Shown here: positions 1 to 64,000 of the stretch, piece by piece
Numbering within the stretch: position 1 is the first letter of the stretch
Layout of the letters: the number at the start of each line of letters is the position of its first letter
NCBI GenBank assembly: GCA_963733485.1
Contig: CAVTDL010000005.1
Coordinates: forward strand, 31,733-95,732
DNA from: an uncultured delta proteobacterium
Lineage (GTDB): Bacteria; Myxococcota; Myxococcia; Myxococcales; Anaeromyxobacteraceae
DNA: 64,000 nt
Reading direction: 5' to 3'
Notes under the pieces: model-generated
Told to the model about the DNA's origin: nothing
What the model saw: the letters and a program-made list of their open reading frames with translations, nothing else
Databases searched by the model: none
Program-made: the position numbers and the translations under genes

Positions 1-27
1 GCGGCCCGCTGCGCCGGAGCGGGCGCC

Positions 28-1227
28 TCAGCCTGCCGCCCGCGCGCGGGCCATTCCCCCGCCCCGCTCGCGGGGCCCGGCCACCCCCTCCGCCGCCGCC
101 AGCGCGCCCCACTCCCCGGCCGCGGGTCGCGCCAGCCCGAGCGCCAGGAAGACCCCCTCGAGGTTGCAGGTGGCCAGCGCGGGGCTGTAGCCGGCCGGGC
201 CGAGCGTGGTGTTCTCCCAGATCATCTTCCGCCGGAGCGCCAGCGGATCTCCCCCGCGCACGTTCTCACGGTCCTCGGTGGTGACCGCGGTCTCGAACCC
301 GCACTCGCCGACCAGCGCCCGCACCGCCGGGGTGTGGTAGCCGTTCGGGTAGGCGAAGTGGCGCGGCGGGCGGCCCAGCCGCTCGGCGATGGCGTCGCGG
401 CAGCCGGCGATCTCGCGCCGGGCGCGGGCCAGCGGCACGTTCGGCAGCACCGCATGGGTCATGGTGTGGCCGCCAATCGAGACGCCCGCGGCGTCGAGCG
501 CGCGGAGCTCGTCCCAGCCCATGAGCCGGGTGCCCTCGGGGAGGTCCGCGTGCGCCATGCCGACGCGCGCGGCCAGCGCGTCGGCCACGGCGAGGAGCTG
601 GCCGTGCGGCAGCGTGACGATGAGCCGGTCCAGCGTGGCGGCCGGCCCCGGCTCCGCGCAGGCGTCGAGCAGCGCCTGGACGGGCCGCTCCAGGCCGGCC
701 GCCTGGGGGTGTATCCCTCGCCGCGCCAGCTCGGCCAGCGCCGCGAAGATCCGGTCGTGCGGCAGCCTTCGCTCGGTCCCCACGTGGCCGGCGACCACGA
801 ACGCGGTGGCGGGGACGCGCAGCCGCGCCAGGATCGGCAGCGCCACCTCGTGCACGTCGGCGTAGCCGTCGTCGAAGGTGACCGCCACCACGTCGCGGCG
901 GCGCGGCGCCGCGCCGGGCGGCTCGGCCAGGAGGCGGCGGGCGTCGGAGAGCGAGACGAGCTCGCGCGTGCGGCAGAGCTGCTCCAGCTGGAGGCGGAGC
1001 GTGGCGGCGGAGACGAGCAGCGAGGCGAGCCCCTCGCGCGCGCCCGCCGCGTAGTCGTCGGTGACCCGGTGATAGGAGATCACCAGCACCCTGGCGCCGC
1101 CGGCCTCCCGTCGCCGGAGCGCGCCGACCAGGCGGTGGACACCGGCGCCCCGCAGCGCGCCCGCCACCGCGACCTTCAGCGCGCGCCGGACCACCCATCG
1201 CGCGCTCCCGTCGGCTCGTTCCGGCAT
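28..1227 (-). CDS. Polysaccharide deacetylase (NodB/CE4 family), ExoL-like
   Basis: C-terminal part of the 28..3666 ORF, from MPERADGS. Motifs ISYHRV, VTFDDGY, GGHTMTH and HFAYPNG. Confidence 0.9.
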   Translation of the reverse strand: MPERADGSARWVVRRALKVAVAGALRGAGVHRLVGALRRREAGGARVLVISYHRVTDDYAAGAREGLASLLVSAATLRLQLEQLCRTRELVSLSDARRLLAEPPGAAPRRRDVVAVTFDDGYADVHEVALPILARLRVPATAFVVAGHVGTERRLPHDRIFAALAELARRGIHPQAAGLERPVQALLDACAEPGPAATLDRLIVTLPHGQLLAVADALAARVGMAHADLPEGTRLMGWDELRALDAAGVSIGGHTMTHAVLPNVPLARARREIAGCRDAIAERLGRPPRHFAYPNGYHTPAVRALVGECGFETAVTTEDRENVRGGDPLALRRKMIWENTTLGPAGYSPALATCNLEGVFLALGLARPAAGEWGALAAAEGVAGPRERGGGMARARAAG

Positions 1228-1229
1228 GG

Positions 1230-2478
1230 TCAGCTCACGGGGGCCGCGCCGCTTCCGCGCCCGGTCACGATCGCTCGCCCGGCGCGGGGTGATCCCCGTC
1301 CACCCCGCGTTCACCTGGCGCGCCCGCCGCGCCCGCCGCAGCGCGTCCCACACCCGCTCCGGCGCCACCGCTCGAGCCACGTCCCGGGCCGCGCGGTAGG
1401 CCCGCTCGGCCGCCGCGGCCGTGCCGGCCCGCAGCGACGGCGCGCGGAGCCGCACGGCGCAGGTCTCGCGGCGGTCCGCCGCCCAGTCGAGCTTGTAGGC
1501 CTCCTCGCCGCGCAGGAAGTCGTAGTCGGAGAGCCCGCGCGCGTAGGCGTCCTCGACGGTGCGGCCGACCAGCACCATCCCGGGGCTGCGGGCGGCCCAG
1601 GCCGGATCGTAGCCGGACTGATAGTAGAAGAAGCGCCGGCCCGCCTCGATCCCGTAGACCGCCGCGATGGCGCTCTCGCCCACGAACAGGCGGTACAGCC
1701 GCAGCCAGCCGCGCGCGGCGAGGAGCGGCGCCACCTCCCGGTGGAAGGCCTCCGGCGCGCCCGGCGGGATGCCGTAGGAGCCCCCCTCGGCCGCCCAGCG
1801 CAGGCGGTGCAGGCGGAGGAAGTCGTCCATGGCGGCGGCGGCCTCCCCGGGCGCGGTGGCCACCTCGACGCGGAACCCCGGCTGGCGCGCCAGCCAGCGG
1901 ACCCGGCGGCCGAACGTCTCGCGCCGGCGGATCCGCCGCAGGTGGGCGTCCCAGCCGCCGCGCACCGCGAACCCCGGGCAGGCGAAGCGGCGCGCCACCG
2001 CCACCCTCACCCCGCGCGCGGCGGCGGCGCGCCGGAGCGCCGCCGCGGTCGGCGAGCCGACGGGGAGGTCCTCGAGGTCGAGCGCGTCCCAGCCGTCCCA
2101 GCCGAGCAGCGCCTCGGCCATGGCGCCACGCACCCGGGCGGCGTCGCGCGGGCGCGCCAGCAGGTCCAGCCCGTCGGCGCCGGTGACCCCGTTCCCGAGG
2201 AGCTGCCAGCGCCGCGCGCCCGCGAGCCCCGGGCGCGCCGAGAGCAGGAGCAGGCCGGCGAGCTCGCCGCCCGCGCCGCGGGCCTCCAGGACCCGGAGGG
2301 CCCGGCGTCGGCGCGAAGTGGCGCCGCCAGGGCCGGAGCCACTCCCAGGAGAGGAACGGCGACGGCACGCCCGCCGCGTCGAGGAGCGCGCGACCACTCC
2401 GCCCGCAGCGTCGTCGAGCCGGCCCGGCGCCTCCGAGATCCGGAGCGTGAGGCCGTCCCCTGCCGCCGGCGCGCTCAC
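1230..2478 (-). CDS. GNAT family N-acetyltransferase (CelD/BcsL-like), ExoI-like; frameshifted, 3' end approximate
   Basis: PSPFLSWEWL..W in one frame; FYYQSGYDP..SPGMVL and YDFLRGEEAYKLDWA in another. GTG at 2478 overlaps the upstream stop. Confidence 0.8.
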
Positions 2479-3666
2479 TCCAGGACCTCCCGCACGCAGC
2501 GGGCCACGTAGGCCATGTCCTCCGGCTGCAGGTCCTGGTGCACGGGCAGCTCGAGCACGCGCCGCCGCAGCGCCGCCACCTCGGGGAACTCCTCGGGCGC
2601 GCAGAGCGGGTGGCCGGTGCGCCAGAAGTCCACCGCCTCGATCCCGCGCGCGGCGAGCCGGGCCTTCACGGCGGCCTTGTCCTCGCACACGAGCGGGTAG
2701 AAGAGCGGGCGAGACGCCGGCGGGCAGCTCCGCGAGGAGCGGCGGGACCCGCTCGCGCAGGCGCCCGAGCAGCAGGAAGTAGTTGCGCCGGCGCGCGGCC
2801 ACGATCGCGCCGGCGTCGAGGCGCCGGACGATGGCCTGCGACAGGGTGCTCATCCCGAGCCCGACCACGCCCGGGTCGAAGGTGCTGGTGCCGGTCGACA
2901 CCGGGTGGAGGCCGGAGGACCCGCGCAGCGCACGCACGGCGCCGCGCACCCCGGCCCGGAGCGCCTCGCCGGCCTCGCCCAGCCTGAAGGCCGCGTTGGA
3001 GAGGAGCGAGCCGGCCGCGTGCGAGAGCGTCGAGGCGATGGGCGGGGCCTCCGGGGTGGGCGCGGCGCGGTCCAGGCCGGGGTCGTTCACCACCAGCGCG
3101 CCGCCGTTCGGCACCGGCAGCGTCTTGTAGAAGCAGAAGATGCCGACCGCGCCGGTGGAGCCGAGCGGCCGCGTGCCGTCGGCGGAGAGGAGCGAGAGCG
3201 CGCAGTCCTCGATCACCGGCACGCCGGCCCGGCGCGCCACCGCGGCCACCTCGTCCGTGGCCTGCGGAAAGCCCGCGTAGTGGATGACGTAGATGGCCCC
3301 CGTGCGCGCGCTCAGCTTCGCCTCGAGGTCCTCGAGGTCGAGGCGCATGCGGGCGTCCACCCGGACGAAGCGCGGGACGGCGCCGGCGGCGGAGAGCGCC
3401 GAGATCTCGACGCCGTGGTGGTAGGCGGGGACCAGCACCTCGCGCCCCTCCAGCCCGAGCAGCCCCACCGCGTGGAACACGGCGTTGCGCGCGAGGTAGA
3501 AGCGCGTGACCCGCGGGGCGGCGAGCGGGAAGGCCGGCGGTCGGTCGGCCGCCAGCGGCGAGAGCATGCCCGGCCAGAGCGTGGGGAGCGCCGGGATGAA
3601 GCGGCGTCGCACCCCGCGGGCGGCCGCGGGGCGCTGCAGCACGAGCGCGTGGGTCATCGCCACCAT
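2475..3666 (-). CDS. DegT/DnrJ/EryC1/StrS PLP-dependent sugar aminotransferase, ExoH-like; frameshift near 2710
   Basis: VLVPAYH, VIHYAGF, VIEDCA, FCFYKTLPVPNGG. The C-terminus VLELPVHQDL is in ORF 2475..2690. Confidence 0.88.
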
Positions 3667-4793
3667 CGAGAGGGCCCTCCTTCACGGTCGGTCGAACCCG
3701 GTGCTTCAAGGTGTGCATGGCGCGGCCCGCCAGCGACGGGCGGTAGACGTAGAGCCAGTCGTGGGGCCGGTGGCGCGGGGCCCAGTCCCGCTTCCACGCC
3801 ATGTCCGGCCCGAGGAAGTCGAGCTCCGCGAGGCCGCGGGCCTCGCACTCGGCCACCACCTCGGCGTGCAGGAGCTGGCCCGGCGACATGGCCCCGAGCG
3901 CCTCGAGGTAGGCCGTCTTGGGCAAGGAGTAGACGCCGCGGTGGACGAGGCCGAGGTGCGATCGCCACCGGGCGGCCGTCGAGCGTCAGCGCGCGCAGGG
4001 CCAGCGCGCCCCGGGCGGCCGCCTCTCGCGCCACGCCGGGTGTAGAAGCGGGCCCGGGCGGGCTCCGCGGCGATGGCGGTGCCGCGGGCCCCCTTCCAGC
4101 CCGCGGCCTCCAGCGTCGAGGAACGCGGCGAGCGCGCCGTCCAGATCGCCTCGCCCGTCCTCGCGCTGGACCGCGACGGCCCCCAGCCCGGCCAGCCGGC
4201 GCGACCGGCGGCGGAGGTTCGCGCGGAACTTGGCGGAGGTGCGGGCCTCCACCGGCCCGTCCGCCGAGCGGCAGGTACGGGCGTGCGGAGCGACTCCCAG
4301 CGGCCGGTGAGGTGGCCGTCGGCCCGCGCGAGCGGCTCGAGGAGCGTGGAGGTGGGACCGTCACGCGGGAGGTCGCGCAGCAGCAGCACGTCCCAGCGCA
4401 GGCGGTCGCGCAGGTGGGCCCAGAGCGCCGCCACCGCGCCGGCCGCGTCCGGGCCGAGCGCCCACTCCACGCGGCAGGAGTGATCGTTGGCCGGGCGCGA
4501 CGAGCCGGATCAGCGCCGCGGTCGCGCACCTCGAGGAGCGGCGCGAAGCCCGCGGCCGCGCCGCCGGGGTCGCGCGCCGCCAGGACCCGCAGGCGCGCCC
4601 GGCCGGCGCGAACGCGTCGAGCCAGGCGGCGATCCACTCGTGGCGGACGAAGGGCAGGTCCACCGGGCCGCGGGCGAGCAGCGCGTTCCACTCGTGGTGG
4701 AGGGCGTCGAAGGCGGCCCGTCCCTCCAGCGCCTCGACGCGGTACGCGAGCCGGGCCCGGGGCGGCGGCGTGGAGGGCGGTCTGGGAGAGCAC
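3654..4793 (-). CDS. GNAT family N-acetyltransferase (CelD/BcsL-like), ExoG-like; several frameshifts
   Basis: Fragments LPFVRHEWIAAW, RWDVLLLRDLP, KFRANLRRR, LEAAGWKG and PKTAY..SPGQLL..LDFLGPDMAWKRDW across overlapping ORFs. Confidence 0.8.
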   Translation of the reverse strand: MLSQTALHAAAPGPARVPRRGAGGTGRLRRPPPRVERAARPRPGGPALRPPRVDRRLARRVRAGRARLRVLAARDPGGAAAGFAPLLEVRDRGADPARRARPTITPAAWSGRSARTRPARWRRSGPTCATACAGTCCCCATSRVTVPPPRSSSRSRGPTATSPAAGSRSARPYLPLGGRAGGGPHLRQVPREPPPPVAPAGRAGGRRGPARGRARRSGRRARRVPRRWRPRAGRGPAAPPSPRSPPGPASTPGVAREAAARGALALRALTLDGRPVAIAPRPRPPRRLLLAQDGLPRGARGHVAGPAPARRGGGRVRGPRPRGARLPRAGHGVEAGLGPAPPAPRLALRLPPVAGGPRHAHLEAPGSTDREGGPSRWWR

Positions 4794-4804
4794 GCGGGTC
4801 TGCC

Positions 4805-5824
4805 TCAGCGAAGGCTCGCGATGCCGAGCAGCGCGCCGGCGAGCTTGCGGGGGTCGTGCCGTCCGGAGTCGTCGGCGGCGAGCAGGTCCGACAGCACCAC
4901 CGCGGGGCCGAGCGCCTCCACCGCCTCGCGGGCGACCGCGACCGGGCGGGCGCCGCGCGCGGCGAAGGCGTCGACGAGGCGCGGCGGCAGCGGGCCGCGG
5001 TGCGCGAGCGCCACGTCCACCACGTCGCCCAGCTGGCGCTGCACCGCGCGGACGTGATCGGCGGCGTCGAGGCCGTCGGTCTCGCCGGGCTCGGAGAACA
5101 GGTTCACGCAGAGCACGCGGGTGGCGGCGGTGTCGCGGAGCGCCTCGGCGAGCCCGCCGCCGAGCACGCTCGCGAGCACGCTCGAGTAGAGGCTCCCCGG
5201 CCCGAGCACCACCAGGTCCGCCTCCAGGACCGCCGCGATCGCCTCGGGGGGCGCGTTCGCCGGGCGGCGAGAGGCGCAGCGCGGCGACCCGCCCGCGCGC
5301 CGCGGCGATGGCGCTCTCGCCCCGCACCTGCCGGCCGTCCTCGAGCTCCGCCACCAGCTCCGCCGGCCCCTCCACGGACGGGCACCACCCGGCCGCGGGC
5401 GCCGAGCAGCCCCGCCGCCGCCTCGACCGCCGGGCCGAAATCGCCGAGCCGCTGCGCGAGCGCGGTCAGGAGGACGTTGCCGACCGTATGACCGGCCAGC
5501 CCGCCCTCCCCCTCGAAGCGGTGCTGGAAGAGCGTCGGCCAGGGTGCTGTCCGCCCGCCGGCGAGCGCCACCAGGCACCGCCGGACGTCGCCCGGGGCCG
5601 GCACGCCGTAGCGGCGGCGCAGCTCGCCCGAGCTGCCCCCGTCGTCCGCGGTGGTGACGAGCGCGGTGACCTCGAGCGCGCGGCCGCTCCGCGGATCGAC
5701 GGCAGCCGGCCAGCCCGGCCAGCACGCGCGGCAGCCCGGTGCCGCCGCCGGCCGCCACCACCCGGCGAGAGCGCGCGCGCGGCTCCGGCGCGAGCTGCGA
5801 CACCACCTCCTCGAGCCGCCTCAC
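4805..5824 (-). CDS. yvcK: YvcK/CofD family gluconeogenesis factor (UDP-GlcNAc binding), ExoF-like; frameshifted
   Basis: VVAAGGGTGL, PGDVRRCLVALA, GHTVGNVLL, ADLVVLGPGSLYSS, RHDPRKLA. Confidence 0.88.
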   Translation of the reverse strand: MRRLEEVVSQLAPEPRARSRRVVAAGGGTGLPRVLAGLAGCRRSAERPRARGHRARHHRGRRGQLGRAAPPLRRAGPGRRPAVPGGARRRADSTLADALPAPLRGGGRAGRSYGRQRPPDRARAAARRFRPGGRGGGGAARRPRPGGARPWRGRRSWWRSSRTAGRCGARAPSPRRAGGSPRCASRRPANAPPEAIAAVLEADLVVLGPGSLYSSVLASVLGGGLAEALRDTAATRVLCVNLFSEPGETDGLDAADHVRAVQRQLGDVVDVALAHRGPLPPRLVDAFAARGARPVAVAREAVEALGPAVVLSDLLAADDSGRHDPRKLAGALLGIASLR

Positions 5825-7212
5825 CGCGCCCCCCGTCCCAGCAGCACCACCTTGGCGGTGGCGAGCAGGCAGACCAGGTCGAGGAAGAGCGACGTGTTCT
5901 TGATGTAGTAGAGGTCGTACTCGAGCTTCTTCGCCTGCTCCTCCATGGTGGAGCCGTAGCCGTAGCGGAGCTGGGCCCAGCCGGTGATGCCGGGCTTCAC
6001 CAGCTCGCGGAGCGCGAAGAGCGGCCAGCGCGCCTTGAGCTCTGAGAGGAACACCTCGCGCTCGGGCCGCGGGCCCACCAGGCTCATCTGGCCGCGCAGG
6101 ACGTTCCAGAGCTGGGGCAGCTCGTCGAGCCGCGCCCGCCGCAGGAACCGCCCCACCGGCAGGACCCGCGGGTCGGCGTCGGTCGCCCAGGTGGCCCCCA
6201 GCCGCTCGGCGTCGCGGCGCATGGTGCGGAACTTCCAGATGCGGTACGGCCGGCCGCCGCGCCCGGTCCGCTCCTGCGAGTACAGCACCGGCCGCCCGTC
6301 GGAGACCCAGATGGCGAGCGCGACCAGCGCCATCACCGGCGCGACCAGCGCGAGGAGCGTCAGCGAGGCCGCCAGGTCGAGCGTGCGCTTGGCGGCGCGG
6401 GTCCAGGGGGAGACCCGGAAGCCCTCGTCGAAGATGAGCGCGCTCGGCCGCACCAGCGCGAGCGGGATGCGCTGCAGGGTGGCCTCGGCGAAGCCCACGT
6501 CGTCCACCACGCGGCGGCCGCGGGTGCGCAGCGCGAGGAGCGCGTCGACCGGCAGCCCCTCGCGCCGGTCCTCCATGGCGACCACGATCACCTGCGCGCG
6601 GACGCGGCGCGCCACCGCCCGCACCTCGCCCGGGAGCAGCTGGTCCGGCGGCACGACCGACGGGGCGCGGCTGCCCTCGGGGACGCTGAAGCCGACCACC
6701 TCCCACAGGCCGTCGGCCTCGCGCTCCACCGCGCGCGCGAGATCGCGGGCGCGCGTGCCCGCCCCGAGGAAGAGGACGCGGGTGGGCGCGCCCACCAGCG
6801 CCGGCATGAGCACGCGGGCGGTGATGACGCCGAAGGCGCCGCCGGCGGCCGCGAGCACGAGCGAGCGGTGCAGCATCCAGCCCGGCAGCACCAGATGCAG
6901 CAGGACGTCGGCCAGCGCGAGCGCGATGGTGGCGACGCCGAGAGCCCGCAGCAGGCGCCGGCCGTCGGCGCGGTCGCGCACGGCCGCGTGCAGGTCGTAG
7001 AGGTCGCCGAGGTAGAGCGCGCCCGCGAAGAAGAGCGAGGCGAGCCCCGCGCGGAGCACCGCGGGGGTGACCGGCGCGGCCGCGCCGGCCGCCTGCGCCG
7101 CCACCGGGCCGAGCGAGGCGCCGGCGAGGAGCGCCACGACGAGCACCAGCTCCTCGGCGAGGAAGAAGACCGCCTTGCGCGGCGAGAACCAGTGATTGAA
7201 TACCCGGACCAA
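5821..7212 (-). CDS. Polyprenyl-phosphate hexose-1-phosphate transferase (WbaP/WcaJ-type priming glycosyltransferase), ExoE-like
   Basis: N-terminal TM helices plus AKRTLDL, IWKFRTM, LDELPQLWNVLRGQMSLVGPRPER, KPGITGWAQ and YDLYYIKN. Confidence 0.95.
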   Translation of the reverse strand: MVRVFNHWFSPRKAVFFLAEELVLVVALLAGASLGPVAAQAAGAAAPVTPAVLRAGLASLFFAGALYLGDLYDLHAAVRDRADGRRLLRALGVATIALALADVLLHLVLPGWMLHRSLVLAAAGGAFGVITARVLMPALVGAPTRVLFLGAGTRARDLARAVEREADGLWEVVGFSVPEGSRAPSVVPPDQLLPGEVRAVARRVRAQVIVVAMEDRREGLPVDALLALRTRGRRVVDDVGFAEATLQRIPLALVRPSALIFDEGFRVSPWTRAAKRTLDLAASLTLLALVAPVMALVALAIWVSDGRPVLYSQERTGRGGRPYRIWKFRTMRRDAERLGATWATDADPRVLPVGRFLRRARLDELPQLWNVLRGQMSLVGPRPEREVFLSELKARWPLFALRELVKPGITGWAQLRYGYGSTMEEQAKKLEYDLYYIKNTSLFLDLVCLLATAKVVLLGRGAR

Positions 7213-7215
7213 TCT

Positions 7216-7372
7216 CGTGACCTCGGGGGCTGCGCCCCCGCCCCGTCGGCGAAGCCCGCCGGGGCCCCACCCCTGCTGCGCGGGGCCCGTGACCTCGCGC
7301 GCCCGCCTTCGCGGGCTCGCGCGAGGTCCCCGCGGTGAGGGGCTTCGCCCCTCCCCCGCTGCGCGGGGCCCG
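7216..7372. repeat. Intergenic cluster of hairpins and short direct repeats (REP/BIME-like)
   Basis: Exact 15-mer gctgcgcggggcccg at 7275-7289 and 7358-7372; cgtgacctcg at 7216 and 7288; hairpins at 7291-7328 and 7337-7353. Confidence 0.6.
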
Positions 7373-7515
7373 CCTCCCGTTCGCTGGCGCTCTCCGTGCG
7401 TCGTTCGCGCTCTTCAGCCTCCCTCGCGCATTCACGACGCCGGCTCGATCTCCCGTTCCGCCGAGCGAGCTCGTCGGGGCCACCCGCCCTGCGCGGTCGC
7501 TCCCCGTTCGCCCGT

Positions 7516-8254
7516 TCAAGCCGGCTCCGCCCGGCGACCGGGAGCGGACGGCGGGGCGGCGGGGTCTCCGTAGAGCCAGCGGCCGTGCGCCACGCCCGTC
7601 GCGTCCACGCCGTTCAGCACGACGCCGGCGCAGCGCTCCCCGAGCGCCTCCACCGCGAGCCGCACCACCTCGCGCGGCGTCGCGCCGGCGCGCACCACCA
7701 GCAGCGCCGCGTCGGCGGCCGAGGCCACGCGATCGCCGTCGGCCAGGGCCAGCGCGGGCGGCGCGTCGAGCACCACCAGCTCGTAGGCCGCGCGGAGCTG
7801 CTCCATCAGCGCCGGGGCGCGCGGGCTCTGCAGCACCGCCGCCGGATCGCGCGGCCGGCCGGCGCAGAGCACCGACAGCGATGCCCACCCGCACCACCGC
7901 CTGCCCGAGCTCCGCGGTGCCGTCGAGCACCTCGGCGAGCCCGGCGCGCGGCGCGAGCCCGAGCAGCCCGGCGATGGACGGTCGGCGCAGGTCGGCCTCC
8001 ACCAGCACCACCGGCCGGCCCTCCTGCGCGGCGGTCAGCGCCAGGTTGGCCGCGGTGGTGGTGCGCCCCTCGCCGCGCCCGGCCGAGGTGATCGCCACCA
8101 CGCGCATGGGCCGGCGCGCCGCGAGGCGGAGCAGCCGCTGGTACAGCACCCGGTACTGCTCCGCCGCCGGGCTGTCCGGGGCCGCGAGCGCCACCAGCCG
8201 GCTCTCGGGAGCGAGCGTGGGGAAGGTGGCCTTGATCGTCTCCGCTGGGATCAT
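7516..8254 (-). CDS. CpsD/CapB family BY-kinase, ExoD-like; frameshift near 7880
   Basis: AAEQYRVL, ITSAGRGEGRTTTAANLA, VEADLRRP, LVVLDAPP, GVVLN. Confidence 0.9.
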
Positions 8255-8268
8255 GTCGTCGTCCTCCT

Positions 8269-9642
8269 TCAGGAAGCCTGCGTCCGCCGGGGCCCGATCC
8301 GCGGGATGGCCGCCAGCACCGGGACCCCGAGCCTCGACGCGTCCTCCGGCCCGCGCATCGAGCCGTCCATCCACTCCGCCACGCCCGCCCCGGCCAGCCC
8401 CGCCACCAGCGCCGCCAGCGCCGCCAGCCACACCAGCCGCGGCCGATCGGGGGCCGAGGGGCGGGTCGGCGCCACCGCCGGCTCGATCACCCGGAACAGC
8501 CCCTGCCCGTCGGCCGCCAGGAGCTGCTCGGCGGCGGCGGCGTCGGCGCGGCGCGAGACGGTGGTCACGTACTTCGCGCGGAGCACCTCGTAGTCACGCG
8601 AGCGGGCGGCCAGCTCCTGGCCCCAGCGCGGCGCCGCCTCGACGCGTCCCTGGAACGAGGTCAGCTCGGCCTGGAGCGCGCGGAGCCCGGACTCGTGCTC
8701 GCGGATCTCCTCGTCGATCCGCCCGAGCTGATCTCCCAGGCGTTCCTTGCGGTAGCGCGCCAGCTCCTGATCCCGGCGGGCCTGGGCCTCCTTCACCTCG
8801 CGGCGCGCCCGCTTCACGTCCGGGTGCTCCGGGCCGTAGGCCGCCTCTGCCGCCTGGGCGCGGCGCGTGGCCGCGTCGAGCCCCGCCTCGCTCATGCCCG
8901 GCGCGCTGGGGGCCTCCGGGATGGTCCCGAGCAGGGCGATGCGCCGCCGGCGCGCGTCGGTGATGGCGCCCATGCGCATCTCCACCAGCGCCTGGGCCCG
9001 GGCCGCGGCGCGGGCGTTGGTGTCCACCATCTCGGGCAGCTCGGCGGCGTGCTGGAGCTTGAACTTCAGGATCTGCTGCTCGCCGGCGGCGAGCACCTTC
9101 GACATCTCGGCCGTCTGCGCGTCGAGCGTCTCGCGCAGCGCCCGGGCCTGCGCCGTCATCACGGCGCGGGTCATCTCCTCGTAGTAGCGGGGGAGGAGCT
9201 CGGCCACCTTGCGCACCTTCTCCGGATCCCGCCCGCGCACCTCCACCACGAAGAGGAGCGCCGGCGGTCCGCCCACCACCTCGCCCTCCAGCCGCACCTC
9301 GATCTGCCGGCGCAGCCGCTCCACCGCCTGGCCCGGATCGTCCGCCAGGTCGGGGAAGAAGTCGGTCTCCTTCACGACGCGCTCGAGCAGCGGCCGGGCC
9401 AGCACGCCGTGCTTGATGGTCCGCATCCGCTCCTCGAACGGCGCGACGCCCTGGGCCGGGAAGAAGTCCACCGGCAGCCGCCGCGGCTCGACCTGCACCG
9501 TCGAGGTCGCCGTGTACTCGGCGGGGACGAGCAGCGCCACCGCGACGCCCGTCACCAGCACCGCCGCCCCGACCAGGAGCGCGACGGCCTTCCGCCGCCG
9601 GAGGGCAGCCAGCATGTCCTGCACCGTGTAGGTCCGCTCCAT
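8269..9642 (-). CDS. Polysaccharide co-polymerase (Wzz/Wzc/GumC family), ExoC-like
   Basis: Two TM helices flanking a coiled coil; YGPEHPDV, FRVIEPAVAPTRPSAP, LGVPVLAAIP. Confidence 0.92.
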   Translation of the reverse strand: MERTYTVQDMLAALRRRKAVALLVGAAVLVTGVAVALLVPAEYTATSTVQVEPRRLPVDFFPAQGVAPFEERMRTIKHGVLARPLLERVVKETDFFPDLADDPGQAVERLRRQIEVRLEGEVVGGPPALLFVVEVRGRDPEKVRKVAELLPRYYEEMTRAVMTAQARALRETLDAQTAEMSKVLAAGEQQILKFKLQHAAELPEMVDTNARAAARAQALVEMRMGAITDARRRRIALLGTIPEAPSAPGMSEAGLDAATRRAQAAEAAYGPEHPDVKRARREVKEAQARRDQELARYRKERLGDQLGRIDEEIREHESGLRALQAELTSFQGRVEAAPRWGQELAARSRDYEVLRAKYVTTVSRRADAAAAEQLLAADGQGLFRVIEPAVAPTRPSAPDRPRLVWLAALAALVAGLAGAGVAEWMDGSMRGPEDASRLGVPVLAAIPRIGPRRTQAS

Positions 9643-9654
9643 GTCGTCGCTCCC

Positions 9655-10784
9655 TCACCGCTCCGGCAGGGCCCACCCGAGCCGGATGCCAACCGTGGTT
9701 CGCCTGAGCGCGGCCGACGGGTCGTCGATCCGCGCGAAGTGCGTCAGCGCCAGCGCGAGCCTCACGCCGCCGCCGACCTGCATCCCCGCCTCGCCCGAGG
9801 CGGCGTAGCCGAGCGTGGAGAGCCCCCCGTCCGGCGCCAGGCCGGAGTGCCAGAGGCCGCCGTCGACGCGCACGTCGTAGCGCAGCCCGAACCTGCGCAC
9901 CGCGCCGAGCTCCGCGGAGTCCACCAGCCCGGGTCGGGCGGTCGAGCCGATCCCGAGCCCGTGCGAGGCGGCCACGCGCAGGGCCGTCCAGCGCCCCTCG
10001 AGGCGCAGCTCGGCGCCCGCCTCGGGCACCACTGCCGTGCCCTCCGGGCCGCGCCACACGGCGGGCCCCGCGTAGCCGTCCACCTCCAGCTGGCGGGTGA
10101 ACCGGTAGCGCGCCCGCCCGCGCGCGCCGTGCGCGAACGCCACCGTGTCGCCGCGCGCGGGGCGGAAGCTCCTGGAACACGCCGCCCGCATAGGCGACGC
10201 CGAAGGCGAGCCGCTCGCTCGCGAGCCAGAGCGCCTCCACGCCCGGCGAGTGCATGGCGCCGCCGGACCGGTCCGAGAACACCACCGTGCGATCGGCGTA
10301 GGTGGCCGCGAGCTCGATCCTGTGCGCCGCCTGCCAGGCGATCCGCCCGCGCCCCGGCGGCCGTCCAGGCCGAGTCCTGGCCGGTGCGGAAGATGCCCAT
10401 CTGCGCGAGGCCGACCGGGTCGAAGGCGTAGCCGCCGCGCGCCGTCAGGTCGATCTGCAGGCGGTGCGTGGGCGTCGCCTCGAGCCGGAGCACGCCGCGG
10501 TGGTTCCAGATGCCGTCGGGGGCGAGGCGCTCGTACACGATGTAGTCGCCGCCGTACGCCGCCCGGAGGTCGAAGAGGTGGTCGCGGAGCCGGAGCCCCA
10601 CCTCCGGCGAGATGCGGCCGGTCCGGTCGCTCCCCTCGCCGTGGTAGAGGGCGTTCGAGTCGTAGCCGCCCTCGAGGGAGAGGCGGGCGATGGGCTCCAC
10701 CACGGTCACCGCCGCCGCCCGCGCGCCCGGGAAGAGGAGCGCGACCCACAGCCCCGCGCACCAGATCCTTGTCCGCGCGCCCAT
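9655..10784 (-). CDS. Outer-membrane beta-barrel partner of the polysaccharide export protein, ExoB-like; frameshift near 10340
   Basis: Signal peptide MGARTRIWCAGLWVALL, LEGGYDSN motif, alternating beta-strand pattern, C-terminal GIRLGW. Lies between the Wza and Wzc homologues. Confidence 0.75.
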
Positions 10785-10827
10785 CGCTCGCCCTCGCCCC
10801 TGCGCCCCGTGGAGCTGCCCCGTCCGC

Positions 10828-11404
10828 CTACGGCACGTAGAGGACGTCGCCGCCCCTGAGCCAGAGCGCACCCGCCGCCTCCCCCTTGACCAGCCCCTTG
10901 AACGACAGCGACACCCGATCGGCGCCGCCGTCCTGCTTCTGCCGGAGCCACACCACCTCGTCGCCGCCGAACGGCGTCCGGCCGCCGGCGAGCGCCACGG
11001 CCTGCACCACCGTCATCGGGCCGCGCAGCGGGAACCCGCCCGGCTTCGCCACCTCGCCGAGCACGAACACCCGCGCCGCGTTGATCTCGCGCACCACCAC
11101 GGCCACCGCCGCGTCCTTGATGTACGGCGAGAACGCCTTGGAGAGCCCCGACTGGAGCTCGGCCGCCGTCTTGCCGGCCGCCTCGACCTCCCCGACCAGC
11201 GGGAGCGAGATCCGGCCGTCGGGCCGGACCGGGATCACGCGGGTGAGCTCAGGCTCGTGCCAGACCACCACCTCGAGAACGTCCTCGCGCCCGATGCGGT
11301 ACTCGCCCTCGGGCCGCGCCTCCACCCGCTCGGAGCTCTTCGTCGCCGCGCAGGCAGAGAGGACCAGGAACCCCACGATCATCAGCGTTGCCGCCACGCA
11401 CCAT
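10828..11404 (-). CDS. wza: Polysaccharide export lipoprotein (short OPX/Wza, SLBB domain), ExoA-like; start approximate
   Basis: Lipobox LSAC; YRIGREDVLEV, VRPDGRISLPLVGEV, VFVLGEVAKPG, LRGGDVLYVP. Confidence 0.92.
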
Positions 11405-11450
11405 TCGGCCCCCTGGGGCGACTGCCCCGCAGATCGTCGACGGCGCATCG

Positions 11451-11466
11451 AGCATGGCGCGTGCCA
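11451..11466 (-). promoter_or_regulatory. Sigma-54 -24/-12 promoter of the polysaccharide operon
   Basis: Minus strand reads TGGCACG-CGCC-ATGCT, matching TGGCACG-N4-TTGCW, about 50 bp upstream of wza. Confidence 0.75.
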
Positions 11467-11722
11467 CCGCGCGCGCCGGCCCCTCGCCGGAGCGGCCCGG
11501 CGCCGCCACCCCGCGCTGGCGGGCGGTCCGGGCTCGAGCTCGGGGGCGGTCCATCCCCCGCGCCGCGGCGGGGTGGAGCGGCGCCGGTCGGCGAGAGGCG
11601 AACTTATTTCCCACCGCGGGGAAGCCGCGTGCCTGCGTTGCCGCCGGCCTCCCGGCGCCTGACGTTGTGTGAGACACGGAGCGTGCACCGCACACGCGGC
11701 CACGCCCGCGGGAGGGGGATGG

Positions 11723-11914
11723 ATGCCGAGAGCTGCGGCGTGGACGGTGGGCCTGTTCGGGGCCGGGATGATCATCTGCAGGGTCTTCCCGATCCCGTGG
11801 ATCCAGCCGCTGGTGCTGCTCGGGCTGGGGATCTCGCTGCTGCTGGTGAGCAGCCTCAGCGGCGCGCGCCCGCGGCGCGCGCGCACCGTGGCGCCCAAGG
11901 AGGCGGCGGCCTGA
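11723..11914 (+). CDS. Small two-TM membrane protein (63 aa)
   Basis: MPRAAAWTVGLFGAGMIICRVFPIPWIQPLVLLGLGISLLLVSSL; GGAGGGG RBS upstream. Confidence 0.6.
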   Translation: MPRAAAWTVGLFGAGMIICRVFPIPWIQPLVLLGLGISLLLVSSLSGARPRRARTVAPKEAAA

Positions 11915-11945
11915 GGGCGTCCCGGGCCGGGCTAGCGGCCGCGCC

Positions 11946-13405
<1,460 letters not shown>

Positions 13406-13563
13406 CTGGCTTCCGCTCCCGGGCTACGGTGTCGCCTCGCTGAGAAACTGGCTCGACCACCGGTGGAACGCACCGGCCCGATCGCGGGGTTGGCGGCGAT
13501 AGGCGATCGGACAGGGAGCGCGCCCGGGTCGCACGCAGGGCTCGCCCGTGGCATACCTGCCCG

Positions 13564-13827
13564 GTGCGCCTCTCCCGCCCTCGCGTCCTGATCAGGGCAG
13601 GCCTGCTGCTGGTCGGCGGCGTCTTCATGCTGGTGAAGGCCTGGCAGGCGCGGCGGGGCGCCGGCGCCGCCGAGCCCGCCGACGCGGTGCTGCTGCAGCG
13701 GATCGCGCTGGTCGAGGCGCTGATGGGCGTGCTCGCGCTCGCCGCCGCCGGCCTGGCGCTCCTGGCGCTGCGCCGCCGCAAGCGCGCGCGCACGCTCCAC
13801 CTCGACGACGTGGAGCGACGGCCCTGA
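13564..13827 (+). CDS. Small two-TM hypothetical membrane protein
   Basis: 87-aa ORF with two hydrophobic helices and a basic tail; GC-rich third positions. Confidence 0.65.
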   Translation: MRLSRPRVLIRAGLLLVGGVFMLVKAWQARRGAGAAEPADAVLLQRIALVEALMGVLALAAAGLALLALRRRKRARTLHLDDVERRP

Positions 13828-13957
13828 GCGAGGGCGCGTCGGGGGAGGACCCCGCGCAGGCAGCCGCGCTCCCGGCGGGAGCCGCCGCGCCCCATGGTGT
13901 CTCCACCCGGACCGGGCGCTCCCCGCGGGCGCTGCGGCGCAGCGCGTCGCGCTCCAC

Positions 13958-15750
13958 TCAGTAGAATCCGGACCACCTCGGCCCCCGAGTAGTAGGCCCG
14001 GAGGATCTCCCGGTACCCCTGCCCCGCCTCGGCCCGGCCCACCGCCCCCCACTGGCACATGCCGGCGCCGTGGCCCCAGCCGCCGCCGCGGAGGATCCAC
14101 CTCCCGCGCCGTCGCTCGACCAGGAACATCGCCGAGGGCAGGTCCCCGATCGCCCGCCGGAATCCGGAGCTCGCCCACCAGCTCGGCGCGCCCCGCCTCG
14201 CCGATCACCCTCAGCACCAGGGCCCTCCCCGAGACGCCGCGCGAGGGGATCTCGAGCGCCCGCACCCGCCCCACGCCAAGCGGCGCCGCGAGCCGATCCA
14301 GCTCCCCCTGGGTGAGGCTCCGCTCCCAGCGGAAGCGGTCCCGGGCGGCCTTCCCGGGCCGGCGGCAGTAGGCGCCCGAGGGGGTCGAGAGGAAGGCTCG
14401 GAGCCGCGGCTCCCGCGCGAGCCCGCCCGCCCAGCGCGCCGCCTCCGCCGGGGGCAGGTCCGGTCGTCCCCGCAGGCTCGGGCTGGGCGTCCCGCCCCAG
14501 ACCTGGTCCGCGTCCTCGCCGTGGCCGCCGCACATGGCCGAGTACACGCCGTCGACCAGGGTCCGGTCGGCCCGCCCGAAGATCGCCTCCCCCCGGGTGG
14601 CGCGCACCGCCTCGTCGGTCCGCGCGGTGCGGGCGCGGTCGCCGAGATAGGACTGACAGTGGACCTCGGCGCAGAGCATGAAGGGATCGGTGAGGTGGCG
14701 CGTGCCGATCTGGGCGAGCACGTTGGAGCGGGCCGTCACCGCCTGCGCCTTCAGCGCCTCGGCCGCCGACGAGGCCGGCATCTCGCTCGGCACGAGCCCG
14801 CGCAGGAGCTCCTCGAGCGAGACGCCGTGGACCGCCGCCAGGGCGCCGGTCGCGTCGAGCGTCAGGTAGAGCCGGCCGCGGTAGGCGCGATCCTCCCGCG
14901 GGCGCGCGGCGGACCCGCGCTCGTGCTCCACGCCCTCCACCACGAACCCGGCGTCGCCCTCCACCAGCACCGTCACGGCGCCGTCGCCGACGCCGAGCGG
15001 CGCGCCGGCCTCGCCCGAGAGCTCGATCCGGCCGGCTGGGCGTGCCAGCACCTCGCCGTGGATCGCGGGCCGCACGCCGTGCGCCCGCCTCAGCGCCTCC
15101 GCCGCGGCGCGGGCGCCCGCCTCGCTCCCGTCGGTGGCGGCGAGCAGCAGCGCCCGCCGGTTGTCCACCACCCGCCCCGCGATGCCGTACACGCCCCCCA
15201 CCGTGCGCGTCTCGGTGCGGATGCCGGCCGCCTCGTGGCGAGCCCGCTCGGCCTCGAGCCGCGCCCGCGCCGCCACGGGGAGCTCCGCGAGCAGGGGGCG
15301 CCAGGCCAGGACCGCGGGCGTCGCCCCGCCGGCCCTCACGGTGAGCCGCGCGCCCGCCGCCACCTCGACCTCGCCGCCGCCGCGGAGCAGGATCCGCGCG
15401 CGCCCGAGGGGGCGGAGCGCGATCTCCCGCCGCCCTTCCATGAGCCGGATGGTGACGAGCGGCTCGCCGCCGGGCGCGAACTCGAGCCGGTGGCCCCACA
15501 GGAGCTCCATCGGATCGGAGAGGTCCGCCGCGGGCGGCGGCGCCAGCGGCGGCGGCTCCCGCGGGGGCGCCCGGCCTGGCTCGCCGGGGAGCTCCCCGCC
15601 GCCCGCCGGCGCGACCTCCTCCTCGACCGCCGCCGGGGCTCGCACCTCGCCGGGCGGCGCCCCGTCCGCGGGCGCCGCGTCGCCCCGCGCGCCGACGAGG
15701 GCCGCGCACGCCCCGGCCAGCAGGATCGCGAGCGCGCGGACGCGGCTCAC
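13958..15750 (-). CDS. SpoIID/LytB domain protein (peptidoglycan lytic transglycosylase); frameshift near 14160
   Basis: LEELLRGLVPSEMPAS..EALKAQAVTARS, HCQSY, YSAMCGGH, GGGWGHGAGMCQWGA, ILRAYY; N-terminal signal peptide. Confidence 0.9.
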
Positions 15751-16666
15751 GTCGCGCGCCCCGGCCCGCCGCCCGCGAGCCTGCGGAAGGCGCGGTGCAG
15801 CCGCCCGGTCACGGGCCCGGGACGGCCGGCCCCCACCTCGCGTCCTCCGATCCGCACCACCGGGAGGATCTCGCGCATCGTCGAGGTGATGAACACCTCG
15901 TCGGCCGCCTCGAGGTCCGCGGCCGGAGCGCCACCTCGTCGACGGGCACCCCCTCCGCGCGCGCGAGGCGCAGCACCACGCCGCGGGTGACGCCCTCCAG
16001 GATCCCGGCCGCGAGCGGCGGGGTGCGGACGCGCCCGCCCGACACCGCGAACACGTTGGACGACGAGCCCTCGGTGACGAAGCCGCCGTCGTCGAGCAGG
16101 AGCGCCTCGTGGGCGCCCGCCGCGCGCGCCTCCCGGACCGCCAGCACGTGCGGGAGGTGCGCGCCCGTCTTGGCCGAGGGGTCCACCGCGGCGGGCGAGG
16201 CGCGGCGCACGCCCACGATGGCGGCCGCGACGCCCTCCGTGTAGTCCCTGGGCGGCGGGCCCACCAGCGGCTGCACCACCAGGACCGCGCGCGGGTCCTC
16301 CGCCAGCGCCGGATCGAGGCCGATCTCGCCCGCGCCGCGCGTCATCACCACGCGCACGTACCACTCGCCGGCGTTCCACGGCGCGACGTCCGCCGCGGCG
16401 GGGGCCGGGCCGAGCGCGCGCGCCGCCGCGAGCGTGCGCGCCAGCTCCTGCGCGGTGCGCGGGCCGTCCCAGCGCGGCGCGAGGCCGATCCGCTCGGCCG
16501 AGTGCGCCAGGCGCGCGAGGTGCGCCTCGACCTCGAAGGGCGCGCCGCCGTAGGTCCGGATGACCTCGTAGACGCTGTCGCCGTACAGGAACCCGCGGTC
16601 GAGCACGGAGATCTTCGCCTCCGCGGGAGGGACCAGGGCGCCGTCGAGGTTCACCAGCGTGGCCAT
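15747..16666 (-). CDS. Aminotransferase class IV (IlvE/PabC/Dat family); frameshift near 15925
   Basis: ISVLDRGFLYGDSVYEVIR, HLARL, VTEGSSSNVF, ILEGVTR, ADEVFITST. Confidence 0.92.
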
Positions 16667-16802
16667 TCCCGTCCTCCTCCGGCCGGCTCCAGGCCCGGTC
16701 AGGTGCCGCTGCCGCCCCGCGGACGCGGCCGCCCAGCTTACTCCCGTGATCCACGGCCCGTTTCTTGACCGATCCGCGCGGGAACGATATCTCCCGACAT
16801 CG

Positions 16803-17198
16803 ATGGAAACAGCGGTCGAGTGCACCCACTGCAGGGTCGTCATGACCAGCTGGTCGGCGGCTGGTAGCCCGATCCGCTACTTCCAGTGCCCGTTCTGCGC
16901 CCGGACCCACTCGTCGCTCTACGGCGAGGTGTTCCAGCGCCGGGCGGGCGCGCGCGTGGTGGACGCGCCGGTCGCGGCCACCACCGCCGGCGGCGCCCCG
17001 ATGGCCAGCGCCGAGGACGTCCGGTGGGCCCGGGTCAAGGCCACCGCGGCGCGCTGGTTCGCGCGGCTCGAGGCGGACCAGCAGGACCGCGGGCTCGAGG
17101 CCGCCCCGCGTCGCGCGGTGGTCGGCGCGGGCGAGCGGCGCGCCCTCGAGGCCGCCCGGATGGCCCGCGCCGCCGCGCCGGTCCGGCGCGTCCGGTAG
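16803..17198 (+). CDS. Hypothetical protein with N-terminal zinc ribbon (CxxC...CxxC)
   Basis: METAVECTHC...IRYFQCPFC; TTGACC-N17-TATCTC promoter-like sequence at 16765-16793. Confidence 0.7.
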   Translation: METAVECTHCRVVMTSWSAAGSPIRYFQCPFCARTHSSLYGEVFQRRAGARVVDAPVAATTAGGAPMASAEDVRWARVKATAARWFARLEADQQDRGLEAAPRRAVVGAGERRALEAARMARAAAPVRRVR

Positions 17199-17251
17199 AC
17201 GCCCCCGGGCCGCGCGACGCGCCCGGCCGCTCCGCCCGGGCGCACCCGCCG

Positions 17252-18955
<1,704 letters not shown>

Positions 18956-19149
18956 CTCTCCGCCTCGGCCGCGCGCATCGCCCGTCGGGCGACGCCGCGC
19001 CGTCCGGCCGGGGAGCGGGAGCCCCCCCGTCCCCTTAGACGCGCTCCCGCTCCACCGAATCCGAACATTACCGGGTACCTACGCGAGACCGGTATCTCGT
19101 GAGCGGACGACCCGCGTTCACGTGACAGGACCCGGGGCACAGGTCACTC

Positions 19150-19410
19150 CTACGGCTTCTTGCCCCGCCGCCGAGCCGCGACGCGGGTCCTTCGACCTTC
19201 GCGGCCAGCAGGCTTCGGGATCTCGTCCCCGCGCGTACCGGCGGTCCGCTCCGCGACGCGGGCCTCCTCGCCCTGCTCCTCCGCCGACTGCGGTGTGCTG
19301 CCGAGGGTCGGACGTGGCGTGCCGTCGTCGAACCCCGGCGGCGCGGGTCCCGGCCCTCCGGCCAGCCCCGGCGCGCCGATCTCGTGCTCTGGCGGCTTTC
19401 CTGTCGGCAT
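19150..19410 (-). CDS. Small hypothetical Pro/Gly-rich protein
   Basis: MPTGKPPEHEIG... with GGGGAG RBS; low complexity, basic tail. Confidence 0.4.
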   Translation of the reverse strand: MPTGKPPEHEIGAPGLAGGPGPAPPGFDDGTPRPTLGSTPQSAEEQGEEARVAERTAGTRGDEIPKPAGREGRRTRVAARRRGKKP

Positions 19411-19468
19411 CGCGCTCCCCACTCCCCCGACGGAAACTTCGTGCCGCCGGCGCCCGCGCGGAACCCCG

Positions 19469-20335
19469 TCACGGGATCCACAGGTCCAGCACGACCGGCC
19501 GGTGATCCGAGGCCGCCGACACGTCGGGCCCACCCTCGACCGCGGAGCGGACGACCGCCGCCCCGTCGGCTCGTGGCACGAGCAGGTGATCGAGGATCTC
19601 GCGCGCGCCTCCGCCCGACCAGGTCCAGGCCGCCTCGAGCGGTGGCGCCGCGGCTGGTCCGATCCAGGCGCCGTCGCCGAGGAGCGCCGCCAGCGATGGG
19701 GCGGTCGGGGAGTCGTTCAGGTCTCCACCCGCGAGGACCAGCGCCGCTCCCGGCGCGAGCCCGTCCGCCAGGGCTCGCATCCGCGCCGCCTGGCGGGCGC
19801 GGCGGGCGCCGTCGTCGGAGAGCGGCGAGCTGAAGTGGCTCCCCACCGCGACGACGCGCCGCCCGGCCACCTCGGCGTGCACCTCGACGCAGTCCCTCGG
19901 CCAGAGCGGACCGCCCTCCAGGTCCCGGTCATCCCGGTGACTCACGTAGTCGCGGACCGAGAGGCGGGAGAGCGCCGCCACGTCGATGCCGCGGGGATCG
20001 TCCCCCTCGACCAGCCGCGCCTCCGGATAGCCAGCCCGCGCGGCGAGCCGCTCGAGCAGCGGGAGGTTCTCCACCTCCTGGAGCAGCACCAGGTCCGCGT
20101 CGAGCCGGACCAGCACCGCCGCGACGCGGTCGAGCTTCGCCTCCACCTCGGCGGGCGACGGCACCGTGTCGCCCTCGCCCGGCGGGAGGAGCCGATCCTC
20201 GGCGTCGAAGAGATCGTGGACGTTCCAGGTGGCGACCCGGATCAGCGCCGCCGCCGGCCCGGGGGTGGCGCGCGACGGCGGGAGCGGCTCGCAGGCGAGG
20301 AGGGAGAGCGAGAGGGCGGCGAGGAGCGGGCGCAT
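19469..20335 (-). CDS. Endonuclease/exonuclease/phosphatase family lipoprotein
   Basis: Lipobox LLAC; VATWNVHDL, LQEVEN, GGDLND, LDHLL, SDHRPV. Confidence 0.9.
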   Translation of the reverse strand: MRPLLAALSLSLLACEPLPPSRATPGPAAALIRVATWNVHDLFDAEDRLLPPGEGDTVPSPAEVEAKLDRVAAVLVRLDADLVLLQEVENLPLLERLAARAGYPEARLVEGDDPRGIDVAALSRLSVRDYVSHRDDRDLEGGPLWPRDCVEVHAEVAGRRVVAVGSHFSSPLSDDGARRARQAARMRALADGLAPGAALVLAGGDLNDSPTAPSLAALLGDGAWIGPAAAPPLEAAWTWSGGGAREILDHLLVPRADGAAVVRSAVEGGPDVSAASDHRPVVLDLWIP

Positions 20336-20479
20336 GCGGCGGGCGCTCGCAAGCGCTGCGCCGCCGGCTGTTCCCCGCGCCGCGCGGAGGGCGACCACGG
20401 GAGGACCGGGCCGCGCACCGCCCTGGTCGCGCCGAGGACGGAGGCGGACCGGACGGCCTCGGCCCTCGGCCCTCGCCCA

Positions 20480-22171
20480 TCAATAGGACGCCGAGAGGGC
20501 GGCGTGCCCGGTCACCCCGTAGGGCGTGCTCGAGCCGCCCTCCCCGGCGGCGGCGTCGAATGCCCCTCGCCCCATGACCGAGAGCCTGAGCGCCACGTGC
20601 GGACCGAGGTCCGCGAACGCGCTCGCGAGCAGGCCGACGTCGTCGCGGTCCTCCCCGAGCGACCTCTCGTGCGCCCAGCTCCCGCGGACCAGCAGCCGCA
20701 GCGCCGCCCACGGCCGCGCCGTGAGCTGGGCGTAGGCGCTCCGCCCCTCCAGCCAGCCCGACTCCTCGAGGTAGCCGAGCGTGAGCCCGCCGCGGTCGCC
20801 CAGGAGCCGCGGCAGCACCAGCTCCGGCCCGACCCAGCGCCGGTCGAGCCCGCTCCCGACGTCGCGCGAGAGCCCGCCCGTCGCGCCGAGCCGGAGCCAG
20901 CGCGCGAGCTCCACGCTCGCGAAGCCGTCGGCCAATCGCGAGCGCCCGGGGAACGCCGGCGGGTCGAGCGGCTGCGGCCAGGCGAGCCCCGCGTGGCGGA
21001 AGCTCCCGCCCACGAGGAGCCCGTTCACCGGCCGGACCGCGAGATCCAGCCGGGCGCCGTCGAGCTTCCCCTTCGCGTCCACCTTGCCGCCGGTCCCGAG
21101 GTGCGCCTCGCCGGAGAGGTCGAGCCGCCTCAGGAACAGGCGGCCCGTGAGCGAGCCCTCGAGCCGCGTGCCCAGCTCCGGAGAGCGGACCACCGCGACC
21201 CGTCCCTCCTGCCGGAGCGACGCGCCGCGGCCGAGGGTGCGGTCCAGGATCCAGTAGCCGCCGCCGGTGGCGCGCGACGAGGTGGGCTCGGTCGTGTCCG
21301 GCTCCGGCACCAGCCCGCCGAACGCGCCGGCCTCCGCGCGGAGCTCGCCGAGCCTACCGCGCGCCCCGGCCATGGCGCCGTCGAACACGGTCGCGCCGGG
21401 GATGGTCCAGGGGAGCACCCGCCCGGCGGCGAGCAGCAGGGTGCGCCCCGGGGTGGCGGTGAGCTGCGCCTGCCAGAGGTAGAGCTGGGTGTCGTCCCGG
21501 GGACGGAAGCGTGGCGCGTCGCGCCGGATCCAGCGCTCGGCGCGCGCGTCGAGGTCGAGCCGCAGCCCCGCGCCGAGCTCGGCGTCGCGCAGGACCAGGT
21601 CCACCGCCGCGCGGTCCGAGGTGCCGGCGGTCGAGGCGTGCCAGACGTCTCCCCGCGCGGTGACCTCGGCGGTGCGCCCCCTCGGCGCGGCGGCCGCGCC
21701 CTCCGCCGCGCGGAACTCGACCAGCGGGAGCGGGGCCGCGACGACGGCCGCCAGGCGGCGCTCCAGCTCGCCCTCGCCGGGCGGCGGGGGGAGCAGCCGC
21801 GGGGCGGCGGGGGGCGGCGCGGCCGCGAAGCGGAAGGTGTCCCCGGGGCGCAGGCCGGTCGCGGGGCAGCTCGCGTGGTGCGGCGCCGCCAGGTCGACCG
21901 TGCAGCGCCCGGCGAGCGCCGCCCCGCGCCGCAGCTCGAGCTCGGTCCCCACCGCGAGCCCCTCGTCGGCCCCGGCGTCGAGGTAGGCCCGCGCGGCCGT
22001 GATGTGGACCACCTGTCCGGTCCCCCGCGGCCGGTCGGCGGCCCGCGCGGGCTCGGCGGGGGCGGCGACCGCGGCCGCCGGGGGAGCCTGCGGCGGGCGC
22101 CGCGCCGGGCGCTTCGCCCCGGCCGTCGGCGCGGCGGCGAGCAGCAGCGAGACGATGGCGGCGGTGATCAC
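20480..22171 (-). CDS. Probable outer-membrane beta-barrel (porin) of the multiheme cytochrome operon
   Basis: Signal peptide VITAAIVSLLLAAA, N-terminal soluble region, long amphipathic beta-strand region, C-terminal ...GHAALSASY aromatic end. Start overlaps the stop of the upstream cytochrome. Confidence 0.7.
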   Translation of the reverse strand: MITAAIVSLLLAAAPTAGAKRPARRPPQAPPAAAVAAPAEPARAADRPRGTGQVVHITAARAYLDAGADEGLAVGTELELRRGAALAGRCTVDLAAPHHASCPATGLRPGDTFRFAAAPPPAAPRLLPPPPGEGELERRLAAVVAAPLPLVEFRAAEGAAAAPRGRTAEVTARGDVWHASTAGTSDRAAVDLVLRDAELGAGLRLDLDARAERWIRRDAPRFRPRDDTQLYLWQAQLTATPGRTLLLAAGRVLPWTIPGATVFDGAMAGARGRLGELRAEAGAFGGLVPEPDTTEPTSSRATGGGYWILDRTLGRGASLRQEGRVAVVRSPELGTRLEGSLTGRLFLRRLDLSGEAHLGTGGKVDAKGKLDGARLDLAVRPVNGLLVGGSFRHAGLAWPQPLDPPAFPGRSRLADGFASVELARWLRLGATGGLSRDVGSGLDRRWVGPELVLPRLLGDRGGLTLGYLEESGWLEGRSAYAQLTARPWAALRLLVRGSWAHERSLGEDRDDVGLLASAFADLGPHVALRLSVMGRGAFDAAAGEGGSSTPYGVTGHAALSASY

Positions 22172-22953
22172 TGGCCCTCCTGCCGGACGCCGGTGGGGTG
22201 GCACTCGAGACACGACGCGGTGGCGAAGCGGTATCCGCCCACGCCCCCGTGGCGGGAGTCGGTGTCCGCCTGACCGTGGCAGCCGAGGCAGTCCTTCGTG
22301 GAGAAGTCGGCCGCGAAGGGCTTGTCGGCCCGCGCCGCCGGGTGGCAGCGGAGGCAGGCGCCGTTCTGGCCGAGGTGCTTCCCGGGCGCGACGATCAGGA
22401 AGGGGACGTGTGCCGCCAGCCGGTCGACCTGGGCGTCTCCGTGGCAGCGCACGCAGCGGGCCGACTCGAACGCGTAATCGCCCACCCCGGCGTGGGCGGC
22501 GCCCATCTCCGCTTGCCCGTGGTCGTGGCAGCCGGCGCACCCGAGCGCGCTCCGGTTGGCGGGGTCCACGTGGCACTCCCCGCAGGCGGCGCCGGCGTGG
22601 GCGCCCGAGGAGATGGGGAACAGCGCGGCGTGGTTCACCCCGATGCCGTCGCGGTGGCAGCCGTAGCAGGCGTCGCTCGCGAACCGGTAGCTCGCCACCG
22701 CCGCGTGGCGCTGGGCGAGCGCCGCCTCGTCGACGTGGTCCCCGGTGTGGCAGTGGAGGCAGTCGTAGCGGGCGAAGGTGTCGAAGGTGCCGTGGCAGTC
22801 GTCGCAGGTGGCGACCGCGTGCGCCGAGCCGGCGGCGATGGGGAACCACCGCGTCCCGTGCTGCTCCGGCGTGGGGGCGGTGAGCCACGGGGCGCCGCCC
22901 TCGCCGGCGCACCCGGCGCAGAGCGCCGCCGCGAGGATCCCGAGCCCCCTCAT
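22168..22953 (-). CDS. Multiheme cytochrome c lipoprotein, 9 CxxCH
   Basis: MRGLGILAAALCAGC lipobox; CDDCH, CLHCH, CYGCH, CGECH, CAGCH, CVRCH, CLRCH, CLGCH, CLECH. Confidence 0.92.
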   Translation of the reverse strand: MRGLGILAAALCAGCAGEGGAPWLTAPTPEQHGTRWFPIAAGSAHAVATCDDCHGTFDTFARYDCLHCHTGDHVDEAALAQRHAAVASYRFASDACYGCHRDGIGVNHAALFPISSGAHAGAACGECHVDPANRSALGCAGCHDHGQAEMGAAHAGVGDYAFESARCVRCHGDAQVDRLAAHVPFLIVAPGKHLGQNGACLRCHPAARADKPFAADFSTKDCLGCHGQADTDSRHGGVGGYRFATASCLECHPTGVRQEGQ

Positions 22954-23824
22954 CTCGAGCCTCCCGCGCGGAGCCCGCTCTCGCCGACCGAGAAGCGGTG
23001 GCACTCGTAGCACTTGCGGTTCACCAGCTGGAACCCGGCCACGCCGCCGTGCTCGCCGGCCACGCCGCCGTGGCATCGCAGGCAGTTGGCGGTGTCGCTG
23101 GCGCAGGTGAACGGCTGGCCGTAGTCCACCGCCGGCAGGCTGGAGTGGCAGTCGCGGCACCGGATCCCGGCGTGGTGCCCGGAGCGGATGTCGAAGCAGG
23201 CCTGGTGGGCGGGGAGCGAGGCGGGCGAGAAGCGCCAGGCGCCGTGGCAGCCGCGGCAGTCGTCCGGGAACCCTGCCTGGGCGTGATCGACGGCGGCGCC
23301 GCCCGCGCCGGCGCGCAGCCAGTCGGCCTCGTGGCAGCCGATGCACCGCGGCGTGGGCCGGGCAAAGCCCCGGTCGCGGCGATCTCCGTGGCACGACTCG
23401 CACGGCACGACCGCGTGGCGGCCGGCGAGCGGGAAGGCGGTCCGGCGGTGGTCCTCGGGCCCGAAGGTGGGGGTGGACCAGGCGGTGGGCGCGTGGCAGT
23501 TCCCGCAGCGCGGCCCGAGCCTCCCCGCGTGGACGTCGCGGTGACAGGCGCCGCAGGCGCGCGGCACCGGGTCGGCGAAGGTCCCGGTCGCGTGGCACCC
23601 GCGGCACGCGGCCTGCTGGTGGCGACCCTCGAGCGGGAAGCCGGTCCGGTCGTGCGCGAAGCGGACGTCCTTCCACCCCGGCGGCGGTGTGGCAGGCGGC
23701 GCAGTCGGTGTCGCCCGCGTGCGCGCCGGCCGCCGGCGGCCGGGCCCCGAGATCCTGCGGCGGACATCGCGGAGCCCGGCCCCGTGAGCGCCAGCGTCGA
23801 GAGGAGCAAGAGGAGCGCTCTCAT
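22950..23824 (-). CDS. Multiheme cytochrome c, about 10 CxxCH; frameshifted near the N-terminus
   Basis: Signal MRALLLLLSTLAL; CAACH in the shifted frame near 23700, then CRGCH, CGACH, CGNCH, CESCH, CIGCH, CRGCH, CRDCH, CLRCH, CYECH. Confidence 0.88.
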
Positions 23825-25635
23825 GGCGCATACCCCCGGAACGCGCCGCGGTGGAAGTCGGCGTGGCACCCCTGGCACGTGGTCGGCACCGGCCGGTACC
23901 GAGTCACCGCCGCGCCCTCCACCTGGACGCGCGGGTGACACCTCTCGCAGGCGACCTGGCGGTGCTTGCCGTCGAGCGCGAACTTCGTGAACGGCGGCGC
24001 GTGGGCGAACCGGTCGGCGGGCTTCCAGGCCTCCGTCCCGTGGCAGCGGCCGCAGTCGGACCCCTTCCCCGGCCCGGCGAGCTGGCCCGCGTGGACGTCG
24101 GCGTGGCAGCCGGCGCAGGCGAGCGGGAGCGGCCGGTAGCGGACCACCCCCGACGCGTCGGGCCGGTGACAGGAGGCGCAGGCCGCGCGCGCGTGCTTGC
24201 CGTCGAGGGCGAAGCGCGTGTCGCGGGTGTGGTCGAGCCGCACCTTCCGGAACGACTCGAGGCCGTGGCACGCCGCGCAGCCCTCGGCCCGCGCCCGCGC
24301 GTCGAGCTGGCCGCCGTGCGGGTCGCGGTGGCAGGTGCGGCAGTCGCTCGCCTTCGGGAGGTCGTAGACGGCGAGGCTCACCTTCACCGGGCGGCGCTTG
24401 CGCGCGAGCTCGCTGCGCACGGCGGCCGGCATCTTCGCGGCGAGCCGCGCGTCCTTCGGGTGGCAGCGGGCGCAGGCGACCGCGCGGTGAGCGCCCTCCA
24501 GCCGGTAGGACGCGCGGGCGTGGTCCTCGAGCTCGTAGCGGGCCGGGACGAACCCCTCGACGCCGTGGCAGCGATCGCAGGTCTGGCCGGGCCCGGCGCG
24601 CGGGGCCGCCCCGGCGGCGGCGTCGAGCTGGCCGAGGTGGGCGTCGGCGTGGCAGTCGGTGCACTGCCCGAAGGCGATCCCCTTGTAGCGCGCCTTCGCG
24701 CCGGGCCAGGGGCCGTGGCAGGCCTCGCAGGACGCCTCGAGGTGCGCGCCTCGGAGCGGGTAGCGCGTCTTCTCGTGGAAGGCGCGCTTCGCGCCGGCGC
24801 CCACCACCTTCGCCCAGCCCTCGGTGGTGTGGCACCCGGCGCACGCGGCGCCGAAGCGGTCCTGGTGAGGGTCCTTGTGGCAGTCGGTGCAGCGCTGGAA
24901 CGGCAGCTCGCGGTAGCGGACGAAGGCGCCCGCGCGCACCGGCGCGGTCGCGCCGGGCGGCGCGCCGCGGGGCGCCTCCTCCACCGCCGGGTGGCACCGC
25001 GCGCAGGCCACCTTCGCGTGCTTCCCCTCCAGCCGGTAGGCCGTCCGGGCGTGGTCGAAGCGCGGCACCGGCTTCCAGGCGTCCTCGGAGTGGCAGCGCT
25101 GGCACTCGCCGCCGAGCTGGCCGCGGTGCTCGTCGAAGTGGCACGCCGCGCAGGCCTGCGGCGCACCGAGCAGCGTCCTCCGCCCCGGCTGCTTGCCGAG
25201 CAGCTCCTTCACCGCCGGGTCGGCCACGAGCCGCGGGTCGTGGCAGCGCGCGCACTCGACCCGCCGGTGCTTGCCCCGGAGCGCGAAGCCGGTGCGCGCG
25301 TGATCGAAGGCCTTCTGCCCCGCCCTCCCCCAGTCCACCAGCGGGAAGTCCCGTCCCTGGTGCTCGTGGTGGCACCCCTGGCAGGCCTCGCGCTCGGCGG
25401 GCGAGAGGCGCCCGTGGAGGCCGCGCCCCGCGGCGACGCGCGGCGCGAGCTCGGCGTGGCAGGCGAGGCAGGTGGCCGCGGCGAGCTGCTGGCCGGCCGC
25501 GTGGCACCTGGTGCACTGCCCGAGCCCCTCGAGCGACTGATGGGCGCGGGAGAGCGGGCCGGGGGAGAACACGTCGGGGCGCGCCTGGCCGGCGGACAGG
25601 AGGGTGACGAGGAGCAGCGGGACGAAGCGTGTCAT
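23821..25635 (-). CDS. Large multiheme cytochrome c, 20 CxxCH in tri-heme repeats
   Basis: Signal MTRFVPLLLVTLLSAGQA, SPGPLSRAH; 20 CxxCH counted; repeated FDH..T.F.L.GKH..V.CxxCH units. Confidence 0.95.
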   Translation of the reverse strand: MTRFVPLLLVTLLSAGQARPDVFSPGPLSRAHQSLEGLGQCTRCHAAGQQLAAATCLACHAELAPRVAAGRGLHGRLSPAEREACQGCHHEHQGRDFPLVDWGRAGQKAFDHARTGFALRGKHRRVECARCHDPRLVADPAVKELLGKQPGRRTLLGAPQACAACHFDEHRGQLGGECQRCHSEDAWKPVPRFDHARTAYRLEGKHAKVACARCHPAVEEAPRGAPPGATAPVRAGAFVRYRELPFQRCTDCHKDPHQDRFGAACAGCHTTEGWAKVVGAGAKRAFHEKTRYPLRGAHLEASCEACHGPWPGAKARYKGIAFGQCTDCHADAHLGQLDAAAGAAPRAGPGQTCDRCHGVEGFVPARYELEDHARASYRLEGAHRAVACARCHPKDARLAAKMPAAVRSELARKRRPVKVSLAVYDLPKASDCRTCHRDPHGGQLDARARAEGCAACHGLESFRKVRLDHTRDTRFALDGKHARAACASCHRPDASGVVRYRPLPLACAGCHADVHAGQLAGPGKGSDCGRCHGTEAWKPADRFAHAPPFTKFALDGKHRQVACERCHPRVQVEGAAVTRYRPVPTTCQGCHADFHRGAFRGYAP

Positions 25636-27874
25636 CGTCGGAGGAGCCCGTAGCCGAGGTAGAGGGAGAGCCCGATGTGGGCCGCGATGGTGAGGACCAG
25701 GAAGCCCGCCAGCGAGGCGTGGAAGACGCGCCAGCCGCGCAGCAGCCGCTTGAGCGAGGCGTAGAACCGGATCTGCCAGCGGAGCCGGCCGAGCCGCACC
25801 ACCGCGGCGCGGAAGGCGGCGAAGTGATCGGTCCCGTGGAACCGCCGCCGGAGGCGGAGCAGCCGCACCCGCAAGAGGAGCGACTCGGCGGGCATGAGGA
25901 CGAAGAGCAGCGCGAGCGAGCCGGCCTCGACCGGCGCGGTGGCGCGCGCGAGCAGCGCCTCCGCCGGCGCGCCCGCCTCCCGCAGCAGCGGGCCGAGCTC
26001 GTCGCGCAGCCGCTCGAAGCGCGCGAGCAGGTCGGCCAGCTCGACCGCCTTGCCGCCGTCGGAGGGGACGGCGCCGTAGATGAAGCGCCCCACCACCCCG
26101 GTGCAGACCACCACCCCGAGCGCGGTGGCGGTCCCGGTGGCGAGCAGGTTGTTCGACTGAAACGCCGCGTGGAAGGCGATCACGAGCGGGCTCATGAAGC
26201 CCACGAAGACGTGGAAGTCGAGCCAGCCCCGGATCCCGCCCAGCGACGCGAGCCGCTTCCACCGCTTGCGGATCGCGTACAGGAAGTTGGAGAGCATGAA
26301 CGCGGTGGCGGCGATCCCCACCCCGTGCCCCCAGGGACCGGCCGGCTTGAGCGACGGGTGCAGCGGGGAGCGGAGCCGGTCCACCCGCGCGAGCGGGTAG
26401 TACTCCCGCCCCTGCCAGGCGAGGAGCGCGAGGATCGAGAGCCCTGCCGCGGCGAGCAGCGCGCGCGTCACCCGCCGCCGGGCCCGCTCGCCCCGCTCGC
26501 GCTCCGCCGCCGCCTGCCGCCGCTGCGCTCGTATGCCGCCGACCGCGGCGATCTCTTCGCCGCGCGGCGCGCCGGGGGCCTCCCCGTGGTAGCGCCGCAG
26601 CGCCACCCCGACCTGGGCCAGGAACTCCAGCGGCAGCTCGCCGCCGATGCTCACCACCACGTAGTCGTTCTCGAGGGTGGCGACGCGCCCGCTCACCCGG
26701 AGCTCCACCTCGCGCGGCCGGATGGCGACCACCTCCGACCCGAGCAGCAGGCGCAGGCGGCCGGCCGTCCCCAGCGCCTCGGCCTTGCGCCGGTTCGCCT
26801 CGCGGCACCGGGACAGCTCCGCGCCGCGGTACGACAGCGTCACGCGGGCGGTGGAGGACTCGGCGAGCTGCACGGCGGCCTCGATGGCGGAGTCGCCGCC
26901 GCCCACCACGAGGACGTCGTCGCCGTCGAACTGCTCGGGCTCGGTGAGCCCCTGCAGCACCTTCTCGAGCTCCTCCCCCGGCACGCCCAGCCGGCGGGGC
27001 GTCCCGCGGCGTCCGGTGGCGAGGACGACCTTGGAGGCCTCCACGAGGCCCCTGGAGGTGCGGAGCACGAAGCGCCCGTCCTCGCCGTCGATCCCCTCGA
27101 CCTTGACCCCCTCCTCGACCTCGACGCCGCTGCGGACCAGCGCGCGCCGCCAGGTGGCGAGCAGCTCCTCCTTGCGGATGCTCCGCTTGCCGAGCGTGCC
27201 CACCAGCGGCAGCTCCACCGGCTCGGTCATGGTGAGCTTCTTGCGCGGATAGTGCGCGATCGAGCCGCCCACCGTGTCCTGCTCGAGGAGCCGGAGCGGC
27301 ACGCCGCGCGCCTTCAGGCCGATGGCCGCGGCGAGCCCCGCCGGACCTGCGCCCACCACCGCCACGGGCGCCCCGCCGCGCGGCGCGATCTCGGCGAGGC
27401 GCTCCGCCACCTCCAGCCCCTGGACGACGGCGTTCCTGATGAGGCCCATCCCCCCGAGCTCGCCCACCACGTGGACGCCGGCGCGCGAGGACTCGAACGC
27501 CCCGTCCACCTCCGGCAGGTCGACGCCGCGCTCGGCGCTGCCGAAGACCAGCCGGATCGCGCCCACCGGGCACTCCGCGGCGCAGCGCCCGTGGCCGATG
27601 CAGTGGTCGGCGTGGACGAGGTGGGCGGCGCCGCCCACGATGCCGAGGATGTCGCCCTCGGGACAGGCGCGCAGGCACGAGAGGCTGCCGATGCAGACGT
27701 CCGGGTCGATGACGGGGTGGAGCGACCGCGGCGGGCGCCGCCCGCCGGCGGTCCGGCCTCGATCGCGGCCGCGTCGCGCCGCTGCCGCGCCCAGCGGCGG
27801 CCGAGGTGACCACCTGCCAGCAGGCCGACGGAGAGGAGGGATCCGGAGACGATCCAGACGGTGGCGAGATCCAT
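25632..27874 (-). CDS. Membrane-bound FAD/NAD(P)-dependent oxidoreductase: TM anchor, dicluster ferredoxin domain, TrxR-like domain, di-heme-b TM domain; frameshift near 27750
   Basis: CIGSLSCLRACP and CIGHGRCAAECP; VVGAGPAG; VVGGGDSAIE..SYRG; C-terminal TMs with WLDFH-x13-H and WRVFH-x13-H. Confidence 0.88.
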
Positions 27875-28176
27875 GGTGACGGGTGCGACCCCCGGAGCAT
27901 CTTCCCCTGGAAGGTCCGCCCGCGCGGAGTACACGAGCGCACGCTCCCCAACCGAGATCGTGCGACAGGCTCTCAACACGGCCGCGTGGGCCCCCTCGAA
28001 CGAAGCCGCCGTGACCTGCGTGGAGGCGCCGCGCCGGCATTCACTCTCCGAGAAGGTTCGCGCCGGGATCACGGCCGCTCGCGCCCGAGCACCATCCGCT
28101 TGACAGGCTCCCGGCCCGTCCATAAAGATGCCTCCGCTATAACGGACAAGCCCGCGAGGCGGGCGAGCGAGGGCGC

Positions 28177-29121
<945 letters not shown>

Positions 29122-29187
29122 GCCCGACACCCCGAAAGGTCACGCGGCTCTTTACAGGGGCGCGGAGGATCGAGTACTAGACCGCCC

Positions 29188-29260
29188 GACCCCATCGTCT
29201 AGAGGCCCAGGACACCGCCCTTTCAAGGCTGTAACCGGGGTTCGAATCCCCGTGGGGTCA
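29188..29260 (+). tRNA. tRNA-Glu (UUC)
   Basis: GACCCCA/TGGGGTC acceptor stem, TCGTCTAGAGGCCCAGGAC D arm, CTTTCAA anticodon loop, GGTTCGAATCC T arm; TTTACA-N18-TACTAG upstream. Confidence 0.95.
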
Positions 29261-29353
29261 CAGCTTTCTCTGCGCGCCGGCGCTGGGCCTCGGGTCGCGC
29301 TCCGCGCGACGACGATGGCCCCGGCGTCGTGAGTGCCCAGGGACCAGCGCTCG

Positions 29354-29392
29354 TTCAAGGCTGTAACCACGTTCGAATCCCCGTGGGGTCAC
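29354..29392 (+). repeat. Near-exact copy of the tRNA-Glu 3' half (att-like direct repeat)
   Basis: ttcaaggctgtaacc-acg-ttcgaatccccgtggggtcac, versus 29222-29261 ttcaaggctgtaacc-gggg-ttcgaatccccgtggggtcac. Confidence 0.88.
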
Positions 29393-29498
29393 TCACGAAA
29401 TCGCTGCGAAGGGCATCGACTCCAGCGTCGTGTCCCAGGAGATAGACGCCGGCCCTGACCAGGACCGGGCGTTCGTTCTCCGGCCGAGGCCTCCCCGG

Positions 29499-30737
29499 TC
29501 AGGGCACCGCGCGGATCGTCAGCAGGATGTCGAGGTCGCGCGGGGCGACCTCGCCGTCGTCGAACTGGATCGTCCACGGCGAGGCGCTCCCGTTGATGAT
29601 CATCGAGGGCGGGATGACCTGCCTCCCCGATCCGGAGATCATCTGGGCGGAGAACACGGTGCCCGCCGGGAACGGATTGCCGTTGTCATCCAGGCGGAAC
29701 ACCGTCCCCACCGCCGGCTCGAAGCAGCCGTTCGTGAAGAGCGTCCTCACCACCGGTGAGGTCACGGTGAAGGTGTTGCCTAGGGCCCCGCACTCGCGAG
29801 CCGTGAGCTCGATGTCGATCCGCGCAGCCTGAGCGAGGGTGATCGAGCAGCTCGCGAGCTCGCCCGTGTTGGCGGCGTCGCGACACTGGAGCCCGGCGGG
29901 GGGAGACACCGTGAAGGTCCTCGCGGCGATCGACGTCGCCCCGTCGTTGTCGGTCACGATGAGCCGAGCCGTGACCGTGGTGAGCGAGGAGACGCCGTAG
30001 GTGTGGATCGGGTTCTTGGCCGTGGAGCCCGCCCCGTCGCCGAAGCTCCAGCTCCACGCCGTCACGGTGCCGCCGGCGTCGGTGCTCTGATCGGTGAAGG
30101 TGCAGGTGTTCGAGTTGCAGGCGACGGCGAACGCGGCCGCCGGTGGGGTCCCCGTCGCCGGCGGCGCGACCACGGTGACGTCCTGGGCCGCGGTGGCGGA
30201 CTCACCGTCGACGTCCACGACGGTGACCGCGATCGAGTAGGTGCCGGCCGAGGCGTACGTGTGGCTCGGGTTCGCCTGGGTCGACGCGGCCCCGTCGCCA
30301 AAGGTCCAGCTTCGGCTCGCGATCGCCGTGCTCGAGCCCCTGGCGTCGGTGCTCGTGTCGGTCATGGTGCAGGTCAGACCGGAGCAGGAGAGATCGAACT
30401 TCGCGACGGGCGGCAGCCTCATCGTGACCTGGCGGGAGGTCGTGCCGGTGGCGTTGCCGTCGTCGGTCACCTTCAGCGTCACGGTGTACGTGCCGGGCGC
30501 GCCGTAGGTGTGAACCGGGCTCACGTCGGCGGAGGTGCCCTCGTCACCGAAGGTCCAGGCGTGGGAGACGACGGCGCCATTGGAGTCGCTGCTCCCGTCC
30601 ACGAAGCTGCAGCGCAGGTCGGTGCAGGTCACCGTGAACGCAGCGGTCGGCGGAGCGTTGTTGTCACCGCCGCCGCCGCCACATCCGGAAGCCACGACGC
30701 CTGCGATCGCTGCACAGAGAACGAGCCTCGCCCGCAT
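29499..30737 (-). CDS. PKD-repeat surface lipoprotein (three PKD domains)
   Basis: Lipobox ASGC; three units of P.A.F...C..L.C.F.D.S.D..W.FGDG....P.HTY...GTY.V.L.V.D.DG. Confidence 0.9.
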   Translation of the reverse strand: MRARLVLCAAIAGVVASGCGGGGGDNNAPPTAAFTVTCTDLRCSFVDGSSDSNGAVVSHAWTFGDEGTSADVSPVHTYGAPGTYTVTLKVTDDGNATGTTSRQVTMRLPPVAKFDLSCSGLTCTMTDTSTDARGSSTAIASRSWTFGDGAASTQANPSHTYASAGTYSIAVTVVDVDGESATAAQDVTVVAPPATGTPPAAAFAVACNSNTCTFTDQSTDAGGTVTAWSWSFGDGAGSTAKNPIHTYGVSSLTTVTARLIVTDNDGATSIAARTFTVSPPAGLQCRDAANTGELASCSITLAQAARIDIELTARECGALGNTFTVTSPVVRTLFTNGCFEPAVGTVFRLDDNGNPFPAGTVFSAQMISGSGRQVIPPSMIINGSASPWTIQFDDGEVAPRDLDILLTIRAVP

Positions 30738-30914
30738 GCCGCACCTCCCCGGAGTTGTCACTTCGCGGAACCTAGCACAGGGACGACTCCCCGCCTGTCC
30801 CGTGGCCCGTGACCTCGATCCCCCATCGAACCCGCGTCCGCCCTGGTGGTTGCACGGCCCCCATGGGCGACACGAACGCACATCGCGGCTCCGGCCCGCC
30901 GCACCAGCGCCCAT

Positions 30915-30946
30915 GAAAGAAGGGCCCGGCGATCGACGCCGGGCCC
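30915..30946 (-). terminator. Intrinsic terminator after the OmpA-family gene
   Basis: 10-bp stem gggcccggcg/cgccgggccc followed by TTCTTTC on the minus strand. Confidence 0.65.
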
Positions 30947-30967
30947 CCGAGACGACGCCGCCGCGCG

Positions 30968-31807
30968 CTAGTGGGCCGTGATCATGAACTCCACGCGGCG
31001 GTTCTGCTCGCGACCTTCGGCGGTCCCGTTGTCCCCCACCGGCTTGGTCGGACCGAAGCCGGCCGCCTCGAGCCGGGCCGCCTCGACGCCCTTGTCGACC
31101 AGGTAGGTCCGGACCGCCTGGGCCCGCTTCTTCGAGAGCGAGGTGTTGAGCTTCGCGCTGCCGGTGCTGTCGGTGTGCCCCTCGATCCGCACCTTCTTCA
31201 CCTCGGCGTGATGCTTCAGCGCCTGCGCCACGTCGTCGAGGAGCGGGAACGAGACCGGCTTGATGGTCGCCTTACCGGTGTCGAAGTAGACCTTCTCGGT
31301 CAGCTCGAGCTTCTCTTGCGTGACCTCGACCCGCTTCGGCGGCTCGATGCGGTACTCACCGCCGGTGACGTCGCTCTCGGGCTTCCCGGGGGCGATGGCG
31401 ATGGCGCGCAGCGTGCTCGCGCTCGTCCACCGCGATCGGCCCGGTGTACGTGGGCGAGGAGGCGGTCGGTGCGCTCCCGTCGGTGGTGTAGTGGATGACC
31501 GCGTCCGGCGTGTCGCTGGTGATGGTCACCGACTGCGCCGACTGGTACGTGCCCGGGGCGGGGTTGAAGCGCGCCGAGGCGGCCGGCTCGGGGGCCGGGG
31601 CCGGGACCGGCGGAGGCGGCTCGGGCTTCGGGGCGGGACTGTCGGGGCCGGCGCCGCGACCTTGACGGGCTGCGCGCAGGGCGCTGTGCAGGGTTGTGCG
31701 CAGGGGTTGCACCACGGGAGCGGCGCGGCGGCGGCCGTGCGCGCGGCTTCGGTCGAGGCACAACCGGCCAGGACGAGGAGGGCCGAGACGACGAGCAGAT
31801 TCTTCAT
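30968..31807 (-). CDS. OmpA-family lipoprotein with chitobiase/Fn3-like domain; frameshifted
   Basis: MKNLLVVSALLVLAGC; PAPGTY..TPDAVIHYTTDGSAPT; IEGHTDSTG..N..LSKKRAQAV..NRRVEF. Confidence 0.88.
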
Positions 31808-32142
31808 GCGGGAGGTCTCCTCCGGCTCGCCCAGTCGGCCGGAACGCCCGGGCACCGGGCGTTCAGCAGACACGGGCAGACACGAACCGGCGCTGGTTTG
31901 TCGTCACAGGCTACCTGCGCCGAATCGCACCTCGATTCGAAATGTGCGAGTCCCGATAGGGTACACGCACTTCAGGTGCGGGACTGGCCCTCCGCACCCC
32001 GCGAGGCGCGCGCCCTGCGTCATCGCGAGCGTAGGGCCTCGACGCCACGCAGGGCGCATGCGCGAGCGGCCGATATCGATGAGCGACACGCCGAGGAGCG
32101 CCCCTCGCCGCGGCGCGTCAGACCCGCGGGCGGAGCCGCGCG

Positions 32143-33207
32143 TCACGCCTCCTCGAACACGGCCCCCACCTCCGCGGCGGCGCCGCGGAGCTGCTCCCAG
32201 GTGGCCCGCTCCACCGGGATCCCCTCCGCCAGCCGCCGCGCGCGCCAGGCCAGCTCCGGCTCGCCCGCGACCAGCACCGGCAGCGAGGGGTCCGCGGGTG
32301 GGGAGGCCTTCACGTGGTCGATGGCGGCGGCGATCTCCGCCTCGAGGCCGGCCGCACCGGGCAGCCGACCCGGATCGATGATCAGGCTCAGCACGTTGTT
32401 GGTGATCCGCTCCTGCTCCTGCGGCACCCGCGACACGGTGCCGCCGCCGGTGAGCGCGCCGGCGAGCAGCTCGCAGACGAAGGCGAGGCCGTAGCCCTTG
32501 TGCAGGCCGAACGGCAGGATCGCCCCGCGCGGCTCCTGGTACATGACCGCCGGATCGGTGGTGGGCTGGCCGGCCGCGTCGATGAGGACGCCCTCGGCGA
32601 GCCGCTCGCCGCGGTTCAGCGCCACCCGCACCTTCCCGAGCGCGACCAGGCTGGTGGCGAAGTCGAGGATCACCGCCGGCTTCCCCGCCGCCGCGGGCAC
32701 GCCCACGCAGAACGGGTTGGTGGCGAAGCGCGCGTCGCTGCCGCGGAACGGCGCGACCAGCGGCGCGTGGCCGACCACGTTCACGAAGTGGATCGAGACC
32801 AGCCCCTCGGCGGCGGCCTGCTCGGCGTAGGTGCCGACGCGGCCCACGTGGAAGGCGTTCCGGAGCGCCACCAGGGAGAGGCCGACCTCGCACGCGCGGC
32901 GGATGCCGGCGGCCGTCCCCTGCCGTGCCACCACCTGCCCGAACCCCTTCCGCCCGTCCACCGCCAGGACCGGCCCTCCCCGGTCCTCCACCTCGGCGTG
33001 CGCGCGCGGGTCGAGGACGCCCACGCGGATGGCGCGGACGTAGTGCGGCAGCATGCCGATCCCGTGGCTGTCGTGGCCGGCCAGGTTGGCGTCGACCAGG
33101 TGATCGGCGACGACGCGCGCGTCCGCCTCTGCAGCGCCGGCGGCGGAGAGGACGCGGACCGCGAGCGCGCGGAGGTGCTGGTGGGTGGCGATCACGGTGG
33201 CGTCCAT
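32143..33207 (-). CDS. Ldh_2 family hydroxyacid dehydrogenase (HcxB/YbiC-like)
   Basis: ANLAGHDSHG, HVGRVG, ATNPFC, ILDFATS, HKGYGLA. Confidence 0.92.
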   Translation of the reverse strand: MDATVIATHQHLRALAVRVLSAAGAAEADARVVADHLVDANLAGHDSHGIGMLPHYVRAIRVGVLDPRAHAEVEDRGGPVLAVDGRKGFGQVVARQGTAAGIRRACEVGLSLVALRNAFHVGRVGTYAEQAAAEGLVSIHFVNVVGHAPLVAPFRGSDARFATNPFCVGVPAAAGKPAVILDFATSLVALGKVRVALNRGERLAEGVLIDAAGQPTTDPAVMYQEPRGAILPFGLHKGYGLAFVCELLAGALTGGGTVSRVPQEQERITNNVLSLIIDPGRLPGAAGLEAEIAAAIDHVKASPPADPSLPVLVAGEPELAWRARRLAEGIPVERATWEQLRGAAAEVGAVFEEA

Positions 33208-33294
33208 GCATCCCCTCGGCGGGCCGCGGCGCCGCGGCGAGACGGCGAGGCTAGCACGGGGCCTGCGACGCCGGCGCGCGGCTGCGCCGGTCGC

Positions 33295-33690
33295 TCAGTG
33301 CCGGGAGGGCGTTCCGCCGACGCCCTTCCTCGCCTCGGCGCGCGCGCGGATCCTCCGGAACTCGGCCTCGAGCTCGCGGAGCTCGTCGTCGGTCGCGTGC
33401 TCGAGATCGGCGAAGGTGTTCCGGGCGTGACGCTGGGCGCGGATCAGCTCGTCCAGCTTCAGGTGCAGCGCGCGGGTCTCGCGGTTCTGCGTGGCCTGGA
33501 TGACGAACACCATCAGGAAGGTCACCACGGTGGTGCCGGTGTTGATGACGAGCTGCCAGCTGTCGGCGAAGCCGAAGAACGGCCCCGTGACGGCCCAGGC
33601 GACGACCACCAGCAGCGCCAGCCCGAACGCGAGCGGCGTCCCGACCGCGTCCGAGAGGAGGTAGGCGAACCGGGCGAAGCGCTCGTTCAC
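33295..33690 (-). CDS. Low-affinity iron permease (Fet4-like) family protein
   Basis: WAVTGPFFGFADSWQLVINTGTTVVTFLMVFVIQATQNRETRALHLKLDELIRA. Confidence 0.88.
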   Translation of the reverse strand: MNERFARFAYLLSDAVGTPLAFGLALLVVVAWAVTGPFFGFADSWQLVINTGTTVVTFLMVFVIQATQNRETRALHLKLDELIRAQRHARNTFADLEHATDDELRELEAEFRRIRARAEARKGVGGTPSRH

Positions 33691-33740
33691 CTCTACAAGG
33701 TAGGCACGCCGGGCAACGCCCGAAGCCGGCGGGCGAGCGC

Positions 33741-35105
33741 CTACTTGATCCAGACCGTCTTCGTGTTCACGAACGCCCGGATGCCCTCGAGGCCGAGCTC
33801 CCGCCCGTAGCCGGAGGTCTTCACCCCGCCGAACGGGAGGCGCGGGTCGCTCTTCACCATCCCGTTCACGAACACGGCGCCCGCCTCGATGCGCGGCACC
33901 AGCCGCTCGATGGTGGCGGGATCGCGCGTCCACAGCGCCGCGCCCAGGCCGAACTTGGAGTCGTTGGCGAGGGCGACCGCCTCGTCCGCCGACCCGGCGC
34001 GCATCACCACCGCCACCGGCCCGAACAGCTCTTCCTTCGCGGCGACGTTGCCCGGCCCGACGTCGGCGAGCACGCTCGCGGGGTAGAACGCGCCCGGCCC
34101 CGGCGGCACCTCGCACCCGAGCACCGGGCGGGCGCCCTGCGCGATGGCCTGGGTGACCTGTCCGTGCAGCTCGTCCCGGAGCTCCCGCCGCGCCTGCGGG
34201 CCGATGTCGGTGGCCGGATCGCGCGGGTCGCCCACCCGGACGGCGCGCATGGCCGCGGTGAGCTTCTCGAGGAAGGCGTCGTGGACGGGCGCCTCGACGA
34301 TGAAGCGCTTGGCGCAGATGCAGCTCTGCCCGGCGTTGATGGTCCGGGCCACCGCCGCGGTCTTCGCGGCCTGATCGAGATCGGCGTCGGCCAGCACGAT
34401 GAACGGATCCGACCCGCCCAGCTCGAGGACCGAGGGCTTCAGCCCCTCCCCGGCCGCCTCCGCCACCGACCGCCCCGCCGCCTCGCTCCCGGTGATGGTC
34501 GCCGCCGCGATGCGCGGGTCGCGGATGATCCCCTTCACCGCCTTGGCGCCGACCAGCAGGGTCCGGAACAGCTCGCGCGGGAACCCCGCGTCGTGCATCA
34601 CGCGCTCGATCGAGAGGGCGCACTGCGGGACGTTCGAGGCGTGCTTCAGGAGCCCGCCGTTCCCGGCCATGAAGTGGGGCGCGATGAAGCGGAACACCTG
34701 CCAGTAGGGGAAGTTCCAGGGCATGACGGCCAGGATCACGCCCAGCGGATCGAAGCGGACGTAGCTCCTGCCCGCGTCGCTCGGCTCCTCGCGCGGCGCG
34801 AGGTAGCCCTCGGCGCGCTCGGCGTAGTGGTCGCAGACCAGCGCGCACTTGGTCGCCTCGGCGACGCCGTCCTTGAGCGGCTTGCCCATCTCGAGCGCCA
34901 TGAGCCTCGCGAGCTCGGGGGCGCGCTCGCGCAGCAGGGCGGCCGCGCGACGCATGGGCGCGGCCCGCTCCGCGAAGGAGGTGCGGGCCCAGGCGCGCTG
35001 GGCGCGGGCGGCGGCCTCCAGGATGCCGTCGATCTCGGCGGGGGTCATCTCGGGGAAGGTCGCGACGCGCTCCCCGGTCGAGGGGTCCAGCGACTCGATG
35101 GCCAT
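33741..35105 (-). CDS. NAD(P)-dependent succinate-semialdehyde dehydrogenase (Sad-like)
   Basis: [60 protein letters not shown]. Confidence 0.92.
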
Positions 35106-35132
35106 GTCGTCCTCCAGCTCGGAGAAGGTTCT

Positions 35133-36260
35133 TCAGCCCTGCGGCAGCAGCACCTGGCGGACGGCCGCGCCCGCGGCGAGCGTCTCGAAGGCCTCGTTGA
35201 TCCGGTCGAGCGGCATCGCGTCGCTCTGCAGGCGATCGACGGGCATCCGCCCCGCCCTCCACAGCGCAATGTAGCGCGGGACGTCCCGCTGTGGCGCGGA
35301 CGATCCCATGTACGAGCCGACGAGCGTCCGCCCCTCCCCCGCGAAGGCGAGCGCCGGGAGCGTCAGCGTGCGCGACGGGTGCGGCAATCCCATCGCGACG
35401 GTGGTCCCTCCCCGTCGGGTGGCCTTGAAGGCCGCCTCCAGGACCGCCGGGACGCCGGCGGCCTCGAACCCGACCTCCGCGCCGCCGCCGGTCAGGTCCT
35501 TCACCGCCTTCTCGGCCTGCTCCGGCGCGTAGGCGTGGGTCGCTCCCAGCTCGAGCGCCAGCCGGCGCTTCGCCTCCACCGGATCGACCGCGACGATCGG
35601 CCACGCCCCCGCCACCGCCGCCCCCATGACCGAGGCGAGCCCCACCCCGCCGAGGCCGAAGACCGCCACCGACTGCCCGGGCCGGACGCCCGCGGTGTTG
35701 AGGACCGCGCCCGCGCCCGTGAGCACGGCGCACCCGAAGAGCGCCACGGTGGGGAGCGGGATGTCCCGGGGGACCACCACCGCCGACTCCCGGGCCACCA
35801 CGGCGTGGCGGGCGAAGCCGGAGACGCCGAGGTGGTGGTGGATGGGCTTGCCCTCCCGGTCGCGCAGGACCGACGGCCCGTGGAGGAGCGCGCCGGTCCC
35901 GTTGGCGAGCGCGGCCGGGATGCAGAGGGCGGGCCGCCCGGAGGAGCACTCGACGCACCGCCCGCAGCTCGGGACGAAGGTGAGCACCACGTGGTCCCCC
36001 GGGTGGACGTCGCCGACGCCCGGGCCGACCTCCTCCACCACGCCCGCGGCCTCGTGGCCGAGCGCCATCGGGAGCGGGCGGACGCGCGAGCCGTCCACCA
36101 CCGAGAGGTCGGAGTGGCAGACGCCGGCGGCCTCGAGCCGGACCAGGAGCTCCCCCGCCCGCGGCGCGAGGAGCTCCACCTCCTCGAGCTGCATGGGGCG
36201 CGAGTCGGTGTACGGGCGACGGTCGGTGACGGCGCGCAGGACGGCGGCGACGGTCTTCAT
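35133..36260 (-). CDS. Zinc-dependent alcohol dehydrogenase
   Basis: GVCHSD, LGHEAAG, CGRCVEC..C, FGCAVLTG, FGLGGVG. Confidence 0.93.
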   Translation of the reverse strand: MKTVAAVLRAVTDRRPYTDSRPMQLEEVELLAPRAGELLVRLEAAGVCHSDLSVVDGSRVRPLPMALGHEAAGVVEEVGPGVGDVHPGDHVVLTFVPSCGRCVECSSGRPALCIPAALANGTGALLHGPSVLRDREGKPIHHHLGVSGFARHAVVARESAVVVPRDIPLPTVALFGCAVLTGAGAVLNTAGVRPGQSVAVFGLGGVGLASVMGAAVAGAWPIVAVDPVEAKRRLALELGATHAYAPEQAEKAVKDLTGGGAEVGFEAAGVPAVLEAAFKATRRGGTTVAMGLPHPSRTLTLPALAFAGEGRTLVGSYMGSSAPQRDVPRYIALWRAGRMPVDRLQSDAMPLDRINEAFETLAAGAAVRQVLLPQG

Positions 36261-36931
36261 GCGTGACTCCTGCCGGGCTCCGGCGCCCGCGGGGGCGCGA
36301 CCTGGCCGCGGTCGATGTGAAACACCACGTCGAGCAGCTTGCGGGAGTGCGAGAGGTCCGACTCGGAGAGGATCACGGACATCCCCTCGTCGCGGAGCAG
36401 GGCCACCACCTGGGCCAGCCGGGCCGCCAGCACCGGCGCGACCCCCTCGAACGGCTCGTCGAGGAGCAGGAGCCTCGTCCCGCTCATCAGCGCGCGCGCC
36501 AGCGCGACCAGCTTCTGCTGCCCGCCGGAGAGCTGGAGCCCCTTGCGGTCCCGGAGGACCTCGATCTCCGGGATCATGCGCTGGATGCGGGCGAGCCGCT
36601 CCGGCGCGTCCCGGGCGCCCGACGCCCAGGCCGGCAGGAGCACGTTCTCCTCCACCGTGAGCTGCGGGATGATCCGGCGGTCCTCGGGCATGTAGCCGAT
36701 GCCGAGCCGGGCCCGCTGGTGGGCCGGGAGGCCGACCAGCGGCCGGCCGTCGAGCGCGAGCGCGCCGGCCGCCGGCTGGAGGGCGCCGATGATGGTGCGC
36801 ATGAGCGTGGTCTTGCCGGCGCCGTTCCGGCCGATCAGCCCGGCGAGCTGCCCCGGCGCGAGCCGGAGGCTCACGCCGCGCAGGATGCGGACCGACTTGA
36901 TCGAGACGTCGAGCCCGTCGATGGTCAGCAC
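36257..36931 (-). CDS. Liv-type ABC transporter ATP-binding protein (LivF-like)
   Basis: GRNGAGKT, LSGGQ, LLLDEP. Confidence 0.92.
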   Translation of the reverse strand: MLTIDGLDVSIKSVRILRGVSLRLAPGQLAGLIGRNGAGKTTLMRTIIGALQPAAGALALDGRPLVGLPAHQRARLGIGYMPEDRRIIPQLTVEENVLLPAWASGARDAPERLARIQRMIPEIEVLRDRKGLQLSGGQQKLVALARALMSGTRLLLLDEPFEGVAPVLAARLAQVVALLRDEGMSVILSESDLSHSRKLLDVVFHIDRGQVAPPRAPEPGRSHA

Positions 36932-37701
36932 GTGCCCTCCGCGGCCGGCGGCGCGGCCTCCCCCACCACGTAGCGGCGCACGCTCGCGTCGGCCAGCACC
37001 GCCTCGGGCGCCCCGTCGGCGATCACCCGCCCGTCGTAGAAGGCGAGGACGCGCTGCGTGTAGCGCCGGACGATGTCCATGTCGTGCTCGACGAACAGCA
37101 CCGTGACCTTCTCGGCCCGGATCGCGTCGAGCACCAGGTCCATGAGCGCGAACTTCTCGTCGGCCGAGACGCCGCTGGTCGGCTCGTCGAGGAGCAGGAC
37201 GCGCGGCTTCACCGCGAGCGCCATGGCGATGTCGAGGAGCTTGCGCACGCCCTCCGGCAGGACGCTGGCCGGAGCGTCCCGGTACTCGCGCAGCCGGAAC
37301 CGGTCGAGCATCTCCTCCGCCACGGCCTCGGGCGGCTGATCGCCGAGCGCGCTCCCCACGAACGCCTTCCGCCCCAGCGAGACGATGTCCAGGCCCACCC
37401 GCAGGTTCTCGAGGACGGTGAGCGCGTCGAAGACCTGCGGGATCTGGAACGAGCGGCAGACGCCGAGGCGGGTGATCTTGCGCGGGGCGAGCCCGGTGAC
37501 GTCCTGTCCGAGGAACCGGACCTTGCCGGCGGTCGGCTTCAGGTACCCGGTGACGAGGTTCAGGAAGGTGGTCTTCCCGGCCCCGTTGCCGCCGATCAGC
37601 CCGACGACGGTGTCCTCCTCGAAGGACACGCTGATGTCGGCCGCGGCGGTGACCGCGCCGAAGGTCTTGGTGAGCCCGATCGCCTCGAGGATGGCGGTCA
37701 C
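36925..37701 (-). CDS. Liv-type ABC transporter ATP-binding protein (LivG-like)
   Basis: GGNGAGKT, RSFQIP, LLLDEPTSG, VEHDMD. Confidence 0.92.
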   Translation of the reverse strand: MTAILEAIGLTKTFGAVTAAADISVSFEEDTVVGLIGGNGAGKTTFLNLVTGYLKPTAGKVRFLGQDVTGLAPRKITRLGVCRSFQIPQVFDALTVLENLRVGLDIVSLGRKAFVGSALGDQPPEAVAEEMLDRFRLREYRDAPASVLPEGVRKLLDIAMALAVKPRVLLLDEPTSGVSADEKFALMDLVLDAIRAEKVTVLFVEHDMDIVRRYTQRVLAFYDGRVIADGAPEAVLADASVRRYVVGEAAPPAAEGTC

Positions 37702-38643
37702 GCGCGCACCCGGCGCCGTCGGAGGAACAGCGACCAGAGCCCCTCCGGCAGGAAGAGGATCACCGCCAGCATCGCCCCGCCGACCACCAGCTGCCAGGTG
37801 TTGGGGGCGTGCTCGTACGCGAAGCTGCGGAGCAGCTCGAGCAGGACGGCGCCGACGAAGGGCGCCACCACGTTCCCGGTGCCGGAGAGGATGGCGACGA
37901 ACACGAACTCGCCGGAGGTGGTCCAGTACGCCATCTCCGGATCGATGTGCCCGACCGTGAGCGCGATGAGCGCGCCGCCGATGCCGGCCAGCACCGCGGC
38001 GATCACGAAGTTCAGGTGGACCAGGTTGCGCACCGACGCGCCCATGTACTCGACGCGGAGCTCGTTGTCGCGCATCGCCGGGGCCAGGCGGCCGAGCCGG
38101 GAGCGGAGGATAGACCTCGAGCGCCATGGCCGCGACGAAGGCGGAGAGCGCGACCAGCGCGAAGCTGGCGTGGCGCCCGAGCGGCCCGCCCGGCGCGAGG
38201 CCGAACACCGTCCGCGCCGCCACGTTGAACCCGTCGGTCGAGCCGAGCGCGACGTCTTCACCAGCAGGCCGTACAGGATCATCGAGAACGCCAGGCTCAG
38301 CATCGCGAAGAAGATGCCGCGGTAGCGGGCCAGCAGCAGGCCGAGCACCGCGGCCACCGCGGCGGCCGCCAGCGCCCCGAGCAGCACCATGGGCGCCGCG
38401 TCGCCGACGTGGAGGGCGTCGCCCGCCAGCCCGGCCGCGTAGGCGCCGATGGCGTAGTAGAGCCCCTGGCCGAAGGAGACCAGGCCGGTGCGCATCAGCA
38501 GCAGCAGGCCGAGCACGACCAGCCCCTTGCCGAGCGAGACCGTCACCAGGAAGCGGGCCCAGCTCGGCAGGAAGGGGCCGACCACGAGCACGACGACCAG
38601 CGCCGCGGCGAGCCCGAGCCCCGGGGCGGCGGAACGCGCTCAT
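37698..38643 (-). CDS. Liv-type ABC permease (LivM-like); frameshifted
   Basis: TGLVSFGQ, GIFFAMLSLAF, MRDNELR, ILSGTG. Confidence 0.85.
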
Positions 38644-39539
38644 ATCTTCCGCGCCTCCGCCGCCACGAACAGCCCGCGCGGCCGGAACGCCAGCACCAGC
38701 GCCATCACCAGGTAGATGCTGAAGAGCTCGACCTCGGGGAGCAGGTGGACCGAGCCCGAGCGCACCAGCCCGACGATGACCGCGCCGAGCGCCGCGCCCG
38801 CCAGGCTGCCCAGCCCGCCGATGACCACCACCGCGAAGGCGAGCACGATCACCTCGACGCCCATGCCCGGGACGACCGACACGGTCGGCGCGGTGAGCGC
38901 GCCGCCGAGCGCCGCCAGCGTGGTCCCGAGCGTGAAGGTGACGAGGTAGACGCGGCCGACGTTGATGCCCATCGCCGCGCTCACCTCGCGGTCGTGGATC
39001 ACCGCGAGCAGCAGCTTGCCGTGGCGCGTCCGCGTAGATGCCGAACCGGAGCGCCAGCGCCGACCGCCACCGCGGCGATCACCAGCAGCACGTTGTACAC
39101 CGGGTAGGTCAGGTCGCCGAGCTCGACGTTGCCGAGCAGGCCGTACGGCTCGGAGACGAAGTACGACTCGACGCCCCAGATCAGCTTGATCACGTCCTCG
39201 AGGATCAGGAACAGCGCGTAGGTGACGAGCACCAGCACGATCTCGTCCTTGCCGTACATGAAGCGCAGCAGGCCGCGCTCGATGGCGGGCCCACCACGAC
39301 GCCGACCAGGATCGCCGAGACCACCAGCACCGCGTAGCTCCCGAGCGGCGGGAGCCCGGCCCGCAGCCAGGCGCCGGCCAGCGACGCGGCCACGTAGGCG
39401 CCGAGCGCGTAGAGGCTGCCGTGCGCCATGTTGAGGATCTTCATGACGCCGTAGATCAGCGTCAGCCCGACGGCGATGATGAACAGCCACGACGAGTAGA
39501 TGATCCCGTCGACCAGGATGGCGACGAGGCCGTGCTCAC
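38640..39539 (-). CDS. Liv-type ABC permease (LivH-like); frameshifted
   Basis: KILNMAHGSLY, AMGINV, VVIGGLGSLAGA, RPRGLF. Confidence 0.85.
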
Positions 39540-39583
39540 GGCGACCTCGCCGAGTCTGCGCGCCCGGGGCGACGCCGCGGCGC

Positions 39584-40921
39584 TCACTTCCGCGCGACCG
39601 GCTTCACGCCTTGAACCCGTCTTGATCCAGTCGGCGCTCTTCACGCCGTCCGGCGGGTTGACCTTGTCCGGCCGGGTAGCTGCTTCACGTTCACGACGGT
39701 GAGCTTGCCGCCGGCCGTGCTTGACCGTCCCGTAGACGGTGCCCTGCGACCGCCTGGTGCCCCTTGCCGAGCGCCATCGTCGACCTTGCCGCTCGGGCGT
39801 CTCGAAGGTGAGCCTCTCGAACGCGGCGATCACCTGGTCCTGGCTCGGCGCTGGCCGCCGCCGCCCTGCGCCTTCTCGTAGGCCGCCTTCAGGCCGAGGA
39901 GCGCCTGCGCCATCTGGTAGGCGGGGTAGTTCGGCGACGACGCACGTAGCGGTCCTCGTACGCGTCGCGGAACCAGCGGTTGAGCTCGTTGTCCGGCGCG
40001 AACACGCCGTAGGGCCCGCGCGCGCCGATGACTGGTGCCGTCGGGGATCTGCGTACCGGCCGCTCGCAGCGTGGCGGTCTCGCCGGCGGTCAGGACCACG
40101 GTGGTCTTCTTGAAGCAGCGCCGCGCGGCACCCCTGCAGGATCGAAGCGCCTCGAGGTCGCCGCCCCAGAAGCTCGAGTGGATCGACGTCGGCGCCGGCC
40201 GCTCAGCAGCGCCGAGATCTCGGCGCCGTACTGCCCGGCCAGCAGCTTCGGCATCTGCGAGGTGGTGATCTGGACGTCGGGGCTTGAGCACCTTCATGGC
40301 CGCCTCGAAGTCGTTCCAGGAGTCCTGGCCCCAGGCGTAGTTCTGGTTGATGCCGGCGATCGGTCTTCAGCGTTCGGCATCATCTCGGTCACGTAGAGCG
40401 CGGCGCGCCACGTTGTCCATGGCGGCGTGGCGCGCCGGTGCGGAACACGTACTTGTAGCTCGCGTCCTCGAAGATGCGCGGCGTGCCGCAGTCGAAGAAG
40501 ATGGTGAGCTTCTTCAGCTCCTCGGCCACCGGCGCCACCGCCAGGCAGTCGCCGCTGGAGATGTAGCCGATCACCGCGTCGACGTTCTGGCGCTGGACCA
40601 GGTTGCGGAACTCGGTGACCTGCTTGGTCGTGCCGCCCGCCTCGTCGACGAAGACGCAGCTGCGATCGGCGCGCCGCCGAGCCCCTTGGTGGCGTAGGGC
40701 GCCGGCATCTTCCCGGCGTTGAGCGCCTCGACGATGACCTCGGCGCCGTTCCGCGCCGGCACGCCGAACGGGCCGGCGGCCGCGCCGGACAGGAAGGTGA
40801 CGATGCCGATCTTGAAGGGCGCGGGCTCGGCCGCGGGCGCTTGCGCGCGAGCGCCGCCGGCCGCGCCGAGCGCGATCAGGACTGCGATGGGGAGCAGCGT
40901 GCGACGATGCGGTGCGTTCAT
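39584..40921 (-). CDS. Liv-type ABC substrate-binding protein; heavily frameshifted
   Basis: Signal peptide, KIGIVTFLSGAAAGPFG, IGYISSGDCLAVAPVAEELK, HSSFWGGDL. Confidence 0.78.
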
Positions 40922-41085
40922 GTCACTCCTCCGTCGGGTTCGTGAAGCGGTGACTCTCGAGGACCATCTGCGTCAGGTGGAGCTCCATCAAGGGGCGACT
41001 CGGGGACCTCCGGGCGGGGGGCCGGGCGCCGCCCTCGCATCCGCGCTGCGTCGGGGAGCCGGCCCGGTCCGGCCGCCCCCTCCCT

Positions 41086-42514
41086 TCACTCCGGGATGCC
41101 GAGCACCTTCTTCGCGAGCCTCGCCTTGCCCGGGAGATCCGCCTGCCGGAGCATGACGATCCGCTGGGCCTGCGGCGAGCCGGCGCCGTGGAGGGCCTCG
41201 ACCAGCGTCGACACCGAGGTCATCCCCTCGATGTAGCGGACCAGCTTCCGCTTGGTGTCGGTGTCCGTGCCGCTCTTCCCGGCGAAGTACTTGCGGAGGA
41301 GGCCGCCGATCTCGCCGCTCTGGAAGTCGGCGTCGGCCGGGAGGGTCGAGAGGATCCCGCCCCCGACGTCGTGCGCCAGCCGGGCCACCTGGTACACGAA
41401 GCGCGTGACGTTCTGCTTCACGGTGTTGGCGAGGAGCGGATCCACCAGCCAGTTCCCGGCCGGGAGCCGCTTCGCGAGCGCCGACGAGCCGATCGCGCCG
41501 GCGAAGTTGGTCTCCACCAGGTGCACCATCTCGGTGAGCTTGTCCTTCACGATGGCGTTCCCGAGGGTGCCGCTCAGCTCGGCCAGCAGCGCCGTCGCGC
41601 CGAGCAGCACGTCGGCGTTCCCGGCCTTGCAGCCGCCGTAGTTGGCGCGGTGCCACGCCGCGAAGCGGTCGACCAGGACGCCGGCGAACTCCCCCTCGCC
41701 GGCCAGGAACACCCGCTCGGTCGGGACGAACACGTCCTCGAAGATGAGGGTGCACTCGCCCCCGACGACGCCGTAGGGCGTGCCGCAGTCGATGCCCTCC
41801 TCCTCCTTGCGGTCGTCGTTGGTCTGGCGGCCGAACACCAGGGTCAGGCCGGGGGCGTCGACCGGCACGGCGCAGGAGACGGCGTAGTCCGCCCCCTCCG
41901 GCGGCACGCCCAGGGTCGGCATCACCAGGATCTCGTGGGAGTTCAGCGACCCCGTGATGTGGGCCTTCGCCCCGCGGATCACGATGCCGTCGGGACGGCG
42001 CGCCACGATGCGCACGTACAGGTCGGGATCGGCCTGCTTCCACGGCGGGAGGCGACCGGTCGCCCTTCACGTCGGTCATCGCCCCCGCGCACATGAGGTC
42101 CTCGCGCTGGACCCGCGCGAGGAAGCGCAGGAAGCGCTGGTGGTAGTCGGTCCCCCGGGCGCGGTCGACGTCGTGGCTCACCGAGAAGATGGCGTTGATC
42201 GCGTCCAGGCCGACGCAGCGCTGGAAGCAGGTGCCGGTCTCCTGGCCGACGAGGCGGAGCATCTCGATCTTCTTGAGGAGGTCGTCGACGCTCCAGAAGA
42301 GGTGGGTGAACCGCGAGATCCTCGATCCGTCCAGGCTCGAGGTGGCGGTCATCACGTCCTCGTGGGTGCGGCGGAGGTCGTAGGTGGCCGCCGCGGTGCG
42401 CACGTGGGGCGCCATGGCGGGGTGGTCGTAGGGGTGCTCGATGCGCTCGCCGCGGTAGAAGACCCTGGGCTTCAGCTTCCTGAGGCTCTCGACGTACTCG
42501 GTTCCGTTCATCAT
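41086..42514 (-). CDS. abfD: 4-hydroxybutyryl-CoA dehydratase / vinylacetyl-CoA isomerase; frameshift near 42050
   Basis: TGTCFQRCVG, GAMTDVKGDRS, GAKAHITG, GGECT, WHRANYGGCKAG and EALHGAGSPQAQR. The 3Cys+His Fe-S ligands and catalytic Glu motifs are present. Confidence 0.85.
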
Positions 42515-42516
42515 GA

Positions 42517-44079
42517 TCAGGCTTCCTCCCGGGCGCGGTCGGCCCACTCCTGTTGCAGCTGCTTCTTCAGGACCTTCCCGCCGGCGTTGCGCGGGATCCT
42601 CTCGACGACGCGGACCGAGACCGGGACCTTGTAGTCGGCGAGCCGGCCGCGGCAGTGGGCCACCACCTCCCCCGGCGCCACCCGGGCGCCGGGGAGCGGC
42701 ACCACGCAGGCGGCGGGGACCTCCCCGAAGACCGGGTGAGGCACGCCGAACACCGCCGCGTCCATCACCCCGGGACACGCGGCGAGCACGTTCTCGACCT
42801 CGAGGCCGTAGACCTTCTCGCCGCCCCGGTTGATCATGTCCTTGGTGCGATCGAGGATGAAGACGAACCCGTCCCCGTCGATCCGCGCCACGTCGCCGGT
42901 GCGGAGCCAGCCGTCGCGGATGGCCGCCGCCGTCTTCTCGGGCGCGCCCCAGTAGCCCTGCACGACGTGCGGGCCGCGGAGGTGGAGCTCACCGGCGCTC
43001 CCGGGCGGCAGCGGCCGCCCTGCCTCGTCGCGCACCTCGGCCTCGGTGCCGGGCACCGGCAGCCCCACCGAGCCCGCCCTGGTGAGCACCGCCTCCGCCG
43101 GCAGCACCGTCCCGAGCGACGAGCACTCGGTGAGCCCGTAGCAGTTGTGCAGCTCCACGCCGGGGAGGAGCCGCCGGATGGCCTGGATGGTCTCCGGATC
43201 CATGGGCGCCCCGCCGTAGGCGGCCAGGCGGACGTGGGAGAGATCGTACCGGTCCAGATCGTCGCGGAGCGCGATGAGCTTGTAGATGGCCGGCACGAGG
43301 AACAGGGTGGTCACCTCGTGACGGCCGGCCAGCTCGAGCATCGGCCCGGTCTCGTACTCCTGCTGGAGCACCGCGGTGGCGCCGGCGGCGAGGAGCGCCA
43401 GGAGCTGCGAGTGCAGGCCGGTCACGTGGAAGAGCGGGAGCGTGAGGAGCCCGACGTCGTCCTCGCGGTAGCCGAGCGTCCGCCGGCACGAGGCCACGTT
43501 GAAGAGCGCGTTCGCGTGGGAGATCATCGCGCCCTTGGGGAACCCGGTCGTGCCCGAGGTGTAGAGCAGGCAGGCCACGTCGCCGCGCGCCACCGGCGCC
43601 GGGGCGAGCAGCGGCGCCCCGTCGAGCGCCGCCGCGAACGGCACCGCGTCGCCCCGGGCCTCGTCCACCAGCACCCAGGTCCGGACCGAGCGCGCCTCCG
43701 GCAGCGCGGCCAGCCGCGCGTGGTGCGCGCTCGTCGTCACCACCGCCGAGGCCCCGCAGTCGGAGAGCACGTAGCCCAGCTCCCCCGGCGAGAGCCGGAG
43801 GTTCATGGGGACCGCCACGGCCCCGGCCGCGACCGCGCCGAGGTAGGCGACCGCGAACTCGGGCAGGTTGGGGAGGAGGATCCCCACGCGCGCGCCGCGG
43901 CCGGCGCGCTCCGCCACGAAGGCCGCGAACCGGGCGCAGTCCTCCTGCAGCGCGCGGTAGGTGACCGTCCGCGCCCCGTGGACGATCGCGACCTTCTCCG
44001 GGACGCGGCGCGCCTGGATCCAGGGGATCTCGGCGATCGACCCGAGGCGGAGGGGGTCCTCGAGCGGCGAGGTCACCAT
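42517..44079 (-). CDS. AMP-forming acyl-CoA ligase
   Basis: YTSGTTGFPKG, YGLTE, LRTGD, DRTKDMINRGGEKVY, LADYKVP, GKVLK. Confidence 0.93.
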   Translation of the reverse strand: MVTSPLEDPLRLGSIAEIPWIQARRVPEKVAIVHGARTVTYRALQEDCARFAAFVAERAGRGARVGILLPNLPEFAVAYLGAVAAGAVAVPMNLRLSPGELGYVLSDCGASAVVTTSAHHARLAALPEARSVRTWVLVDEARGDAVPFAAALDGAPLLAPAPVARGDVACLLYTSGTTGFPKGAMISHANALFNVASCRRTLGYREDDVGLLTLPLFHVTGLHSQLLALLAAGATAVLQQEYETGPMLELAGRHEVTTLFLVPAIYKLIALRDDLDRYDLSHVRLAAYGGAPMDPETIQAIRRLLPGVELHNCYGLTECSSLGTVLPAEAVLTRAGSVGLPVPGTEAEVRDEAGRPLPPGSAGELHLRGPHVVQGYWGAPEKTAAAIRDGWLRTGDVARIDGDGFVFILDRTKDMINRGGEKVYGLEVENVLAACPGVMDAAVFGVPHPVFGEVPAACVVPLPGARVAPGEVVAHCRGRLADYKVPVSVRVVERIPRNAGGKVLKKQLQQEWADRAREEA

Positions 44080-44843
44080 ATGGTCCACCCTCCGTCGACG
44101 TAGACGGTCTGGCCGGTGACGAAGTCGGAGGCGCGGGAGGCGAGGTACACGAGCGTGCCCTCGAGCTCCTCCGGCTGCCCCCAGCGGCCCATGGGCGTGC
44201 GCTCGTTGATGAACCGGAAGCGCGCCGGATCGTCCCGGAGGGCCGCGACCAGCGGCGTCTCGAAGTAGGTGGGGCCGATGGCGTTCACGTTGACGCCGTG
44301 CCGCGCCCACTCGATCGCGAGCACCTTGGTGAGCTGGACGACGCCGCCCTTGCTCGCGGCGTAGGCGAGCTGGTTGTTCATGCCCACCGCGCCGAAGATG
44401 GAGGAGACGTTGACCACCTTCCCCTTGCCGCGCGCCACCATGTGGGCGCCGACCTCGCGCGCCACCAGGAAGTAGCCCTTGAGGTTGGTGTCCACGACGC
44501 GGTCCCACTCCTCCTCGGACAGCTCGAGCGCGGGCTTGCGGACGTTCACCCCCGCGTTGTTCACGAGGATGTCGATCCGCTCGAAGGCCTCGAGGGCCGA
44601 CGTCACCGCCCGGCGGACGCTGCCCGCGTCGAGCACGTCGAGCGGGAAGACCTCGGCGCGCACCCCCAGCTCCTCCACGGCCGCGCGGGTGGAGCCGAGC
44701 CCCTCCAGATCCCGGGCGCAGAGCGCCAGCGCGGCGCCGGCCCGCGCCAGGCCGATCGCCATCGCCCGGCCGAGCCCCCTCGACGCGCCCGTCACCAGGG
44801 CGACCTGGCCCGTCAGATCGAAGAGCGCGCTCCGCATCGCCAC
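44073..44843 (-). CDS. SDR family oxidoreductase (gluconate 5-dehydrogenase-like)
   Basis: TGASRGLG, NNAG, YAASK, VDGG. Confidence 0.93.
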   Translation of the reverse strand: MAMRSALFDLTGQVALVTGASRGLGRAMAIGLARAGAALALCARDLEGLGSTRAAVEELGVRAEVFPLDVLDAGSVRRAVTSALEAFERIDILVNNAGVNVRKPALELSEEEWDRVVDTNLKGYFLVAREVGAHMVARGKGKVVNVSSIFGAVGMNNQLAYAASKGGVVQLTKVLAIEWARHGVNVNAIGPTYFETPLVAALRDDPARFRFINERTPMGRWGQPEELEGTLVYLASRASDFVTGQTVYVDGGWTIW

Positions 44844-44862
44844 GGCCTCTCCTCCCCTGCCG

Positions 44863-45564
44863 TCAGACGGCGAGGAACTTCCGCACCGCCTGCTCGTCCC
44901 GGCAGATGTCCTCCATCGACCCCTCGAGCTGCACCCGCCCCTTCTCGAGCACGTAGCCGCGATCGCACACGCGCCGGCAGAACCGCAGGTTCTGATCCGC
45001 CAGCAGCACGGTCACGCCGCGCCGCTTGATGAGCTGGATCACCTCCGCGATGTGCGCGACCACCAGCGGCGCGAGCCCCTCGGACGGCTCGTCGAGCAGG
45101 AGCAGCGCCGGGTTCGCCATCAGCGCCCGGCCGATGCCCAGCATCCGCTTCTCGCCGCCGGAGAGGTTCTGCCCCTTCGCGGCGCCTAGCTCGCCCAGCT
45201 TGGGGAGCACCTCGACGATCCGCGCGCGGTTCCACCAGCCGTCCCGCCGGGACACTCGCCGCGCGAGCTCCAGGTTCTCGTCGCTGGTGAGGGTCGGGAA
45301 GATGCGATGATCGTCCGGCACGTAGGCGATGCCGCGCCGGGCCACCGCGTCGGCGGGGAGCCCGCGGATCTCCCGGCCCTGGAAGCGGATCGAGCCGGCG
45401 CGCGCCGGGGTGAGCCCCATGATCGACCGGAGCGTGGTGGTCTTGCCGACGCCGTTCCTCCCCAGGAGGGCGACGCTCTCGCCCGCCTGCACGGAGAGCT
45501 CGATCCCCTGCAGGACGTGGCTGGTGCCGTAGAACGTGTCGACGCGCGAGAGCTCGAGGGTCAT
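44863..45564 (-). CDS. Liv-type ABC ATP-binding protein (LivF-like)
   Basis: GRNGVGKT, LSGGE, LLLDEPSEGLAP. Confidence 0.92.
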   Translation of the reverse strand: MTLELSRVDTFYGTSHVLQGIELSVQAGESVALLGRNGVGKTTTLRSIMGLTPARAGSIRFQGREIRGLPADAVARRGIAYVPDDHRIFPTLTSDENLELARRVSRRDGWWNRARIVEVLPKLGELGAAKGQNLSGGEKRMLGIGRALMANPALLLLDEPSEGLAPLVVAHIAEVIQLIKRRGVTVLLADQNLRFCRRVCDRGYVLEKGRVQLEGSMEDICRDEQAVRKFLAV

Positions 45565-46361
45565 GGCGAGACCGCCGCCTCCGGGCCGGGGCCCGGCAGG
45601 AGCTCGGGGACGTCGGGGCCGAGGTAGACCTCCCGCACCCCCTCGTCGGACCGCACCCGCTCCGGCGTGCCGTCGCAGAGGATGCTCCCGCGGTGCAGGA
45701 CCACCACCCGGGCCGAGAGCGAGAACACGACGTCCATGTCGTGCTCGACCAGCACGAAGGTCGTCCGCCCGTCCCTCGCGAGCGCGCGGATCGAGTCGAG
45801 GAGCCGCGCCCGCTCGACCGGGTTCATGCCGGCGGTGGGCTCGTCGAGGAAGAGCAGGGCCGGCCGCGCGGCCAGGGCCACCCCGACCTCGAGCAGGTGC
45901 TTGTCGCCGTGCGAGAGCGCGCTGGCGGGGGTGTCCCGCCGGGCGGCGAGGCCGATCCGCTCCAGCATGGCCTCCGCCTCGGCGAGGGCCGCCGCCTCGC
46001 GCCAGATCGGGGCGAAGAGGCGCCGCGCCCGGCCGGCCGCGGCGAGCGCCGGGATGAGCACGTTCTCGAGCGCCGTGAGCTGCGGGAAGACGTTCACGAT
46101 CTGGAACGAGCGGCAGATCCCGAGCCGGACCCGCGCGTGCACCGGGAGGCGCGTCACGTCGCGCCCGCGGAAGAGCACGCGCCCGCGCTGCACCGGCAGG
46201 TGGCCGCTGAGCAGGTTGATGAGCGTGGACTTCCCGGCGCCGTTCGGGCCGATGACGGAGGTGAGCACGCCCTCCTCGAAGGCGAGGTCCAGGTTCTCCG
46301 CCGTGCAGACCTTGCCGAACCAGTTGGTGAGCCGCTCGGCCCGCAGGATCGGCTCGCTCAT
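45561..46361 (-). CDS. Liv-type ABC ATP-binding protein (LivG-like)
   Basis: GPNGAGKS, RSFQI, LSHGD, LDEPTAG, VEHDMD. Confidence 0.92.
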   Translation of the reverse strand: MSEPILRAERLTNWFGKVCTAENLDLAFEEGVLTSVIGPNGAGKSTLINLLSGHLPVQRGRVLFRGRDVTRLPVHARVRLGICRSFQIVNVFPQLTALENVLIPALAAAGRARRLFAPIWREAAALAEAEAMLERIGLAARRDTPASALSHGDKHLLEVGVALAARPALLFLDEPTAGMNPVERARLLDSIRALARDGRTTFVLVEHDMDVVFSLSARVVVLHRGSILCDGTPERVRSDEGVREVYLGPDVPELLPGPGPEAAVSP

Positions 46362-47326
46362 CGCCGCGCCTCCGCCCGCCGGGCCAGGGCCTGCTGGATC
46401 GTGCCGACCACGCCGCCGCGGAAGGCGCCGATGATGAGGAGGAGCACGACCCCGAAGCCGAGCATCCAGTGCTCGGTGAAGCGCTGGATGACCTCGCGCA
46501 TCGCGACGAAGAGCAGGCTCCCCACCAGCGGGCCGGTCAGGGTGCCGAGCCCGCCGAGGAGGCTCACCAGGATCGGGTCCGCCGAGTGGGTCCAGTGGGC
46601 CATGAACGGCCGCGCGTTGCTCTCCAGCAACGCCTCGAGCGCGCCGGCCAGCCCGGCGAACGCGGCGCTCAGGACGAAGACCGCGAGCCGGTACCGCCGC
46701 ACCGGGACCCCCGCGAACTCCGTGCGCGTGGCGTTCTCGCGGATGCCGGCCAGGACCAGGCCGAACGGCGAGCCGCGGAGGCGCTGCGCCACCCAGATCG
46801 CGCCCGCGAACAGCGCCAGCACGAGGAAGTAGAACTGCGACTCGCGCGCGATGGGCAGGCCGACGTCCCCCCACAGCGTGATGGGCCGGCGCGCGATGCC
46901 GATGAGCCCGTCGTCGCCCCCGGTGATCTCGCGCGCGTTCCACACCAGCGCGAACACCATCATCCCGAAGGCGAGGGTCAGCATCGAGAAGTACACCTCG
47001 CTGCTGCGCACCGAGAGGAAGCCGATGGCCACCGCGAGCGCCGCGGCGGCGGCGACGCCCACCGCGATCCCCAGCAGCGGGTGGGCGGAGACGTGGAGCG
47101 AGAAGAGCCCGAGCCCGTAGGCGCCGGCCGCGTAGAACGCGCCGTGCCCGAAGGAGAGGAGCCCGGTCCGACCGAGCAGGAGGTCGTAGCCGATCGCGAA
47201 GATCCCGAGCAGCATCACCCGGATCGCGAGGTACGTGACGAACTTGCCCGCCACGAGCGGCAGGGCGGCGAGGGCCGCGAACACCGCCACCCAGGCCGCG
47301 AGCTGGAGCGCCCTCCCCCTGGTCAT
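46358..47326 (-). CDS. Liv-type ABC permease (LivM-like)
   Basis: TGLLSFGHGAF, YFSMLTLAF, TGGDDG, IRENATR, LGGLGTLTGP. Confidence 0.92.
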   Translation of the reverse strand: MTRGRALQLAAWVAVFAALAALPLVAGKFVTYLAIRVMLLGIFAIGYDLLLGRTGLLSFGHGAFYAAGAYGLGLFSLHVSAHPLLGIAVGVAAAAALAVAIGFLSVRSSEVYFSMLTLAFGMMVFALVWNAREITGGDDGLIGIARRPITLWGDVGLPIARESQFYFLVLALFAGAIWVAQRLRGSPFGLVLAGIRENATRTEFAGVPVRRYRLAVFVLSAAFAGLAGALEALLESNARPFMAHWTHSADPILVSLLGGLGTLTGPLVGSLLFVAMREVIQRFTEHWMLGFGVVLLLIIGAFRGGVVGTIQQALARRAEARR

Positions 47327-48189
47327 CGCGCGGCCCCGAAGAGGCCGCGCGGGCGCCACAGCAGCACCCCGGCCATGAGGATGAAGGTGAGGAACATGTC
47401 GAAGGCCGGGAAGAAGCGGGTGCCGACCGCCGAGAGGACGCCGATGACCGCGGCCCCGGCGAAGGCGCCCTTCAGGCTCCCCAGCCCGCCGATCACCGCC
47501 ACGATGAAGGCCTCGATGATGATGGCCTCGCCCATCCCGGCGGTGAGCAGCCCGACGTAGGGGACCGCCAGCGCGCCGCCGAGCGCGCCCACCCAGCACC
47601 CGAACGCGAAGACGCCGCTGAACAGCGCCGGCACCGGCACGCCGATGGCCGCCGCCATCTCTCGGTCCGAAGAGGCCGCCCGGACGATCCGCCCGGCCCA
47701 GGTCCGCTCCAGGAGCGCCCACAGGCCGAGCGCCACCAGCGGGCCGACCGCGATGATGAAGAGGCTGTAGACGGGGAACTTCCTGCCGGCGACCAGGACC
47801 GATCCGGCGAGGCCCGCCGCGACGGGGGGCCGGATCGAGCCGGCGCCCCAGAGGATGGTCACGAGGTTGTCGAAGATGAGGACGAACGCGAAGGTGAGGA
47901 GGAGCTGGTACGGGAGCGCCAGCTGGTAGACGCGCCGCAGGAAGAACCGCTCCATGAGCCAGCCGACCGCCGCGACCGCGAGCGGGCCGAGCAGCAGGCC
48001 GAGGTAGAAGTGCGGGCCGAGGTGCTTCATGAGCGTGAAGCAGACGTACGCGCCGAGCATGTAGAAGCTGCCGTGCGCGAAGTTCAGCACCCCCAGCACG
48101 CCGAAGATCAGCGTGAGGCCGCTCGCCACCAGCCAGATGAACATCCCGGAGGAGAGGCCGGCGAGCGCGACGTGGACGATCGATTCCAT
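47323..48189 (-). CDS. Liv-type ABC permease (LivH-like)
   Basis: GLTLIFGVLGVLNFAHG, IGGLGSLKGA, RPRGLFG. Confidence 0.93.
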   Translation of the reverse strand: MESIVHVALAGLSSGMFIWLVASGLTLIFGVLGVLNFAHGSFYMLGAYVCFTLMKHLGPHFYLGLLLGPLAVAAVGWLMERFFLRRVYQLALPYQLLLTFAFVLIFDNLVTILWGAGSIRPPVAAGLAGSVLVAGRKFPVYSLFIIAVGPLVALGLWALLERTWAGRIVRAASSDREMAAAIGVPVPALFSGVFAFGCWVGALGGALAVPYVGLLTAGMGEAIIIEAFIVAVIGGLGSLKGAFAGAAVIGVLSAVGTRFFPAFDMFLTFILMAGVLLWRPRGLFGAAR

Positions 48190-48252
48190 TCGGGCCGGGT
48201 CGGCGGGGGTCGAGCGGGCGGGCGCGGGACGTCCCGCGCCCGCCGCGCCGGA

Positions 48253-49534
48253 TCAGGTGGTGAAGGGCGGCTGGCCGGCGGGGCCGTCGAAGGGCGGGCG
48301 GCTGAAGCACACGCTGGCCGGGATCACCTTCTGCTCGCCCATGATCCGGAACGGGTACCTGGGATCCGCCTTGGTCTTGCCCCACGGCACGTCGTAGACG
48401 GCCTGGTGATCTTCCTTGCGGAACAGCCGGCGGCCGGCGGGGGAGTCCAGCTCCATCCCCTCCATCGCCTGGATGACCGCCTTGGTCTCCTTCGAGCCGG
48501 CCCGCTCCACCGCCGCCTTGAACGCGTAGATCGAGGAGTAGGCGGTCTCCGACACGTACGCCGGGAAGTGGTTCCAGCGCTTCTGGAAGCGCGCGACCCA
48601 GTCCTTGTTCCTCTTCGAGTCCGGGTAGAGGAAGTAGTAGCGGCCGGAGATCCACACGCCCTCGGGCATGTCCGCGCCCAGCCCCTCGAGCACGTCCATG
48701 GCGGCGCCGACCGGGAACATCACGTGCTTCACCTTGTCGAAGAGCCCCGCCTCGCGGGCCTGCTTCACGAAGGTGATGAGCTCGCCCGCCCACTCGACCG
48801 AGTAGAGCCCCTCCGGCTTCGCGTCCATGATGGTGTTGATGTGGGAGCGGAAGTCGGTCGTGCCGGCCGGGGCGAAGGACTCCGCCACGAACTGGGTGCC
48901 GGGCTTCAGCTTCCCCAGCGTCTCCTGGAACATCTTCCAGCAGGTGAAGCCGTACTCGTACTTCGGGCTCACCGTGGCCCACCGGGTCGCCGGCAGGTCC
49001 TTCGCGACGAAGGCCGCGGCGTGCCCGTCCTGGTAGGTGGGCGTGCAGATGCGGAAGATCTGCCGGATCCCCTTCTTGAAGACGAACTCCTCGGTCAGCT
49101 TCTCGGTGGCGGCGTGCGTCACGATCAGCACCCGGTCGAGCTGCTCCACGATGGGCGCGATGGCGAGCGCCTGGCCGGAGGAGTCGATGCCGGCCAGGAA
49201 GTCCGCGCCCCAGCTGTCGACGAAGTAGCGGGCGTTCTTGATGGCGTCGTCCGGCTTCATGGTGGAGTCGCGCACGTCGAGCTCCACCTTCACGCCCGCG
49301 ATCCCGCCCTGCTGGTTGATCTCGTCGACCGCCATGAGCGCGCCCATCTTGTGGAACTCGCCGTAGCCGGCGAGCGTCCCGGAGAGCACGGTCTGGTAGC
49401 CCGATCTTGATGGGCCCCTTGATCTTCGGGGTGGCGGCGAAGGCGCCTCCGGGGAAGGCCGCCCCGGCGGCCGCGAGCACCGAGGCGCTGCCGGTCAGCT
49501 TGAGGAAGGTGCGACGGTCGACGCGCTTCTTCAT
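48253..49534 (-). CDS. Tat-exported Liv-type ABC substrate-binding protein; frameshift near 49400
   Basis: MKKRVDRRTFLKL twin-arginine signal; LSG..AGYG, EINQQGGIAG, FRKEDHQA. Confidence 0.9.
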
Positions 49535-49959
49535 GCCGGTCTCCTCTTCTTGTGGGGCGCGCCCGCCCTGCCGGCCGGGCGCGTCGGGGGGGCCTGCCTG
49601 GTCACGGACGCATCGCTCGATGCGCCCATGCATCGCTGCGGTCCTTCCTCGAGCTCCTCGCCGCGCTCCACCTGGACGCCCTGCGACGCGAACCGGATGG
49701 GCAGATCCGCGACGTCGTGCTGACCGAGCCCCAGGTAGGCCACCAGCTGCTCGCCGTCACCCGACGGCAGGAGCACCAGATAGCCCAGCGGAATCGAGAC
49801 CTCCGCCAGCACGCGCAGGACGACGGCGGCGTCGCGCGCCTCGCGGAGGCGCAGGACGTAGCGGTCGGCCACTCCGACGCGCCGCGCCAGATCGTGGTCA
49901 GGGTCGCGTCGCTCGCGTCGGTCCGGCGCCTTGCGCGTGCTCCCCGCCGCCTTCGCCAT
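49531..49959 (-). CDS. Hypothetical protein, first gene of the sigma-54 operon
   Basis: CAGGAGG RBS before ATG 49959; alpha/beta pattern; stop overlaps the start of the SBP gene. Confidence 0.55.
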   Translation of the reverse strand: MAKAAGSTRKAPDRRERRDPDHDLARRVGVADRYVLRLREARDAAVVLRVLAEVSIPLGYLVLLPSGDGEQLVAYLGLGQHDVADLPIRFASQGVQVERGEELEEGPQRCMGASSDASVTRQAPPTRPAGRAGAPHKKRRPA

Positions 49960-49989
49960 GCACCTGCCTCCTGGAGTGGGGCCGGGCAC

Positions 49990-50005
49990 TGCGAGCGCCG
50001 TTCCA
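49990..50005 (-). promoter_or_regulatory. Sigma-54 -24/-12 promoter of the ABC/AbfD operon
   Basis: Minus strand TGGAACG-GCGC-TCGCA with correct GG/GC spacing, adjacent to a sigma-54 activator gene. Confidence 0.65.
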
Positions 50006-50188
50006 ACGCGCCGGCGTCGTCACCGCGCGGCTGGACGTGCGCGTGCCCGCTGGGGATTCCGCCCGGACGGGAGCGGAGGCGGCGCGCGGCCGGGCGATGC
50101 GGCGGCGCATCGGGCGGGGGACGCGCGGCGCGGGGGGCACGGCCTCGGCCGCGCCGGGGGGGGGGACGGAGGTGCCGCTCGAGACGGA

Positions 50189-51982
50189 TCAGCGGCGCGG
50201 CGGGCGGCGGCCTTCCTGCGCCGGGAGGCCGAGCTTGAACCGGCGCAGCTTGCGGACGACGGTGGACTGGTTCACGCCGAGGCGCCTCGCCATCGCGTGC
50301 GTCGTCCCGCACTCGGCGCGGCAGCGCTCGAGGATGCGCCGCTCCACGGCCTCGAGCGCCTCGGCCAGCCCCGCCTCGGGGCCGAGCGCGCCGGGCTCGG
50401 CGACATCGTGGGCGCCCCCGCGCTGGATCTCGACGGGGAGGTGCTGCGGCTCGAGCCACTTGCCGTCGGCCAGGATGAACGCCCGCTCGACGACGTTCTG
50501 GAGATCGCGGACGTTCCCGGGGAAGGCGGACCCGGCGAGCAGGTCGAGCGCCTCGGGCCGCAGCCGCTTCGCCTTGCCGTACTTGCGGTTGAGCTCGCCG
50601 AGGCTGCGCTCCACCAGCGGCAGGACGTCCTCGGGGCGCTCCCGCAGGGCCGGGACGTGGATGGGGAACACGTTCAGCCGGAAGAAGAGGTCCTCGCGGA
50701 AGAGCCGCTCGCGGATCATCGCGCGGAGGTCGCGGTTGGTGGCGGCGACGATGCGCACGTCGATCCTCCGCACGCGCGCGGCGCCCACCCGGCGGATCTC
50801 GCGCTCCTCGAGCGCCTTGAGGAGGGTCACCTGGAGGGCGAGGGGGATCTCGCCGACCTCGTCGAGGAAGAGCGTCCCGCCGTCCGCGAGCTCGAACAGG
50901 CCAGGCTTCCCGTGCTGGGAGGCGCCGGTGAAGGCGCCGCGCTCGTAGCCGAACAGCTCCGACTCCATCAGCCCGGCCGGGATCGCGCCGCAGTTCACGT
51001 GGATGAACGGGCCGCCCTTCCGAGCGCCGAGGTTGTGGACCAGGCGCGCCAGCATGCCCTTCCCCACCCCGGACTCGCCGGTGAGGAGCACCGGGGAGTC
51101 GACGTCGCTCACGCGGACGACCAGGCCGACGCAGTTCTCCATGGCCTCGCTGCGGAACACCACCGCCTCCCGGTCGACGCCCTCGAGGCTCGCCTTCTTG
51201 AGCTCGTCCCGGTAGCGGCGCGCGAGCGTCCTCGACTCGTTCACCTCCTCCCGGAGCTGGCTCAGCTCGGTGATGTCGCGCACGTTGCTCACCACCAGGA
51301 CGATCTCGCCGCGCTCGTCGAACACCGGATTGCCGGTGACGATCGCCGTCCGGCCGTTCGAGAACTGCTGCATGATCGTGACGCGCCGGCGCTTCTCGAG
51401 GACCTCCAGGGTCACCGACTGGTTGATGGTCCCCTGGCGGACCAGCTCCCGCATGTTCTTCCCCTGGACGTCCTCGGCCAGGAGGCCGGACACGCGGAGG
51501 TAGGCGCTGTTGAAGAACAGCCCGTCGGCGTTCCCGTTCGCGATGTAGAGCCCGTCGTACGACGAGTGGATGACGGTGTGGAGCTGCGCCGCCAGCTCCC
51601 GGTAGGTCTGGAGCTCCTTCGCGGTCTCCTCGTAGCGGGAGATGTCCTTGAAGACGCTGATGACGCCGACGACCTCGGGGCCGTCGAACACCGGGCTTCG
51701 ATCGGCGATGACCGTCCCCCCGCCGCGCGGCTGGATCTTCACCCCCCACTGCGGCTCCCCGGTGCGGAGGATGGCGCGGAAGGCCTCGCCCGACCCCGGC
51801 ACCACGTCCTCGATCCGCTCCCCGAGCAGCTCCCCGCGCGGCGTGGCGAGGATCTCCTCGGCCGCCGGGTTCGCGTAGCGGATGCGGCACTCCTGGTCCG
51901 TGCAGACCATCCCCACGCTCGCCGCGCCGAGCACGAGGTCCCAGCGGAACGGGCGTGAGGTCTCGGCTGTCCGAGCGGGCAT
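50189..51982 (-). CDS. PAS-PAS-AAA sigma-54 enhancer-binding protein with TyrR-like HTH
   Basis: Two PAS domains, GESGVGK, ELFGYERGAFTGA, FPGNVRDLQN, LGVNQSTVVRKL. Confidence 0.93.
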   Translation of the reverse strand: MPARTAETSRPFRWDLVLGAASVGMVCTDQECRIRYANPAAEEILATPRGELLGERIEDVVPGSGEAFRAILRTGEPQWGVKIQPRGGGTVIADRSPVFDGPEVVGVISVFKDISRYEETAKELQTYRELAAQLHTVIHSSYDGLYIANGNADGLFFNSAYLRVSGLLAEDVQGKNMRELVRQGTINQSVTLEVLEKRRRVTIMQQFSNGRTAIVTGNPVFDERGEIVLVVSNVRDITELSQLREEVNESRTLARRYRDELKKASLEGVDREAVVFRSEAMENCVGLVVRVSDVDSPVLLTGESGVGKGMLARLVHNLGARKGGPFIHVNCGAIPAGLMESELFGYERGAFTGASQHGKPGLFELADGGTLFLDEVGEIPLALQVTLLKALEEREIRRVGAARVRRIDVRIVAATNRDLRAMIRERLFREDLFFRLNVFPIHVPALRERPEDVLPLVERSLGELNRKYGKAKRLRPEALDLLAGSAFPGNVRDLQNVVERAFILADGKWLEPQHLPVEIQRGGAHDVAEPGALGPEAGLAEALEAVERRILERCRAECGTTHAMARRLGVNQSTVVRKLRRFKLGLPAQEGRRPPRR

Positions 51983-52120
51983 CGGTGGACGCTCCGGGTC
52001 TCTGGAAGGCCGCACCCGTCCGGCGCTGCGCGCGACGGCGGGAACGGAACGCTAGCACGCGGCGCGCGGGCGCTTCAACGGCGTGCGACGGGCCTTCACC
52101 CCGGGAGCGAGTCCGGGGGA

Positions 52121-53035
52121 TCAACCCCGCCAAGGCCCGCTCGCCCGGAGCGCGGCCACGATGGCCCGCGTCGAGGGAGAGCGGTTCAGCGTGTAGAAGT
52201 GGACCCCTGGCGCGCCGCGGCGGAGCAGGTCGGCGCACTGCAGCGTCGCGTAGGCGACGCCGAGCTCACGCGCCGCGTCGGGGTCCTCTCGCCGGACCTC
52301 CATGGCCGCCTGCAGCGGGGGCGGGATGCAGGCGCCGCACATGGCCGTGAAGCGCTCCACCTGCTCGACGTTGGTGAAGGGCATGATCCCGGGCACGATG
52401 GGGACCGCGATCCCCGCTGCCCGGGCCCGCTCCACGAAGCGCAGGTAGTGCCCGTTCTCGAAGAAGAGCTGCGTGACGAGGAAGTCCGTCCCGGCGTCGA
52501 CCTTGGTCTTCAGGTGGCGCAGGTCGAGGGCCAGGTCGCGCGTCTCGACGTGCCCCTCGGGATAGGCGGCCGCCCCGACGCAGAAGGGCCAGCGCGAGGG
52601 CTCCGAGCGGATGAATGCCACCAGCTCGCTCGCGTACGCGAAGCCGTGCGGGTGCGGCGCGAAGGCGCTCTGGCCGCGCGGCGGGTCCCCGCGCAGCGCG
52701 AGCACGTTGGTCACGCCCGCGGCCGCCACCTCGTCCAGCACCGCGGCGATCTCCTGGCGCGAGGCGCCGGCGCAGGTGACGTGCGCCATGGTCTCGACCT
52801 CGCTGTCGCGCTTCAGCCGCTTCACCAGCTCGAGCGTCCGGGCGCGGGTCGAGCCACCCGCGCCGTAGGTGACCGACACGTAGGCGGGCCCGAGCGGGCG
52901 CAGCGCCTCCACCGTCTCGAACAGCGCGCGCACGCCCTCGTCGGTCTTCGGCGGGAAGAACTCGAAGGAGAAGATGGGCTCGCCTCGCTCTCTGGCGAAG
53001 CGCAGGAGCTCGGAGATCCTCACGCCGGCCGACAT
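52121..53035 (-). CDS. metF: Methylenetetrahydrofolate reductase
   Basis: FSFEFFPPKT, SVTYGAGGSTR, LALRGDPP, AAYPEGH, VTQLFF, HFYTLNRS. Confidence 0.97.
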   Translation of the reverse strand: MSAGVRISELLRFARERGEPIFSFEFFPPKTDEGVRALFETVEALRPLGPAYVSVTYGAGGSTRARTLELVKRLKRDSEVETMAHVTCAGASRQEIAAVLDEVAAAGVTNVLALRGDPPRGQSAFAPHPHGFAYASELVAFIRSEPSRWPFCVGAAAYPEGHVETRDLALDLRHLKTKVDAGTDFLVTQLFFENGHYLRFVERARAAGIAVPIVPGIMPFTNVEQVERFTAMCGACIPPPLQAAMEVRREDPDAARELGVAYATLQCADLLRRGAPGVHFYTLNRSPSTRAIVAALRASGPWRG

Positions 53036-53112
53036 TAGCCGCCCACCGGGCGGGGCGCCAGCCTGGACCAGGTTGACAGGCCGCCGCCGGCGGGTGAATG
53101 ACTGCCGCGATC

Positions 53113-53604
53113 ATGCCAGGCCCGCCGCGCTACATCACGCCCGAGGGGTTCCGCCGGCTGGCGGCCGAGCACGAGCGCATCTGGTCGGTGGAGCGCCCCC
53201 GGGTGGTCGCCGAGGTCGAGGCCGCCGCCGCGCTGGGCGACCGGAGCGAGAACGCCGAGTACGTCTACGGCAAGCGCAAGCTGCGCGAGCTGGACCGGCG
53301 CCTGCGCTTCCTCTCGCTGCGGATGGACGCGCTCACGGTGATCGAGCCGGCGCCGCACCCGGCCGGCCGCGCGTACTTCGGCGCCTGGGTCACCGTCGAG
53401 CACGACGACGGCGCCGCGCGGACGTACCGGCTGGTGGGCCCCGACGAGCTGGAGCCTTCGGCGGGGCGCATCAGCGTCGACTCGCCGCTCGGGCGCGCGC
53501 TGCTCGGGAAGCGCCCCGGCGACGTGGTGGTGGTGCAGCGGCCGGCCGGGCCGGCCGAGCTCGAGGTGGTCCAGGTCACCTGGACCGCGCCGGAGGGAGC
53601 ATGA
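53113..53604 (+). CDS. greB: Transcription elongation factor GreB
   Basis: YITPEG, LGDRSENAEYVYGKRKLRELDRR, ISVDSPLGRALLGK. Confidence 0.95.
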   Translation: MPGPPRYITPEGFRRLAAEHERIWSVERPRVVAEVEAAAALGDRSENAEYVYGKRKLRELDRRLRFLSLRMDALTVIEPAPHPAGRAYFGAWVTVEHDDGAARTYRLVGPDELEPSAGRISVDSPLGRALLGKRPGDVVVVQRPAGPAELEVVQVTWTAPEGA

Positions 53605-54114
53605 CCGACCTGGACGACCGCGCCGCGCAGCGAGCCCTGGTCGAGCGCTTCGCGCGCGAGCACCCCGGCAGCGTCCTGTACGACGGCGTCCACCCTCCTC
53701 GACGTGCTGGTCGGCGAAGGCGGCCTCCCGCTCGACTGGCGGCGGGTGGTGGTCGTGGAGGAGCGGCGCGACGCCGACTCCGGCCTACCGTACCTGGCGG
53801 TCCGGCGAGACGACGGCGCCGAGATCGCGATCGCTCAGCAGGGGGTGGTGTTCCCGCCCTCCACCGCGTCGACCGGTCCGCTCGACGGGGTCCCGCGCGC
53901 GGTCTGCTTCCGCGACCTGGCGCAGGCGGAGGGACGCCTCACGCACTTCCTCGTCGATCACCCGGGCGAGACCCCGGAGCCGGCCCACGTCTCGCTCTTC
54001 ATGCTCTGCCTCGCGGTGGTGGACGGCGCCCGCGCCGCCGGGTTCGACGTCGCGCGCGAGGAGCGACGGCTCGAGGCGGTGCTGAACGAGCTCGAGGCCC
54101 GACGGCGCGGGTAG
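53601..54114 (+). CDS. Hypothetical protein; frameshift near 53690
   Basis: ATG overlaps the greB stop (GGAGGGAG RBS); continues in ORF 53704..54114 with typical codon bias. Confidence 0.6.
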
Positions 54115-54314
54115 CCCGTCGACGACCCCGGCCGCGCCCCCGCCGGCAGGCGGCCGCCCACCTGTCCGCCGGCGTCCTGCGCGACAGGGCCGGCAGTCCT
54201 CGATCGCCCGCGGGGCTGCCGGGCGGCGCGCCAGCGCGGGGGGCTGTGAGCGCCGGGGGCGATGCGCAGGCTTGTACTGGCGCGGGCCCGGGAGCGGGCG
54301 GGAGGAGGACACAC

Positions 54315-54606
54315 ATGACGACGTCGTGGAGGAAGATGAGGTCCATGCTCGATTCCGAGCTCTTGCTGAAGCGCATGGGGCTCGAGGAGCGCACGCCGAC
54401 CGAGTGACTTCTTCACCGGGCTGGGTCTCTTCTCGGTGGGCATGCTGGTCGGCGCGGGGCTCGGGCTGCTCTTCGCGCCCCGGCGCGGCGAGGACACTCG
54501 CGCCACGCTCCAGCGCGAATGGCGAAGAGGACGGGCAAGGAGATGGGGCTCGACTATCAGTCGATGGGCCGAGACGGCCATGCCGCCGCCGGGCTCCGGG
54601 CACTGA
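54315..54606 (+). CDS. YtxH-domain small membrane protein; frameshifted, end approximate
   Basis: GGAGGAGG RBS; FSVGMLVGAGLGLLFAPRRGEDTR matches the YtxH motif. Confidence 0.65.
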
Positions 54607-54856
54607 TGACGTCCGTGATCCGCGATCACCTTACGGTGTCGCGGCTCACGCTGTCGTTCAGCGCTTCGGCAGCGGGGCCCGGCGGCCCCGCCCCGCCCGG
54701 CAAGGCCGGTCAGGGCCCCACCGGCTCGCGGGGTCCCATGCGCGCCGACGCGAGTGGCTCGCCACTCCGCGTCGGCGCGATTTGCCACGGGGCCTGAGGC
54801 GTTCCGCCACGCTCGAGGGCGGGCCTCGTCTCCTGGGCCCGACCGTACGGCGGCGG

Positions 54857-55515
54857 TCAGCGGCTCCAGGGCCGGCCTCGGCCGGGAAGTGACGGCTCCT
54901 CCGCCGCCAGGGCGGCCAGCCTGCTCCACAGTTGGTCGGTGCCCGGTCCCCTCGACCGCCGAGAACGGCACCACGTCGCCGCGCGCGGCGCCGAGCGCCC
55001 GCTCCGCCACCTGGAGCGCCGCCCCCGCCGCGGGACTTCGGGAGCTTGTCCATCTTGGTGGCCGCCACCACCACGCGCCGCCCCGCGGCGCGCAGGAAGG
55101 TCGCCGCGTCCTCGTCGCTCTCGGTCGGCGGGTGGCGCGCGTCCACGATCAGCACCACCGCGCGCAGCACGTCGCGCTCGCGCAGGTAGTCCTCGATCAT
55201 GGCCGCCCAGCGGTCGCGCTCGTCCTTCGACACCTTGGCGTAGCCGTAGCCGGGGAGATCGCAGAACCGGAGGCTCCGGGGGCGCGCCGCGGGCGTGGGG
55301 CGGTAGAGACGTCGAAGAACTGGAGCGCGCGCGTGCGGCCGGGCGTGGCCGAGACCCGCGCCAGCCCCTTCCGGCGCGCCAGCGCGTTCAGCATCGACGA
55401 CTTGCCCGACGTTCGAGCGGCCCACGAAGGCGAGCTCCGGGATGAGTCCCCGCGGCCACTCGGCGGGACGGGTGGCGGTCTTGTTGAAGTCGGCGGAGAC
55501 GACCTGGATCGGCAC
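54857..55515 (-). CDS. engB: Ribosome biogenesis GTPase YihA/YsxC; frameshifted
   Basis: PELAFVGRSNVGKSS, VSATPGRTR, DLPGYGYAKVSK, VDARH, TKMDKL. Confidence 0.92.
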
Positions 55516-55523
55516 ACTGCCTC

Positions 55524-56083
55524 CTAGCGGCCCGGTACGGCGGGCCGCGCCGGCGGGCTCTTGCGGGGCGCGGGGGCAGGGCGGCCGATCCGGGCGCCGC
55601 TGGAGCCCTCGCCGGCGCGGCGTCCTTCGGGGCGGCCCGGGCCGCGCGCTCCGCGGTCCAGTGGTCGACGAGCGGCAGCTTCCGCACCGGCTGGAACGGC
55701 ACCAGGCTCGGCGTCGAGTCGGTGTGGCAGGCGAGGCAGCTCTTCGCGTCGGGGTCGACGAGGCCGAGCGCGCGCGCCAGCTCCGGGTCCCGCATCACGT
55801 GGCGCACGGCGTAGAGGCGCCCCGGCCCGTGGCACGCCTCGCAGGACACACCCGGGATCCCGGTCCGCCGCGTCGGGCGCGTGGCACGACCGGCAGCGCT
55901 CGTCCTCGCGGCGCGCGGCCGGGCAGCGCCTCCAGCGGCGCGCGCGTGCGGGCCGGCGCGCCAGACCTCGTAGGCGGCGGGGTGGCAGGCCTTGCACGCC
56001 TCGGGGCCGACCCGATCGCTCGCGGCGAGCGCGACGGCGGGCAGCGCGGCGCGAGGGAGGGCGCATGTGAACGGGGAGCGCAC
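55524..56083 (-). CDS. Tetraheme cytochrome c (c554-like); frameshifted
   Basis: VGPEACKACH..W..GPHA, CRSCH, GVSCEACHGPG, CLACH. Confidence 0.8.
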
Positions 56084-56104
56084 GGGCCCGGAGTATAATG
56101 CGCC

Positions 56105-56647
56105 ATGCGCCTTTCTCCCGCTTCACTTTGCTCGTTTCGCTCGCGCTCGGCCCGGCCGCGGCCTCGGCGCGGGCCTGGCGGGGCGTCGACCCCGGGCGTC
56201 ACCTCCCAGGCCGACGTGGTCGGCCGCTTCGGCGAGCCGACCACGCGCGCGAAGCGCGGCGGACGGCTGGTGCTCGCCTACCACGGCGACGAGGCCCCGG
56301 AGGGCACGCGCCAGGCCCAGTTCCACCTCGACGCCGCCGGCACCGTCCAGGAGATCACCGTCTTCCTCGTCACGCCGCTCGACGCGGAGACCATCCAGGG
56401 CACCTACGGGAAGCCGCCGCACCGGACGTTCGTGGAGGACACCTTCCAGAAGGTCTGGGTGTATCCGGCGCAGGGCGTGACCGTCTACTTCGGCAAGGAC
56501 GGGAGCGTCGAGGCGCTCTCCTTCGCCTCCGCGAAGGCGCAGGCCGCGCCCGCCCGGCCCCGCCCCTCGGCGGCGCCCGCCGCGGCCACGCCGGCCGCGC
56601 CGCCCCGCCGGTGCGCGCTGAGCTCCCCGTGCGCGTCATCGGCCTGA
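56105..56647 (+). CDS. Exported hypothetical protein (SmpA/BLIP-like repeats); frameshifted N-terminus
   Basis: Signal LLVSLALGPAAASA; TPGVTSQADVVGRFGEP and IQGTYGKP repeats; TATAAT at 56094-56099. Confidence 0.6.
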   Translation: MRLSPASLCSFRSRSARPRPRRGPGGASTPGVTSQADVVGRFGEPTTRAKRGGRLVLAYHGDEAPEGTRQAQFHLDAAGTVQEITVFLVTPLDAETIQGTYGKPPHRTFVEDTFQKVWVYPAQGVTVYFGKDGSVEALSFASAKAQAAPARPRPSAAPAAATPAAPPRRCALSSPCASSA

Positions 56648-57265
56648 CCGGCGGCATCGCCACGGGGAAGAGCACCTTCGCGGCCCTGCTGCGCGCGCGC
56701 GGCGCGCCGGTGGTCGACGCCGACGTGCTCGCCCGCGCGGTGGTCGAGCCGGGCACCCCGGCGCTCGAAGAGATCGTCCGCGCCCTCGGCCGGGAGGTGC
56801 TGCGCCCGGACGGCACCCTCGATCGCAAGCGCGTGGCGGACCGCGTCTTCGCCGACCCGGCCGCGCGCCGGCAGCTCGAGGCCATCACCCACCCGGCCGT
56901 CCGCCAGGCCATGCTCGCGGAGACGCGGCGGCTCGCGGGCGAGGGGCACGCGCTCGTGTTCTACGACACGCCGCTCCTGTACGAGGTCGGCCTGGACGCG
57001 GCGCTCGACGCGGTGGTGGTGGTCTGGGCCCCCGCCGCGCTCCAGCGTCGAGCGGCTGCGCCGGCGCGACGGCCTCTCCGAGGCGGAGGCGGACGCCCGG
57101 CTGGCCGCGCAGCTCCCGGTGGACGAGAAGGCGGCCCGCGCCGACCTGGTCGTGGAGAACGACGGGGCCGAGGCCGCGCTCGCCGCCAAGGCCGACCGGC
57201 TCCTCGCCGACCTCCGCCAGGGCCGGGGGCGCAAGCTTCCAAACCACCCGCCCGTGCGCTATTGA
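56629..57265 (+). CDS. coaE: Dephospho-CoA kinase; frameshift near 57050
   Basis: VIGLTGGIATGKST, DADVLAR, LDRK, LEAITHP, DTPLLYE. Confidence 0.93.
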
Positions 57266-57273
57266 CCGCAGCG

Positions 57274-58415
57274 ATGGCCTCCCGCGCGCGCGTCCAGCTC
57301 GTCACCGGCTACCCCGGCTTCATCGGCAAGCGGCTGGTGCGGCGGCTGGTCGAGGACACGCTGCGCGGCTCGGGGCGGGTGGTCCTGCTGGTGCAAGCGA
57401 AGGACGCGGCCGCCGCGCGCGCGGACCTCGGCGCGCTCGGCGCCGAGGGCGCCGAGGTGGTCGAGGGCGACGTGGAGCTCATGCACCTCGGCCTCTCCGG
57501 CGCGGAGTGGAAGGCGCTCGCGCGGGAGGTGACCGACGTCTGGCACCTGGCCGCGCGCACCTGGCTCGGCGCGTCCCTGCGCCGAGATGCGGCGCGTGAA
57601 CGTGGAGGGGACCCGCAACGTGCTCGAGCTCGGGCGCGCGGCGCGGAACCTCTCGCGCCTGAACCACTTCTCCACCGCCTACGTCTCGGGCCACCGGGTC
57701 GGCGTGATCCTCGAGGAGGAGCTGGCGATGGGCCAGCGCTTCCACAACGACTACGAGGAGACGAAGTACCAGGCCGAGCTGCTGGTGCGGCGCGCGCAGG
57801 CCGACCTCCCGGCCACCGTCTACCGGCCCGGCATCGTGGTGGGCGACTCGCGCACCGGCGAGATCGACCGCTTCGAGGGGCCCTACGCGCTGGCCATCTT
57901 CCTGGTCGCCTCGCCGCTCTCGGTGCCCCTGCCGCTCCCCGGCGACGCGGTGGCGCCGCTCAACGTGGTGCCGGTGGACTTCGTGGTCGACGCGGCGGTC
58001 GCGATCGGCGCGGAACCCGGCGGCGGTGGGGCGGACCGTCCACCTGGTGGACCCGGCGCCGCTCTCGGCGCGGCGGGTGTACGAGATGATCGCCGCGCGG
58101 GCCGGGAAGAAGCTGCCGGCCGTCTCGATGCCGGCCCGGGCCTTCCAGGCGCTGCTCCAGCTGCCCCTGCTCGATCGACTCTCGCGCGTGAACGGCCCCG
58201 CCATCGAGTACGTGAACCACCTCGCCATCTACAACTGCCGCCACCTGCTCGAGCTGCTCGACGGCACCGCGGTCCGGTGCCCCCCCATCACGACCTACCT
58301 GGACCGCCTCATCGAGTTCGTGCAGGGCACCTTCGAGCGGCGGCGCGAGGCCGAGCTGGCGCAGCTGGCGGGCGACGTGGACGACCCGCTCGATCCGCGC
58401 CCCGCCCTCCCCTGA
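57274..58415 (+). CDS. Extended SDR / male-sterility (NAD_binding_4) oxidoreductase; frameshifted
   Basis: VTGYPGFIG, WHLAA, VNVEGTRNV, STAYVSG, YEETK, YRPGIVVGDS. Confidence 0.88.
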
Positions 58416-58484
58416 CGCCGCGCGTCAGCGCCCCCCGGCGTGAGCCGACTTGTGCTCCACCCCTTCCTCACCTACAGGGAAGGC

Positions 58485-58892
58485 ATGAAACGCCTCCAGG
58501 ACTTCACCGTGGGAGACACCTTCGAGGTGGTGCGCGAGGTCGATCCGTACCGGCCGATCTACTTCGCGGCGGCCTCCGGCGACTTCAACCCCATCCACAT
58601 CGACGGGCGGGTCGGGCGCGCCGCTGGCCACGCCGGGGTGATCCTCCAGGGGATGTGCACGTTCTCGTGGCTCTCCGACGCCTGCGTCGCCTACCTGGGC
58701 GACCCCGCCCGCCTCCGGCGCATCCGGGCGCGGTTCGCCCGGCCCGTGCAGGTGGGCGACGTGCTCCGCCTCGCGGGGCGCTGCACCGCGGTGGAGGGCC
58801 CGCTCGTCCGGCTCGAGATCTCCGCCACCAACCAGAAGGGCGAGGACGTCCTGAAGGGCGCGGTGGCCGAGGGCCACTGCGGCCAGGAGTGA
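58485..58892 (+). CDS. MaoC family (R)-hydratase, catalytic subunit
   Basis: FAAASGDFNPIHID..A..AG..GVILQGM, RFARPVQVGD. Confidence 0.9.
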   Translation: MKRLQDFTVGDTFEVVREVDPYRPIYFAAASGDFNPIHIDGRVGRAAGHAGVILQGMCTFSWLSDACVAYLGDPARLRRIRARFARPVQVGDVLRLAGRCTAVEGPLVRLEISATNQKGEDVLKGAVAEGHCGQE

Positions 58893-58894
58893 AC

Positions 58895-59371
58895 GTGGCG
58901 ATCGACCGCAAGCACCTGGGCAGGAAGTACGGACCGTACCGCTTCGAGGTGGGTCTCGAGCACGTGAAGGACTTCGCCGCCGCCACCGGCGGCGGGGTGC
59001 CCGGGCGCGTCTTCACCGCGCCGCCCTCCGACGCGCACCCCCTCACCTGGGACGAGGCGGCCGCGCGGGCCGGTCCCCACGGCGGGATCGTCGCGCCGCC
59101 CACCTTCGCCACCGCCTTCGCCATCCAGCCCTTCGCCACCGCCTGCGTCGACCCGGCGCTGGAGGTCGACGTCCTGCGCCTGGTGCACGGCGAGCAGTCG
59201 TTCGAATTCGAGGAGCCGGTCCGCCCCGGCGACGTGCTCGAGACCGCCGGGGAGATCACGCGCCTCCAGGAGCGGGGGAGCCTCGAGTTCCTCGAGGTGA
59301 CCACCGAGACGCGCAACCAGCACGGGCGGGTGGTGGTGCGGGGCGTCTGGACGGCGGTGATCCGTGGGTAG
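58895..59371 (+). CDS. MaoC-like dehydratase N-terminal-type (HadA-like) subunit
   Basis: VKDFAAATG, IVAPPTF, LVHGEQSFEFEEPVRPGD. Confidence 0.88.
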   Translation: MAIDRKHLGRKYGPYRFEVGLEHVKDFAAATGGGVPGRVFTAPPSDAHPLTWDEAAARAGPHGGIVAPPTFATAFAIQPFATACVDPALEVDVLRLVHGEQSFEFEEPVRPGDVLETAGEITRLQERGSLEFLEVTTETRNQHGRVVVRGVWTAVIRG

Positions 59372-59383
59372 CCGGCGCGCCGG

Positions 59384-60138
59384 CTAGGATGTGATCACCC
59401 CGTCGGCGATGAGGTTCGCCAGGATGCGCGCGGTGTCGAGGCGCGGCAGGCCCGAGAGCGCGAAGAGCGAGTCGTAGTCCACCAGCCCGTCGATCTGCGC
59501 GAGCAGGAAGCCGGCCCGGTGGTCCAGGTTCAGCCACATGACCTCCTCCGGCTTGATGGCGAGCCGGGGGACGCCGCCGAGGGGGCCGAGCTTCGACTCG
59601 TACATCGCGATGAGGGTGGCCTCGTTCTGGCGCAGGTAGGCGCGCGCCTCGCGGTGATCCGGATCGACCTGCAGGATCTTCTCGATGAGCTCGAGCGAGC
59701 CGGAGAAGTCGCCCAGCTGGAAGAGCTCGCGCGCCGCCTGGAGCCACACCTCCACGTCGTGCCGCGACCGGTCGACCGCCCGCGCCGGCGGCCCCTCCGG
59801 CACGAGCGGGCGCAGCTCCGACTTCTCCGAGACCGCCTCCAGGTCGAGGCCGCCGCCGACGTCGAGCTCGATGAGCGTCCCGGCCGGCCCGTCGTCCCAG
59901 GGCGACGCGGCGGGGTCCGTCGCGGGGGGCGGCGGGGCCGCGGGCGGCGCGGGACTCGCCGCGGGCGGCCGCTCCGGCGGCGCGCCGGGCGTGCCGTGGA
60001 TGAGGTGCAGGTACGAGCGGGCCTTGGGGTTGCCGGGGTCGATCTCCAGCACCTCCTGGAACGACCTCAGCGCCTCGCCGACCCGCCCGGCCACGTACGC
60101 CTTGATCCCGTGATCGATGAGCTGGGCCACGCGCAAGG

Positions 60139-60142
<4 letters not shown>
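59384..60142 (-). CDS. TPR-containing hypothetical protein with C-terminal winged-helix-like domain
   Basis: Two TPR-like motifs (EVLEIDPGNPKA, KILQVDPDHREA), Pro-rich linker, LDHRAGFLLAQIDG tail; GTG overlaps the Hsp70 stop. Confidence 0.75.
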
Positions 60143-62000
<1,858 letters not shown>

Positions 62001-62004
<4 letters not shown>

Positions 62005-62966
62005 CCGAGGATGCTCCAGCGCAGCCGCTTCAGCCGCTCGCGGGCCGCCTCGAGCCGCGGGTCGAGCTCGACCGCGCGCTCCAGGGCGCGCCGCGCCTCC
62101 TTCCGCTCGCCCTGCGCGTCGAGGACCAGCCCGAGCGCCTCGTGGGCGACCGCGACCCTGGGACCGGCCCGGACGGCGGCGTCGGCCAGCGCGCGGGCGC
62201 CCTCCCGATCCCCGACCGCCAGCGCCATGCGCGCGGCGGCGGCGGCGGCCCGCACGTGGCGCGGGTCGGCCTCGAGGGCCTCGCGGAAGGCCGCCAGCGC
62301 GGTGGCCGGCTGCCCCATCACCTCGGCCGCGAGCCCCCGCTCGTACCGCTCCGCGGCGCGCTGGGCGGCGGCGCGGCGGCGCGCCTCCTCGGCGAGCGCC
62401 GAGAGCTCGGCGTTGGCGGGATCGAGCCCCTGCGCCACCAGCAGGTCGCCGGCCGCCTCGCCCACCTTGCCCCGCTCGAGCGCGTCCTTCCCGCGCCGGG
62501 TCAGCTCGGCCACCTGGGCGGCCCGCGCCAGGAGCGGGCTCTGGCGCGCGAGCCGGGCGCGGCGCTCCCTCGCGCGCCGCGCGTCGTCGACCTTGCTCGC
62601 CTCGAAGCGGGCGCGCTCCTCCGGCGGCGCGGTCTGGCGCGCATACTCGGCGCGCCGGAGGTCGTCGGTGAGGACGTCGCGCGCCTCGGTGAGCCGCCGG
62701 AACACGCGCTCCAGCCGCGCGCGGAAGCTGCCGAGCCGCTGGCCGGCGTAGCGGTCGGGGTGGAACACCTTCACCTTCTCGAGGTAGGCGGCGCGCGCCG
62801 CGGTGGCCGGCGCGTTCCAGGGGAGGCCGAGGAGCTTCCAGTGGGTGGCGGAGGCCAGGCCCTCCTCGGCGCGCAGGATCTCGAGGCGCCGGGCGGCGTC
62901 GAGGTCCACGTCCTCTTCCAGCGTCGCCGGATCCCCGGCGAGGCCGCTGTCCCGGTCCGCGCTCAA
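62001..62966 (-). CDS. J-domain plus TPR co-chaperone
   Basis: HWKLLGL..AY..VFHPDR..LTEARDVLTD..RAEY, followed by TPR repeats. Confidence 0.88.
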
Positions 62967-63091
62967 GCCGCCTCCCCGAAGTGCCGGCGATGGCGGAGCT
63001 TATCGGCGGAGGCGGCGGGGGGTCAACGCCGCGGCCGGGACGATGCCCGGCCCCCGGCGCCCCCGGCCGTGCGCGCCGGGACGGGCCGCGC

Positions 63092-64000
63092 TCACCGGCC
63101 GTCCAGCAGAAGCTCCAGCAGGGCCTTCTGGGCGTGGAGGCGGTTCTCGGCCTGGTCGAAGACGGCCGACTGCGGCCCCTCCAGCACCTCCTCGGATATC
63201 TCCTCGCCGCGATGGGCCGGCAGGCAGTGCAGCACCACCGCCTCCCGGCGGGCGAGCTTGAGGAGCGCCGCGTCCACGATGAAGCCGGCGAACTTGCGGA
63301 CCCGCAGCTCCGCCTCGCTCTCCTGCCCCATGCTGGCCCACACGTCGGTGTTGACGACGTGCGCGCCCTCGACGGCCTCCGCGGGCGTGCGGAACACCCG
63401 CGCGCGCCCGCCGGCGCGGGCGACGAGCTGCGGGTCGGGATCGTAGCCCTCCGGGCAGGCCAGCCGGAGCTCGAACCCCAGCAGCACGCAGGCCTCGAGC
63501 CAGCTGTTGGCCATGTTGTTGCCGTCGCCCACCCAGGCCACCCGCAGGCCGGGGCGCGCCAGCGCGTCGGCCCCGAACCGCTCGGTGATGGTGAGCAGGT
63601 CGGCCAGCAGCTGGCACGGGTGCGACGCGTCGGTCAGCGCGTTCACCACCGGCACGTCGGCGAAGCGCGCCATCTCCTCGATCTTGGTGTGCTCGAAGGT
63701 CCGCACCACCAGGCAGTCCAGGTAGCGCGCGAGCACCCGGGCGGTGTCGCGGATGGGCTCGCCGCGGCCGAGCTGGGTGTCGCGCGGCGAGAGCAGCATG
63801 GCGTTCGCGCCGAGCTGCCAGGCCGCGACCTGGAACGACACGCGGGTGCGGGTCGAGGCCTTCTCGAAGACCAGCCCCACCGTCTTGCGCTCGAGGGGGC
63901 GCGGCCCGCTCCGGCCGAGCAGCTTCCACTCGGCGGCGCGCTCCACCAGCTCGAGGAGCTCGGAGCGATCGAGGTCGGTCAGGCGGAGGAAGTCGCGCTT
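63092..64000 (-). CDS. argF: Ornithine carbamoyltransferase (start lies just beyond the window)
   Basis: FEKASTRTRVSF, HPCQLLAD, GDGNN, TDVWASMG, HCLPAHRGEE, QAENRLH. Confidence 0.96.
   Translation of the reverse strand, partial: KRDFLRLTDLDRSELLELVERAAEWKLLGRSGPRPLERKTVGLVFEKASTRTRVSFQVAAWQLGANAMLLSPRDTQLGRGEPIRDTARVLARYLDCLVVRTFEHTKIEEMARFADVPVVNALTDASHPCQLLADLLTITERFGADALARPGLRVAWVGDGNNMANSWLEACVLLGFELRLACPEGYDPDPQLVARAGGRARVFRTPAEAVEGAHVVNTDVWASMGQESEAELRVRKFAGFIVDAALLKLARREAVVLHCLPAHRGEEISEEVLEGPQSAVFDQAENRLHAQKALLELLLDGR

What the first reader, a model, noticed from the sequence alone, without database searches (positions are those of the whole stretch)
20480..27874. Candidate quinone-independent NAD(P)H-to-surface electron conduit: flavo-FeS-cytochrome b fusion, about 39 c-hemes and a porin in one operon
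Seen: five minus-strand genes, each start overlapping the previous stop (25635/25632, 23824/23821, 22953/22950, 22171/22168). They encode an inner-membrane oxidoreductase, secreted 20- and 10-heme cytochromes, a 9-heme lipoprotein and a probable beta-barrel. Known: porin-cytochrome conduits (MtrCAB, Geobacter Pcc/Ext) are fed from the quinol pool by CymA, ImcH or CbcL. Inference: here the inner-membrane component has its own cytoplasmic NAD(P)H/FAD domain and transmembrane hemes. The operon could therefore wire pyridine nucleotides directly across both membranes, either for extracellular reduction or, in reverse, for electron uptake to NADP+. Gene order follows the putative electron path. I do not know of a characterised system with this architecture.
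Basis: partly seen in the sequence, partly recalled or inferred. Interest (0 to 1): 0.92.

Follow-up and report, generated by a model that had tools for sequence, protein, structure and literature searches.

The report
NAD(P)H-fed porin-cytochrome electron conduit
An Anaeromyxobacter genome carries a five-gene operon that looks like a complete electron wire from cytoplasmic NAD(P)H to the cell surface; it is a fused-gene version of the published but never tested "PCC3" cytochrome cluster, and the fusion suggests such clusters are fed by NAD(P)H and not by quinones.

Summary
The five minus-strand genes exist at the stated coordinates, with 4-base start/stop overlaps and 20 + 10 + 9 = 39 CXXCH motifs. 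As given, however, the window has three single-base indels: one in gene A near 27755 and two in gene C at 23676 and 23758. Near-identical contigs from public soil metagenomes lack all three, and every relative is intact, so they are most likely assembly errors.

- **Gene A:** membrane anchor, two Fe-S motifs, a thioredoxin-reductase-fold FAD/NAD(P)H domain and a 5-helix domain with two invariant WX3HX13H motifs (probably two b hemes).
- **Gene E:** models as a 22-strand outer-membrane barrel.
- **Linkage:** the A-to-cytochrome link holds across at least ten phyla, as a fusion, as two adjacent genes, or divergently beside PCC3-like clusters.

The membrane domain matches the "conserved inner membrane protein" of PCC3/PCC4 clusters (He et al. 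2017). Those papers proposed a quinone link and do not mention the flavoprotein.

The architecture is supported. Quinone independence, direction of flow and the extracellular partner are untested. This scan has reached the same reading on other DNA several times. I rate it a new variant of a known kind. It can be tested directly in A. dehalogenans 2CP-C, which has the same operon.

The parts
25632..27874 (-). Gene A: 747-aa inner-membrane flavo-Fe-S / di-heme-b fusion protein (frame broken in the window near 27755)
   Evidence: Pfam Fer4_10 5e-11, Pyr_redox_3 1e-38. Homologues are about 745 aa and intact, the nearest 91% identical. The corrected reading gives 747 aa. AF2 model of the 91% homologue has pLDDT 83.5.
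27803..27874 (-). N-terminal membrane-anchor helix of A, followed by an Arg-rich stretch (positive inside, so the flavo-Fe-S module is cytoplasmic)
   Evidence: Translation; helix 3-43 in the model. The topology is inferred from the positive-inside rule.
27755..27755 (.). Site of the single-base deficit that shifts gene A's frame
   Evidence: DNA alignment to G006/G014. One contig of run X1 has an extra C behind 27755. The frame is restored by that base.
27540..27728 (-). Two ferredoxin-type Fe-S motifs, CxxSxxCxxxCP and CxxHxxCxxxCP
   Evidence: Six Cys are invariant in 32 homologues. The second ligand position is S (17) or C (15) in motif 1, and H in 27 of 32 in motif 2.
26568..27383 (-). 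Thioredoxin-reductase-fold FAD and NAD(P)H domain without a redox CxxC
   Evidence: Invariant GxGxxG and GGGDSA..E motifs and R350. Best structural matches: Bdr/YpdA 7a76 (Z 20.4) and B. subtilis ferredoxin-NADP+ reductase 3lzw (Z 17.9).
25635..26468 (-). Five-helix membrane domain with two WX3HX13H motifs and TGxxG: putative di-heme cytochrome b, equivalent to the PCC3/PCC4 'IMP'
   Evidence: W/H/H invariant on two helices in 32 fused proteins and in 22 fused plus stand-alone proteins. Stand-alone IMPs hit the A profile at 1e-29 to 1e-53. The motif definition is in PMC5566968.
23821..25635 (-). Gene B: secreted 20-heme cytochrome c, candidate periplasm-spanning wire
   Evidence: 20 CXXCH and a signal peptide. 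Homologous to the first 17-26-heme cytochrome next to the membrane module in all arrangements.
22950..23824 (-). Gene C: secreted 10-heme cytochrome c (two extra bases in the window, at 23676 and 23758)
   Evidence: 79% identical to the G006/G014 orthologue.
22168..22953 (-). Gene D: 9-heme cytochrome c, probable lipoprotein
   Evidence: 9 CXXCH. Homologues have canonical lipoboxes, LALAC and ILGAC. D is absent from the otherwise syntenic clusters of G025 and G019.
20480..22171 (-). Gene E: outer-membrane 22-strand beta-barrel with a small N-terminal beta domain
   Evidence: AF2 pLDDT 79.4, 22 strands over residues 167-562. All top fold matches are outer-membrane barrels: Foldseek prob 1.00; TonB-dependent/SusC barrels Z 18-20 and MtrB 6r2q_B Z 15.2. 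It ends in an aromatic residue.

Best explanation
The operon encodes a PCC3-type porin-cytochrome conduit. Its inner-membrane entry protein is fused to its own cytoplasmic electron-input module.

Proposed path (inferred): cytoplasmic NAD(P)H reduces FAD in the thioredoxin-reductase-fold domain of A. Electrons then pass through two Fe-S clusters to a cytoplasmic-side heme b and a periplasmic-side heme b. Each heme is held by one His from each of two helices. From there electrons move to the 20-heme cytochrome B, which could span the periplasm. They then pass to the 10-heme cytochrome C, probably seated in the 22-strand barrel E. The last step is the 9-heme lipoprotein D at the surface, which reduces an extracellular acceptor such as a metal oxide or humic substance.

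Shown here: the domains, the invariant motifs, the barrel fold and the conserved gene linkage.

Inferred only: cofactor occupancy, topology, direct heme b to heme c transfer without quinone, outward direction, and the nature of the acceptor.

Because outward electron flow from NAD(P)H bypasses proton-pumping steps and runs with the membrane potential, the system would act as an electron-disposal valve or as a reductase for extracellular substrates. It would not be an energy-conserving chain.
For: - **Domains and folds:** domain content of A; flavodomain fold Z 20.4 to the NADPH enzyme Bdr and 17.9 to ferredoxin-NADP+ reductase. A barrel is predicted for E.
- **Invariant residues:** FAD and NAD(P)H motifs, six Fe-S Cys, and W551/H555/H569 plus W715/H719/H733 are invariant or nearly so across 32 homologues down to 30% identity.
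- **Stand-alone membrane proteins:** the same W/H/H pattern and GxxG occur in stand-alone membrane proteins of other phyla.
- **Heme b clan:** sub-threshold Pfam hits of the membrane domain converge on di-heme cytochrome b families: DUF4405 in 11/22, Ni_hydr_CYTB in 7/22, Ferric_reduct in 5/22.
- **Topology:** the Arg-rich segments after TM0, between TM2 and TM3, and between TM4 and TM5 all fall on one side.
- **Synteny in relatives:** A-B-C-(D)-E is conserved in five relatives.
- **Synteny in distant genomes:** homologues at 34-38% identity are also followed by 17-23-heme cytochromes and an E-like protein.
- **Three arrangements:** the flavo-Fe-S module and the membrane module occur fused, as adjacent genes, or divergently transcribed next to 21-24-heme and 37-67-heme cytochromes. 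This is a Rosetta-stone type of link.
- **Phylum sample:** 28 of 30 Myxococcota loci chosen only by the membrane domain have it in a roughly 750-aa frame followed by a cytochrome with at least 15 hemes.
Against: - There is no biochemical, genetic or expression evidence for any member. No RNA run held the stretch.
- The membrane domain has no significant match to any solved structure by sequence profile. A profile-profile comparison with MsrQ-type ferric-reductase domains gave probability 1.25%. Heme b binding therefore rests on motifs and weak Pfam hits.
- The published model for the homologous PCC3/PCC4 membrane protein is a quinone-active cytochrome b (PMC5566968). A quinone site cannot be excluded from sequence.
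- Both Fe-S motifs lack the canonical second Cys in this organism, so cluster type and potentials are unknown.
- PCC3 clusters are common in Fe(II) oxidisers, where inward flow was proposed.
- Genes A and C are frame-broken in the sequence as given.
Confidence: 0.55

Rival explanations
1. The conduit is quinone-coupled. The di-heme b domain exchanges electrons with the menaquinone pool, as proposed for the PCC3/PCC4 inner membrane protein. The flavo-Fe-S module would be an additional or alternative input, or would make A an NAD(P)H:menaquinone oxidoreductase built like di-heme succinate:quinone reductases.
For: This is the published hypothesis for the homologous membrane protein (PMC5566968). 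The combination of flavoprotein, Fe-S clusters and di-heme b is also the layout of type-B succinate:quinone oxidoreductases (my knowledge). Nothing in the sequence excludes a quinone pocket.
Against: The membrane module is always beside, or fused to, the flavo-Fe-S module. It is always followed directly by a roughly 20-heme secreted cytochrome. That pattern is simplest if heme b hands electrons to heme c. No known quinone-binding family was matched.
Confidence: 0.2
2. The wire runs inward. Electrons from an extracellular donor (Fe(II) minerals, a cathode, a partner cell) are taken up and used to reduce NAD(P)+.
For: PCC3 clusters were found in Fe(II)-oxidising bacteria and were modelled as uptake systems (PMC5566968, PMC10734462). 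Multiheme wires are reversible in principle.
Against: Fe(II)/Fe(III) couples are far more positive than NAD(P)+/NAD(P)H. Moving electrons inward also works against the membrane potential, so the reaction would be uphill twice with no visible coupling device (my inference). Anaeromyxobacter is known as a metal reducer (PMC4245776).
Confidence: 0.08
3. The system ends in the periplasm or serves another purpose, such as detoxifying reduction of soluble metals, metalloids or oxidants. The barrel would then be a substrate channel and not a sheath around a cytochrome.
For: No component has been localised. E matches substrate-transporting barrels such as TonB-dependent receptors as well as or better than MtrB. 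D is missing from some otherwise syntenic clusters.
Against: An E-like barrel gene is embedded between or after the cytochrome genes across phyla. A lipoprotein cytochrome accompanies it here. This is the porin-cytochrome pattern.
Confidence: 0.1
4. In this organism the operon is decaying. The three frameshifts are real, and A and C are pseudogenes.
For: The window as given has the three indels. The correction at 27755 rests on one low-depth contig.
Against: Contigs from three runs lack both extra bases in C. The out-of-frame N-terminal segments still encode the conserved helix, signal peptide and first heme motif. There are no stops or other damage. Another gene of this MAG is also frame-broken, and the MAG scores 68.65% complete although it is in only 20 contigs.
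Confidence: 0.05

Closest known systems
PCC3 (and PCC4) porin-cytochrome c gene clusters of He, Barco, Emerson & Roden 2017 (PMC5566968); Gallionellaceae survey (PMC10734462)
   Same: - An inner-membrane protein with five helices, WX3HX13H on helices 3 and 5, and a small-G-x-x-G motif on helix 4.
- A periplasmic cytochrome of about 21 hemes next to it (20 here).
- Further multiheme cytochromes and an outer-membrane barrel.
- Stand-alone membrane proteins from proteobacterial clusters of this layout match A's C-terminal domain at 1e-29 to 1e-34, and their first cytochrome matches B.
   Different: - Here the membrane protein is the C-terminal domain of a 747-aa protein that also carries two Fe-S motifs and an FAD/NAD(P)H domain.
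- The published descriptions list four genes, call the membrane protein quinone-active, and do not mention a flavoprotein.
- The surface cytochrome here is small: 9 hemes against a published range of 10-35 and a median of 34.
- PCC3 itself has never been tested.
- I could not compare with the named type cluster of Sideroxydans ES-1 directly.
NADPH oxidases / ferric reductases (NOX, SpNOX, FRE, STEAP) and the E. coli Fre-MsrQ-MsrP system (PMC5676040, PMC11031084, PMC12525009)
   Same: Same logic: cytoplasmic NAD(P)H, then a flavin, then two b hemes stacked across the membrane on His pairs of two helices, then an acceptor on the outer side. Fre-MsrQ shows that bacteria can feed a periplasmic enzyme this way.
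   Different: - The dehydrogenase here has the thioredoxin-reductase fold plus Fe-S clusters, not the FNR fold, and it sits N-terminal to the membrane domain.
- The membrane domain gave no significant profile match to MsrQ-type domains and only sub-threshold Pfam hits.
- The acceptor is a 39-heme chain and a barrel, not O2, a metal ion or MsrP.
MtrCAB (Shewanella) and Pcc/Ext conduits (Geobacter), fed by CymA, ImcH, CbcL
   Same: An outer-membrane barrel, a periplasmic decaheme-size cytochrome and a lipoprotein cytochrome encoded together. E superposes on MtrB at Z 15.2.
   Different: - No family-level sequence match: the DmsE/MtrA model scored 48.8 bits against a cut-off of 192, and E has no Pfam or NCBIfam hit.
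- E has 22 strands, not 26.
- The inner-membrane partner is not a quinol dehydrogenase family member.
- The two-gene Pcc cluster already reported in Anaeromyxobacter, with a 12-heme periplasmic cytochrome (Adeh_3392), has a different gene and heme content from this operon.
YpdA/Bdr and thioredoxin-reductase-type ferredoxin-NADP+ reductases
   Same: Best structural and sequence matches of the flavodomain: 7a76 Z 20.4 with 29% identity, and 3lzw Z 17.9. TIGR04018 scored 4.7e-43.
   Different: The score is below the family cut-off (147 against 340 bits). There is no redox disulfide. The domain is membrane-anchored and fused to Fe-S and heme modules.

Membership tests
PCC3-type porin-cytochrome cluster (He et al. 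2017) | Inner membrane protein with five TM helices, WX3HX13H on TM3 and TM5, SGXXG on TM4 | tested here: met
   W551-H555-H569 and W715-H719-H733 are invariant or nearly invariant; T592-G593-x-x-G596 has T in place of S. The helix order comes from the model. Here it is a domain, not a separate protein.
PCC3-type porin-cytochrome cluster (He et al. 2017) | Adjacent periplasmic multiheme cytochrome with about 21-27 hemes | tested here: met
   B has 20 CXXCH and a signal peptide. It matches the 21-24-heme neighbours of stand-alone membrane proteins.
PCC3-type porin-cytochrome cluster (He et al. 2017) | Extracellular multiheme cytochrome (published range 10-35 hemes or more) | tested here: inconclusive
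   D has 9 hemes and a probable lipobox. Its location is not testable here, and the heme number is just below the published range.
PCC3-type porin-cytochrome cluster (He et al. 2017) | Outer-membrane beta-barrel porin in the cluster | tested here: met
   22-strand barrel model with pLDDT 79; only barrel matches were found.
PCC3-type porin-cytochrome cluster (He et al. 2017) | Sequence homology to the named type clusters (Sideroxydans ES-1, Leptothrix SP-6) | not tested
Homology was shown only to clusters of the same layout in Rubrivivax, Thiodiazotropha, Hyphomicrobium and other MAGs.
MtrCAB | MtrA/DmsE-family decaheme cytochrome and MtrB/PioB-family barrel | tested here: not met
   TIGR03508 hit only B, at 48.8 bits against a cut-off of 192.2. 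There was no MtrB_PioB or other family hit for E. The structural similarity of E to MtrB is at the general barrel level (Z 15.2).
NOX / ferric-reductase transmembrane domain (PF01794) | Significant match to the Ferric_reduct profile | tested here: inconclusive
   There was no hit for the window's protein. 5 of 22 family members hit below threshold (best 3.6e-5), and more hit DUF4405 (11). hhalign against an MsrQ alignment gave probability 1.25%.
NOX / ferric-reductase transmembrane domain (PF01794) | FNR-fold FAD/NADPH dehydrogenase domain C-terminal to the heme domain | tested here: not met
   The dehydrogenase has the thioredoxin-reductase fold and is N-terminal.
Thioredoxin reductase / YpdA (Bdr) family | Family-level score; for TrxR, also the redox-active CxxC | tested here: not met
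   TIGR04018 scored 147 bits against a cut-off of 339.9, and TIGR01292 scored 55.8 against 343. The only invariant Cys are the six Fe-S ligands.

The most novel reading that the evidence does not exclude
PCC3-type conduits, here and in the many phyla that carry them, are quinone-independent electron-export wires driven directly by NAD(P)H. The drive comes through a dedicated Fe-S flavoprotein and a di-heme b membrane module. That would overturn the published quinone-linked, Fe(II)-uptake model and add a third kind of inner-membrane entry point to extracellular electron transfer.
Probability: 0.4. Interest if true: 0.85.

Novelty: new variant of a known kind. Interest (0 to 1): 0.62.

Why it matters
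All characterised porin-cytochrome conduits of diderm bacteria take electrons from the quinol pool. A wire that starts at NAD(P)H would be a different bioenergetic solution: fast disposal of reducing power without energy conservation. It would also change how PCC3 genes are read in metagenomes, where they are now counted as candidate iron-oxidation markers.

The fusion in Anaeromyxobacter is the clearest genetic argument for that link. The idea can therefore be tested with ordinary genetics and biochemistry.

Tried and rejected
- **Solved structures:** a sequence-profile search of the membrane domain against all PDB chains found nothing meaningful (best E 0.056, coiled-coil proteins).
- **FRD homology:** profile-profile comparison with MsrQ-type ferric-reductase domains collected from the order gave probability 1.25%. 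A first attempt used badly extracted frames and was discarded.
- **Membrane-domain fold:** the whole-protein structure search of A was filled by flavoprotein matches, so the membrane domain's fold was not tested.
- **Protein atlas:** the search returned only unnamed clusters or clusters named 'pyridine nucleotide-disulfide oxidoreductase'.
- **Shorter relatives:** the search for shorter relatives of the membrane domain returned mostly contig-end fragments.
- **Literature:** searches for a flavoprotein or NAD(P)H link to multiheme/porin clusters, and for Adeh_25xx-27xx locus tags, found nothing.
- **Promoters and terminators:** consensus scans found none, which is uninformative at 75% G+C.
- **Expression:** no RNA holder was listed among the sequencing runs.
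- **Known Anaeromyxobacter Pcc cluster:** the cluster in Shi et al. 2014 (two genes, 12-heme periplasmic cytochrome Adeh_3392) differs in gene and heme content from this operon.
- **Downstream gene:** the endonuclease/exonuclease/phosphatase-family gene is conserved only in the closest relatives, so it was not counted as part of the system.

Full report
**Origin and quality of the sequence**

The window is part of contig 5 of a 4.38-Mb, 20-contig metagenome-assembled genome scored 68.65% complete. G+C is about 75%. Its genus includes two single-contig genomes of 5,013,479 and 5,029,329 bp. By my recollection these sizes are those of Anaeromyxobacter dehalogenans 2CP-C and 2CP-1. The closest named homologues are from Anaeromyxobacter.

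**Checking the observation**

Five minus-strand reading frames end at 25632, 23821, 22950, 22168 and 20480. The start codons at 25635, 23824, 22953 and 22171 each overlap the previous stop by four bases. B has 20 CXXCH motifs and D has 9.

- 27874 to 25632 is 2243 bases, not a multiple of three. The N-terminal membrane helix of A lies in a different frame from the rest of the gene.
- 23824 to 22950 is 875 bases. In C, the signal peptide, the first heme motif and the other nine motifs lie in three frames.

Several lines of evidence indicate that these shifts are assembly errors:
- In the two complete relatives both genes are single frames.
- DNA alignment places a one-base deficit near 27755 and single extra bases near 23676 and 23758, the latter in a G run.
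- Public soil-metagenome contigs nearly identical to the window lack the two extra bases in three runs. They carry an extra C behind 27755 in one contig.
- With these three changes A is 747 aa, the length of its 91%-identical intact relatives. C becomes 290 aa with a signal peptide and ten CXXCH.
- A ferric-reductase-family gene elsewhere in this genome is also split between frames.

I therefore read the indels as consensus errors. A real, very recent inactivation is not excluded.

**Gene A**

Pfam finds a 4Fe-4S dicluster domain and a pyridine-nucleotide oxidoreductase domain, and nothing for the last 280 residues.

The AlphaFold model of the 91% homologue, built on 32 aligned sequences, has mean pLDDT 83.5. 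It shows these elements in order:
- an N-terminal helix;
- the Fe-S and flavin domains;
- a long helix leading into five membrane helices, with a helical insertion between the fourth and fifth.

Flavodomain:
- It superposes best on bacillithiol disulfide reductase YpdA (Z 20.4, 29% identity). Next come AhpF, thioredoxin reductases and thioredoxin-reductase-type ferredoxin-NADP+ reductases (Z 17-19).
- The FAD and NAD(P)H glycine motifs and an Arg after the second Rossmann strand are invariant.
- There is no redox CxxC.
- The only invariant cysteines are six Fe-S ligands.

Fe-S motifs:
- Both motifs lack the canonical second Cys in this organism.
- That position is Ser in about half of the family (17 of 32) and Cys in the other 15.
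- In the second motif it is His in 27 of 32.

Membrane domain:
- W551, H555 and H569 on one helix are invariant. On the last helix W715 and H733 are invariant, and H719 is present in 31 of 32. G593 and G596 lie on the helix between them.
- This is the WX3HX13H, SGXXG, WX3HX13H signature that He et al. (2017) described for the "conserved inner membrane protein" of their PCC3 and PCC4 clusters. They interpreted it as a di-heme cytochrome b (PMC5566968).
- The Arg/Lys-rich segments after the N-terminal helix, between helices 2 and 3, and between helices 4 and 5 fall on the same side. This places the Fe-S/flavin module in the cytoplasm, and one His pair near each membrane face (inference).

Support for heme b is indirect. 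Members of the family give sub-threshold hits to DUF4405, prokaryotic cytochrome b561 and the ferric-reductase domain. There is no PDB sequence match and no profile-profile match to MsrQ-type domains.

**Cytochromes and barrel**

B, C and D hit only generic multiheme families.
- B and the corrected C have cleavable signal peptides.
- D's homologues carry canonical lipoboxes, whereas the window's version (LCAGC) is atypical.

E has no family hit. It models with pLDDT 79.4 as a 22-strand barrel preceded by a small beta domain.
- All Foldseek matches are outer-membrane barrels.
- The exhaustive structural search gives TonB-dependent and SusC-type 22-strand barrels at Z 18-20, and MtrB at Z 15.2.

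**Linkage**

- **Close relatives:** A-B-C-D-E is syntenic in three same-genus genomes. A-B-C-E, without D, is found in two other genera of the order.
- **Distant homologues:** homologues of A at 34-38% identity are followed by 17-23-heme cytochromes and an E-like protein.
- **Species-representative genomes:** a scan found relatives in Acidobacteriota, Planctomycetota, Bacteroidota, Gemmatimonadota, Nitrospirota, Ignavibacteriota, Marinisomatota, Omnitrophota, Eisenbacteria and several proteobacterial classes.

Three arrangements appear:
1. The fusion, in Anaeromyxobacter, other Myxococcota and Planctomycetota.
2. Two adjacent genes in the order membrane protein then flavoprotein, followed by a 20-heme cytochrome, further cytochromes and an E-like barrel.
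3. The flavoprotein gene divergently transcribed from membrane protein, a cytochrome of about 21-24 hemes and a 37-67-heme cytochrome. This occurs in Hyphomicrobium, Rubrivivax, Thiodiazotropha and other Proteobacteria, and it is the PCC3 layout.

The stand-alone membrane proteins match A's profile at 1e-29 to 1e-53 and keep the invariant residues. Their neighbouring cytochrome matches B.

In an evenly drawn sample of 251 Myxococcota genomes the membrane domain was found in 80, and in 6 of 13 genomes of the genus. Among the 30 best loci, chosen by that domain alone, 28 have it in a frame of roughly 750 aa followed on the same strand by a frame with at least 15 CXXCH. One of these loci, L122 from G217, belongs to an unpublished genome; without it the count is 27 of 29.

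The second refutation condition (homologues not linked to cytochromes) is therefore not met either.

**What is known**

PCC3 and PCC4 were defined from genomes only. PCC3 comprises a porin, an extracellular cytochrome, a periplasmic cytochrome with a median of 21 hemes, and the inner membrane protein. That protein was proposed to exchange electrons with quinones during Fe(II) oxidation.

The 2017 paper does not contain the words FAD, pyridine or ferredoxin. It describes unnamed "other redox-active proteins" and a separate Fe-S protein only for PCC4. The later Gallionellaceae and Sideroxydans papers still list four genes and call the complex untested.

The Pcc cluster already reported for Anaeromyxobacter has two genes, with a 12-heme periplasmic cytochrome (Adeh_3392). 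Its gene and heme content differ from this operon.

Transmembrane electron export from NAD(P)H through two b hemes is established for NOX enzymes, including bacterial SpNOX. It has also been described for Fre-MsrQ-MsrP (PMC5676040, PMC11031084, PMC12525009).

**Interpretation**

The most economical reading is a PCC3-type conduit whose entry module is wired to NAD(P)H. The fusion, the gene pairs and the divergent pairs together argue that the flavoprotein and the membrane protein work as one unit.

Direction is inferred. Outward flow is favoured by the low potential of NAD(P)H, by the membrane potential and by the metal-reducing habit of the genus. Inward flow to NADP+ would be uphill on both counts.

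Quinone independence is plausible but untested, and the published quinone model remains a live rival.

**Earlier notes of this scan**

After I had reached this reading, the scan's own index showed that follow-up agents had come to the same conclusion on other genomes. One of those is an Anaeromyxobacter-family four-gene version. These are not independent evidence. They do show that the system is recurrent and not peculiar to this window.

**Verdict**

The operon is real, conserved and coherent. Its mechanism is reasonable but unproven.

The system is a fused variant of a described, uncharacterised cluster type. The flavoprotein link, which the PCC3 literature I read does not mention, is the point of interest. 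It is directly testable in cultured A. dehalogenans.

Noticed in passing
window 27540-27728: Both ferredoxin motifs lack the canonical second cysteine (CxxSxxCxxxCP and CxxHxxCxxxCP). Across 32 homologues the first position is Ser in 17 and Cys in 15, and the second is His in 27. This suggests [3Fe-4S] or His-ligated clusters.
   Followed up: partly
G000:C1:598925-599270 (loci L098, L099): A ferric-reductase-family (MsrQ-like) gene of the same genome is split into two overlapping frames with an internal stop. This fits frequent indel errors in this assembly.
   Followed up: no
loci L023, L026, L032, L042, L048, L051, L055: Where the two modules are separate adjacent genes, the membrane-protein gene comes first and the flavoprotein gene second. 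That is the reverse of the domain order in the fusion, so the fusion is not a simple read-through of this arrangement.
   Followed up: no
proteins P0301, P0304, P0308-P0310, P0320 and others: Proteins of 950-1380 aa match only residues 30-435 of A (anchor, Fe-S, flavodomain). The same input module is therefore fused to other, unexamined C-terminal parts.
   Followed up: no
Myxococcota genomes (rows with E about 1e-40, profile positions 46-291): A second, more distant group of membrane-domain matches sits in open frames of 640-1500 aa. It may be a paralogous fusion family.
   Followed up: no
window 19469-20398 (-): An endonuclease/exonuclease/phosphatase-family gene starts 80 bases after the barrel gene, in the same frame. 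It is conserved there only in the two closest complete genomes.
   Followed up: partly
G025:C10:24593-26722 and G025:C3:72300-74405: One genome of the order carries two full-length copies of gene A (61% and 57% identical to the window's).
   Followed up: no
window 27384-27530 (A residues about 118-165): A conserved GELGGMGLI.NA segment with invariant G133, G138 and E139 precedes the first Rossmann motif. It lies outside the range aligned to thioredoxin-reductase-fold structures (which starts at 165-168), so the flavodomain may be rearranged relative to TrxR.
   Followed up: no
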